Origin: Podarcis liolepis
Taxonomy: Eukaryota
DNA length: 64,000 bases
Reading direction: 5' to 3' (one strand)
NCBI GenBank assembly: GCA_965112155.1
Contig: OZ218103.1
Shown: positions 1 through 64,000 of the stretch, piece after piece
Numbering within the stretch: position 1 is the first letter of the stretch
Layout: every line of letters starts with the position of its first letter
Translations under genes and position numbers: made by a program
Notes under the pieces: model-generated
Databases searched by the model: none
What the model saw: only the letters and a program-made list of their open reading frames with translations
What the model was told of the DNA's origin: nothing

Positions 1-220
1 TAGGCACTCTGGATAGAGAAAAGTTTGCAATGGTGGGATGGTTGTCAAATTATATAAATATTAGTTGGTTGTATGCATTTTCATTGCTTGATTAAACAAA
101 ATGAATAAATGAACATCTGCATAAAACAATGTTACTAATGCAGGTGTCAGAACCGATACAATCTTTGTAAATATGTAATATTCTATGTTAGAAATTATAT
201 CCTTTTCTATGTGTGAGATA

Positions 221-349
221 NNNNNNNNNNNNNNNNNNNNNNNNNNNNNNNNNNNNNNNNNNNNNNNNNNNNNNNNNNNNNNNNNNNNNNNNNNNNNNNN
301 NNNNNNNNNNNNNNNNNNNNNNNNNNNNNNNNNNNNNNNNNNNNNNNNN
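221..349. other. Assembly gap (run of N)
   Basis: Run of n characters. Confidence 0.99.
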
Positions 350-1015
350 CTGGGAGCTCCTTTCGAACTGAACAAATCTGAACAGGGGTCGGCCACTGTG
401 ACAAGAGGATGTTGGATTAAATGGACCACTGGCCTGATCCAGAGCAAGGCTCTTCTTACGTTTTTATGTTCTTTAATTGATTAATGTAACAGATTAGCAA
501 CATTAGTTGATTAATCTGTTAGATTAATCAGCTAATGTTACCATCCCCATAGAAGGTGGAGCTAAATATAAGATGCATGCTAGCTCTGTATCAACGAAAA
601 GCCAACACAGTCTGTTCTGCCCGGTGTTGTTCCTTCTAGTTAAAGCAGGCATCACAAGCCCAATACCTTCCGGGTGGAGTGCAACTCCTGTTAACTCAGA
701 CCATTGGGCATGCTGGCCGAGGATGACGGGAGTTGGGTCCAAGAACATCTGGAGGGGACCACATTGGTGACTCTTGAGTTCAAGATCAAAACAATGCTGT
801 TGGGCTGGCATGGTCAATAATATTTAATTTACCCTTAGAAACCAAGTTAAATAAATCAACAACAGCTGGTCATTCCAGAACCAGGGATGTGCCGGTGAAA
901 AGCACAGCATCTGCCCGGCTTGATTTACTATAAACGTCCTAGTAGAAACACAAAACAGCTCAGCAATCAGCCTTGGAAGCTATGTCCTTCAATGAACCTT
1001 CTCTTTAAATTCTAG

Positions 1016-1439
1016 TGAGTCGGAAAAGTTTCCTAACCAGGCGCCACTGGCTTCTTTCCAAGAGGAAGCTGACGCCTCTTCCGTGGAATCTGCAGCCAAC
1101 AGTCCGTTTCTACAGAGGAGGGAAAATGTCTCGAAGCCTATGTCTCCAACAGAAAGCCAGCTCAGATTCAAGCTTCCTTCCTATGAAGATTTTGCCCTGA
1201 TCGATTCCCTGACGGCGGAAGGTCAAGGTCAAAACAATGAAAGGATAACGGCACCTAACCAAAGCCGTTGCCCTATTCCTGCCCCCAGAGGAGATGGGGC
1301 ATTGGCTACAGTAGGGCCTGAACGACTGGAACACAGAGCTACGCATAATGTAGAAGAGGATGACATGTACTATGGAATAAAAGAGGGAGCAGGAGACGTC
1401 CCCTCATCGGTCGCTGCTGTCTCTGAACCAAAGGACTAA
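1016..1439 (+). CDS. BSND: Barttin (ClC-K chloride channel beta subunit), last coding exon; upstream exons are outside the window
   Basis: Acceptor ctttaaattctag|T at 1015/1016. Translation ESEKFPNQAPLASFQEE...SYEDFALIDS...VEEDDMYYGIKEGAGD...EPKD* (TAA 1437-1439) matches recalled barttin C-terminal motifs APLASFQ, FQDFALID and EEEDLYYGLPDGAGD. Sits upstream of PCSK9 in the same orientation, as in mammals. Confidence 0.88.
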
Positions 1440-1533
1440 GCATTAAAAATTAGGAATGAGCCCGGGAACATTCTCATGGGAGTCCAAATCCAAAGAGATG
1501 AAAGGTTGGGTGGGGGTGGGGAGTGGCTCAGAC

Positions 1534-1539
1534 AATAAA
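1534..1539 (+). terminator. Candidate BSND poly(A) signal AATAAA (second candidate at 1699-1704)
   Basis: AATAAA hexamers about 95 and 260 nt after the BSND stop; usage not verifiable. Confidence 0.35.
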
Positions 1540-1995
1540 AGGGATGCCCAAGCCATGGTAGATTGGTCCTGCTCTCTGGGGATTTATAGGAAGTGATGGA
1601 GAATATGGGTTAGGACCAAAGCAGAAGAACAAAAGTTTGGCTGTCTGTTGAAGTGTCTTAAGCTGTCCCTCCACTTATGCTCAACCTGTATATTTGTAAA
1701 TAAAGTGAAATATCACCAAATACCATAAGCCCCCTGTGGTTTTCTTCCAAAGGAAATCAAACCTGGGTAGCACTGAACCCCTAAAAGTTCTCACCAGCCA
1801 GAGAGATGATTCAGAAAAACACTATAAAGGAGAAACAGACTCTGTATATGAGAACGGCGCCCCTGCTGAGAACATATATATTGTCCCAAGGGGCAGAGTC
1901 ATGACTTTTCCCAGGGAGTGTGGATCGAGGATCCATGACTCGCCTGAACATCATCTTTTAGCGCTTCTTTGCCATTTATGAAATGATACTCTATT

Positions 1996-2343
1996 GGGAT
2001 GCAGGTGGCACTGTGGTCTAACCACAGAGCCTCTTGGGCTTGCCGATCAGAAGGTCAGCGGTTCAAATCCCTGTTATGGAGTGAGCTCCTGTTGCTCTGT
2101 CCTAGCTCCTGCCAACCTAGCAGTTTGAAAGCACACCAGTGCAAGTAGATAAATAAGTACTGCTGCGGCAGGAAAGTAAACGCCTTTTCCGTGTGCTCTG
2201 GTTTCCGTCACGGTGTTCTGTTGTGCCACATGAAAGCTGTCTGTGGACAGAGATGAGCCTGAAAGCGAGATGAGCGCTGCAACCCCATAGTCGCTTTTGA
2301 CTGGACTTAACCGTCCGGGGGTCCTTTACCTATACCTTTTACC
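1996..2343 (+). mobile_element. Sauria SINE, near full length
   Basis: tRNA-like head gggatgcaggtggcactgtggtctaaccac...ggttcaaatccc, body gctcctgccaacctagcagtttgaaagcac, tail ggggtcctttacctataccttttacc. Confidence 0.85.
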
Positions 2344-3285
2344 TACTAAGGCTGCCATTTTCTAAATGTACAAAACTGGGAGCAAGTCCTACCGAATTTA
2401 GCAAGGTATGCTTTTGAGTGAAAATGCACAGAATTACACTGTAAATGTGTTTTTAGTCTTTTAGAATCCTTTAGCATTCTTGCCCCATCATCCACAGATA
2501 CCTGACTGTATATTGGTGTGATTGTACTTCATGTCCATGGACTGCTTTGCTGAGGACATGTTCGATGGTGGTGGTTCCTGGGGATTGGATGATATATCAA
2601 ACAGTGACACTTTTAACATGAAAAAGAACTGGTCAGAGGTTTACGAAGTGCTTGCGTGTGGGTGCCAAAGCAGCTCAGGGCTCACGCTTCATTAATTGGC
2701 CCGATCACTATGGAGCGGCTGATGTGCAGGAGCAGCAGCAGCCAGACAGAAGGCGGATCGTGTGCCCTCAGCACCTTTGCTTCTGAGGTCCCGCTTTCTG
2801 CTCCGATTCATGCCTTTTGGCCATTGGAGGTCTGCTTGCTGCAGTGGAAAATCCGGTGTGATTTATGTTGCTTTCGGAAGCCTGCCAACTGCTCAGCTTG
2901 TCAGCTTGCTTCTTCCGCATGGGGAGGGAGCCAAGCTCCCAGGCAGCTGTGGGACAGCAGCTCCATGAAACTGACAGCGCGAGGCAACAAAGGGGTTGGT
3001 GTTGGCTCCGTCTTAACTAGGCTATCTGAGTATAAAGCCAGTAGGGCCTGTTTTAGAAGATGCGCTCATGCCTGTTCCTTGGGGGCAGAAAGACACCATT
3101 TGGAATATGGCATCAAGTTCAACAGGACTTACTGCCAAACAACTTGTGCTTAGCATCACAGCTTTGGGAACCACACAAAATATTTTATTCTGAATGGATT
3201 AATGAATCTTAATAATAACCCCTGCACCCTAAGATAGCAGCATTCCCTCCCACATTTCTCTGGTGAAAATAGGGACGCCCTATTC

Positions 3286-3328
<43 letters not shown>
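3286..3328. repeat. (AAT)n microsatellite within a composite interspersed repeat (about 3230-3585)
   Basis: About 14 AAT units. Flanks contain duplicated ccctcc(c/a)acatttc...gtgaaaataggga motifs and an L2-tail-like piece. Confidence 0.85.
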
Positions 3329-3329
<1 letters not shown>

Positions 3330-5689
3330 CCTGCCCATCTGGGCAGCTTCCAACAAATATAAAAACATTAAACATTAAAAGCCTTCAGATATCTTCTAAA
3401 AATTGTAGAGTTACTTATCTCCTTGGCTTGGGGGTCACATAACTCCATACCCTCCAACATTTCCCAAGTGAAAATAGGGATGTCCTAAGGAAATGTGGGA
3501 CATTCTGGAATCAAATCAGAAGCTGTGATGGCTTCTGCAAATCTGAGACTATCCCTAGAAAAAAGAGGCACTTAGAGGGTCTGTAGAAGTTTATAGGACC
3601 ATATACACTGCAGGCACTGCAGAGAAACCACAACCATTAGGAAAACATATTTTCTTCAGGGACTGAAGGGTGCTGCAAATCTCAGGAGTCTTCATGCATG
3701 TCTTGGCTTCTCAAATAAGCTTTCAAGTGACCTGGAAGCTGAGTATTTTTAATGTTTCAATTCCGCAATGGAACAAGACGCTACTTGTTTGTAAGTAGAC
3801 TGCAGTCCAATGCTCCTGGTAACTAACAGCAGAAGAGTTCCACACAGTTTAAATATCCCATCAGAAGCTGGTTTAAGACGTGACCTGGAAGAGGTTGGTT
3901 GTCTCGAGCCTCAATTTTTACGAAACACTTGACAATGCCAGAAGCAGTCTCGTGTTGCGACCCCCTGGCTCTGTAACTTGCTCCATTTCCCATTTGTGCT
4001 TCTGATACATCACTTCCCCACCCCTGACAGCTGCAGGAAATAACGTGGACTGAAGACAGATTGTGAAAATGATGGCGTAATGATGTCAGAAGTGACCTCA
4101 ATGGCTGTGGGTGGTTTTGTTGCTCGTTCCCTTCTGTCCCGCCAGCTTTAGTACTTTGCTAAAGCATTGTGTACTTGGCATAAGCTGCCCTGACAGTGGT
4201 AATCCTACTCGTGTACTGTGTCAACAGCCGTTTAAAATGCGTTGTTTGCACTAAATAGAAAAGCCCAGTTCGTGACCCTGAGGTGTCCTTCGTAGCTTCA
4301 CTTGACGTTTGTAGAGGCTGCAGCCCCAGATCCAGTTACTAAGGTACATCCCGTATTCATGAATATTCCATGTGTCCTCGAGTAGATAATTGGAACCATC
4401 TTGTTCTGTTCTGCGGGTTCCCCTTCGCTTCTTTTTTTTCTATTCCCACAAGTCTTGTGAGCGGTGACCCCACCACCAACATCCCTGCCAACCTCCTTGA
4501 CTGGGACAGTTATTTATGACTCTTCCATCTTGGCTCTCGTAGCTATTTTGTGCCCACGCGTTGTGTCAATATGTGTTGTGTGTGCCGCATGTGGTGTGCC
4601 TATATGTATCCCATATCAGCTCTGACTACACCCACTTTCATTTTCACCACACCCACTATTCCATTTCCTTGTTCCTCTGGCATGTGGCCCCCCAGAAGGC
4701 TGGATTTGAAGGAAGGTGGCACCTGGCCTGAAAAAATGTTCCCCGCTCCTGGCTTAGCCCATCAAAATAGCTTTTGAGGGGTGTCAAACGGAACCATCCT
4801 CTTCTGGAGCACTGTCAGGCTGGATAGAACAAAACGGAAAGCACCCTCTTGCAATTTCCAGCAAGAACTCTTGATCTGTGTATTTTCCTAGCCTTGCTGG
4901 GTGGGAGAAAGAAGTCTGCAGTAGGCATGGATTTTTTAAGGGGGTAGAGAGATTGGGGGCTTTGCAAGGTGCAATGCCACCTTCTCATCAGCTTGCCAAA
5001 ATAGATAGTCTGGTGGTCCAGTTTCATAGTGCTGCCCTTTTCCGTCTTCCTTGTGCCCTGGTTCCCTCTTATATTCCATTGCATGCATCTCTTTCAAAGC
5101 TAGACTATAAATTTAGCAGGTATCTTTGTACTTTGCTCATTGTCTACCACAAGAAAGCACGCCGCCTTCCCTGCAGATGTTTGGCCCTCTGATCACGTAC
5201 ACAGAAATAAGCAGCCAAAGGTGAAAACAATGTCAGGGAGTTGAGGAGGATTGTTTATACAATTATAAGAAACACTTGTTGGGTGTCACAGCAAGAAAAC
5301 AAAAGAAAAGAAGAAAAGCACATGTTTCCTAAACATTGTTTTCAGAAGTGAAAGCAGCACACAAAAGAAAAATGGACCCCCCTCCTTGTTTAGACCTGAC
5401 TCATGTCCCTGCTCCCAGCTCCCTGACTCCCCAAGGCAGGCCTTCCAAGTCCTGAGAGGTTTGCTTGCTCTCACCCCACTCTAGGACGTGATGTGCTGGC
5501 CAAGCTAGATGGAGTTTGCTGCTGTTGGGTAGCTGAATTATGCTAAACAAACAGCAACGGCAGGACTGTGGGATTGGGATCACAGCATGGTTGTAGGGTT
5601 TAAAAAACTGCCTGCCCCTGTCGCTGTTCAATTTGGTATAACCTGCCCCCCTTCACACACATGGAGAAATTCGCTCCAGTTCACTGTTA

Positions 5690-6070
5690 AAGGTGAACTT
5701 GAAAGCTTTGCATTTTCCAAAACAATATGCAAACTGAAACACTGCTCTCCTTTGAAATGTGAGCTTCTCCGCAGTTTGCAATGCAACGCTCCAGGCAATT
5801 AATGTGTACAAAAATGCATATACTATGGTAAGGCGTGCATATAAATGTGTATATAAGGGAAAGTAACATAAGAATGTGCATTATTTTAGGGGAAATTGCT
5901 TTGCAAAAATGCATACATTAGGCAACATTGCACATAAAAACGTGCAGGAGAAATTTCCAGAGAACTGCTGACAATTTAAAAATAAATACATCACAAGATG
6001 ACGTAGCAATGTGGAGAACTGAATTTAAGATTGGAAAAATGAGAAACAGAGAGAAACTGAAAAGGGCATA
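5690..6070. repeat. Unclassified AT-rich interspersed repeat; related copy at about 13745-14090
   Basis: Shared blocks gcaatgtggagaa(c/t)t(g/a)aatttaag..aaatgagaaac and ttag(g)g(g/a)gaaat in both copies. Confidence 0.55.
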
Positions 6071-7292
6071 TTCACTCCTGCAGAAGGGTGACTGAGCACT
6101 TTCATTCACGTTAGTGACCTAAGCCCAATTCTTCTGATATGTGCCTGGATCCCTCCTACAAAATACTGACAGTCTGGGCCCCCCTAAGATGCCAACAGCC
6201 ACAATTTTCATCACAGAGACATAAAACCACCAGTGTTATTGCAGTGCATTCATCCCAACAGCCACAGTGGTGTTGCAGCCATTGTTTACATCAACCTGTA
6301 AAAAACATATTTTCATTGGATTCCTTGTCTTAACAATTAAGGTACAACTAATCTGTGCTAAGTGAACATGGACTCTGGCTTAAGAATGCAAGAAGTGCCT
6401 TGCCAAGTCAGTTGTGTCTCCATCTAGTCCTTAATTCTTTGCAAAATCACAGTGTCAAGCCAGTGTGAGAAGGTCCACTAGAGACTGGCCAGTAGTCCTC
6501 TCCTGGACCTGATTTAGGCCACTTGTGAGATGAGATCAGTGTGACGGTTTTATTGTTACTGAAAAGCAGGATTCAGCCTCCTGGACCATTGGGACAGCAC
6601 TGTCCTGTTATATAGAGTGATAATTCCTGTTAAGTCTTCTGTGTCCTGCTGCTTTTGGCTGCATAGCTCAAACCTGGAATTATCACTTTTGGCAGGGGTT
6701 AAATATGGCAGGGAAGGAGACATTCCTGCATGAAATTAAAACATGCAAACAGAAATCCCTGAGCTTTTGGCTGCCTAATTGTAGAAAAGTCTGAGGCAAC
6801 ACCCAGAGCCCTGGTAAATAACCTTGACATAGGGCATGGGAGGCAATAGACTTTGCAGCATTACCAGACATAACTCACCTGTGAGAAAATTAAAACCAGG
6901 TGCTGAGCTTTTCAGGCACTGCAGGCTATTCCCTGTGGAATAGGCATGAGGCACTTGGCTGGGGGTTGTATATAACCTACTAAGAAGCTCCAGTTTTGCT
7001 CTGGTGATCCTGTCTTCCCAAGAACATAAGCGGTGCAGTGAAAATGGAGGACTTGCGGGAAATGTGCACCTAATATCTGGAGGTAATGTTAGGTAATCTA
7101 TTCCAATCCTTTGCATTGAGGTAGAATCCATTTGCAAAGAGGCACCTTAATAGTTAGTGTTTGATTTATTTACTTAAAATGTTTTCTATGTTGCCTCACA
7201 ATAAAATGATACCAAGACTGTGTACAACCCCCTGCCACCCAATTCAGTGTACAATCAAAACAATCCAGAAAACAAACACAACCCAAAAGTTC

Positions 7293-7503
7293 TAGATTCA
7301 GGTAGGTAGCCATGTTGGTCTGACGCGGTAGAAATATATAAAAATAAAAATAAATAAATTGTCCAGTAGCACCTTAGAGACCAACTAAGTTTGTTTTTGG
7401 TATGAGCTTTCATGTGCATGCACACTTCTTCAGATACACTGAAACAGAAGTCACCACACCTATATATAGATAGTGAGAGGGTGGGGAGGGGTATTACTCA
7501 GAA
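7293..7503. mobile_element. Penelope-like retroelement terminal fragment
   Basis: gtagccatgttggtctg...gtagcaccttagagaccaac...gagctttc...cacttcttcagata pattern typical of reptile Penelope ends. Confidence 0.6.
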
Positions 7504-7984
7504 GGGAGCTTTTATCTTTGCTGTGCTATTCTACTCCTTGTTTTGGTTCCATTTAGCTGCTTATATTAAGCAGAGAGACTGTGTAATGGAGGTTAAGATG
7601 CTGGACTTGTATGAGGGAGAGTGGGGTTGTAAATTCCCGCAGAACCATGAAGCTGGCTGGCTAACTGCCGCCCAGCCACAGACTCTCAGCCTAACCTACT
7701 ATTAAATGGAGCAGCCCCTGGGCTTATGGAGGGCGGGCTGTAAGTATGAGAAATAAATACGAAGAGTACAAAAGCTCCTCCTAATAGTGGGTTGTTCTTG
7801 CCTGTACCCAGGGATAGAAGCAGGCACATCTGAGAGTATATGGTTATTTACACAAATAATTTGTGTTCCATCTTTCTCAGTGGGATCCAACACACAGAAC
7901 TCCAGAACTGGGAATCTTGTAGCAGCCTGCCCTCTGCTGACTACATTTGTACACACACCACTCTGGATACTTTATAATGCAGTA

Positions 7985-8209
7985 CAATCATGCCTTGGTT
8001 CCCAAACGGCTTGGCTCCTGAACGCCACAAACACGGAAGTAAGTGTTCCAGTTTGCGAATGTTTTTTTTGAAGCCAAACGTCTGTTTCAGCTGTCGGCAT
8101 TGTTTCCATTGCCAATCAGCCAATCAGAAACTGTGCCTTGGTTTGCGAACATTTTGGAAGTCGAACGGACTTCCAGAACGGATTGAGTTCAGGAAGCAAG
8201 GTACCACTA
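7985..8209. mobile_element. Degenerate Tc1/mariner (Tigger-like) MITE
   Basis: Ends caatcatgccttgg / caaggtaccacta. Internal sequence is shared with the 37884-38120 copy (ggaagt.agtgttccagtttgcgaa, ttttggaagt.gaac). Confidence 0.6.
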
Positions 8210-8222
8210 TACTACACAGTTG

Positions 8223-8508
8223 TAGGGTTGCCATACGTCTGGAATTTCCCAGATATCGCTGGGTTTTGGCCGTCAAAAACTATGTCTGGGTGGAAATCAC
8301 TTAAAATGTCGGGGGAAATCCAGACATATAGTGTGGATTTTGGCAAACATCCTTAAAAATAGCTCAAGAATTAACTCCCCCCCCCTGATATTTCACAAAA
8401 AAACTCAACATTTTGGGCAAAACTAAAAAAACACAACACAACTCAACAATTTGGTCAAAAAGAAAAAAAACCTCAACAAATTTGCCATTTTGAAATATGG
8501 CAACCCTA
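8223..8508. mobile_element. Non-autonomous hAT (Blackjack-type) DNA transposon
   Basis: TIRs TAGGGTTGCCATA / TATGGCAACCCTA; 8-bp TSD cacagttg / cacagtag (7/8). Confidence 0.85.
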
Positions 8509-8542
8509 CACAGTAGGTTCTCTTAGCTTTTAATTTGTGTTA

Positions 8543-8791
8543 GCATCTTAAAAAGTAGAGACATCACCTTGCCCACAAAGGTCCGTATAGTAAAAGCTAT
8601 GGTTTTCCCAGTAGTGATGTATGGAAGTGAGAGCTGGACCATAAAGAAGGCTGATCGACGAAGAATTGATGCTTTTGAATTATGGTGCTGGAAGAGACTC
8701 TTGAGAGTCCCATGGACTGCAAGAAGATCAAACCTATCCATTCTTAAGGAAATCAGCCCTGAGTGCTCACTGAAAGGACAGATCCTGAAGC
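8543..8791 (+). mobile_element. BovB (RTE clade) LINE fragment, C-terminal ORF region
   Basis: Translation TKVRIVKAMVFPVVMYGSESWTIKKADRRRIDAFELWCWKRLLRVPWTARRSNLSILKEISPECSL is the characteristic BovB peptide. Confidence 0.92.
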
Positions 8792-9833
8792 CCCGCATAG
8801 GCAGTAGATAAGTAGGACTAGAATTGTTCTTAGGTAGTAGAATGGAGAGCTTGATGGCAGAAGTGGAAAAGACAATGAGCTGGGGGGATCTGGACGCTCA
8901 TATCGGGCCCTGCCAGAAGTCCTTAGGATTGTGCATTCAGGATAATTTGCACTCAGGATGCCATATTCAGCCCTGCTATCAATATTGTCTAACTGCTTTG
9001 TGCTTGCAGGTTTTGGGGTGGATGTACTGCTTTGTTTCTGATCAGTGCATGTCCTGTTCTTCCTGCTGAAATTTCTTCTCTCTCTCTCTGGTTTTTCTTG
9101 TGCTGTGGGGCAATTGCCCCTCCAGATGGCAATAGTGCGGTAACATTGTGGAAGCATTGCAGAACTAAAAAAGCAGAATGGTGTGTAAATGGTGATAGTC
9201 CCATATAAATGCATGCACCTTGTCAATAGCACATGGCAGAAGACAACCACAAACACACCAGTCTGCAGTGGTCCTCAGATGAAGGAGAAACTCTAATTTC
9301 TGGTCCTTCAAAAAATAACAATATTTATTGGAGCCTGAAGTCACTTTTGGGAGAACACACTTCTCCATTACCTCAGTTGCAGCTTTTACAGAACCCCCCC
9401 CCTTTGTTGTTGTTTTTCTGGAAGCTTGTCACACATATTCATTATCTCATTGTTTGTTGTCATTTCCCGCCAGTGAGGAAGGGGCTTTTCCTGTTCAATT
9501 CGTCTTTTCTGTGTGCCCATTTTATAAAGACCCTGGTGGGAAAAATCCTGGATCTGGGATTGAGAGCAGGATGCAACAATTCTCTTCCAGAGGCTGTCAG
9601 AAGGCATTGTAAGAGGGCACAAGGGGCAAATGCCCCCCAGTTGCCCCCCAAAAGTTCAGAATTTGTAGATGACCCTGTGGGAGCAATATGGACCTGGTCC
9701 CAAATATCAGTGTTCTGTATAGGTGTATCTGGATGACAGGCTGAGACAGAGATTGGTATATTGGTATTATGGCACTTGCTTTTCTGATTTTCCGATTCTA
9801 TCAGTTTGTGCATGTTTATAGATGTCTGTTTGT

Positions 9834-9878
9834 ATACATACATACATACATACATACATACATACATACATACATACA
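9834..9878. repeat. (TACA)n microsatellite
   Basis: About 11 tandem ATAC units. Confidence 0.95.
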
Positions 9879-12490
9879 GTTATATAGCTGGTTAGCTACA
9901 ACTGATGCTCATTTTTGGGTAACTATTACAGTGCTTCCAGATTGGCTGTTTATTTGCACAAAATGTGATTGTTACCCTGCACTTTCTAGTGCAATTTTCC
10001 ATCCCTTTTTTAACTGCAAAAAAACCTGATAAGAAAAGTTATGGAAAACTACATTGCAAAGTGTGAGATAGCAACCACTAGGTTCCACATGAGGAATGCT
10101 TGAGAAGCAGAAGACATCAAATAAACTCCATGCAAGTTGCGGATGTTAGCGGCAGGAATGCTCAGTAATCAGCCCGCCTGGGAACTCCCTCTCTCACTGA
10201 TAAGAGTCTTGCCCTGCTTTCTATATTTTTGGTGAGCTGTCTGCCTGCCTTTTCGTCTTTCTATCAAAGCTTTGCTTGGGTGCCAAAGCAATCAGGAGCT
10301 TCTTTTTGAAAGCAAGCACAGCCAAGTTTTTAAACACTGCAAAATCACTCTTGAGGAGAGAGCATTTGTGATGTCATGAGACAGCTGCCAATCAATACTG
10401 GAGAGGATTAGGTACACATGACAATGATGTGATGAGTGTGCTTCCAGAACACAGCGATGACTCTTTCTGTGTCTGTGCATCCCAACTCTACTACTAAAGT
10501 CTCTCCTATACAACTATTGAGCCCTGTTTCTTTCCCTATCCTTCACTACCCTTTCATGCTTTGATTCCCAAACGAATGGTTGGCTTATGTCCTAAATACC
10601 TGCTTTGCGCATCAGGTCTCTGGATCTTTCCTTACATTCCCATAAGCAAGCAAGCTTTGAACCAAGAAAAGTCCTACCACAAGAAATGGTTTGGTGCTGC
10701 AAGGTTCTTTGGGCTCAGCTTCATTAGTAAAGAAAAAGGCGTTCTATATGTGTTATAACTCTGTGACACCAGATGGCACTGTGGAGTCCCATCATTCTCC
10801 AACGTGATTTCCCATAATAAAGCTTACAACGCATTTTCCTGAAAGGCTTTTTTTGATGTGTCCAGCCCCAGTTGCTTTTGACCATCCCAAGTGGAATTTG
10901 TCCCTCTGGAAGATATTAATTTAGCCTTCTGATATAGAATACTCATGCATCTGAAAAAGGAGACTCTTGCTGCTGCAAGATGTATTAATTGGATTATTCC
11001 ACAGGGCTCCTAATTTGCTTTTTCCCAATATAGTCTTAACATTGGCTACCCTTTTGGAACAGGCCCACTTTGCCTGTTCTGCCCTGGATCTCAGCCCACC
11101 AGGTTACAAACATGCTGATCGCTTTTACTCCATGTATCCTGTGAAGTAAATTAAATCAATTTATATTAGAATCCAGGAATATTCTAATATGACAGGAGCA
11201 ATTGGAATTCGTCTTTTGGATAAATGAAAGCAGGTCACTGAATTCATCTCTTTCCAGATCTGTTGGCTTTCCTCTTATTTTGGCACAAGGAGCCTTTGCT
11301 GTTTGGTGCCCAGCAGAAGATTTCTTCCTGCTCATGAACAAAGATGAAAAGATCTAGCCTATTAACTCTTCTTGCTCCACCAAGAAGTTCCTGATGTGAA
11401 GCCTCACACACAGGCTAAGCAGGCCCCCTTTGTGCAGGGGCTCCCAGCTCCTTGTGGTCCCAAGATCCCATTTTCTGCTGTCTGGGAGGCCTTATGGCCA
11501 GCTCTCCACAGTGAAAAACTGGAACAACTCATATGTGTTTCAGGATCCAGCCAACTGCCGGCTTTCTTGGCTTGCCAGTTTGCCTCATAGAGAAGGAGCC
11601 AATCTTTCAGGGAGGCATCAAGCCAAGAGCAGCGACTGTGTGAAATTGACCGCGAGAGGCACAGAGATTCTCCCTTCCTCCTCCTTTCATTATGTAACAC
11701 GATTTCAAATGTAACATGGGATGGGTTCAAATTTCCATTTTGTGTGTGTGTGCATTTTAAGCTAATCGGATAAATTTAAATCGCCCTGTTCAGAATTCTG
11801 TAGAGCAGGAATGCATGTTATTTGCTGGTATTCATTCACTGAAAAGGAGCCCTTTGTTGTTGCTGTCCGAAAGATGCAACATAAGCATCTTCACTAGCTA
11901 TCCAAAACATTCTTGTAAAGAGCCCAGACATTACTTAGAAGCTCGAGGACAAAGGTGAAAGACCTTCCCAGGTGGTCATAAGTCAGGTACAGCCATTGCA
12001 GGGGAGACACACACTTTTCCTGGAGGAATATTCCTTCCCCAGAAACAAATTAAGGTGTCTTATTTCTGCCCCCTTCCATTCCACAGGTGTGAGAGCCAGA
12101 TGGACTTTGATTGTAGGCAGTCCAGGAGAGGCACTTGCCTGAGTCCCTGGAAGCTGAGGTGCCTAAGAAGATGCCAAGGATTGAGCCCTAGTTCATTCAG
12201 TCTAGAGGATTGTGGGTTCACAGAACTGTAAGATTCTGATTGGATAGTACCATGTGGCATGACTTGCGACAAGAGGCGCATTTGTGCGCCTCTGAGCCCA
12301 TGCCAGTTCACACAATTCACAAACACTTTATTGTACTTCTAAAAAAAATCAAAGATTAAACAACTTAATAAAATTATTCATCTCTCCCAGGCATGGAGAA
12401 CCTCAGGACTGTGATCTGAATGTGACCCTCAGGCCTTTCCCAAGGCAAAAATGCCACCCCCCAGTGACAACACTGCCCCTCTTTTCTACC

Positions 12491-12883
12491 CAGGGCCGGA
12501 TTTAGGTCTGATGAGGCCCTAAGCTACTGAAGGTAATGGGGCCCTTTATATGTCCAGCTGTCCTTTGTCAACAACAAATTGCCGCTGTTTTTCGTGTTCA
12601 ATATATGCTCTACAGTTTGGTAATTTATGGACCTAATGGGTATCGAAAGCCATTTGCACATAACAAAATATGTATTTTATCAAAGCAGGCGGGGCCCCTG
12701 ACTTACATCACAGGAGCCTACACAACACAAAACACTGTTGCTGTATGTAGGTTTTATTTTATTTGTTTTTTATCTTATATTTTGGAAATGTACATCCAGT
12801 TCTTTTTAATTTTTTTGGGGGGCCCCCAAGAGAGTGGGGCCCTAAGCTATAGCTTGTTTAGCTTATACGTAAATCCGGCACTG
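12491..12883. mobile_element. Non-autonomous hAT (Tip100-like) DNA transposon
   Basis: TIRs CAGGGCCGGATTTA / TAAATCCGGCACTG; 8-bp TSD tttctacc / cttctacc; subterminal ggccctaagcta repeats. Confidence 0.85.
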
Positions 12884-14579
12884 CTTCTACCCCATCTCTG
12901 TGCTGTCCTTGAGTGCTTTTGTCTGACAGGAAATGTGCCATTGAACTATGATAATCCCTCTTGTTTGCCTGGATGGAGAGAGAGGGTTGTGTAGAAACCT
13001 CTGACTTGTGCAAGGCCTGTGGTACGAAGCCTGCAGTACGAAGGCAAGAATTACATCTGTTGCTCTAGCTCTGCCTTCTCCTCAAGAAGGTTGTCCCTGA
13101 GGTGATGGGGTCCTAGGACTGAGAAAGGTTTGTCAAAATTTTAGGCCTTCCCTTCTCTCTGGAGTAGTCCCATTGGGAGCAATTCGCATGGGTTAAATCT
13201 GAAGAGGCGGCCAACAACCAGAGTCACAGCAGCAACCCACAAAACATACAGACTGTAAAATCAAAGGCATGTTGTGGTTTTTGTTGGAAATGGGCTGAAC
13301 TGGATTAAGCCCCAAACATCTGAAGGAGGAGCCACATCACAGGCTTTCCAACCAAGGCCATCCGCTGAGCTCTTCCTGGTGGTTTCTCTTGCCAGTTCCA
13401 CCTCCCCCTCCTCCAGCGCACGGAAATTATTGCCCAGCGTTTCACGATAACACTGTTTTGAAAATGTCCTGGCCAGAACATAAAAAAGAGAGGAAAACAC
13501 TGCTGTTTTCTTTTCAGTTATTCTTCCAGAAATATGACTTAGTTGAGTTTTGATCATTCCACAGCACTCTTATTTGCTTGAGAGCACATTGTGTAGCTCC
13601 TTCGGGCATGGTCTGTTTCGGCCTCGCAATTTATGTGACAGAGCAATTTGCTGCAGAACAGCAGAACCACGGAGTCAGAGGTAGGCTTGGGGGGAGAAAC
13701 TTGATTCAGTTTGCATTTAAAGGTGAATCTACCTAATTTGTATTTTCCAGAGCAACAGGAAAACTGAAACACGTCTTTCGAAAGATGCGTTTCTCCTACT
13801 TTTGCAAGGCAGTTCTCCTTCCACTTAAAGTGGATGAAAATCCGTACACCGAGGTGCATAGAAATGAATATATATACGTAAATGAAAATGGTACACAAAG
13901 TGCATTATATAAGGAGACATTGCATACAAACTTGTGCATATTAGGAGAAATAGACACTAAAAGGGTGATTAATTTTCCTGAGGACCTTTTAAAAAAACAA
14001 AGCCACAAACTGCTGCAGCAATGTGGAGAATTAAATTTAAGGATAAATGAGAAACTGAGACAAAATGAAATTGACACATTCACTCATCCTTAGTAGAAAG
14101 GGGTCTTATAAGTCATCTAGTCTAATCCCAATCAGTTCAAGAAAGTCAGAGATCTCAAGTATCCCTAACAGGTGGCTGTCTGGCCTCTGACCAAAGGCCT
14201 CCACTGAGAGAGAGCCACCCCACCCAGATTAGGTTTCATTGTCAAATTGCTCTTACCACAAAGACATTTCTCCTAACAGTTGACCCAAATCTACATTCTT
14301 TGCATTGATAAAGTAATTTGATTGTGAGGCTGGTTCATTTGATCAGAAGCTGCTTCTAATTCCTTTGCTCTCTCTACTTCTGTGTTCAGGTGACGACTGC
14401 ACAGTAACTCTAAGCCGGAATGACCTTCTAAGGCTGACCATGGATTCCTGTCCCATTTGTAGCAGAGAAAAGCTGAAGCTGTTCTTTGCTGCCAAAAGCC
14501 CTGGATGCAGCACTGCCTCTGCACAAGAGATCCAGAAGCACTGAAAGGGTCCTGGCATAGGGTGTGTGAACATCAGGGT

Positions 14580-14745
14580 GAACTCTCTGATGGTAAGAGC
14601 TGTTCGACAGTGAAGGAGGCCCCTTGGGAAGGTGGTGGGCTCTCCTTCCTTGGGGATTTTAAAGCAGAGGTTGGGTGGCCATCTGTCATGGATGCTTTAG
14701 TTGAGATTCTTGCATTGCAGGGGGGTGGACAATACTATGCTTCTC
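14580..14745 (+). mobile_element. CR1 LINE 3' fragment
   Basis: ggtggtgggctctccttccttgg...ttttaaagcagaggttgg...gagattcttgcattgcagggggg; same tail as 57680-57760. Confidence 0.55.
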
Positions 14746-16497
14746 TGATTATGCTTTTGGCACAATGCCCTTCCAGAAAGGAAGGCTAGGAATTGTGTTC
14801 AGTGTTAGACCTACTCAGCAGCAGACCCAATGACATTAATGGGCAGAACTAACTTAGGTCTGTTCATTTCAATGGGTCTAGAACATAGTTGGATATAATC
14901 AAAGGCTGCAGCCTTAATTAGTGTATGCGCTACATGCTTGGTGTCTCAAAGTGATGCCACGGAGTGTGAAAGGTGACATAAGGTGATATGGAAGCTCTGT
15001 CTGTGGCAGTAGCAGCTGGTGGTGTGGGGCAGAGTCACCCTCCCAGTACTGGTGGCCCAGCAGTTTACAGAAATGGGGCTGGGGCTGGGGCTGGGACAAA
15101 GCTGGGCTGTGTACCAGATTGGTTCCGCCGGTGCATCTGTCCAGTGCCTTTGCCCTCATCCTGACCTGCCCCATCCAAGCAAGGTGTAGAAATGTCTGTA
15201 TCGGGAAGGCTGCTCCCCGTGGCGCTCTGCTGCTCCGTCCCCATGTTTCTTCCTTTCTTATTTTTTTAATTGTTATCTAATCTGCTTTTATAAATGTCTG
15301 CCATGTGAGTTATGTCAATACGGAAAGCGGCAACTAATACGAAAAGCAGAATAAGAATGTGAAAAAAGGAAAGAACAGAGATATTTGCAGAGATATTTTT
15401 ATTTTAACATTATATTGCAATCTGCCTCGAACATATGCAGATGGGAAGATGGGGGTTAAATGATGATGATAATAATAATAATAATTCATAATATTTGACC
15501 TGGGCTTCATAAAGTATTCATTCTGTCTCTATAGGCTCACCTGTATTTGACAGTGTCAAAGGCAGGATCCATAGCTCTGTGGTTAGACCACATGCTTGGC
15601 TTGCACAAGACTCTTAATCTCAGTCTTGGGTTCGAACCCCATTGCAGGGGGTTGGACTGGATGACCTTTGGGATCCCTTCCAGCTCTAGGAGTCTATGAT
15701 TCTAAGATTACTAGGTTCAATCCACGGGTCTTTCAGCAAAGAGAAAATCAGCTAGCAGGAGTGGGCTACATATGTGCTTTGTTTTGTGTCACTGCAGGCC
15801 AGTGGTGGGTGGAGCCAGTCAGAAGTGGGCGGAGCCAGAGGCAAAGGTAGGTGGCTCAGTGGATGCCACTCTGACCCTTGTATAGCAGGCTGCATTCAGG
15901 CATGCAAAAGTCAGGGAACCCTACAGCCCGCCTCTGCATCCAGGCAACTGAGGCAAGCAAGAAACATTCTGGCAGTTCAAGGTCACATTCCAGCCAGGCA
16001 AAGACACTCTTTCAGCGAGAGGGGCTGTGCCCTAGTGAGGGCCCTGAGGTGGGGGATAGAGAGGTCTCTCAGCCTTTCTTTGTGTGCTATGTTCATTCTC
16101 GTTCTCTTGGGAACTTAAAGCTGTACTTCCTTGGGATGGAAGTACTATCGTACCCCGAAGAAACAAGAGTCTGGGGAGTGCTGTAGACATTTTTTTCCAG
16201 GTTTCCTTCAAAAAAGCTTTCCAAAGAGCATCTGTGCAATGCCACAACATGCCTATTGCTTCTCGAATTCCTTACATACACAACTGCTCCCCCTTATCCC
16301 CTTGAGACGCAGTCCTCCAATCGTGTTCATGCATAGAATATATACAGGACATTTTTCCTTCTGCAAGCTATGCAATGGAATGCGTTTGAGAAAAAGAAAG
16401 AAAAAAAAAACCCCCACGCGAAAGTAATCCTGTAATTTGACGCCAGGAAAAGCAAAACGGGGCAGCAACTTGATCTCCAGGGATGAGAGAAACTCCA

Positions 16498-16510
16498 ATT
16501 AATGTTTAAC
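16498..16510 (+). promoter_or_regulatory. HNF1A binding site of the PCSK9 promoter
   Basis: ATTAATGTTTAAC fits GTTAATNATTAAC and the recalled human PCSK9 site GTTAATGTTTAAT; 27 nt upstream of the SRE. Confidence 0.85.
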
Positions 16511-16519
16511 GAGATAGGA

Positions 16520-16528
16520 TGGTCCGAT
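16520..16528 (+). promoter_or_regulatory. HINFP-type motif between HNF1 and SRE
   Basis: TGGTCCGAT; the human PCSK9 spacer is recalled as ATCGTCCGAT, and GGTCCG is the HiNF-P core in histone H4 site II. Confidence 0.55.
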
Positions 16529-16537
16529 GGGATAATA

Positions 16538-16547
16538 GTGGCGTGAT
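16538..16547 (+). promoter_or_regulatory. Sterol regulatory element (SREBP site) of the PCSK9 promoter
   Basis: GTGGCGTGAT (reverse complement ATCACGCCAC), identical to the recalled human PCSK9 SRE; 365 nt upstream of the ATG. Confidence 0.88.
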
Positions 16548-16902
16548 CCGGCACATCCACGCCCCAAAAAGATTTAGAGGAGCACATGGAAAGGCAAAGG
16601 GGAGGAGGGAAAGTCGAAGCGGCGAGAAAGAAGCGGGCGAGGGGGGTGTGCGTGCGCGCTGTGTGTGCAAGCGAGCTGTGGGATGCGATTCCCATTTGCT
16701 GATCCTTCGCCCGGTGCAACTGCCGCCGCGCCAAGGGCAGCTCGCGCCAGCAGCCCGCTGATTGCAGGGCCCGCCAGGTTCTAGGCTCCGCCCGCGCCGG
16801 GTTCTAGGCGTCGCGCTGCGCTCCAGAGCCGAGCCTTTCCGCGCGCGGCGGGTTCTTCTCGGTCTCTGCCGACTCCCGCGTTCTTCGCAAGCCGGGGACA
16901 CG

Positions 16903-17085
16903 ATGGGCGCTCCGCTGCTGCTGCTGCTGCTGTTCCTGCTGGGCGCGCTCTCTCCGGCTGCTGCCAACCTCGACGATCCGGACGAGGACGACGACCTGGT
17001 GGCGTCCTTCGCCTTCGAGGAGGAGAGCCAGGCCGACTTGGGGAAATACCGGAGCGCGTCCGCCGCTTTCCATCGGAGCAACAAG
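16903..17085 (+). CDS. PCSK9: PCSK9 exon 1 (signal peptide and acidic prodomain N-terminus)
   Basis: [42 protein letters not shown]...AAFHRSNK; donor AAG|gtgacc. Confidence 0.9.
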
Positions 17086-20000
17086 GTGACCATGATGGAG
17101 AGGAGGACCAGAGGGACTCGGAAGGCTCCGGCTCCGGCTGGTGCCCTTGCTTCTTCTCTCCCACTCGCCTTGGGGTGGCCTGGAGGGGGGCACCTCCGTC
17201 CTCCGAGGCTCGGGTTCTAGTTTGAGGACTCTGGTCGTTCCAGACAGGCGGGGTTTGGGGGGCAGCGAGAGCCCCTGGCTCCCGTGCAAAAGTAGCTTTA
17301 CACGCTGCAATGGAGCTTATTGATTATTTCATAAAATGTATATATGCCTCTTGACTGCCGAAAAAACACATCGAAGAGATTCCCCCCCCCCCAAAAAAAG
17401 GCTTGGGACCTTAGGCTGCAGTTGCCCGGGAGTATAAGCTACAGCGAATTCCGTGGGACTTCTGAAGGGTTTGGCAATGTAAGGATTGCCCAAAGGACCC
17501 CATAGAGGCCCCGGGTTCGCATTGCACAGATGCTCGTTCCTTTGCTTGCGAGCGGTCAGCCCCTAAACCAGAGAGGATCTTGCCTGGCTCTGCCTTGCTC
17601 CCTCCCTCTGGACCACCCCCCCCCCGCGCCCCACCTGAAGCCGAGTGTGCATTATTGGGAAGCTTTGCGTGCCTGCTTCCAACCCCAGCATCTCCAGGCA
17701 GGACCCGGAATGGTTCCCTGCGTGAAAACCCTGGAGGGCCGCTGCCAGTCCGTGCCGGCAACGCTGAGTTAGAAGGGTCTGACTCAGTTTGAGGCGGCTT
17801 CTTAAATGGGCTGTGCTTTCTTGGGCGAGAAGGAAAATAATCTCTCTGCACATTGTCTTTGCATATGCCCCAGGCTGCTCTCCTCCTTATAGTCAGCTTC
17901 ACTTGTTTCTGGGCAGGGCTCTGGCATTCAGAAACATTTCCATGGGAGGAACCTAGGTTTACTTGAAGCCCTGTTTCTGTGGCACTGCTTCCCCAACCCC
18001 TTCCCCTGTCTGGAAACTTGTTTTCCCCATTTGGAAGGATACTAATGCATGCTTTGGGATTTCTGCTGCCAAATTCAGACACCCGCGGTAGGTCAGGACC
18101 TGGGATGGGCTTATTATTAGCATCATCGTTCATGAAGCAAAGGCTGTTGTGGGAACAGGGACCCAATACCCCCCTCCCCTGTTATTTTGGATCTATTCTG
18201 TTTCCTTATGAAATCATTCCCCTGTCCTCTCTTTTTTGGGGAGGGGGGTGTTGTCTCTTGAAGAAGGGACATTTGAAATGTTAGGTTCAGGCAGCGGGAG
18301 GAAGAGGCTTTGTGAAGCATCCATTTTAGGAAATTTGGCCAGGCACCAGTCATATACTATTGTAACGTTGGGCATGCCTTAAAGGCTTCCAGGATATTTT
18401 GCAACGAATGCACACCTGTTGCATTTTGCCTTCACTCAGAACCTCCTCGTCTGCTGAAAGGTAGATCTGCCTATTAAGGTCTTGTGATCTCTGGTGACAT
18501 GGCTTCTATTGGAACTATTCATTTTTAAAAATGCCTGCTTTGTCTTGCATGTGAGTTGAAAGATCTGGCATCCAGGGAGCGGTTGGGGAATGCAGGGGGT
18601 TGTTCTCCTGGCACTCTGCGTTGTATTGTCTTTCTTTTGTCTTTGGGGCACTTCTGAGCCTTGCCTCTTTTGATTGGATGCCTTTGTGCAGTCCACCTGC
18701 CTTGCAAGCTCCAGCCATGATAGAGAATATCTGCTGCCTTGGCTTGTGCTGTGCAGGGTGCACGGCTGACCTACCTCCTCTCAAGGGAGTGTCAGGAAGA
18801 GTCAAGGTGCTCTTGCAAATTCACTTCCCTGGCTTTTAGAGGTGGAGTCTGCCCAGCGATGAACCAGGTGGTATGGTCAATACTGGAAGCAGTGAGCAGT
18901 CAGCACCTGGATTTCTTAGATGTGTATGCAGCCCCCCCCCCCCAAAAAAAGGGTCACTGGATTTTGGTTTTGGCTTCTTTAAAAAAAAATCAGAACAGTG
19001 TAGGGGTGTGTGAAAAATGAAAAGAAAAAGGAACACAAATGGAGATTGCTAAAAGATGGGGGGCATCTATATGTGATCAACGCAGGAGATCTATAATTGG
19101 ATCTCTCGGCATCTTAAGAAGCACTTATAGGTGGGGTGGGGAAATGATTTGGATCAGGATTTAGTGCTGAAAGACCGGTTTTTAAACATTTTCCCCAGTT
19201 TAAATTTCCTCTGCCCAACGCTGCTACAGAGACGAGAGAAAGCACATCCAGTAATGGTTTATGTCTTCCACGCTCCACAGCTAATAGCAGCTTCTGGGAG
19301 GTGGGGATTTTAAATCATGGAAACAGTGCAGAGAAGAAGCTCCCCGGCCCCAATTCACTCAGCATCCAACCCTGATCCAAATCGGAGGATGTGACTGCTT
19401 TTGAGCAAAGATGTTGGGAGGTCTGATTCTGGATCTCCCATGTCCCATTCATCTCAGCCCTGTGCGATTGACTAGAAGATGGGAGAATAATTTGCTGGAT
19501 TCAGCAAGATTTGCTTCACAAAATTCCTGGTCCTTCCCCCTTTCTCATAGTTGCCTCTGATAACAGCTTCCTTCAAAGGGGCAGATTATACATGACATGG
19601 TGATGTGTGCAACAAATTCCAATTTTTTAAAAAAATAAAAAGCAGATTTTTAGTAGAGGTGTGTGAGCTTGTGTTTGCGCAATCCTTTCTTTGCTGATCA
19701 GTTTCCTCACTCAAAATCTCTCCCTGCTCCTGCTATTTCTTACACAAAGTTGTATACGTTTATATCCATATCTGTGGGTGGAATTGCTAGGAGAGAGAGA
19801 TTTTGAACTGGAAAAACGACCAGCACATCTTTCCTTCACTTTCAAAACCACATCAATTCTCAGTTGTCGTTCACTACGCAAATAAAGATTGTGCTGCTTT
19901 ATGTGTGTGCGCTTAACAAGGTGTTGTTTGCTTCTTAAAGTGGCTGTGTTGAGCCAAAAAATGTTAAGTCAGAGGAGTGGTTGAGTGGAATCTGTTTCCT

Positions 20001-23000
20001 TTCCAGTGAGGTGTTAAATACAGTGGTGCAGTAGTTACCGTATTTTTTGCACCATAACACTCACTTTTTTCCTCCTAAAAAGTAAGGGGAAATGTCTGAG
20101 CGTGTTATGGAGGGAATGCCTACGGGTGGCATGCCTATGGATTTTCCTCCTCTAGAAACTACGTCCGTGTTATGGTCGGGTGCATGTTATAGAGCGAAAA
20201 ATACGGTAATTTTGAAATGCAGGCCCTCTTCGTGACAGCACACCCACATCTCTTCTGAGGCTGTAAAGCCAAAATGATTTTTGGATAAATGCAGGGACCC
20301 CTTTCCAAGTTTTGCTTAATTTGCAGCCTGATGGAGAATTCTGGTGGACCTCTAAAGCTTGCTCGCTATTTTGATTAGCCATAATAGAGGGTGGTTGGTT
20401 ATCGGTGGTTGGTTATCTGGTCATTTTGTCTTTTAGAAAAGCTTTATTTGGTTGGCACGCAGAGGAGGCCACCCTCAGGGGGATGTCGCTGTCATTCCTG
20501 CTATGAAATCAGTGGCGCTTAGCTCCTTCTCTGCCACACCACTGGCTCATTTCATATGCATGTCAGAAGAAGTGAGCATGCAGAAGAGGCAGTGCCCAGT
20601 ATGTGGGACTGGGAGCATAATCTCGCACTTTCTTAAGGGCACCAGAGCCCCACCCTGTGCTTGCGCCACCCCCCTAGTGGGGCACACGCTTCTGCAAATC
20701 ACCTACCGACTCTCTACTTCTGTTTTGTCTAAACGCAGGACTTGTGGCGCCTGCCAGGGCAATACATTGTGGTGCTTAAGGAGGAAACCCACAAATCTCA
20801 GACGTCAAGGACCGCCAAGCGCCTGCAGGCCAGAGCAGCCAGGCATGGCTACTTGACGAAAATCCTGCATATCTTTGAGGACCTGTTCCAGGGCTTTCTC
20901 GTGAAGATGAGCAGCGACGTGCTGCACATGGTAAGTCCCTCTTTCTGCATCGGGGCTGGGGAACTCAGGGTCGCTCCAGATGTCAGCCCCAGTCAGCATG
21001 GTCTATGGGCGGGGACGAGGAGAGTTATAGTCCATCACGGTGCAATCAGAAATGTCCAGAGTGTGGAAGAAACTATTGTCAAAAGTATGCTTACAAGTTG
21101 GGAAAAGGCAGGCCCACCAGTCCTGTTGCCTCCTCTCATTTCCAAGTCAGTCTCCTATCTTCTCCTCCCAGTCCCTGACAGAGCCCAGCAGTATTTACAA
21201 GCACAATAGGTACTTATTTACGTTCAGATCTTGGCATGTCTCTCATCCAAGGCTCCCCTGGCTCTACAGTTTTATCAAATGCAGCATAAAATATACCTTG
21301 TGGGGTTCCACCAGTGGAATGGGTGCTCTTGGCTGCCCACAGCTCCAGTATCTGCTCCAGAGGGTTGGAGAGATTTGGAGAGGTCTGGTTCGCCAGAAGC
21401 AGCTTAGTGCTGGGCACATGACCCGGAAGCTGTACGCCGGCTCCCTCAGGCAATAAAGCGAGATGAGTGCCGAATCCCCAGAGTTGGTCACGACTGGACC
21501 TAATGGTCAGGGGTCCCTTTACCTTTACCTTTAGGGGAGCCATACTGGGGGAAGAGGAAGGGGAAAAGGGGAGGACCCATGCTGCAAGTAAAAGTCTCCG
21601 CCCGCGCCATGCCAAATGCCACCCAAACCCTGGGAAGGGAGGGTCTTGTAGGCCATCTAGTTGAAACCTCCCTGCTAAGGTTGGAGCAAGACTATCTTGT
21701 AAAAGATGGCTGTCTTTGAATATATTTTGTGCAATGCCATATCAACAACAAATATAGATATTTTAAAGAAATCTGGCTAGTAAAAGCAAGGCACCATCAT
21801 CTCAACAGCTGTTAATATCTGTAAAGGGAAAAAAAAGGTTAAGAATTTGGCTTTTGAGGAACAGAATCTGCTGGGATCTTTTGCTTAGTTAAAACCAGCT
21901 GCATGTATACAGATGTTTCTTTTTCAAGTGAGATTTCTTTCAGTTTCAGACTCTTCTTTTGGTGCACTAAGCAGAATGCTTAAGTGAGCAGAAAGAAAAA
22001 TTCCCAAAACACTTTGGGGGGCTAATACTTGTACATCTGTCTGCTTTTTGTTTCTGGTTTCTGTCGTCCCTACAGTTATTATTATTTTTTAATCATCTCT
22101 GTTGTATGAACTTTCACTAAGTCCCTATTCCCCATTGTGTGGGGCAATGATGTGGGTCTTCTGGCAATGTGCGACTGGCCGAAATCGACCAGGATCTACT
22201 GAGTGGTGTTTGAGTTGTTTTTAGTACACAAAACTGAGCAAGTACACCATGTGAATTCTACTTGTTGTATAAATATCTCAAATTGTTTTTCCCATAACCA
22301 GTAGTGGGAAGGCTGTGTGGTTGTGTTGCTCTCTTGTCTTCCTGGGGCTGCATATGGCCGCCGCTCATAGGCAGGAAGGGGGAACAAGGCCGCAGGAGCT
22401 CAACATGGCGCAGGGGCAGAAGGAGCAGCTTGGCTTTGCTCTGCTCCCACACCATACTGAACGCCTCCTTCTCTCAGTCAGTGGCAGCGAGGCACAGAGT
22501 TGTGAAAAGTGGGGGTCAATGTAGGCCGCCATCCCTGTGTAGCCTTAGCCGGTAGGCCAACTGTAGTTGAACTAAAATATATGATTGGGGTAAGAATAAA
22601 TAAATCAGGGAAGTGCACTTTTAAGAGCTTTGCTTGAAAAATGTGCTTTAGTTGGAATGCTTGAAAGTAAGTTAAGACATCACAATTTGGCAGCATGCTC
22701 TTCCTTTATATTGTTTAAATCTTAAAGAGAAGAAAAATGAAAGATACTGGAGCTGGACCAGTTAACATTCCAATATTAGTACAGTAAACATCCAACTTAA
22801 ACTTGTGGGCATTCAGCTTTATGTGTGTGGTAAAAAAATAAAGAAAAATTTAAAGGGAGGTGGTTCTGGGGAATATATGACCTTGGCAATTCCCCCCCCC
22901 CATTGAATGGGAGGGCATGACTCTTAATTTCAGGCTCATAGGTTTGAGCCTCACAGTGAGTGAAAGATTCCCTTCCAACTCTACAAGTCTGTGATTCTGT

Positions 23001-26000
23001 TTTCACTATATGTGACTTTGGCTTTCGGCTGTCTCCCTGGAACATAACACAACATAAGTTGTGGGCTTACTGTGTGGCCAAAGACCTGTGCACGCGCGCA
23101 CACACACACGCGCGCGCATACACACTGATTCCCCCTTTGAAACTGAACAATTTTACTGGCATTGTACTCATTCCTTATGTTACTAATTGATTTTATGAAA
23201 CAATGCATTTTTTAAAATGGATCTTTTTTTTCTGCAGAAAAATACTTAACTTGTTCACTGAATTTATTTCCTCCCCAAGGAGCCCCAGGGCTGCAGATAG
23301 ACATACAATTTGAAAGCAAAGCAAAAACATTCTAAAGCAGTTTAAATATTCTAAAAAACAGTAACAAAAAACATCTAAAAGTTTTGGTTAAAAACGTTTG
23401 GTTAAAAAGCAGTTACAGTTAGAACATTCTTAAAGTAATTGCTTTACAGTTAAAAGCGTTCTTCCATCCAGTGATCACAGCGTTGCTGGGAATGATTTTG
23501 CCATCAAACGATGCTTCCCAATTTCCCCAATGACTGTAGTGTGGTGTTTTGGCTCAGAGTGCTGGGTTTGTTATGGTGATGTGAATACCAGTGTAATGTG
23601 TATGGGTTGCTCGTGCATAAGTTGCCGCCTCTCCAGGCTTTGTTGCCTTGCTAAACCTTTCAGTCTGGGCAGCCCTTCACTTCGTGGCTGCCTCAGTCGC
23701 TAGCAGAATCCGTCAGTGGGCGTTTCTTAAATCTTTTCCAACATAAAAGTTGTTTGACACCCAGTCTCCTCCTACTCTCTCTGCACGGAAGTCTTCTGCG
23801 CAGGGTGGGCGTGGGTAGTGGAGGACCCGTGCTCTCCCCGCTGGTGTCCGGTGAAGAGTCCTGGAGCCCTCTCGCCGATTCCCCCATCAGCCCCTCTATA
23901 TACCTGGTGTTGCGCTGATTTGCTTCCCCATCTGCGGAGCTGCCTCTCTCCCTGCTGGGCCCTTCTCCAGCATCATTTGAGAGCCTTCCCTCCGCCTCTA
24001 GCTCCGATGCCAGTTCCCTGACAACCAGGTTCAGGTCCCTGCTCAGCCACAACGTTCTCTCGTTGGGCAGGAGTGCATGCTGTGTTGACTTTATGAGATT
24101 ACGGCACGGCTAATGTTCTGACCTCCTTGGCAAGATACAAATAAGAAGCAGCTTTCCTGTTTGTCCCCATGGGAAGTGTTTGGGAGGTGTTTTGTGATGG
24201 TTTTCCCCCTTGCGTTCTGAGAAGGGCATATTTGCATGGACTCCTATGGCTTTTTACAGGACAACTGATAACCCAGTGGTCCTTTCCAAACATTTCATAA
24301 TCTTACGATAAGGCAGGTGCCATTTGAGAAATCCAAAGTGATGCAAGACTCAGCAGAGGCAAATAGGTTTGCTTAATCACTTCCTAGCTGCTTACTATGC
24401 CAGATACGCTTCAGGCTGGTAGCTCTGTGAAAGTCGGCGAATCAGAGAACTTAAGAGCGTTGCAACGCTAAAGATGATGCCAGGTGTGCCGCTGCTTAGG
24501 GGAAATCATCCGATGCAGAATGCAAACACTCCTGGTTTGGGTTTTCTAAAACAACTCGTTGACACGGCTCTCTCTGCAGGGTTTTAGACATCCATGTGCA
24601 AGTTGCGACAGGTGCAGGGAAGAGCATCTCATGCCCTCTGTTTGGCTGTGCTTGCGGTCACAAAGGCTTGTCTGCACACGCATAAGGGAAGTGGAAGGGA
24701 AAATATTCAGGAGCGCTCACAGACGGATGTGTGCGCATGCATGCACATACCCAAAGAGAGAATGGGCGAGAGGATTAGAATTTGTGTGGGAGCATGAGAG
24801 AGATCGAGATTGTGTATGCGTGTTTGGTGTATGTTTGTGGGGGGCAGCGACCACAGAGTTAGCCTGCAGCAAGGAGATTCTCCCACAGTCCGTCAACGGT
24901 GTGCTTCCTGCATGCAGTAGATATTTACCAACAAAGGTCTCAAGCGCTGATTGCACACAGGAGAATTTATGACTTGCCGCTACAACAGTTTGAGCTGCTT
25001 TGAGAAAAAGAGGCTGGAAAGGCTCCCTAAATGGTGGCAAAGGGGAAATTAGCAAATATGAGCTAGATATCAGACGTTGGAAGGAATTTTGTCAGACATT
25101 GGAATTGCTATTAGAATTAGGAGTATGTCTTTTTCCATTTGTTAAGTACTCGCCGTAATGCTGAGTTCCATAATAGCTGCATAACTTGTAATGGTAATGA
25201 CAAGAAAATTAAAAACAAAGCTATCAGAGATGATAAAATTATGAGAATTGCAGAGCTGGGACCCCCCAAGGTCATCTAGTTCCACCCCCTGCAATGCAGG
25301 AATCTTTTTGCCCAATGAAGGGAATGGACTCACAGAAAGAGTTACAGGAGCAAGTGATGTTGCTGGATGTCAGGCGTAGTTGAATACATATATGAAACAG
25401 AAGCCTGCACAATTTTGTAAGGAGGACATGTTGTGCATAGAGAAGAAGAGAAGTATTTGGTCTCTGTCCTGCCATCTTTCTGGGCCTGATGGGATTGCAG
25501 TCCAGCAACATCTGGAGGACCAGAGGTTCCCCAGTCCTTCTCTCAGCCCCTCCACCTTTCCTGCTGCACTCCTATCCTTACCACCACCAACCTTTTCATT
25601 TTCCTCTCTCATCCCTACCCTTGCCCTAAATCTCCAGCACCTTCCCACCCTGCTAGGTTTCCTCATTCCAGCATGTCTCTTCATCTTCCTCAGTACCAGC
25701 CAGACTGGCTTCTGATTCCTACAGGGAAGGAAGGCTCTGTTTGTGCTTCCGAATGAATATGGAACAAGGTTGGATGGGCAGGTCACCACACAAGGCAGGG
25801 CCTTCTCAGTGGTGACACCCCAGTTCTGTTGAGATCAATTTGAGCCGCACTCACGGCTCCTCCAGTTCACCTGTTAAGCATTCATCCTGATTTGCTTGCA
25901 CAAGGTTTACACAGAGTTTAGATTGTATCCAGTCTTTATTGAGCGTTCGTCCTGATCTGTTTGAGCCACCATCTGCATGTTAATCCTCTGTTGACCTACT

Positions 26001-29000
26001 TTTCGGTGCATTTCCCGGTCACTTTTGAAACCAGTTTCTTTTTAAAAGTGGATTTGTTGCTCCAGGGCACTAATTGTATAAATCTGAATTTCCAGATGCT
26101 CTCTCATTGATGGGGAGGAGCTGCAGGGAGAAGAGGAAATTACACAAATGGCCTCTCTCCACATTCCATTAGATGATTTTGGACTCCACCTCCCCCTAGC
26201 CCCAGCCAACATGGCCACTGCTCAGGGTGATGGGAGTTGTAGTCCAGCAACATCTGAAGGCCCACAGATCCCCCATTCCTGTTATATGCTCTGTATACTT
26301 TTAGGAGAAGAGTAGGATGATGTCGATGATATTTCTTGCATGACTTGCACCGTTCTTCCCGTGTCGTCTTTTGTGCAGGCTTTGAGACTGCCGCATGTGG
26401 ATTATATAGAAGAAGACTCCTATGTGTTTGCTCAGAGCATTCCCTGGAACCTGGGCCGGATTGTCCCTGTGCAAGACGGATCTACTGAATATAATCCTCC
26501 CAGTAGGTGATATTCCCATTCAACCATGTGTGCATGAGATGCCAAATATCTATGGAGTCAACAACAAAATCCTATGCAGAGGGATGGCACTACCTATCAC
26601 TGATTGCTTGGTCTGCCACTATGTGGTTCACATCGGACTGCATTCCATGGGCGTGGGGCCACCACCAATAAGGCCCTGTTTCACATGCTTGCTGCCCTTA
26701 CAGCCCTATTTGGGCCTGAGACCGTCACATGACAATAGCGAGACCAGCTCCGGATCCAGTGGATCTCAGGCTGGCTTAGTCCTGCCCCTCTTTTCCCCAG
26801 GAGAACTCCATCTGGGGGCTTTCTGCTGGCGAAGACTTGCCAGCTTGCCTCTCATCCCCATGCTTGGCAGCTGATGCAGGGCTGGGCTGAGCCAGTGGAG
26901 ATAAGCAGAGGAACAGCCTTGCTGAATCCACCCACCCAACCCGGCTTGGTGTGAGGGTTGCTTTGAATTGCTCTGCATGTATTCTTTTTGCAACATAGTT
27001 TTTATTCATTTCCTTCTCTAAACATGATTGCATTGGGATACATCTTTGTTTACTTTAGAGCATATGACATGCAACAATTACATGAAATTTAAAATGGAAA
27101 TAAAACAACCATAAGTACTCAGGTAAACGTTTCTGAATCTATTAACAAAGTTGTGTCAAAATGGAGACCTTCAGGTGACAAGCAACTAGTAAGTTTAATA
27201 AATGAATGAAATAAGTGTTTGTGCCAAAATGATTACAATTGTTGCAGATATGAAATTTTATATATAGTAAATTGCATTGATTGCTTTGATGGGTAAAAGG
27301 TATTTTGTATCAGTAACAATTAGAATTTATAGGAAGGGAGGAGGAAGCGGGGAAGGGGGAGAAATTAAAACATGTACTTCATTATACACATGTTTCTGAT
27401 TAAAACATAAATTTAACAATAAGCAGAGTGGATTTTCTGAATATCACTTTTTGTTTTCTGCTAAAACCACTAGATGGTTAAATGCTGAGACCTCAAATAA
27501 TTACTGGATAGGCTACTTCACTTTTTAAATAGCGAAGTAGACTGACTCACCCCCACCCCAATTTCCGCTTTCCGAAGATTGCAAATCTGGCCTTAACGAC
27601 ACAGAAACAGAGCAGCCAACTCACTTGTATTGCCTTTGATCACCAGAATAGAAGGGATAATCGTGTTAAGTCCAATCTTCCATTTCCTTGCCTGCCTGCT
27701 CCGTACAAGACAAAATTGGAGCAGCTCCCTTTATAAATTGCTTGCACAAGATAAACCTCATTGTATATTGGCATGCTGGGATGCTGCGTTGAGAGCAATG
27801 CCTTCACTGCCTCTTGGCGTCACTGACTGACTCTCTCCTCTTTTTAGACAGGGGCGACCTGGTTGAAGTTTATCTGCTGGACACTGGGGTCCAGAGCAAC
27901 CACCGAGAGATCGAGGGCAGAGTGTTCATGACTGAATTTGAGAACGTCCCAGAAGAAGATGGCACTCGCTTCCACCGACAGGTACGCCAGCTCTGCTTCA
28001 TGAGCGATGACGACTTTCTTGCCACCTTCCCCTTTTACCAGTGACGTTGCTAGAACCCTATGTTTATTATGATGGCTCAACCCTGAAACCTTTAGTCCTT
28101 GGAGGAGATTTGTGGGATTAAGCACCAGTTACGGTGTTTCTGTGGGAGCAGCATGTGTAATTCAATCTGTCAGTTTCTTCAGGCTCGCTTTTTCATTATG
28201 TTGAAAAGGGATGCTCGCAACTGTACCGCTGGGAAGTGGGTGAGTTCTTAACAGACACTCACCATGGTGGATGCTGAATGTGCTTCTGTGCATCCCAGTG
28301 AGATGCCATTTGTGGACAGACCTGACTGCAGCCAGATTCCCTCTGACCAAGATGTTGGATCCTAGTCTTCCCATTGGGTCACTTCCTCTCCTCCAGGGCG
28401 GGATGGCCTCTTAAGGTGGTTTCAGATATGTACATTGCATGGAGATTTCCAGACTGAATGGCACAATTGCGGTGGAAATCTGTGCACATGCTCAGTGCCA
28501 TCTTAAGAGGCCTAAAGCCAGTGAGATAAGGTCCAGGGCAGCATTTTTCAAATAAAATTGAACCAAAATTTTCATACCAACTAATTTTTGCGCTGCAGTT
28601 TGACACCTGAGGCTGGGCTTTCATCCTGCCTCTGTGGGTTGAATTGAAGGGAAAGCCCACAGAAGGAGTCTGGTGGAAGCTGACTTTTCAACCCTGATGG
28701 CCTCCACCCCAGAAAAGCCACTCCTTTGGGTTGGGGTACCTTGTTGAATGGGGTGGAATGTGATGATGATGATGATAATATATTATTTATACCCCGCCCA
28801 TCTGGCTAGGTTTCCCCAGCCACTCTGGACGGCTTCCAACAAAGTATTAAAATACAGTGGTCTGTTAAACATTAAAAGCTTTCCTAAACAGGGCTGCCTC
28901 CAGATGTTTTCTAAAAGTCTGGTAGTTATTCTTCTCTTTGACATCTGGTGGGAGGGCGTTCCACAGGGCGGGTGCCACTACCGAGAAGGCCCTCTGCCTG

Positions 29001-32000
29001 GTTCCCTGTAACTTGGCTTCTCGCAGTGAGGGAACAGCCAGAAGGCCCTCGGCGCTGGACCTCAGTGTCCGGGCAGAACGGTGGGGGTGGAGACGCTCCT
29101 TCAGGTGCAGTGGGCTCAGGAGGAAGGAGCCAGTCCTCGCAAATTGAGCAGAAGCACCTTACAGGAGCTACCTCCACCTGACCTCTGAGGATCCTCCCTT
29201 AGCCCTTTACACCAGAGGCTGCTCCATTCAGCAGGGTCCCCTTTCTCTAGGGAGAGGTTTTGGGGGAGGGGGAGGGGCTGTCAAAAGGTGGGCAGAGTGT
29301 GAAAGCCAGCTTCAGCCAGCCCCCTTCTTCAGGCTTCCCCCTTGAGCCAACCCCATGGATTATTCAGTCACAGTGAGGCTTTTGTTCAGGCATTATCAAT
29401 CAACGTTTTTGTGCTTTGCTGAGTTATTGTCGCATCTGAAAGGCCCCATGTGCTCTTGTCATGCTTTAACCGTTTGTGTATGGCAGGGGAGGCCCTGTAA
29501 CATTCATGACTTGCTTTTTAACGCGAGCTGTCATGCCGACAACATGTTCCCTTATTTTGTTGCTGAATTCCTCATAAAAACGTGTTACTGTGTTTGGCGG
29601 CACCACTGGGGTGGTGTTTTCTTGAAGCGGGAAGTGTCAGTTGAGCAAGTAGGCCAGAGGCAGTTCAGCTGCTTTTTATCTGTAATGACAATCACTCCTT
29701 ATGTGAAGGATCAAGGGGCTTCCAGCCTCTCATATTTGCGGCACAACCTGGATCTGCTTAAAGCCCCTAATCTTTTTCTTGACCTCTGCAGCCCCCCCCC
29801 TCGATTTAGCATGTTAGTAATGGGGAGGGAGAGCAGTCAGTTCTTCACAAGATGAGGGGAAAGGGTTCAGTTGTTTTTGTCTAGCGAAGGGGTGAATAAT
29901 GGGGCCGTTGGACAGCATAGAATTTCAAGATAGCTTTGAAAGGATGAAATTATGGCTCCAGTCATGCCTACCCTTTTACATTGGGAGCATCTATTCTTCT
30001 CTCCCTGCGCCTTCCAATAATGGTAGCATTTAATCAATTACTGTCCTGAATTATGTCTTCACGTCACCCCGACATTCTACCATTGCTCTTTTTCCAAATA
30101 CAGTGGTACCTTGGGTTACATACGCTTCAGGTTACAGGCGCTTCAAGTTACAGACTCCGCTAACCCAGAAATAGTACCTCGGGTTAAGAAGTTTGCTTCA
30201 GGATGAGAACAGAAATTGCGCGGTGGCGGTGGGAGGCCCCATTAACTAAGGTGGTACCTCAGGTTAAGAACAGTTTCAGGTTAAGAACAGACCTCCAGAA
30301 CGAATTAAGTTCTTAACCCGAGGTACCACTGTAGTTTTCAGTAAAAATTAATTTAGAATTCTGTAATATAATTCAGTACTTCACATTCTTTGGGTTCCTC
30401 TTTTTCCTCATGTCTGTTGAAGGCAACGGAACCACTTGGTTCTTTAGCCACGCAGAGGCCAAAGGGTGGTTTTAGACCCGAGGACGTGAAGGATTGCCAT
30501 TCATGGTGTGCGCGAGGGGGCAGAAGCAGGTGATAAATGGCGAACTTTATGCTTTGTGGCAGGCCAGCAAGTGTGACAGCCACGGGACCCACATGGCTGG
30601 CGTTGTGAGTGGGAGGGATGCCGGCATCGCCAAAGGAGCCAGCGTGAGCAGCCTCCGAGTGCTCAACTGCCAGGGGAAGGGCACTGTGAGTGGCACTCTG
30701 ATGGGTGAGTAAGCAGCAGCTGTTTGTCAAGGGGGAGCGGAACTCTGGAGTCCAATCTGTCAAATCTCAGCCAGACTTTGGATGTTGCTGATCCACCACT
30801 GCCTGGGGGAGGAGCCTGTTAGGTTGAATGGACTTAGATATTCAGTCCAGTTCTTATGAACTCAGCTCTCGCTTTGTTTGCCCCCCCCCCCGGTCAGGTT
30901 TAAAAACAAAAGGGGGAGAGAGAGAGAATGCGGTCAAAATCTAATTTATATTGAGAGACGGAGCTTATTTTGTGGTTTCATATTTGAGGACCCCAAAGGT
31001 GAAATACTTACGAATTTAGTGGAAGTATGTTGACCTCCACAGCCCACTTTAATGGTTGCATGGACCTGTCAGCTGGACTCTAGCCCAAGAAAGTTTTTGC
31101 CATAACAAATGTTTGTCTTTCAAGTCCCACAAAAGTCTTCTGGGGTTTTTTTGTTTTGTGCTATCAAGGGCTGACCCTTTTGTCCATTGCACTTGCATGG
31201 TTCCTAACTTTAAAACAAACAAGATGTTTTCTTCTCCTTCCTTTTCTGCATAGTAGGACAGATGTGTGTACAAAAATCTCCTTTCCCTCTTTCACATGTG
31301 CTCTACTGGTTTGTCTCCCCAGCTCAGAAACAGGGCAACGCACACACTGTGAAGAGTCGTGCCTTGTGCTCTCTCTTTTGAGCAAGACAGCTCAGCTGCC
31401 CATTTCCCTTTTTTCACATGACAGGATTGGAGTTCATTAAGAAGACCCTGGATATCCAGCCCTACAGCCCTCTGGTTGTCTTGCTTCCCTTGGCTGGTGG
31501 CTACAGCCACATCCTGAACATGGCCTGCCGCCTGATGGTCCGGATGGGGGTGGTGATAATCGCTGCAGCGGGCAACTACAAGGAAGATGCTTGCTTGTAT
31601 TCACCGGCATCAGAACCAGAGGTACGTGAGAGGGTTAGCTTGCTCCCTTGTTCTAGGCCAGTAGTAAAGTAGCCCAGTAATTATTTGTGGTGGCCCAAGG
31701 AAGCTTCCAGATTATCTCATCACGGGCACATCTTTCACATGGTTGTAAACACAGCGCTCTTCCATTGAGACAGTTTGCCGCACGGACCTGCCACTCATCC
31801 ACTGTGCGGTTGCCAAGTACTGACTGGTGCACACACCTGGGCTAGCCTACCTGCCATTTGATGGAATATTAGCACTCCAGGGCAAGGCATGGAAAGATGG
31901 GTGACTGCTGCCACCTGCATCCTCCAAACCAAGGACTGGGCAGCTTACGGATGGAGAAAGATTCAGTTGCTGCCCTAGAACATGCTGCGGATATCTTGGC

Positions 32001-35000
32001 CAAGCCACAGGTTCCTTTCTGCGACTACATTGACTCCAGATATAAAGTGGGGGAGGCTGGCACTTAGCCTTGTGGGTTGTGATTCTCAGAGCAGGGTCTA
32101 TACCACAGCCCACTTATAGAGTTGGCTGAAGAGGAATGTTCAAATTAACTGGGATCTCTAGTGACATTTTGGGGGAAAGATGGTTTGGGGAGGAAAGTAG
32201 CCATTAAAAACACACACGCTAATATTTTCTGGAGTCTCTGGTCACATCCACACCATGCTCTCTCCCTATAGCACTATTATACCACTTGATGATAACAGTC
32301 GTGGAGAATCCTGAAAACTTGTTCAGGTGCTGGGAGTTGTAGCTCTGTGAGGTCAGCCCCCTTCACAAGCCACAGTTCTCAGGATTCTTTGGGGGAAGCC
32401 ACAACTGTTGAAGCAGCGTAGGAATGCTCTAAACCAGAGGTCGGCAATCTAAGGCCCATGAGCTGCCACCGAACCAAGCCACCCACTCGCCAAGTCCCCA
32501 TGCGCTGTGCTAAACCAGAGCAGCGCAGCGTGGGGACTCTTCCACGGCGCTGGAAATCACTTCTGGGCATGCCCAGACGCTGAAAATTGCTTCTGCACAG
32601 GCACGGTTTTCGGCGTCTGGGCATGCGCAGAAGCGATTTCCGGCACCGCGGACATGCACAGACGTGATTTCCGGCGTTGCGCTGCACCAGCCCAGCCCAC
32701 GGAGGATCTCGCGGGAGTGATCCGGCCTATGCCCAGTAAGCCTGGCCACCCCTGCTCTAAACACCTGGGGTCTACAGGACCTCTTCCTGGTGTTTCTGGG
32801 TGTTTTCCCATCAACGTTGCACCCTGTGCTTGTGCTGTTTAAATATACACTAGAGTTTAAAGGTAGGTTTGACAGTGGAACTAATTACTCAGGCCAATTA
32901 GCAGTGGGATGTCTCTTGCAGAGGCCAGACAGTCCACCTGCTGGAGGTTTCCTGCATTTGATGGCTTCTGCCATCTAAGACCCTCTGTGCCTCTAGGAGT
33001 TTGCCTTTCTTCTTTGCTCCACGCCAGCCATGATTAGGTCTCGTGTTGTCATAGGTTATCACGGTGGGGGCCACCAATGTTCAGGACCAGCCTGCTTCCA
33101 TGGGCTCCTTGGGGACCAACTTTGGCCGTTGTGTGGACCTTTTCGCCCCCGGAGACGATATCATTGGTGCCTCCAGCGACTGCACGACTTGCTTCACCTC
33201 GCAGAGCGGGACATCCCAAGCAGCTGCGCACGTGGCAGGTAAAGACCTTACGGCAGAATTTGTGTGACTGCTGCACGGCTCCCAGCAGGGTCGAACTCAC
33301 GGAATCTCTCTGTGTCTCTGGTCACACCCACTCCAAACATTCAAAGCACATGGCTTCTCCCAAGGAGTCCTCTGTAGTTTGTCAAGGATGCTGGGAATTG
33401 TAGCTCTGTGTGAGAAGTGAACCGTGGTTCCTATAATTTTTTTTTGTGGGCGGGGGGAGCTGTGTGCTTTAAATGTGTGTTAAACGTGCTTCAAATGGCC
33501 CGGTGCAGATGTGACCTTTGAATTTGTCGTTTTGAGCCTCCCATTCTCAATGGTGAAAGGCAAATATTTTCTCCCGCCTCATTTTCTATATCTCATCAAG
33601 CAGTCAAAACCCGAACACAGAAGAGTGAATTAATGAAGGTTTTCCTCATAGTGGCCCCCATCACTCAGGACTGCATGCAATTACAGATATGCCTCCACTT
33701 CTGCAGCTTCATGATTCATCGATGGCTGTTTTCCATATAGATATCCCCCCCCCGCCGTCCCACATATTAAGCACATTCATGATGGCAGGAGGAGGATTGC
33801 ACTAGCTAATAACAATAACAATAACAATAATAATAATTTATTTTTTATACCCCACCCTTCTGGCTGGGTTTCCCCAGCCACTCTGGGCGGCTTTCAACAA
33901 AATATTAAAATACAATAGTGCATCAAACATTAAAAGCTTCCCTAAACAGGGCTGCCTTCAGATGTCTTCTAAAAGTCTGGTAGTTGTTTTTCTCTTTGAC
34001 ATCTGGTGGGAGGGCGTTCCACAGGGCGGGTGCCACTCCCAAGAAGGCCCTCTGCCAGTGCCCTGGATGTAAATGCGCCCGCTGGATTCATCCCACATTT
34101 GGCAGTAGTGTGAAAGGGACCCTATGTACATAGGGTTTCTCCATGGGTCTAAGCCTAGTTTCAAGACTAAATCAGCCTTGGTTGACCTGATGGATTACCT
34201 TTATCATGAGATAGTGGGAGGGAAACCTTGTTTCTCATACTCAGTCTCTCAGCTGCCTTTGGAAAGGTTGGCCATGGTCTCCTCCTAGATGGACCGATTG
34301 GGGTGTGTGTGTGTGTTGGAGGCTCTATATTGCAGTGGTTCTGTTCTTACCTGTGTGTTCAAGCCTGGAAAGTAACATCAGGGGAAGTGCTTTTTGGCCT
34401 GGTCCTAATGCTATGGAGCTCAGTAGGGCGCCATTTTGTCCCCAATGCTATTTAACATCAATATGAGGCTGCTGGGAGTGCTCATTAGGGGTTTTGGAGC
34501 ACACTGCCGCCAGTATGTTGACGACCCACAGCTCTGTTTCTTCATAACATCTAAAAATAGGAGGGGCTGTGCAAGACCTGGACTGGCGCCTCAATGCAAT
34601 GGTGGACTTGATGAGGGCCGATGCACTGAATTTGAATCCTGGGAAGACAGGGTGGATAGGTGGTTCCATGTCTGGAAGATAGGGCCGTTGCCTGTTATGG
34701 TTGGGATTGCACTCTAAAGGAGCAGGTACACAGCTTGAGGGTTCTCCCAAGTATGTATTTGTCATTTCAAACCCGTTAGAGCACGGGTTCTGAAACTTAG
34801 GTCTCTGGCTGGTTTTGGACTACAGCTGCCATCATCCCTGGCCGCTGCTCCTACTAGCTAGGGTTGATGGGAGTTGTAGTCCAAAAACAGCCGGAGACCC
34901 AAGTTTCAGAAACCCTGCATTAGAGGATACATCTTTGTGTTATTACAGCCTCTGTAACGAGAGAGGAAAACCGGGATATAAATTTCCTAAATAATAAATA

Positions 35001-38000
35001 AGCAAGTGACCTCTGTGGTTATAGGTGTGCCTTTTACCGGCTTCATCCAGTACACAAGCTAACAGCTGTATCTGGATTGGGTCAGCCTAGCCACTGTAGT
35101 TCACGAATTGGTAATCTTGAGACTGTATTTCTGCAATATGCTGCATGTAGGACTGCCCTTGGGCCTAGTCCAGAAATTCCTGCTGGTGCAGAATGGAGGC
35201 AAATGGCCGACTGCATGTGACACCTCTGCTAAAACATCTGCATTGGCTACCCACATGCTTCCAGGCATGTTACAGAGAACCCTGACTGGACTCAGCTGGA
35301 AGCTGAGCATACCGTGTTGCTGGTCCCATCCTGTGGAACACTCCTCGAGCTGGTTAGGCTTTCAAATTTTGAAGACCTGTGCATCTGCTTAATTTTTGGG
35401 GTTATCAGCCAGTCATTTTCATGATTATTTTTAAAAGGGTTTTTAATGGTGTTTCATATTGCATGGTGGACATTTTGTTGTACATCGGCCTGATATTTTA
35501 CGAGATGGGTGGCAGAATATAAATACTTTGATAAATAACAAGTAAGTAGCTGGGAAGCTGCCCTGTGGTCCATCAGATCCTCAGTGTCTGAAAGCTGTGG
35601 CCTTGGCAGGGCACATCTATGTGAAATGACAGCCTGACCTTTACGCCACAGAATATTTTCCCGGCGTGAGCACATGCGCATGCTCTCGCCCTCCCCCGCT
35701 CCTCAGGCTCATTTGGCAGCTTTGTGCGGCTGCAGCTGGGAATGCCAGCGTGTGTGTCATGGTCTGATAGTGACATGCCTCGTGGGCTGTTGGGCCGAAG
35801 GCTGAATGCATCGAAGAGTTAACTGCTGCCAACACATTTCCTTACTAAATGGTTCTGTGCATCCTGGAGGGTGCCTGTGGCGAGTGTAAAAACAGATATT
35901 TTTAAGAAATGAAATATGCAGCTTGAAGGGGAGGAAAGGAAAAGGCATTTACTTAACACAGAAATAACCCCTCCGATTAGGCTATACTGGAGGAAAGGAG
36001 TTCCAGATGGCTGAATAATTTGTATTCTGAATTATCGGCAGAAGTAAACACCCAAGAACAACAAAGCAATTTGCAGATTAAAAGGTGGTTCTTGCTGTTT
36101 GCTTTATCCTGACCAAGACCACCTGGGTGTGTGCACCATTCCGTTCCATGGAGAAACTGGCTGTTCCATCCATTGAAATGAATGGGAAAGCTCTTTAGAG
36201 TAAAGCAGTGCACCCATCAGAGAACCCCTCTGCCCACAGTGAATGTATGTGTTGGGCCAAGTATCTTCTGTGGGGCCTTTCTAAAAAAGCAGACATTTGC
36301 CTGTGTTTGCCTCTTGTTCTCTCTCTTTGGCAAGAGCATCAGACTCAGTTAAGTAGCCTGGATGTATAACAGACTACGGGGTACAATCCAGCCAAAGTTA
36401 AGCACTTTTATGTCTCATTGAGGTCAATGGGAGAGATTCAAGCACGTGCCCAGATGAATGGAAGAGCAACGTGAATTCCATCTAAACAGCTGCGCACACA
36501 GAGAGCCCAAACACTGAGCTGTTAATTTCACAGCACACAAACATAATTCTGTGATAACAGAAAACAGAAAAAGATAATCGCCCAATCTAGTTATACACAC
36601 ACACACGCAGCCGCTGTCAAATAATGCAGAGTAATATGCACGTTTCCATAGGAATTGCAGCCATGCTTCTGAACTCCAACCCTGACCTGTCCATCTCCGA
36701 GTTGAGGCAGAAGCTGATCCACTTCTCCAGAAAAAACCTCATCAATGAGGCTTGGTTTCCAGAAGACCAGAGGCTACTAACTCCAAACAGGGTAGCTGGG
36801 CTTCCCTCCAAACTGGTAGCAGGTGAGTGATCCTTATTCCCGTTGGCTTCATGCTTTAGTAGAAAAGCTTTGATAGGCCATGACAAGGGTCCATTTGACG
36901 TCCCCCTCCCCCCACCTTCCAAAATGCCACTTTTCCAGCTCAACTTTTGACTGGTTCCCAAGCACCTCCCTGAGATGGGTCTCATGAATGCGTGTGTGTT
37001 CTCCAGTTGGCTGGACCAGGGAAAGAGCTGCACTCTGTGGGGCACTGCTAGGCACCTCTAATGGCCACGAGCCACTTCCTTTCAGATGAGCAGCTGTACT
37101 GTCGTTCCGTGTGGTCTTCCCTCTCGGGGTCAACCAGCAAGTCGATAGCTGCCGCCCGCTGCAACAGCAACGAAGAAATGTTCAGCTGCTCAAGCTTATC
37201 GAAGAATGGCAAGCGGCGAGGCGAGCGCATGGAGGTGATGTTCTGTGGGGGGCAAGGCTACGTTTTGGAGTTGCTGTTTTACATGCAGACACAAGCTTTT
37301 CCGTGGGTTATGGAGGCTTGCTGGCACTTCCCTGTGTCTCACTGCTGTGCTTTCCAAATTCCAGGATTACGGAGGCAAGGAGGAGTGTGTGGCTCATAAT
37401 CGATTTGGGGGCCAAGGCGTCTATGCCATTGCCAGGTGCTGCATTTGGCCCAAAGCCGACTGCCAGGTTCATGCCCCCTCACAGACTGCAGAGGGCACGG
37501 CACTGCAGAGTGTCAGCTGCACCAAGGACGGCCATGTATTGACAGGTATGTGACGACAGCTGTGATGGATGCAATCCATATTGTCGTGCCAAAGCATCTT
37601 TCCCACGGGGGCTCTGTGTTGCCAAGGAGGGTTCTGTGCAGGGAAGAGCACTCCCTTACTGGACCCAGACTAATGTGGCCAATAATGTGTTGTGGCACAC
37701 TTGCAGATCTTATAGTTTGATGCAGCCACAGCCCCATCAGCATTACACTGTGTGGGTTGCGATGGGCTTTCCCACCTGCCATCTTGGGACCACTGTGCGA
37801 CATTTGCAAGCAACTCTTTCTGAGCTTGCATAGTTTGCACAATTAATAACTACCAGTAATGAAAATGGAACAGTTTATAAGTACAGTCGTACCTTGGATC
37901 CTAAACGCCTTGGTACTTGGACATTTTGGCTCCCGAATGCTGCAAACCTGGAAGTGAGTGTTCCAGTTTGCGAACCTTCTTCGGAACCGGAACGTCCGAC

Positions 38001-39569
38001 GGGGCTTCTGACTGGCTGCAGGAGCTTCCTTCAGCTAATCAAAAGCACCACTGAGGTTTCCGAACGTTTTGGAAGTTGAACTTCTGGAATGGATTCCATT
38101 CGACTTCCAAGGTACAACTGTATTTGCACTTGGGGAATTCTTCAAAGCTGGATAGAATTTATTTGGAAATTGACTAACACCTTTCTCTAAACTCACACAA
38201 GCAGAGTTTATTTATTTTAAAGCAGCAGGAAAGTCAAGTACTGGTCAAGGATCCTTAAAACAGCATGTAAACCTATTGCATTGTCATGGCAACATCCGCA
38301 CACATTGCTTATGCATGCACAATGCCCATGAGCAGTACAGTGCATGCACACCCAAGTGGGCAAAACAGCTTGTGGAAACAGGCCTTGCAGTAGGTCTGAA
38401 CAGACAAGGCTGTATCCCACACTACTGCTTGGTCTTTTCAAGGACAGCAAATTGGGTGATTTGGGTTCTTGCAAACGACAACATGTGGTAGGATGATGAT
38501 GTGAATTGGAGTGGGTGGGGACAGACAAGCAGAATGTGATGCTGATGCAGAAACCTCTTCCATACCCCAGCTAATTTCTGACATGCAGTATAAACCAAAG
38601 CAAACAGAACAAACAAAAATGGAGATTCCCAATGTGAACATTCCAAATCAACTTGTACCCATGATTGCGTTCATCTACACACACCCGTGTCACTGAGCAT
38701 ATACCCTAATATGATCTAAACTGGCAGGTTGCAGCTCTCATTCTCTGGCTGGAGATTTCAGTGACAGCATCAGACCTGAACTGGGGACAGAAAGCCACCG
38801 TGACCAGTGTGTTGGCCAGGCAGGTGCAACCGTGCATGCTTCCTGCTGCCATGCGCCCAGCCTAGAGTGCAAGGTGCAGGAATACTCTTCTCTGGAGTAC
38901 ACAGCAAAGGTATGTGGGTGTTATTCCTTTAGGGCATGAGTCACCAACCATTGTGGGTCCATGGGCTCATTTGAAACCTGGAGAAGCATGCACCCCACAA
39001 CTTACTCTGCTGGCTATGACAGACAGCTTCTTTCAAGCCTAACTTCAACCTCTGGCAGAGTTTAATCACTTTTGGGCCTCAAGTGGAGGCCACTTGCCAT
39101 ATGATTACTGGAATTTGCTCCATGCCCAAGCTGACTAAGAGACCACGAGACCCTTCTGCACAATGATCTTGTGGTCTTTTAGCTGCAAGTCCATTTCTTT
39201 GGGCAGGGATACTTGAACCAGGCGCAGTGGCAGCAGGGTTGTGGGATTCTTTGTATAAGAGGCTGCAAGGGAGAATGAATAGACTTATTTGGGGATGCCA
39301 CCTTTGGGGCTGCCTTATCTAGAGGTTTTCATCTTTGTTGGTGTTGACTAACCTTGCCTTCTCCATCACAGGTGATGGTGACTTGCGATGATGGCTGGAC
39401 TTTGACAGGATGCAGTGCCCAGTCCCATGGCCCCAACACACTTGGGGCATATTCTGTGGACAACACGTGCGTCGTCCTGAGCAGCCCAAGGGGCAAAGGA
39501 GCAGCAACTCTGGCCATCTGTTGCAGAAAGAGACTCTTGGAAGATAAGCATGGTTCCAATTATAAGTGA
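16903..39569 (+). CDS. PCSK9: Proprotein convertase subtilisin/kexin type 9, complete 12-exon gene, 678 aa. join(16903..17085,20739..20930,26379..26502,27848..27981,30563..30704,31425..31621,33055..33238,36652..36822,37086..37234,37365..37545,38728..38909,39372..39569)
   Basis: Spliced CDS 2037 nt, no internal stops, all introns GT-AG. Signal peptide, I9 prodomain, VFAQ|SIP autocleavage site, Asp (LLDTG)/His (DSHGTH)/Ser (SGTSQ) triad, oxyanion Asn (AAGN), 18-Cys C-terminal domain. Synteny with BSND and USP24. Confidence 0.97.
16915..16932 (+). repeat. (CTG)6 coding repeat, poly-Leu of the signal peptide
   Basis: ctgctgctgctgctgctg in frame. Confidence 0.9.
20038..20206. mobile_element. Tc2/pogo-type MITE in PCSK9 intron 1
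   Basis: TIRs CCGTATTTTTTGC / GCGAAAAATACGG, flanked by TA on both sides. Confidence 0.8.
20739..20930 (+). CDS. PCSK9: PCSK9 exon 2 (prodomain)
   Basis: cgcag|[16 protein letters not shown]...[13 protein letters not shown]|gtaagt; 192 nt. Confidence 0.96.
21385..21533 (+). mobile_element. Sauria SINE, 3' half
   Basis: cacatgacccggaagctgtacgccggctccctc...ggtcaggggtccctttacctttaccttta. Confidence 0.85.
25245..25305 (-). mobile_element. CR1 LINE 3' tail
   Basis: Reverse complement of gattcctgcattgcagggggtggaactagatgaccttgggggtccc. Confidence 0.6.
26379..26502 (+). CDS. PCSK9: PCSK9 exon 3 (autocatalytic cleavage site)
   Basis: gtgcag|[41 protein letters not shown]|gtaggt; 124 nt; absent from the supplied ORF track in this frame. 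Confidence 0.96.
27848..27981 (+). CDS. PCSK9: PCSK9 exon 4 (catalytic Asp, furin site RFHR)
   Basis: ttttag|(N)[25 protein letters not shown]...[10 protein letters not shown]|gtacgc; 134 nt. Confidence 0.96.
28762..29120 (-). mobile_element. L2 LINE 3' end (squamate type), PCSK9 intron 4
   Basis: tttataccccgcccatctggctaggtttccccagccactctgg...gggagggcgttccacagggcgggtgccac...; microsatellite tail at the left end; near-identical copy at 33808-34056. Confidence 0.75.
30101..30331. mobile_element. Tc1/mariner (Tigger-like) MITE
   Basis: TIRs CAGTGGTACCTTGGGTTA / TAACCCGAGGTACCACTG with TA TSDs; internal gtacctc(g/a)ggttaagaa repeats. Confidence 0.9.
30563..30704 (+). CDS. PCSK9: PCSK9 exon 5 (catalytic His)
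   Basis: ggcag|[21 protein letters not shown]...[13 protein letters not shown]|gtgagt; 142 nt. Confidence 0.96.
31425..31621 (+). CDS. PCSK9: PCSK9 exon 6 (oxyanion Asn)
   Basis: gacag|(G)LEFIKK...[11 protein letters not shown]...[20 protein letters not shown]|gtacgt; 197 nt. Confidence 0.96.
32435..32754. mobile_element. Non-autonomous hAT (Charlie-like) element in PCSK9 intron 6
   Basis: Perfect 8-bp TSD ctctaaac (32427-32434 and 32755-32762); imperfect TIRs CAGAGGTCGGCAA / TGGCCACCCCTG; CpG-rich internal inverted repeats. Confidence 0.85.
33055..33238 (+). CDS. PCSK9: PCSK9 exon 7 (EGF-A binding loop, catalytic Ser)
   Basis: catag|VITVGATN...[42 protein letters not shown]|gtaaag; 184 nt. 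Confidence 0.97.
33808..34056 (-). mobile_element. L2 LINE 3' end, second copy, PCSK9 intron 7
   Basis: Near-identical to 28781-28998; (AAT/AAC)n tail. Confidence 0.75.
34135..34770 (+). mobile_element. Old L2-clade LINE reverse-transcriptase fragment (continues at about 35020-35520)
   Basis: Degenerate RT peptides [18 protein letters not shown] and [22 protein letters not shown] (YADD-like), with frameshifts. Confidence 0.7.
34782..34917. mobile_element. Short hAT MITE inserted into the L2 remnant
   Basis: TIRs CACGGGTTCTGAAACTT / AAGTTTCAGAAACCCTG; 8-bp TSD cgttagag / cattagag; ggactaca...tgggagttgtagtcc core. Confidence 0.8.
36652..36822 (+). CDS. PCSK9: PCSK9 exon 8 (end of catalytic domain, hinge)
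   Basis: ccatag|(G)[25 protein letters not shown]...[27 protein letters not shown]|gtgagt; 171 nt. Confidence 0.95.
37086..37234 (+). CDS. PCSK9: PCSK9 exon 9 (CHRD module M1)
   Basis: ttcag|(D)[10 protein letters not shown]...[21 protein letters not shown]|gtgatg; 149 nt. Confidence 0.95.
37365..37545 (+). CDS. PCSK9: PCSK9 exon 10 (CHRD M1/M2)
   Basis: ttccag|[26 protein letters not shown]...GHVLT|gtatgt; 181 nt. Confidence 0.95.
37884..38120. mobile_element. Tc1/mariner (Tigger-like) MITE in PCSK9 intron 10
   Basis: TIRs CAGTCGTACCTTGGA / TCCAAGGTACAACTG with TA TSDs. Confidence 0.85.
38728..38909 (+). CDS. PCSK9: PCSK9 exon 11 (CHRD M2/M3)
   Basis: ggcag|(G)[60 protein letters not shown]|gtatgt; 182 nt; not in the ORF track. 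Confidence 0.94.
39372..39569 (+). CDS. PCSK9: PCSK9 exon 12 (CHRD M3, stop)
   Basis: cacag|[15 protein letters not shown]...[12 protein letters not shown]...[19 protein letters not shown]. Confidence 0.95.
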   Translation: MMVTCDDGWTLTGCSAQSHGPNTLGAYSVDNTCVVLSSPRGKGAATLAICCRKRLLEDKHGSNYK

Positions 39570-41882
39570 CAGACCTGTTCCCACCCCACCCTTTACTATC
39601 TATCCCTGGAACTACTGTGTTAAGACCACACCCCCATAACATCACCCTAGTGAAGAAGATATTCTTCCAGGTGGGACTCTAGAAAGCATTTGGGGTGACC
39701 TTAGTAGAATGCTCCGAGTTTACCAGTTTGCCAATAGTACCACCATCTTCACTATGGGGAGATGGTTCTAGTGATGCCCTCTCAGTAATACCAATTGAGA
39801 TGCATCCACAGAATGATGTTGACAGTAGGTTAGTCAATACTTCCCCTATCTGCCTTTTATATGTATGGCCAGCCACTTCCAGCCCTTTAGGATGTGTGAC
39901 AGCATCGGCTCCTTCCAAGTTTCTTCTTGTCCCAAAACTGCAGGGTAGCCAACCATACTCCTTATTGATGTGAACCCCCAGAGTGGTTTCATGAAAACAG
40001 CATGGATTGGGCAGTGCTCTGGGCTCAAAGTGACATTAATGCACATACATGCATTCACTTAATGGGTTTGACTTCTATGATTTTTGAAGAACTGTTCAGT
40101 ATTTCTTCAAAAGCTGGGGATAAAGAAGAAGAATGGGAGCTTTGGAGAGGACAACAGGTTTTTGTGGGACCTCAACCCCTTCATGATGTCTGAGGTGTAA
40201 CCAGCAACTCCCCTTTTGCAGTAATTAGAAGCTTTTGAACTAAATGTTGAGTATCCCCCTTAAGACATTTAATCTGGTAGCTGAAGCAGGATTTTGGATG
40301 GATATAATCAACTCAGTAACTGATGAGAGCTTATGCAGTGGGGCTGCCCCTCCTCCATATGTGCCCTGTGGTGCCCCCAAATCTACTGCAGAGGGCTGAG
40401 GGAACTCTCAGGAGAGATATAGGGTGCGGGGCAGGGGGGAAGAAGGCCCCATTATGCAAACGGAAGCTGTTCCACTCGCGCAATAAGTTTCCTACGACTC
40501 CATGTCGTGCATTGTATGCTCAGCGTCTCCCCCTCAAAGGGGTCATTCCTTGTTTTAAAAAACCATTTACTATGTTAAGTAGCATTGTACCTATCAGACC
40601 AGTCTTGTTTTGTAAACGTTTTGTTTTCACCTTCTCTCCCCAGCAAACATGGTTAACAAGGTTACTTGTCCAAGACAGAGTAGGAAAATAAGGTTAGTCC
40701 AGAAGACCCTCTCCTGGGATTCTTAAGCCATAACCTTTTACAGGAGGGAAGGGGAGCCTGTGGTCCTCCAGTTGTTGCTGGACCTACAACCCCCATCTTT
40801 CCTGACCACTGGCCATGCAACTGGGGAGTCTTGGGAGGTCCACAGGTCCCCCACCCCTGCCTAAGCACAGAGAAAAAGTTCCAGTGCCTAAAAATTCTCT
40901 CCTGTGTTAAGGCTGAGAGATCTCAGTATCTTGCTGTGGTTTAGCAAAGATGGGGGGAGTCGTCATGCCCATGGAGGGGCAGCATTCAGCTCATACAAAC
41001 ACACCCCTGCATTCCGTCAATATTTCAAGTTCTAAAGTGCCTTACGGACCCCATTTGCAATAATTAACAGAGAGCCTTGCAAATTTAAAACCCTCCTCCC
41101 TGAAAACAGGGAGTGGTCAGGATGACTTCTGATGCTGCCTTCTAACCTAGAAATACCCCATCTACAAGGACTGTTTACTGTGATCCCATGTTAAGGCGGC
41201 CATATTTAATTGGCCACTGTTGCCCCTACCTGTAATTGCGGAAGGCACTGCAAAAGTCATCAGCCGAGGTAGAGGGAACAGTTCAGATTTCATTGTTGGC
41301 CTACAAGAATACCACTGAGTTGTTGAAGAATAGATAAAAGTACCCAAAGCACTTAAGATTCAGGAGACCATGAACTATTATTGGCCATAAACCACACATG
41401 AGATACTGTGAAGTCAAGCACACTGTCAGCAATTTAGGCCAAATAGTTTGGTTTACTGATAAAGCACTTGGTAGCTACAATTTAATTTTTTGTTTTAAGC
41501 AGGCACAAGTCCTTCCCTCCTTTGGGTTTTTAGTCAAGTTTCCCAACTGCTTACATAATCAAAACTTTATCTGTTGATGTATATTGAAATAGTATGTTAA
41601 AAATACTCTGACAGACCAATCCTTCCCTGTTTTCTCAGAAGTGAGGTTTACTTTCCAGGTAAGTCTGCATAGGGCTGCAGTCTAAACAGCTTTTTCATAA
41701 GTAATGTAGACAGCATGTTATACTTTGTAAGTGTTTTTGAACTAACACACATATTAACTACTGTAATTGATAGGTGCTTAATGTAAAGAAAAGCTTTCCT
41801 CGTGCTGTGGGTTTTACATTTTTATCTGGAAACTATTTATTCTGTTTTATATAAAACATTTTATAATGTCATCTTTTTTTGG

Positions 41883-41888
41883 AATAAA
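41883..41888 (+). terminator. Likely PCSK9 poly(A) signal (3' UTR about 2.3 kb)
   Basis: AATAAA after a U-rich upstream stretch, followed by ttttcttggg and tgtgt. Confidence 0.55.
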
Positions 41889-42255
41889 GTTTCATATGAA
41901 TTTTCTTGGGAACGCATAACTGTGTAGCCTCCGCTTAAGCAGAATATTAACTACAGGTAACACAACTTACGCACATTTAACTTGTGTGCATTCAGCTTGG
42001 CTTTTTTAAAAAAACAAAAACAAAAACCTGGCAGTCCTGCCAACCACTTGCACCCAATGTGTTTTGACTAGATGCATTATTTTTGTTAGTTAGACAGCTA
42101 CCTGACATGACAAAGGTACAGATTTCTGCTAGTCTTCAGTGGAAATCTGAAGTATAGGGCAATTTCCTGAGTAAAACACCAGCAAAATGACACCTGACCT
42201 CTTTTCACAACCTAATGATCAGACTGGTCCTTTTTTGTGTGTGAGAGGAATAAAC

Positions 42256-42261
42256 TTTATT
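42256..42261 (-). terminator. Likely USP24 poly(A) signal (3' UTR about 2.3 kb)
   Basis: TTTATT on + (AATAAA on -) at the distal end of the AT-rich USP24 3' UTR; proximal candidate at 43867-43872. Confidence 0.55.
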
Positions 42262-44570
42262 CCATTGACCAGGATTTCCCCCCATGAGAACTGCCTTTTC
42301 TTTTCCAGTACCAAGTGCCTTAGGAATTAGTTGGACAAATCCACACACAGCTAAGAGTGCACAGTTGAATTGCAGCTGCCACCCCACCCCATAGAACATT
42401 CCATTAAACATATATCATATCCATTTTTCATCCAAAAAGACTGGCAGTAAAAGTGATCACAACATAGAAACATGTCACAATTTACACAGCAAACTAGATT
42501 TGTTGCATTTGGTTTTTTTAAAAAAATATTCTTCAGCAGATTCAAGTGATAGCAGCCAGAAATCAAATAATCAACCAATTGTTGTAGTTGAAAACGGTAA
42601 CCATCAACTCTGTACAAGCGGAAAGAGGACCAGAAAACAGCCTGCAATAATGTTATAATGTATGGTGGTAAAACAGAACATTCCTGGGGTTGAACGTTCT
42701 GTTTCAGTCTGAAAAGAGACCATCTTTTTCCATAGGAAATGATGGAAGCGCCAATGCCTTTGGACAAACAGGAGTGATACTTTTTAATATCACCTCTGTT
42801 AACACTCGCTTCTGGTTCAACTTAAAAGTGAAGATAGGTGCTGCAATAAAAATGGGGTGGGACATCAAAATTTATTCAAAATTTTAAAACACCACATTTA
42901 AAATTTTGGAGGCTTTTGATAAAATATCTGAATTCTGCCACATTTCAAAGAAGACACGTGTCTTGAGAGAAGCAAATTCAACTGAAATGTCATTGTTTTG
43001 CACATGCAGTGTTACCAACACGATTCCTTTGACTCAAAACACATGGCAGAGAATTCCAGCTGGAAGATGTATAGCTGTTTCCTTCAGCAGTGAAGTGACC
43101 TGTAATATTCACAACCAGTGCACAACTGTGAAGAAAGCTATTGTGTCAGATCAGGTTTTGCAATAGTACATAAAAGTGAAAAGAAAAAAGAGGCACTTTT
43201 TGGCTGTTTGTGCCTTTGACTTGGCAAACCTTTCTACAGTGGAGGTAACCCAGGCACTCTACAAGTTCCCCTCAATTCATGTGCATGGTGCATTTCATTT
43301 AAATTAAGGCAAAATCCTCGAACAAAGGCAAAAGCAGTGCAGAAAAAAAATGTGAAAAAACTAAAAACTAAAAATTGGCACAGAAGAAGAAGCTAGTACC
43401 CAGAGCTGCTAAAGACATCACTTAACTGCATTTCACATGGGAAAACTAAATTGTACCCATGTAGCTCAATTGGTTTCCAGTTATTAAGGAACAAATGAAC
43501 CTGTTGTATTTTCAATGCTGCCTGGCCAAGCAAAACAAAGCCTACAATCTTTGCCTGTGTTATTGTTTGTTTTTTTTAAAAAAAGATTCATATGTCCCCA
43601 TGTCACTCAAGGAATCATATACAGCCAATTCCAACTCTCAAATTCAAAAGCATAAGCAAATGATTGCAGATCACATCATTAAGACTACAATTTATTCAAT
43701 ATGTCTCCAAGTGTTAGAATGATGATTTAAGGAGGCAAAACAGCAATAAAATTCTGTCTTAAAGTGCTTTTTTTGTTTTTTGTTAAACTTACTCATCAAC
43801 ATTTTTTTTAAAAAGATCCACTGATGCCACAATACATAAATGTATTCTTGGAATAAACAAAGCTACTTTATTGCTCTTATCCATTTACTTTTAGCATCAG
43901 GAAAAAAAGTTACCAATTTCAGACTTCCTTGTACCAAAACCATTCCATAAGGAATAACCATCCTTACACAAAAGGGCTGCAAACCCTTTCTGCAAAGCGC
44001 TATACAAATGACCTAGGAGACATATTAAATACAAAGGTCCTTGTGTAAACTGATTCTTAACTAATAATTTACAATGCCAAGTGTAAGTCACACATTTTTA
44101 CATAATTTTGAATATCACTATTCAATATTTTCAGAAAGATTAAAAATTTGCCCTCCATACCTAAAGGCAGTCAGATTTTTTTCTTCTTCTGTATAAAAAC
44201 TGAAAGTTTTTTTTTTTTGCAGCATCACAGAAAAGCAAGTTTTTTTACATTCACTCATTAAAGGTTCACATAATAAAAATTTCAACCACTTGATATTTTT
44301 CCTTAAATTGGTAAAATCTTGTGACAGATTTTTAAACTCATGCTTGGACCAGCATCCCACAAGAACCACAAAGGATGCTGGGACTTCCCCCACAGCCTGA
44401 TGCTTAAACTTCTCAGTTGGAGAATCTCTCTTTAGGAAGTAGCATGGCCACTTTTTCTTAGAAAGCTTCACTTCTAAAAGATGAAAGCGATGGGATTTTA
44501 ACAATATCAGAAAGATGCCAGGGGTTCAATGCTTCCGTTGAACGCTTGTTCTTCAGCTTGCAGCTAACCA

Positions 44571-44633
44571 CTAAGGATCCACATCATCAAGGTCACTTTT
44601 AGGTTCACCAATCATCATTGGGGACACTGTGCC
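44571..44633 (-). CDS. USP24: USP24 last coding exon
   Basis: GTVSPMMIGEPKSDLDDVDP*(TAG). Confidence 0.92.
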   Translation of the reverse strand, partial: GTVSPMMIGEPKSDLDDVDP

Positions 44634-46969
44634 CTTTCAAAAACACAAAAGAGTTAGGAAAGCATATCTACTCTTCCAAGTATCACATAATGCAGGGGTC
44701 CCTAGCCTTCTGGGGTTTGAAAGCACATTTGGAAATCTGAAGCAGGCAACACAATGCACCCATTTCACAGAAGGAATAGGCAGTGCCGAGACCACCCTCT
44801 CCTAAATAAAACAGATACAGATAAAAGCAGGCAACCTCCTCACCAAAACAAGCAAAATGCCCTCCAACCAACAAAAAACACGCAAACTACCTCCCTCAAA
44901 ACAAGCAAGCAGGCAACCTTCACGAAACCAAAACAAGCAAAAAAGTGGGTGGGCAAGAAGCATTCTGGTAAAAAGGAGACAAGATGAAGGTGTGGCTGGA
45001 TGCATGCCCTTTTATTTCTACCCGTGGAAAGTGGGGGGGGGGGGGGAGCCAAATGCTCTTTAAAGAGTATTGGGAGGGGCAGTGGGTCTTAGCAGGTGCC
45101 AAGTGAAGTGTCTCAAGATGCTATGGAGATCATGGGCAGTACATCGTAGACCCCAGGCACTGTGAATTAGCACCGCATAGCTGGCAATTTAGAACTACTC
45201 AGCAATTATTTTGCTGATCTGAATGGCACAAGCGTCACCAGGAAGGCGCACTATGGTAAATGTATGCCGAACCAAATTAAGCCTCCAAGATGCTGCTGGT
45301 AGAGCTAATTCTTGCCTGAGTTCTTTAAAGTCTGAGAGAGTGAATTTCATCTAAGAAAGAAAGTAATTTTGCTTAAGAACTCCACTATATTGCTTAGAAA
45401 CAGATGCATCTTAAACCAGGCTAGTATCAAACTTATCTTGGCTATATTGTGAAACTGTTCTGTGCCTGTTACCCTAAGTATGTCAGTATTCTGATGCTTT
45501 GTGCTTATCACTCTTTGGTGCTAGACTGGCCTGAAGTCAAATCAAGCTGGGCAACAAGGCCTTTGAAACAAAGAACACTGCAAATGGTCCTTGAGGAAGA
45601 CAGGTGGTAGGGTCCTACCTGGCTTACAAAAATTTACATTTCAGCTTTTGACAGAAGAATGCACAAGCTCAATTCATTTGTACTGGGTGGGGTTCAAAAC
45701 TAGGTGGAACCATGTGGGGAGCTACTTGCACGAATTACTTTCTATATGAAGCCGTCTCTGCAAAACTCTCAAGTCAAGCAACCACTCTCACAGCTTCTTG
45801 AACACATGAATGGGAATTATGGTTGTCTATAGAAAACAACCACTATTATAAAACAGGTGAGCTTCTGGGGTGGAATTCGAAAGTTTTCAGCATCAGGTTA
45901 TGCAAAGCAAGAACGGTGAACGGAAATCAAACCATTTCCTAAGTATTAGTCACTCAGCTTTGAAGAGGCAATGCCAATTAGGAAGCCGACAGCAGCAAGC
46001 ATGCAGGTAACGGACTCAGAACAACCTTGCCCTTTACCTGTGGTAGATGTCTGCCACCATTCTCATTGGCTGGGCTGCTCTCGGATCCGTTACTGCTTCC
46101 TGATTGATCCTTCTCATTCAGCAACGCTGTGGCATATGCCAGCGTGTCCTAAAGGAAAACCATAGGACTTCAGAGCCAAGTAAATACTTTTTACACAATG
46201 TTGCTGCTTACTAGGAAAAAGAAATGCTGTGCTTGCAAACAGGCATAAATTGGCACTGGTTCAAATATGGCAAACTGGTTTTTGTTTTTTTTTAAAAAAG
46301 AGCATGGTAGTGATACCATATCAGAGACTTAACAAAAATCCCTTGCTATACTGCAGGGCAGGGGCTCCTTTTTCTTAGCCCATGGGCCATATTCCCTTCT
46401 GTGCAACCTTGGAAGATCACATGGTAGTGGAGGGCGGAGCCAGAAGCAAAAGGGGGAGGAGCAACAAACAGCTTTCACCTTTGCATAGTAGGCTAGTTCA
46501 CACACAGTCTTCACCTTCTGTTCAGGGACGCTAACGGACCAAAAGCACTCCAAATGCAAAGGCAGAACAAATGAGGAGTGTGGCCTGGGGAGAGCGCCGA
46601 GGGCGAGATGCAGAGAGAGCAGGAGAGCTGGATTTGGCTCCTGGCCCCCCAGCCCAGCTGTATGAGGTTTATTTTTTAAAAGAGCAAACTGGAAAGTTAT
46701 GGCACTTCAGTCCTGTTTCAATGTTTAAAGCAATGGGCAACTTGAAATTATTTAAAAATCAGTCATGCTAATGAATTTCAAGCCTATGAAGACTGGTAAT
46801 GTATGCATACACGCATGTAGCTTGCAGCATTTGTGCACCAAGTTTGCTGTGCCTTTCATAAATAAAACTTGGCAATCATCGGCCAGTATTACATAGTAAT
46901 TAGACAGGAGAGTACTGCACACGACAGCAAAAATGCTAGACAGCATTACCATTTTCATTATATTTGTAT

Positions 46970-47011
<42 letters not shown>

Positions 47012-50000
47012 TAACTATAGCCCACAGAGATTCTGTGTAAAGAGTGTCAAATTTAGGCTGACCTGTGCAGAAATAGTGCGCTGAAAGGTTTTGGCGGTTG
47101 AGGTTTCATTGGATACATTACTCTGTGGAGCCCAGTAGTGTTCAGACATCTAGAGAAATATGAAAGCATCCATTAATGGAAACTGTGGAACAGTACTATA
47201 GCCACATGAATAAACTTTTGTAACGAAAGGGTTTAAATTACCTTTATTTGAAGCCACTGTACAGCCCAACTCCAATGATGGGAATTCTCCTTGAAATAAT
47301 CTTTAGCAGCAGAGCACCTTTGAAATCCAAAGCAAATTATTAAAACTATTTATCTGAAGGTAATTTAGGATCACACTCCCTTTTCATACTTTATGAACTG
47401 TCTGGCTGTGCAATTCACTGCCTTTGCTTGTGTGCTGCAATACAGAGCAGGCTGGAGTCCAGTGTTTCAGAACGTCTCCAAAGTACAAATTCTTCCAGTT
47501 TACAAAACCTTTCCTTCCTTGTCACACGGGGCAATTCTTTCTTGTCACAGTCAGTCAGCTGAGCGGCTATGATACATTGCAGTGATGGGACGATTTTACA
47601 AATGACAGAACATCACTATTTTTCAAACAGCACAGGCCTCATATTTGCTGTTCTGTACAGTGTTTTCTTTGAGCCTGCTACCATTACAATGCAACTGAAT
47701 GCACAGCACTGAACGTTCTTTAGGTATCCATACAACTAGTCTTTCCTGGATTACCGGTTCACAAGAAGCAGACCCCTTATCTAGGTTATAAATGGATCCT
47801 ACACATTTTATTTGGGCCTGAAAAAGGATAAAAGAGAACTGGCAAAGGCTTGCTGAAGACACAGCTGCTTCTTATAATCATGTGACTTAATACAAACAGA
47901 ACACACCGACTTCCGTTTCACTGAGTGTTATACTTACTTCTGAGCAAGAGTGACCAAGAATTTGACACACTGATAACAGCGACTGCTGTCCACATGGTTA
48001 TTACTGTGGTGCATCAGTGCTGTTGAAGGAAAAGAAAGGAGATTAATCAGTATTAAAGACTTCAGGAGTGGGCCCTGCCATAAAGCAGGGAGATTTGGTT
48101 CTACATCCTAGTTTGGGCTTCATGTCAGACCACTAACCAGAGTGTAGAATCTAAACCATGGTTGTAGTTTCAAAACGTTCCACAGACAAACCATCATTTC
48201 AAGAAGTTTTTCATAAATATTTCTCACTTTCATTGAGCAGCACCAGCTTCTGCAGACAGTAGCTGTAACTACGGTTCGCTAACTTAGACAAAAACATAGT
48301 TTGGTGCAACGTATGAATTTAGCCTATGATTCATGACTTACTTAACAACAACAACAAAATGTTAAGACCCCCTTTCTAGTTCAAACATGCAATGAGCTGA
48401 ATGATTACAACCTAGGTTATAATAGAGCACTTAAAGATGATGAAATTTGGTTATCAACATACCCCCCCCCCGTTACCTACAGGATTTCTGTTCTTTTGAT
48501 GCCACCGGCCTCTGACGTAGTAGTCAAAATGATAAAAAGCGCTTCAGTTTCTATATGAACCAAGTCTTCACAATAAAAAAATAGCTCCTTTTGAATTCAC
48601 ACATCATAAATTTGTTTCTAATTCTTCACTTGAATATATTCAAGGACAGAGATTGTGGGCAGTATCCGTTAGCTGTGGAAGTGTAAGGCTGCTTACGCAA
48701 ATTACCTCCTCCACCCGCCCCCCCCCCGGGCTTCTGTACAAAATGAAAACCCTGTCCAGACGTTGTTGTTTTTTTGGTGGGGCTGAACTGTTGTCACTGG
48801 AAGGGGGAAATTCACCTCTCCTGCATTGCCACTCTGTATCACACAGCCCCATCACCCCCTAGAGAGTTTTCAGGTGGAAAGAAGAGGAAGGTTGCTTGTG
48901 CAACCTGCCTTTCACTTGTGCGACCACTGGATTTAAGCCATTGATTTTCTTACTGCCAATTTTTTGTTTTGGAAGTTTCCCACAATTTCAAAGTGATTTG
49001 CCAGGAAGATGAGAAAAAACAAATCCTCTTTGCATGCATGGAAGAACCTACAAGGTTCTTTGGATTCATTAACACCTCACAGCAGGTTTACTCACCTAGC
49101 AATCCATTTTCAGTCTCAAATGCAAACTTGACCCGCTCTATTTGCAAAGGATCTTCAATAATCTGCGAAAAGGAACAGAACAATTAGTTTATACAGACAC
49201 TTGGAATCTATCGTATAGTTATACATTTCTTGGTTGTACCCAATGAAGTCTTTCCACTAGTACAAAGGACTTCTGCCTGCACAATAGCGCTTTCTCTTGA
49301 TTCTACCTTGGCTAGATTATATCCATTGTTATGTTAGCAAGATAACTAATATTATGACACTGCAAAAACCAGATAAGGGAAAATCCCTGGTTGTATAAAT
49401 TGGTTGTATAAATTAGTTTCGTTTTTGGCATCTATACTCCAGTGCTTATCGACTGAGTGAACAGCGTAACACAAACAAGCAAAAAAAAACCCCTGTTTGT
49501 TATTAAAGTGTGTTCAGTTACCAATATCTCATGAAGAAGCTGGAAGGTGTTCTTCAGTTCATGGGGTGGAGCAGTCTCCAGCTGATTCTGTAAGTTGAAG
49601 ACGCAGATTTAAGCACGCACATGAATATCAGATTTAGGATAATCATTCATATATGATTTTGCATTTTTAAAAACCCCTAAATTATAACAAGGTGGGGGCT
49701 AGATATCTGCACTTTTATCAGAAGCCTGTGTCATCAGAGAAATACATTTAAACATTTTTTCCCCCAATTTGTTCTGGGGAAGAATTCTTTATTTGTGATT
49801 TTTTTTCTGAAGAGCATTGGTTCAAAGGCTAGGGTGCTGGAGGACAGGCAGCAGGAACCAAACATAAAATAGGAAAATTAGAGAAGTGAGAGGTGTACAA
49901 ACTTTGGGCTAAAACATATACAGATCTCCTGCTTCCTGGAAACTAAGCAATTTTTGTTTGTTTTGCTATTTCAAATATAAATGTTTTGCTCTCGTAAAAG

Positions 50001-53000
50001 CAAGCAAGTTACGTTTATAAATATGAAATATGCTGCACTATGATCTAGGAGACCAGGGTTCAAATCCCCACTTGGCAATGAAGCTCACTTGGGCCAGTCG
50101 CAGTCTCTTAGCTTAACCTACTTCACAGGGTTGTTGTGGGGATTGAGGAAGGGAAGAAGCATGCATGCCACCTTCAGCTCCTTCGCAAAAAGGGTGGGAT
50201 AGAAATGCAATTACTATGCATGCATGGAGTGCATGGATGAATGGAGGAATATGCCAGAAGCTCTGGCTATTTGTACCTTTTTGCAGAGCCTTTTCATGTG
50301 CTACAATAGCTAATGTGTACGGTGAAGTGCAAATAAGCTCTTTCATTCTGAAGAATTGGCATCTGCCAATATGGAGATTATGCAACAGGCAATTCGATTC
50401 TGTACTGCACAGAGCTGCTACGTACACAGACATGTGTGTGCGCGCACACACACACACGCCTCAGGCACCAACGTAGAACAGGCCATGTTTTGAAAGTGTA
50501 CCCTGACTGGTTTCTCCTTACCTTGATGAAATGGAGAATGGTAAAGGAAAAGTGCTCATTACAAAAGCAGCAGTACACCACCATCTCAATGAGGACCAGC
50601 AGCGACCCAGTTAGCTCCCTTAATGCGTACATCACCTAATGAAACACAAAAAGTCAGATTAGGCAGCCGTTCTTTCTTAAAATAAAAATAAAAATCCAGC
50701 TTTGGGAAGCTCGTAGATTTGCTCTTTTTAAATGTTCTTCACATTTAAGACCCAACCCAAGCCTCATAATTTAGAGGCCTAAAACAGTAGCTTACCTCCA
50801 TTAAATAAGGCTTCCCCTCAGGCAGGAACAGTAAAGCTTCTACTTCTTCATGGAGGGCCAGGAGCGGTCCAGAGGTGGTAATGCTAAGGGGTGAATGCAG
50901 AACACACAGACCAGGAGCTGAAAAATAAACGAAATGAAATGAAATATGGAGGCAGGAAACATGCAGAGGGACGAGTGGTGGAGAGGATAGCAAAAACTTT
51001 GATCCACGTGATTTTGGGCCTTCCTGAACAAATACGAGGAGACATCCCCCACCTGCCTGCATCCTGAGAAAATAGTTGAACCACTACTCCTTTTGAGTAG
51101 CAACTTTATATGCAGAGAGTAAATAGCAGGGGTTTGCACTGGTTCTGTGTACTGCAAATTACAAGGTGAATCAGGGTGATTTGGGGAAGATTCCCACATC
51201 AGACTGTGATACTAGCATGGTGCCTCCAGATGGACTGGGGACTCCCTAAGCCTCCAGGTGGCTCTGTGCCCTTGAGTCCCACCCCTAGCCTCCCAGAAAC
51301 TAAGTCAAGCTGACTGGGGGAAACTCCCAAAACTCGGAAGGGTGGAAAGGTGGTGGAATCTGAGAAACAGGTCTAGCTTTGAAACACTGATTTCTTTTCC
51401 CAGAGCACTCCAATCAGATATTTAGAGGAGGGGTTGAAAGCTATTTCTTTACATGTTCCATTCTTTACAGTGAATGGAAAGATTTCCATTGTATGCCTCA
51501 AAGTAAGTGGGAAAGGGGCTGAAGACCAGCCCTTTGACCCTTATGGTAACAGGTCCTTGCTGGGAGAAAACCCCTTTCTCCTTGGGAGAAGAGAATTTGC
51601 CTCCAAATGTCTGTGGGAGGCAGAAGCTCAACCCCCTAACTACAACCATTTGGGCACAAGGGTCTTTGCTAGGGGCGACATTCCCCACACTCGATATTTC
51701 CTGAGAATCTAGCACTTTTTTCTTCGCCCGCAATTCCTAGTGTGCCCACCCTAAAATGGTCAAGTCTGTCCTTGTGGGAGAAGCGCTGTGAAGCTTCATT
51801 CCCTCACAGAAAGGGTGACTGTGCATACAAATTTCACCCAATTCTGGAAGAAAATGAAAAAAAGTATAACTCGTCCTTTGATGGGAAAAGAATCTAACCT
51901 TTAGGTGTCCCCTGGATATAAATGCCTAGTTTGCAGCCTTAATCCATTCTGGAGGGTCCTCCAAGCAAGGACCCACTGGCATATTTAACCCACTTCTGTG
52001 AAAAGGGAAGAAAGTTACAGCTGTTTTTGGATTCTCCATTATCATGAAGGGGTTGAGAAAACAGAGCTTAATTTTTAACAGATCTAAATTGGCTCTGCTC
52101 TGAATAATAATGGGTTGAATTGGAAAGACTGGCTCCAAACAGATCAGGCTGCTTCCCAAAGCTTCAGATTAAAAGTTGAATATGGTGGCTGGTGTACACT
52201 CCTTCCAAATAGTCACTGAAAACCAGGAGTTGCTCTTGGTGGGTAAACTGAGGAAGTTTAATCTCTTTACTGAAGATCTGCCAAGCTGCATTATTAACAG
52301 CGGCCATTTAGTTTTGTCAAATAAAATACTTACCCACATTCCTTTGTGATGAGACATCAGAGTGCAAAACAAGCAGCGCCACGGTATTATGGAGGAACCC
52401 AAACTCTCGAGCTTGTGCTGAACTCCATCTGCGATTCTGTTTTTGTTAGGCAATATTAAAAAAAGAGAGTAGAAGATTATTTTGCAAGCCCTGCTTAAAC
52501 ATCATTGCCTGCACATACTTTTCAGTTTTGTGTCTTTTCTTTTCTTTTCTTTAAGGGAAGAGCATTTCTAAAACCAATCATATGCTTGCTTTAAGTAAGC
52601 AGCAACTGTGTTCATCTACTAGTAGCAAAGTGTAGAGTGCTATATGGAAAGCTCATTTTGAGTTTCCAAGGTAGACTCAGTTTTATGGTACAGCAGAACC
52701 TAGGCATATCGCACCATGAATCGGGTTATGTTGCAAGTAGGCACCCGTTTCTGTTTGATTAATGCAAAAAGCCTTCTATCAGCAACTTGTCCCAACAATG
52801 GGCAGGGTGTTCCAAGAGGGAGAAGCAATGCATGCGGCAAGTTCAGAACGGGGCTGAGTTGTGCTGAATCACCTACAGGCTTGAGGCAGTCAGTACCAGC
52901 AGCTGCCAAGGCAGGCCAGACACATGGCTCTGCCTCCCTCCTGCCTCAAATGCTGCTGGCAGCGCAGAGCTGGGCCCAAGGGAAGCAGCTGCAGGGAGTC

Positions 53001-56000
53001 TGGCTGTTTTCTTGCACATACGATTGCAGGGGGAAGAGGAGCACACAGCTTAAATTTCCTTGGCTGCTTCTGTTGGGCTCTCAGGTAGAGGAGCAGCGGT
53101 GGCAGTCGGAAGACAGAGTTCACAATGGTTTTAATCCCAATGGGTAGTTTCTGTAACTGAGTATATGAACTTGAAGGCAACACAAATATTCTACCTAGAC
53201 TACTGGATGATATTAAGCACCTCATTACCTGGTTATTCTGACGGCTAGGACCAAGGAGAAAGTTGATCATATGCCTCAAGGCAGAATGCCTGAGAAGGAG
53301 ATCACAAGCTCTTATACCCTGCTGTGAAAGGACAAACAGAACATAGGGTCACATCTGTTTCCATATGCAGAGCATGCCTGCACATTTTAGATTATGGTTC
53401 CTTATTATGCTTCGTACTTTCCAAAAGCACATATGATTAAATTATATACTACTGACTGGCAGGGTTTTGAATGGCTCCACAGCACCAGATTCCCTGTGAT
53501 TTGCAGATATTTTTTCTTTCAGGTTTGCTTGCTTACCAGTTTAACAATAGGATGCCCTGAACACAAAGGAAGTCCTGACAGCTGGAAACACATGCCCTAA
53601 AGACTGCAGCAGACCATTGGAAAGCACCTGGGGAAAGGCATGCTCTCCAGTCAATAGGGCTTGATTTGAGCACATGTAACAAGTTTAAACTCTAAATGGC
53701 TATATAAGAAATCTTGAAAAACAATCTACCTTTATGTGATAATGGTAATGTTTACCCATAACATAAATTTGTCCTAGGACATAGGGCAAATAAAGAGAGA
53801 AGTGGAAGAGTGAGTATTTGGTTTACCTTTTGTACAAAATTGTTGAACAAGAAGAAGTACTGGGCACAGTTTTTGCAGTTCTCAGGGACGTCCTTGTCCA
53901 GCAGACCAAGCAGCACATCCACTAACTGATGCAGACTTTTCAACTGTTGTAAAATAAAGATGGGAAGATCTTGTATTATCAGGAAGGCGGATTTAATTAA
54001 GGCACATTTAATAATAAGCACAAAAGGACCTACTGCCTATGGATTTATTAGGCTTGCTTAAGACAAATGCCAGGCAGCTTGGTTCAGCTGGCCATTGGGC
54101 ACTGCTTCCTTAACACCCCCCTGAACAATTCTATTACATATCCGCCTGGCCTTTGCCTTGGAGCCAATTTGATTCCCTCCCTCCCTCCCTTTCTTTCTTT
54201 TTTCCTTTCCTTCTCCTCCTGCGATGAGGCTACATTTTAATATTTTAATGTTTCCATATTTTAATGTTGTATTTTAATGTTGTTTTTAAGTTGTAATCAT
54301 TCAATTTGTTTTTATTATTGCTTGTAAGCCGCTCTGAGCCCAGCCTTGGCTTGGGAGGGCGGGGTATAAATAAAAATTATTAATTATTATTATTATTATT
54401 ATACATTTCAAGACTCACACATATCCTTAGAACAAAATAACTTCATTTAAGAAGGGCATCAGCGTATACACTCTTAGAATAGAAGGACTATAGCACTTTC
54501 AAGTCTGACCACTGAGCCAGCAAATTTAAGTAAAAACACTCAAGCTTAAAAAGCTCGGTATGGAGCACAGCAACGACGACTTTGGTCCGTGTGTATGCAA
54601 GGAGCTAGGCAGGACATTTAAGCCTCTTCCTCTGACCACCAACCACCTCCTGAGATTTTACCAAACGTCGACCATACATTCTCAAATGAATCGCTGCAGT
54701 TGTAAGAACAGAAACTTATTTTTTCAAGTAGGAGTTTCTCACAACACTTAATACCACACTTAGACAAAACCATCACAGAACCATAGGATTTGCAAAGGTC
54801 TGAAACTAGTTACAAGATTCTGGCAGTGAACAGACTAAAGAAATAAGATAGAATAGCAAGGGCGGCAGAGGGGTGGGGAACAATTAACATATATCATTAA
54901 TGAAGCGGCAGCATACAATTTTCTGAAGTGCAATGAAATGTTTCGCATACCAGCAGTTACATATTACTGACCTTTTCCTGATAAAACAAGGCACTGTCTA
55001 AGGTTTTTTCAAGAATGGTGGCTACAGCAACTCGCACCTCTCTCACACTGCATTCCAGTAGAAAAGTCCTGAAAAATGCACACATGCAATAAAAATGAAG
55101 ATGCGCGCGATAGAATCCATCTCTCTCATGTGCTAGGAGAAATCTGCAATCCCTGCCTTTTACTCAAGTGTGAAATCCAATATTTACACTTCTTTGAGAG
55201 TAGAAAGACTGGATACGGTCACTTAATAGCCAAACTGAAGGTGCCTCATAGAATGTAAATGATATCTATGTGCATCTGACAGGAATTCTTCAAATCAGCA
55301 GGACTTAATACCATAACAAAATAGACAGATTAAAAGGAAGCAGTAATTGACTGCCTAAAGCAATGTAGATAGGCTTTCCACTGAAAGTCGTTCAGTGTGA
55401 CAGAGCTTGTCGTTTGGAGCAGACACATGCCTACACACACACACTGACTCACTGTGCACTTAATGGATCAAGCAATTTTTATATTCATGTCATAAATTAT
55501 ATTTCCTGCCAGAAAATATATCTAAAAGGCTATCTGCCTCTCCACAAGTAGATCATTCTCTCATATGGCTTATTCATCCAAGCATACAAATTTTTGGGTA
55601 CATGCCTCTAATGAAGATAAGTGAGTAGTATATAATAGTTAGACTTGTGTACTTATATTGATACTTACTTTATGAGCTCTCGCCCTTCTGCCTCAACTAA
55701 ATATTCAACCAACCATTGACAAGCTTCAAAACTTTTAGAAACCAAAGCATCAATGGTTGCAATCCATTCTTCTATGTCAACCCTTAAAAAACACCAAAAA
55801 ACAATCACAGTAAGGTCAGCAAGACTTCAATATGTGAAATATAAGTTTTCTCTCTTTTAAAAAGCTTTTAAAAGTGTTACCTGAGTTTTTTCTTGGTTCG
55901 CAGACACGTCTGGAAGAGGAACTGGACTGCTAGTTGTAAACTTACTCTTGCCATAGATGGATAATGGGGGTGCTTTAACTTTGTCTAAGAAAAAGAAAGT

Positions 56001-59000
56001 GCATCACATAACACCACAAGTACTGGCCTTTCTGATAAGATTCTTAAACACAGTTTTCAGACTGGAACTGAGACGGTGCCAAAATAGTTTTAGGATGGCA
56101 CAAGAAGGTAAAGAGAATTATCTGAGGTTTCAGAAAAACACTTTGTCAAATGTGTGGTGACTGGTGACTTCCACTCTTCTGCTAAGCTCCTTGGTGTTTA
56201 AAGAAAGGGGGAAAACAGCTTCTGTCCCTTCGATTATACTATGGGAGCTGCAATCCAGCACAAACTTTTTCTCATTTTTTGGACCTTCCTCTTTAGCTCA
56301 AACCAAACTATGAGTGTGTGCAGTGGGCTCAATATTTGCCTTGTAACTGTATGTGTTTTAAAATTCTGATCCATTTTCAAATTGCTTCCTGCTATTTGAT
56401 TTGGTTTTGTGTAAACAAAATTCTGAGGTTCCCATTCACTATAATGGAGAATTGAAAAATGGTGTAACTGCCCCCTCCCTTTGACCAAAGTGGATGAAAT
56501 TTACAAGGACGAGGGAAGCAGGTATTTGTCTCTTGTCTTTTCTCTTCATACAATAATTAAAGGTGTGTGTATTAAATGCTTCATACCAGCCTTTTCATTC
56601 GAGTGGTTGTGTCCTCTGATGGGTTTTACAGGCCTACGATAAGCCATACAGCCTTAGAGTGTCTAAAATGTTGGCCGCAGAGTTTTGGTGTTTCAGTTTT
56701 CTTTGTTAAAGCAGAGCAACACAGGAGCTAATATATATGTGTGTGAGTAGCTTCTAACTTCTTAAAAAGTCCTACACCGCTGTGCTTTGACAAAAAACAC
56801 AATCTAGAGCCCTTCAACCACATTTTGGACAACCTTCTTGCAAAGAGATGTAGGAAAAAATATATATATGAGGGGAAAAGTACAGAAACAATAGGACAGA
56901 ACAACATAAAGATTTGTGGGATCCTTCATCCAACTTGGTGGAGGACAGCCCCACAAATCACCCTGTATTTTGGCCCACACACAGGCAGTGAACACCCTAA
57001 AAGATATAATCAGAGACTGAACATATGTTTTACTGCAGTTAAGTAATCGAAGAGGCCATAGTATGCTATATCAACAATGCATTCATTTTTTAAAAAGAAG
57101 TTTGCTGCTGGATAGTCTTAATTTCTCCCCCTCTTCCCAATGAAGACAGTTTATCTTGTTCTGGCTCCACTGAGCCTCAGCAATTCACTTCACTTAGTAT
57201 CTGAAAGATAAAATTCATCACTCACAGCATTTAATGAAGCTAACGATAAAACAAAGCTAAAATAGTCACTGCTGTAGACATCTCTGTTCTTCATAAACTT
57301 CAGGTTTTCATCTCTCACCATCTGAAATGACAACACATGTCTGGTTTTAGAAATAAAAGTCAAGGATATGTTTAGAATTTCTAAATCTTTCTTACAGAAA
57401 ATATGACATTTTGTAAACAAAAGCATCATTAAAAGCAGGATGTTAGAAGCAATGTATATCTCATACTGTATGTTTGAAATGGCATGATTTGGGCTGAATT
57501 AGCTGTAATTATCACCAAGCTAATCAAGTCATACTGGAAAGGCTCACTGAAAACATCAGGCTCAGTGTGCTGCAGCAGTGAGATTAATAGCAAATTCTAT
57601 GTGAAGAATTACCAGAACTCACATTTATTACAGTGCCATAAAACAGTAACTAAACTTTCACATGATTTTTTATCATGGCTTCAGCTGAGATTCCTGCATT
57701 GCAGGGGGTGGACTAGATGACCCTTGGGGTCCCTTTCCAACCCTACAATTCTATTATTCTATGTTATAGTGCTAGCAAAGATACACAAAGGGGCAGCTAC
57801 AATTGAGTTGTCCACTGAAAATGACAGACATATAGGCTCACAAGAGAGAACTATTTCTTCACAAAATGTGATTAATTTATCGATTATCGATTCTTACAAC
57901 ATGAGGAAATGGTCTTCAATTGAATAGCTTTAAAATGAAGCGTCACCTCTAAATCTACGAGATTAAATTTTGATTTTTGTTTTGCTCCAGAACAATTCAG
58001 AGAGTAAAAGATATACCTATATCCATTACACCTAGAATTTTATCTATTGAGCTTGTGAATACCTGACATTTTTATAATGTTATCTAGCTGCCATTAACAC
58101 TGTTTACCTGATATATCCGAACTGGCATTTTCTCTACAAATAAGCCTTTTTTCTCCCCTTTCTTGACCAGTTTGGTCAAGATGGACAAGCGGTCACTACT
58201 GGGTCTATGGGGCCGTGGTGATGATTGCGGTGAAACATCTGGTGAAGATGGAGCAGACCTGGGAAATAAAACGCATGTAAGCTCAATGCTGAAAATATAT
58301 TCTTCCATTTGCTTGACAAAGTGCAAAGCCAAAGTTCTAAGTATGTTGTGCATCTAGCAATGCACATTTGATCATAACTTTATGTTCTGCGCGTGGAAGG
58401 CCTGAACTCATTATATGGCTGATTGTGGCTACAATCCTGCATCCTTTGCTAGGGCAGCAGGCTGTGGAACAGTGTTTTCTAAGAAGCCAGTGTAGCTTCT
58501 CCTCCTTCATCAGGTCTCCAGGGCTGTTTACTGTTTGGTGCTGAGTACACTGCTCTAAATAGATGCTCCCATGCATTCAACAACCTGCCAAGCCCTCTCT
58601 CTCACAGCTCTGCTTCTGCTACTACTAATACACTGTATCTGTAATACCCAATGATGTTCATAACTGAACCATTTCTTTTTCATAATGAAAATAGGCTTCA
58701 TAGAGTCAGCTGGCCAGCCCCCTGCTAATGGGAAAAAATGAAACAAGGTAAAGAGAAAACCAAAGGTTTCTCTGACTAAATGTTTTTTGGCCATTTTAGC
58801 AGGATTTAATGGTGCAAGTATTCGCCCCCAAATGGTTATATCTTTTTCAAGGTTATATCTTTAAAAAGTTTCAATACTGTAGCTTGTACAGTCCTATTCC
58901 TTCATATAGTACCCACCTCCTAAGTGTCTTGGATGCCCCTAGTCATAAACATACTCACAGAAGCTGTCCTGAGCTTATGCGTAACCAAATTATAGCCTCA

Positions 59001-59082
59001 AGAGTACTCCTCTGAACAGAAGATTATAAATTCTGCAGAGGTCCCTCATGGAAGGAATAAGCTTCTGGTTAAGTAGCTTAAA

Positions 59083-59151
<69 letters not shown>

Positions 59152-59632
59152 GAGGGGAAGCAAGATGTTCTGCTCGTGCAGGGATCAGGTAAACTTACAA
59201 AGACAGGTCCTCAGCTTCCTGACGCACGACGCTAACTCTGCTTTTCTTTGGCAAAACTGGCGAGTTCTGGTCAGAGACTCTCTGGTAGAAGAGCATGTAG
59301 GCATTCCAGTAGCGGCGGCGAACATCAGGATATGGATTTGCTGCGAAGAAGAGATATCCTTATAGTTGACTGACCTGATTCTTGCAGCAGGAATACTGGC
59401 CTAACTACAACTTTCAGGCAGTTGTTAATGGAAATCTACACATTCCAATGGGGAAAGAATAAATTGCTGATTAAGGGGGTCAACAAGCAACATTTTCCAT
59501 GGCATTTTATTTTCCGAAGGCAGGTGGCTCACTTCCGTTTCATGTCAAACATTTTTCTCCCCCCGACCCCCGGGCCAAGAAAAGCAGGTCTGTGCAGGAA
59601 ACAGCATAGCACTGATATGCATGCATGCTTCA

Positions 59633-59682
<50 letters not shown>

Positions 59683-62600
59683 ACACGCACAGAAGCAATA
59701 CACTACACATCACACGCACGTTTCACGTTGCTTCCTACATGGTAATGCCTTCTGTGTAGAAAAAGCATGTGTTTGTGTAGCAACTCTGATCACACCAGTT
59801 ACACTCATCAGTTCTCAATTTGTTAAGGAGCCATATGAAAAGAATAAAAAACAACAGGACAGCAACCATACAGTATCTGAGTAATATTATTAAATTTTTC
59901 TGAAGACAGATGACAAACTTCCACATCAGCATCTGTGATCCTGTAACTCAGCCCTGAAGTGAGTAAGATTTAAATGAGGGGAAAAGTGATAATGGAACAC
60001 AAAATTTATACTTACACTGGTCATAAACTTTGGGTCTATACTCTCCGCCAAAGCATTCATACTCCAAAGTTTCATCATTCAACTCAAATTCTTCAACAAC
60101 TGTGTCATTGAATTTGAACCATTTTCCTTTTCCACATCCCCTGTTGGAAACACACAGAAACACAAGCCATGTTCACTGTCAAAGATGATGGCTTAAAAAT
60201 CTCAATAAAGTTTCCTAATAGCTTTCCAATTCTCATGGCTACCAAAGAGATAATCTGCATTGAGAATGATTTCATGTTAAAATCAAATATGGAACAAAAC
60301 AGATCTGAATATAAAGGGATCAGAAATCATTGCAAGATGGCAGACACATTCACCACCAGCCTGTTTCATACAATGATTCAAACTTTATAAAGATCATCCC
60401 TCCTGTCACACACATCCTTTGAAAGGAAGATTCTGGTTTTGTTTTAAGCCAGAGCTACCCCATTACATTTGCAAAAACTTTCAAGCATTCTGGTATACTT
60501 TCATAAAGGTAGAGGTAAAGGGACCCCTGACCATTAGGTCCAGTCGTGACTGACTCGAGGGTTGCGGCGCTCATGTCGCTTTATTGGCCGAGGGAGCCGG
60601 CGTACAGCTTCCGGGTCATGTGGCCAGCATGACTAAGCCGCTTCTGCCAAACCAGAGCAGCGCACGGAAACGCCTTTTACCTTCTTGCTGGAGCGGTAGC
60701 TATTTATCTACTTGCACTTTGACGTGCTTTCGAACTGCTAGGTTGGCAGGAGCAGGGACCGAGCAACGGGAGCTCACCCCATTGCGGGGATTCGAACCAC
60801 CGACCTTCTGATTGGCAAGTCCTAGGCTCTGTGGTTTAACCCACAGTGCCATACAGAGGTTTAAAAAGTGCTATACAAAAATGATGCATTTGCCAATAGG
60901 AGTTTGCAAGTTTAACACTGCATGGTCTTAACTGCTTTAAAGTATTCAAGCAAAGAACTAGTAGAGCCCACCCAGAGCAGACTTTCTCTTTACCGTCTAT
61001 CTTTGATAAAGGAATAGTAGTGGCCTGCATGGGCCTGGCCGCTGTGCACTATCACCCCAACCAGCTCATAGTTTTCTGTAGGGGCCACTTTCTTCCGTGG
61101 GGATCCTGCACCTCCCTGATCGACGTGTCGCCCATTGTCGCCAACTTCCGAGGAAGAATCTTGCCGGGCCATTCCTGAAACTGTATAGGGTTCCATGTTC
61201 AGCATCCAGGGGAACTGTTTGAAAGGAAACACTTCCGATTAAATTTAAACCTGAGCCCTATTACTTGCTTATAAACCTCCTGTAATTACCTAAAACACAG
61301 GGTGGCTAACCTTTAAAGGCTGAACACAGGAAATAGTTTATGGGATGCAGAGAGTCATAGAGCAAACCAGAAGGTTTGTCTGTTTTTCCAGGACTCAGAA
61401 TGGAACTTCCGATTTTTTCCAGTGAGGAAGATTATGGACTTCAGCTCAGAAAGCAAGTCACAATCACTTCTTTTGAAACTCTGCAAGCACCATTAGTAGT
61501 TAGGGCAGGTAATGTCAAAGGCCCATCAGAGGGACAGAGATACACCGTGGGCAACATGCATACTTGGAACAGAATAAATAATGGTGAGAAGTAAAGATTC
61601 CATTCCAGAAAATGCCTTTAGAGAAATAAAAGAGCAGCTGTGCTTACCTTTATCTGTTCATCGTACTTAATGGAACGTCCACTTTCCCAATCAAATCCAA
61701 ATCTCATGAGGTGGATCACCAACAAGCTAGGCAGCGCTTTAATGCACGTCCGCTTTACTGTAGTTCTCTTAAAAATAGAAGAGAGTCACCTCCAGCTACT
61801 CATTTTAGCATCAGGGAATGCATACTTCCTGCTCACTGTAGAGACGTTTTCTTACAATTATGGATTTAGGTTGATAGAATCAAAGAGCAGGAAAACTGTT
61901 TTCTAAAGACTAACTACTAATTCCTTATCAAATCATTTACAACACGCCTTTTCTCAAAGGCAAAAACTTTCAAACATACAAATATTTTGTCTCTGCTTTG
62001 CCTAGGACACCAATATTCTGAAGTGGCACCCCCTCCATCTATATATATACTACCCTAGTACTCATCGAAGGAAGCACAGAATATCAATGTGATAAAGACA
62101 AGAACACATTAAACTTGAGGGCTTGGACTAGACTCATTCTCCAGATCTCTAAGTGTACTAACACACCCTGGGTTGTCTCTCCCTTAGAATTTCACAGGTA
62201 TTTTAACTGTCACCAGGGAAGTGGGGGAGAAGCATTACCTTTTCTTTACATTTCTCACAGTAATATGCATTACTTCCTTCCAGAATTTCTCCTCTAACAA
62301 ACTGATCCAATGAAATTTCCAGGCTTTGACATGAAGTGACTCCTAGATTGAGAGCCATAAAGGCTTCCTCTCGTTCATACCTACACCAAATTGGATAATG
62401 AAAAAGGGTTAGACTGCAATACTACCAACTCTATTGTTTCATGGTTTAAGAGATGTCTCTTTTTGGCAATATCTTTAACAGTCAAACCCACTGCAGACAT
62501 GAGGCTTATCATCTCCTTTGATGGTTTACAGAGCAATCTTAAGTGTAGAAAATCTTAATTTACACTGGCTTAAGTTTAGCCTATTTCCAGCTCTGTGAAG

Positions 62601-63910
62601 GAAGAATATGATTCACACCACCCATTTTGCTGGCTAAGTTCTGCTGGGTTGTAAGGCCACATGACTTAATTGCAAGGGGTTTGGAAAAGGTCTAAGTCTC
62701 TCCTTGCTCTGTTCCACCTCTGCCAGGCCCTCAGAATGCCTCCCTTTTTTGAGACTTCTGTTGGCAACCCTCTACCTCAGACAGGGTGAAAGACTTCTGC
62801 CAGCATATCCCCAGCTGAGGAAGCCCAAAATCTGCCAGAACCAAACCCATTCATCCCAGAGGATCTTGAGTTTGGATTGTGCTGTAAGACGGCAGGCTAT
62901 AGACTCATGGCTCCATCCCATCCTCCCTGCAATTTCAATCCTGGTGAGGGTTTGCTGCTTAAAAACTAACCATGGTTACTATTTATGAAGAATTAAGAAG
63001 TAGTATAATTACAGATGCAATACTAACCATATTGACAAGAAAATGGGGTTGGGGGTGTAATACAGGATAGGGGAGACACGTGCCATAGAAACAGACCTAT
63101 GGCAGCCTTCCTTCACCTGGCAGCCTCCAGAGGTTTTGGATTCCAAATCCCATCAGGCCCACTCAACATGGCCAATGATCAGGGATGATGGGAGTTGTAG
63201 CCCAAAACACCTGGAAGGCACTAGCTTGGGAAAGGGCTGGACAAGAGACATAATCCAGAGAAGGGAGGATAGAAATGGTTGAGCCTTGAAAGAGCTCTGT
63301 GCTGTTGCAGAGCAGGCAGGGTTAGGACTGGGTAGGCCATATCCCATGGAATGTTGAAAGCTGCCGAATGACTGACATAGCCCTGCCTGTGGAAAGGAGA
63401 ATTCCATGCCTGAATCATGCTAATCTGAAAGAAAAAGTTGAGGGGGGAAATCGGCCATGTACTTATCAAGAGTTTTTTCTCCTTTAAAATGAAGTCACTG
63501 AATGGCACTAAACAAAGATGAAAATCAAGTACTTCTCCTACAATGTTCCAGTAGTTAACATTAAGAGTTCTTTTTTCCAAGTAGGCTACCCGTAACTAGG
63601 AATAACCTAGTTAAAATTCACCCACCTATGAGGACAGTCCTTGCAGATTTTCTGATCAGAGTAGATTCCCTGGAAAGTGTTCTTAAATATTTGGTCTCGC
63701 CCTATTTTCTGTAAGAGATAAAAAAAATGCTAATAGCAACTAGCTTATACATGAAGTGGCTGTTAATGAAAAGAATTACTGTGTAAACACCATAACCAAC
63801 ATAAAAATAACCTTGAGGTATTCATCCATCTGATCTATAAGACTTGTGAAGAACTCATAAGCATCTTGTTGTTCACGTACATAGAGCTCCTTGTTCCACA
63901 TCTTGAAGAT
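44571..63910 (-). CDS. USP24: Ubiquitin carboxyl-terminal hydrolase 24, 3' 24 coding exons (864 aa plus stop); 5' part is beyond the window
   Basis: Exons splice in frame with GT-AG. USP motifs REQQDAYEFF, CKDC/CEKC zinc knuckles, HSGQAHAGHYYSFIK, WFKFND and NAYMLFY. C-terminus SPMMIGEPKSDLDDVDP*. Tail-to-tail with PCSK9 as in mammals. Confidence 0.97.
46038..46148 (-). CDS. USP24: USP24 exon
   Basis: DTLAYATALLNEKDQSGSSNGSESSPANENGGRHLPQ. Confidence 0.94.
46972..47009. repeat. (CA)n microsatellite
   Basis: About 19 CA units. Confidence 0.95.
47063..47149 (-). CDS. USP24: USP24 exon
   Basis: MSEHYWAPQSNVSNETSTAKTFQRTISAQ. Confidence 0.94.
47242..47317 (-). CDS. USP24: USP24 exon
   Basis: CSAAKDYFKENSHHWSWAVQWLQIK. 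Confidence 0.94.
47938..48019 (-). CDS. USP24: USP24 exon
   Basis: LMHHSNNHVDSSRCYQCVKFLVTLAQ. Confidence 0.94.
49096..49162 (-). CDS. USP24: USP24 exon
   Basis: IIEDPLQIERVKFAFETENGLL. Confidence 0.93.
49522..49587 (-). CDS. USP24: USP24 exon
   Basis: NQLETAPPHELKNTFQLLHEIL. Confidence 0.93.
50038..50212 (+). mobile_element. tRNA-derived SINE (MIR/Squam3-like)
   Basis: ggagaccagggttcaaatcccc (B-box), ctcacttgggccagtc...aacctacttcacagggttgttgtg core. Confidence 0.65.
50522..50635 (-). CDS. USP24: USP24 exon
   Basis: VMYALRELTGSLLVLIEMVVYCCFCNEHFSFTILHFIK. Confidence 0.94.
50796..50917 (-). CDS. USP24: USP24 exon
   Basis: (A)PGLCVLHSPLSITTSGPLLALHEEVEALLFLPEGKPYLME. Confidence 0.92.
52334..52436 (-). 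CDS. USP24: USP24 exon
   Basis: NRRWSSAQAREFGFLHNTVALLVLHSDVSSQRNV. Confidence 0.93.
53229..53321 (-). CDS. USP24: USP24 exon (NAGNAG acceptor)
   Basis: QGIRACDLLLRHSALRHMINFLLGPSRQNNQ. Confidence 0.92.
53827..53943 (-). CDS. USP24: USP24 exon
   Basis: LKSLHQLVDVLLGLLDKDVPENCKNCAQYFFLFNNFVQK. Confidence 0.94.
54140..54401 (+). mobile_element. L2 LINE 3' end with (ATT)n tail
   Basis: gcttgtaagccgctctgagccc...gggagggcggggtataaataaaa followed by attatt repeats. Confidence 0.6.
54972..55068 (-). CDS. USP24: USP24 exon
   Basis: TFLLECSVREVRVAVATILEKTLDSALFYQEK. Confidence 0.93.
55669..55782 (-). CDS. USP24: USP24 exon
   Basis: VDIEEWIATIDALVSKSFEACQWLVEYLVEAEGRELI. Confidence 0.93.
55881..55984 (-). 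CDS. USP24: USP24 exon
   Basis: TKLKHPHYPSMARVSLQLAVQFLFQTCLRTKKKL. Confidence 0.93.
57226..57321 (-). CDS. USP24: USP24 exon
   Basis: MVRDENLKFMKNRDVYSSDYFSFVLSLASLNA. Confidence 0.94.
57680..57762 (+). mobile_element. CR1 LINE 3' tail
   Basis: gctgagattcctgcattgcagggggtggactagatgacccttggggtccctttccaaccctacaattctattattctat. Confidence 0.65.
58108..58258 (-). CDS. USP24: USP24 exon
   Basis: SAPSSPDVSPQSSPRPHRPSSDRLSILTKLVKKGEKKGLFVEKMPVRIYQ. Confidence 0.94.
59082..59148. repeat. Compound (CA)n(GA)n microsatellite
   Basis: About 9 CA units followed by about 24 GA units. Confidence 0.95.
59199..59340 (-). CDS. USP24: USP24 exon (end of USP domain)
   Basis: NPYPDVRRRYWNAYMLFYQRVSDQNSPVLPKKSRVSVVRQEAEDLS. 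Confidence 0.95.
59635..59680. repeat. (GT)n microsatellite
   Basis: About 23 GT units. Confidence 0.95.
60016..60140 (-). CDS. USP24: USP24 exon (FND motif)
   Basis: GCGKGKWFKFNDTVVEEFELNDETLEYECFGGEYRPKVYDQ. Confidence 0.95.
60505..60851 (-). mobile_element. Sauria SINE, full length
   Basis: aaaggtagaggtaaagggacccctgaccattaggtccagtcgtgac...ggattcgaaccaccgaccttctgattggcaag...ctgtggtttaacccacagtgcca. Confidence 0.9.
60994..61214 (-). CDS. USP24: USP24 exon (His box)
   Basis: FPWMLNMEPYT...YELVGVIVHSGQAHAGHYYSFIKDR. Confidence 0.96.
61648..61767 (-). CDS. USP24: USP24 exon
   Basis: RTTVKRTCIKALPSLLVIHLMRFGFDWESGRSIKYDEQIK. Confidence 0.95.
62239..62380 (-). CDS. USP24: USP24 exon
   Basis: YEREEAFMALNLGVTSCQSLEISLDQFVRGEILEGSNAYYCEKCKEK. 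Confidence 0.95.
63626..63708 (-). CDS. USP24: USP24 exon
   Basis: KIGRDQIFKNTFQGIYSDQKICKDCPH. Confidence 0.95.
63812..63910 (-). CDS. USP24: USP24 exon (QQDA box)
   Basis: IFKMWNKELYVREQQDAYEFFTSLIDQMDEYLK. Confidence 0.95.
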
Positions 63911-64000
63911 CTAAAATATAAAACGTATTCCACAGAGTCACTGCTTTAATATACTGAGACTCTTAAGGATAGCAGCAGATGCATCTTAGTTCCCTGGAAA

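Follow-up and report, generated by a model that had tools for sequence, protein, structure and literature searches.

The window, by which we mean the whole 64,000-nt stretch of DNA analysed here, carries a complete PCSK9 gene together with its proximal promoter (Table 1). All exons were modelled with GT..AG boundaries, and the 12 exons are matched in order by lacertid, gecko and marsupial PCSK9 proteins. The closest named match is lacertid: 655 of the 678 residues are identical to PCSK9 of Lacerta agilis, compared to which the protein is 5 aa shorter. The joint between exons 1 and 2 was recovered at the modelled splice sites in contigs from two presumed-RNA runs of one related species. A Barttin exon is located ~19 kb 5′ of PCSK9, and a UCH-domain gene follows 3′ on the opposite strand; this arrangement resembles what we take to be the human neighbourhood, of the BSND-PCSK9-USP24 type.

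Two features of the coding region can be mentioned here. The leucine run of the signal peptide is encoded by a CTG repeat (16914–16932), and the human PCSK9 leucine tract is polymorphic and likewise encoded by CTG repeats. In addition, the 11 bird PCSK9 proteins aligned (P0033–P0113) have an Ala/Gly/Arg-rich, faster-evolving prodomain with 57–63% identity to the lacertid one, the corresponding values for crocodilian and turtle being 82–88%; the bird models lack a precomputed I9 Pfam match and keep the LDLR-contact residues.

The original prediction placed an HNF1-HINFP-SRE module 365–405 nt upstream of the PCSK9 start codon. The 50-mer is indeed present, exactly as written, at positions 16498–16547, that is, 405 to 356 nt 5′ of the ATG (16903), with the HNF1-like site starting at −405 and the SRE at −365. 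It is located at the 5′ edge of the CpG island, in the proximal promoter of an orthologous and intact PCSK9.

Table 1. Features of the PCSK9 promoter and gene in the window (strand "." where none applies)
Feature	Position	Strand	Remarks
Invariant block	16431–16652	.	222 nt; no listed substitution or indel in the DNA contigs of relatives C, E and F
CpG island	16450–17200	.	promoter and exon 1; GC 0.53–0.72, CpG observed/expected ~0.7–1.2
HNF1-type site	16498–16510	+	11/13 to consensus, 11/13 to human; putative binding site
Forkhead-like core TGTTTA	16503–16508	+	inside the HNF1 site
27-nt spacer	16511–16537	.	between the HNF1-like 13-mer and the SRE
AGATAGGAT	16512–16520	+	9/9 identical to human; holds a WGATAR word (16512–16517)
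HINFP-type core	16520–16528	+	matches the element 5′ of the TATA box in histone H4 genes of the genome
Diverged 6-nt linker	16532–16537	+	1/6 identical to human, same length
Sterol regulatory element (SRE)	16538–16547	-	10/10 identical to human PCSK9 SRE; sole such 10-mer in the window
SP/KLF-type GC box	16557–16565	+	3′ of the SRE
PCSK9	16903–39569	+	12 coding exons, 678-aa open frame; catalytic triad and autocleavage site intact
PCSK9 coding exon 1	16903–17085	+	signal peptide and start of acidic prodomain; spliced to 20739

Comparison with the human promoter and with related lizards

The human sequence was taken from published reagents, namely the HNF1 probe with its coordinates (−386 to −374) and the HNF1 consensus (PMC2781434), a 31-nt oligonucleotide that crosses the spacer (PMC10855603), a primer carrying the HINFP mutation, which runs from the spacer into the SRE and identifies the five bases exchanged (PMC7026728, supplement 1), and the sequence (PMC10036592) and position (−346/−337; PMC8626262) reported for the SRE. 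The human promoter sequence and the 27-nt spacer that the original prediction had given agree with these printed primers, probes and coordinates. Aligned without a gap, lizard and human share 41 of 50 bases as counted by eye (HNF1 site 11/13, spacer 20/27, SRE 10/10), so that the match claimed for both sites, for their 27-nt spacing and for most of the spacer is borne out. Within the spacer the identity is very uneven, amounting to 19/21 over the first 21 bases and 1/6 over the last six; the nine differences thus fall on both end bases of the HNF1 site, on spacer positions 1 and 11, and on five of the last six positions.

A match no better than that of the flanking DNA had been named beforehand as a reason to abandon the proposal. 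The flanks align poorly, with 4 of 14 bases identical 5′ of the module and 11 of 23 identical 3′ of it (15/37 together), a comparison that is short (37 nt) and whose 3′ register is deduced from the primer overlap (PMC7026728, supplement 1). Since the module stands clearly above its flanks (41/50 vs. 15/37, Fisher p = 8e-5), this objection does not apply. Lizard and human share the order, orientation and 27-nt spacing of the sites, the SRE and the HINFP core mutated in the human reporter, as well as the overlapping forkhead word, the CpG-island setting and, within 19 nt, the distance to the ATG. The direct comparison covers two lineages, human and lacertids; for mouse and rat, the text of PMC2781434 states that the HNF1, Sp1 and SRE sites of Pcsk9 are fully conserved with human, unlike the HNF1 site of the lizard, which is not 100% identical.

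Among the relatives, the 50-mer is unchanged in contigs of four lizard species (labels C, E, F and G). Three of the seven organism labels listed (C, E and F) span 16150–16900 in a single contig, whereas the contigs of G cover the module; its X17 contig shows no change from 16413 through the invariant block. Altogether, 24 change events were counted in 727 positions, none of them within 16431–16652; the count omits the A-run at 16389–16412 and a single change known from no more than 4 raw reads, and two further differences in each DNA contig plus two in the X15 contig were left unplaced, probably near the end of the stretch. A change-free run of this length has p = 0.003 in a scan test, the block having been delimited after the fact, while the invariance of the 50-mer taken alone has p = 0.18. 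Two metagenome scans for outgroup PCSK9 promoters gave no match in one case and two chance matches without spacer similarity in the other.

Predicted binding sites within the module

In the HNF1-type site, the lizard has lost a consensus base at the left end and gained one at the right end relative to human, so that both sites score equally against the consensus (11/13; consensus from PMC2781434). Such offsetting end-base changes are the pattern expected from selection on binding. The genome encodes an HNF-1A_C domain and thus an HNF1A-type gene. The TGTTTA word owes its existence to a non-consensus T shared by both species, and the human HNF1 site is reported to contain a FoxO site (PMC8589637); the lizard word is likely its counterpart, an overlap that the original prediction had overlooked. 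The first base of the lizard HNF1 site also creates a CCAAT word (16495–16499) that overlaps the site and is absent from the human probe.

Downstream of the SRE there is a GC box, presumably of the SP/KLF type. It has a 7-base word in common with the human 3′ flank, located ~7 nt further from the SRE than in human in the register deduced above; therefore, spacing near the module does drift. In human cells, the downstream Sp1 sites were reported to have little effect, and an upstream Sp1 site at −430, ~35 nt 5′ of the HNF1 site, a minor role (PMC2781434). This latter site is without a convincing counterpart in the lizard: a GC-box search of 16400–16497 gave no match, the only G-run being near 16459–16465.

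All five bases that were altered in the HINFP-mutant version of the human reporter (PMC7026728) are retained (16522–16526), and the HINFP core lies between the HNF1 site and the SRE. Histone H4 genes of this genome were fetched as well; of 12 matches, 11 were used, the twelfth not being H4. Each of the 11 H4 promoters (L006–L016) has one bipartite element, always equally far 5′ of the TATA box; we take this element to be site II, the HiNF-P/HINFP site. The middle position of its core varies (G in 7 promoters, C in 3, T in 1). A 9-base matrix built from them, with its window chosen when the match was already known, ranks 16520–16528 first of 127,984 positions in the window. On the other hand, the full H4 element scores −11 at the spacer, as compared to 22–29 at the H4 promoters, since the invariant T-rich 5′ half and the TATA box are absent; their places are taken by AGATAGGA and the SRE, respectively. 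A complete site II was thus rejected for the spacer, and the element would work like the H4 core and not as a site II.

With these sites placed, the module reads as 13 nt of HNF1 site, 21 conserved nt, 6 free nt and 10 nt of SRE. The original prediction saw in the invariant spacer the sign of a phased composite element. The 27-nt length is indeed kept, but 21 of the 27 bases are themselves conserved sequence, and the probability of finding zero indels in the six free bases is 0.3–0.74 under the assumed indel rates. The constant length is therefore mostly a by-product of abutting footprints and does not prove helical phasing, which is weakly supported.

Next to the HNF1 site there is a further conserved stretch, for which the H4-type HINFP element does not account. 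Spacer positions 2–10 are identical to human at all nine positions (p = 3e-4 at the flank rate; positions 2–8, p = 2e-3), they lie outside the mutated HINFP core, and the T-rich 5′ half of the H4 element fits them very poorly, ranking them 114,046th of 127,984. The WGATAR word they contain is the only one in 16400–16910. These observations would suit a four-factor enhanceosome, in which the AGATAG 3′ of the HNF1 site is bound by GATA4/6 or another factor only together with HNF1-alpha; such a site would supplement the HNF1-HINFP-SRE reading and would not replace it. GATA4 and HNF1-alpha act in synergy on endodermal promoters; AGATAG is, however, a weaker GATA word than AGATAA. Against this idea, the human HNF1 probe containing AGATAGG forms two complexes, both of which are supershifted by anti-HNF1-alpha and neither of which is competed by an HNF1-mutant oligonucleotide that retains the GATA word (PMC2781434), although this word is near the end of the probe. 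Furthermore, a longer HINFP footprint, extending 5′, could take in some of the stretch; a review places the human HINFP motif 20 bp upstream of the SRE (PMC8589637). The extra GATA-like factor of the original prediction thus keeps its conserved stretch but is disfavoured as a stand-alone GATA site, the human mobility-shift data reported giving no HNF1-independent complex. Titles and opening lines of abstracts that pair the PCSK9 promoter with GATA contained nothing on this site. An enhanceosome of four factors at the PCSK9 promoter, shared by all amniotes and with a GATA-type site constrained like the known sites, is a tentative and somewhat doubtful proposal. If true, the lizard footprint would reveal an uncharacterised functional element in the human promoter, at which transcriptional and epigenetic silencing drugs are aimed.

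Transcription start, predicted sterol response and chance

The spacer could also be conserved mainly as a core-promoter or start region, or as 5′ UTR, instead of as upstream factor sites. The middle of the human spacer is labelled as a PCSK9 transcription initiation target (PMC10855603), and the H4 promoters carry the same core just 5′ of their TATA box. In the lizards, one spliced contig of 4980 nt (X15, from a presumed-RNA run) begins at 16401, crosses the module and continues into exon 2, so that part of the module may be transcribed. In X17, however, the depth of the module contig is 6.19, at the level of upstream DNA (6.67) and intron pieces (2.5–3.2) and far below that of the spliced exons (55.5); both runs are presumed RNA only, and contigs as such cannot show transcription starts. 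Raw reads of runs X23, X24 and X21 are too sparse in this region to inform on the start. Moreover, mutations at the sites on which the conserved bases fall reduce the activity of human reporters, and Rfam found no structured-RNA match in 15000–18000, a result on which a structured-RNA reading was rejected as well. We consider it unlikely that the start region accounts for the conservation, and we favour upstream sites for HNF1, HINFP and SREBP2.

Two upstream ATGs, at 16586 and 16683, are located between the SRE and the start codon and open frames of ~38 and ~33 codons, respectively, as counted by eye; a 1-nt insertion at 16769 in relative G, within the second frame, argues against a conserved peptide. 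In intron 1, a SINE-like repeat (20035–20211) has very deep RNA coverage originating from elsewhere in the genome.

Another possibility is that the module is a homologous relic, or was re-wired, and is kept for basal or HNF1-driven expression, PCSK9 not being sterol-inducible in the lizard. In line with this, raw RNA reads from two runs of unspecified tissue give almost no coverage of the PCSK9 exons, and the repeated loss of PCSK9 in mammals (PMC7929951) indicates that the circuit is dispensable. Nevertheless, an SRE identical at 10/10 positions beside a diverged linker is hard to explain without SREBP binding, and LDLR keeps its SRE. This gene was located at G000:C18 through its LDLa repeats. 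A search with an LDLR promoter pattern gave 5 matches vs. 7 for controls and missed the LDLR locus, the SRE of the lizard having a terminal T; Spc24, sought in the genome as a synteny marker for LDLR, gave nothing. In the LDLR promoter itself (G000:C18:10552030–10552120, minus strand), two identical GC boxes flank an SRE-like 10-mer, ~245 nt 5′ of the ATG. Mammalian LDLR promoters likewise have an SRE with flanking Sp1 repeats or GC boxes. In this lizard, too, the SRE of LDLR stands beside co-activator sites, as in PCSK9; the partners are GC boxes in LDLR but HNF1 and HINFP in PCSK9, which would make the latter liver-restricted.

At the protein level, the lizard LDLR EGF-A is identical at 34 of 40 positions to the human LDLR chains solved with PCSK9, and 15 of the 16 PCSK9 positions that we take to contact EGF-A are identical between lacertids and human, the exception being V380, which is T. 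The SRE of LDLR and the conserved binding surfaces indirectly support a coupling of PCSK9 and LDLR in the lizard, and co-regulation of the two by sterols is plausible on the same grounds. In zebrafish, brain injury is followed by a joint decrease of pcsk9, ldlra/b and srebf2, and cholesterol genes show an enrichment of SRE motifs, in passages that give no SRE at pcsk9 itself (PMC8162057, PMC11664473). This co-expression speaks against a relic and suggests that the PCSK9 sterol circuit may be older than the amniotes, a hint that had escaped the original prediction. Taken with the SRE retained by LDLR, it leaves the loss of sterol induction an improbable explanation, and a module that probably still responds to SREBP2 the one we retain.

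A second LDLR-family gene is present at G000:C18:13290001–13323000 (L027–L030) and is presumably VLDLR-like, judging by its tail. A perfect SRE 10-mer at 13341575, ~19 kb beyond the CpG island of this gene, is probably due to chance.

As to the module itself, the frequency of either motif taken singly is that expected by chance in the window: HNF1 motifs with up to 2 mismatches were found 3 times vs. 2.49 expected in 64 kb (the two others, at 28864–28876 and 52067–52079, with 2 mismatches each, are at chance level), and the SRE 10-mer once vs. 0.64 expected. Their combination is another matter, as none of 5000 shufflings of the kilobase upstream of the gene placed an HNF1 motif and an SRE within 60 nt. 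The pattern HNF1-N20-35-SRE, written so as to include the PCSK9 site, has this site as its single match in the 1.57-Gb genome, vs. 0 for the control, and the best ungapped match to the 50-mer elsewhere in the window is 26/50. The surrounding 301 bases are without a second copy in the genome, which led us to reject a repeat or multicopy origin. A bipartite 14-base word from the spacer has one match, against 12 for the reversed control, and is therefore not a recurring exact motif. That the match arose by chance or convergence, or that human DNA contaminates the assembly, is thus extremely improbable, being refuted by the shuffles, the Fisher test, the identical letters in contigs under four other lizard species labels, the nine differences from human, the 26/50 of the next-best match, and an ungapped identity of 41/50 at the orthologous position that includes bases no consensus demands.

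Age and meaning of the module

Overall, the sequence comparison makes it quite probable that the 50-base block and the human PCSK9 module are orthologous, that purifying selection has preserved the module from the amniote ancestor, if not from an earlier one, and that it likely works in the lizard as in human liver. In human studies, HNF1-alpha sets basal hepatic PCSK9 transcription and is required for activation by SREBP2, HINFP recruits NPAT/TRRAP with acetylation of histone H4, and FoxO3/SIRT6 competes at the HNF1 site. By analogy, HNF1-alpha, HINFP and SREBP2 of the lizard would bind these sites side by side and render PCSK9 liver-enriched and sterol-inducible. Low sterol would then induce LDLR and PCSK9 together, and PCSK9 would limit the rise in LDLR, as in mammals. 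Counting against this explanation, HINFP knockdown left one drug response unaltered in one human study.

The original prediction dated the sterol-feedback circuit before the synapsid/sauropsid split. For the module this stands, in that its homology at the orthologous place in two lineages suggests an origin at or before the amniote ancestor; the sterol response of the lizard is a prediction from it. Conservation of this kind is mostly expected, with the exception of the one short GATA-like stretch. Deep conservation of proximal promoters is a common pattern, probably visible here in public vertebrate alignments, and the surprise is therefore modest. The open literature searched yielded no study of a non-mammalian PCSK9 promoter, a weak result since subscription papers, supplements or figures may hold one; the main text of an evolutionary study of PCSK9 (PMC7929951) uses the word "promoter" once and HNF1 never.

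With these results a well-studied, drug-relevant promoter module, described in three mammals, is extended to a reptile. They also provide a base-level footprint for the human reporter, in which the spacer comprises 21 conserved and 6 free bases, ~7 of the former being without an assigned factor in the sources consulted. Finally, they would date the wiring of PCSK9 by HNF1 and SREBP to at least the amniote ancestor.
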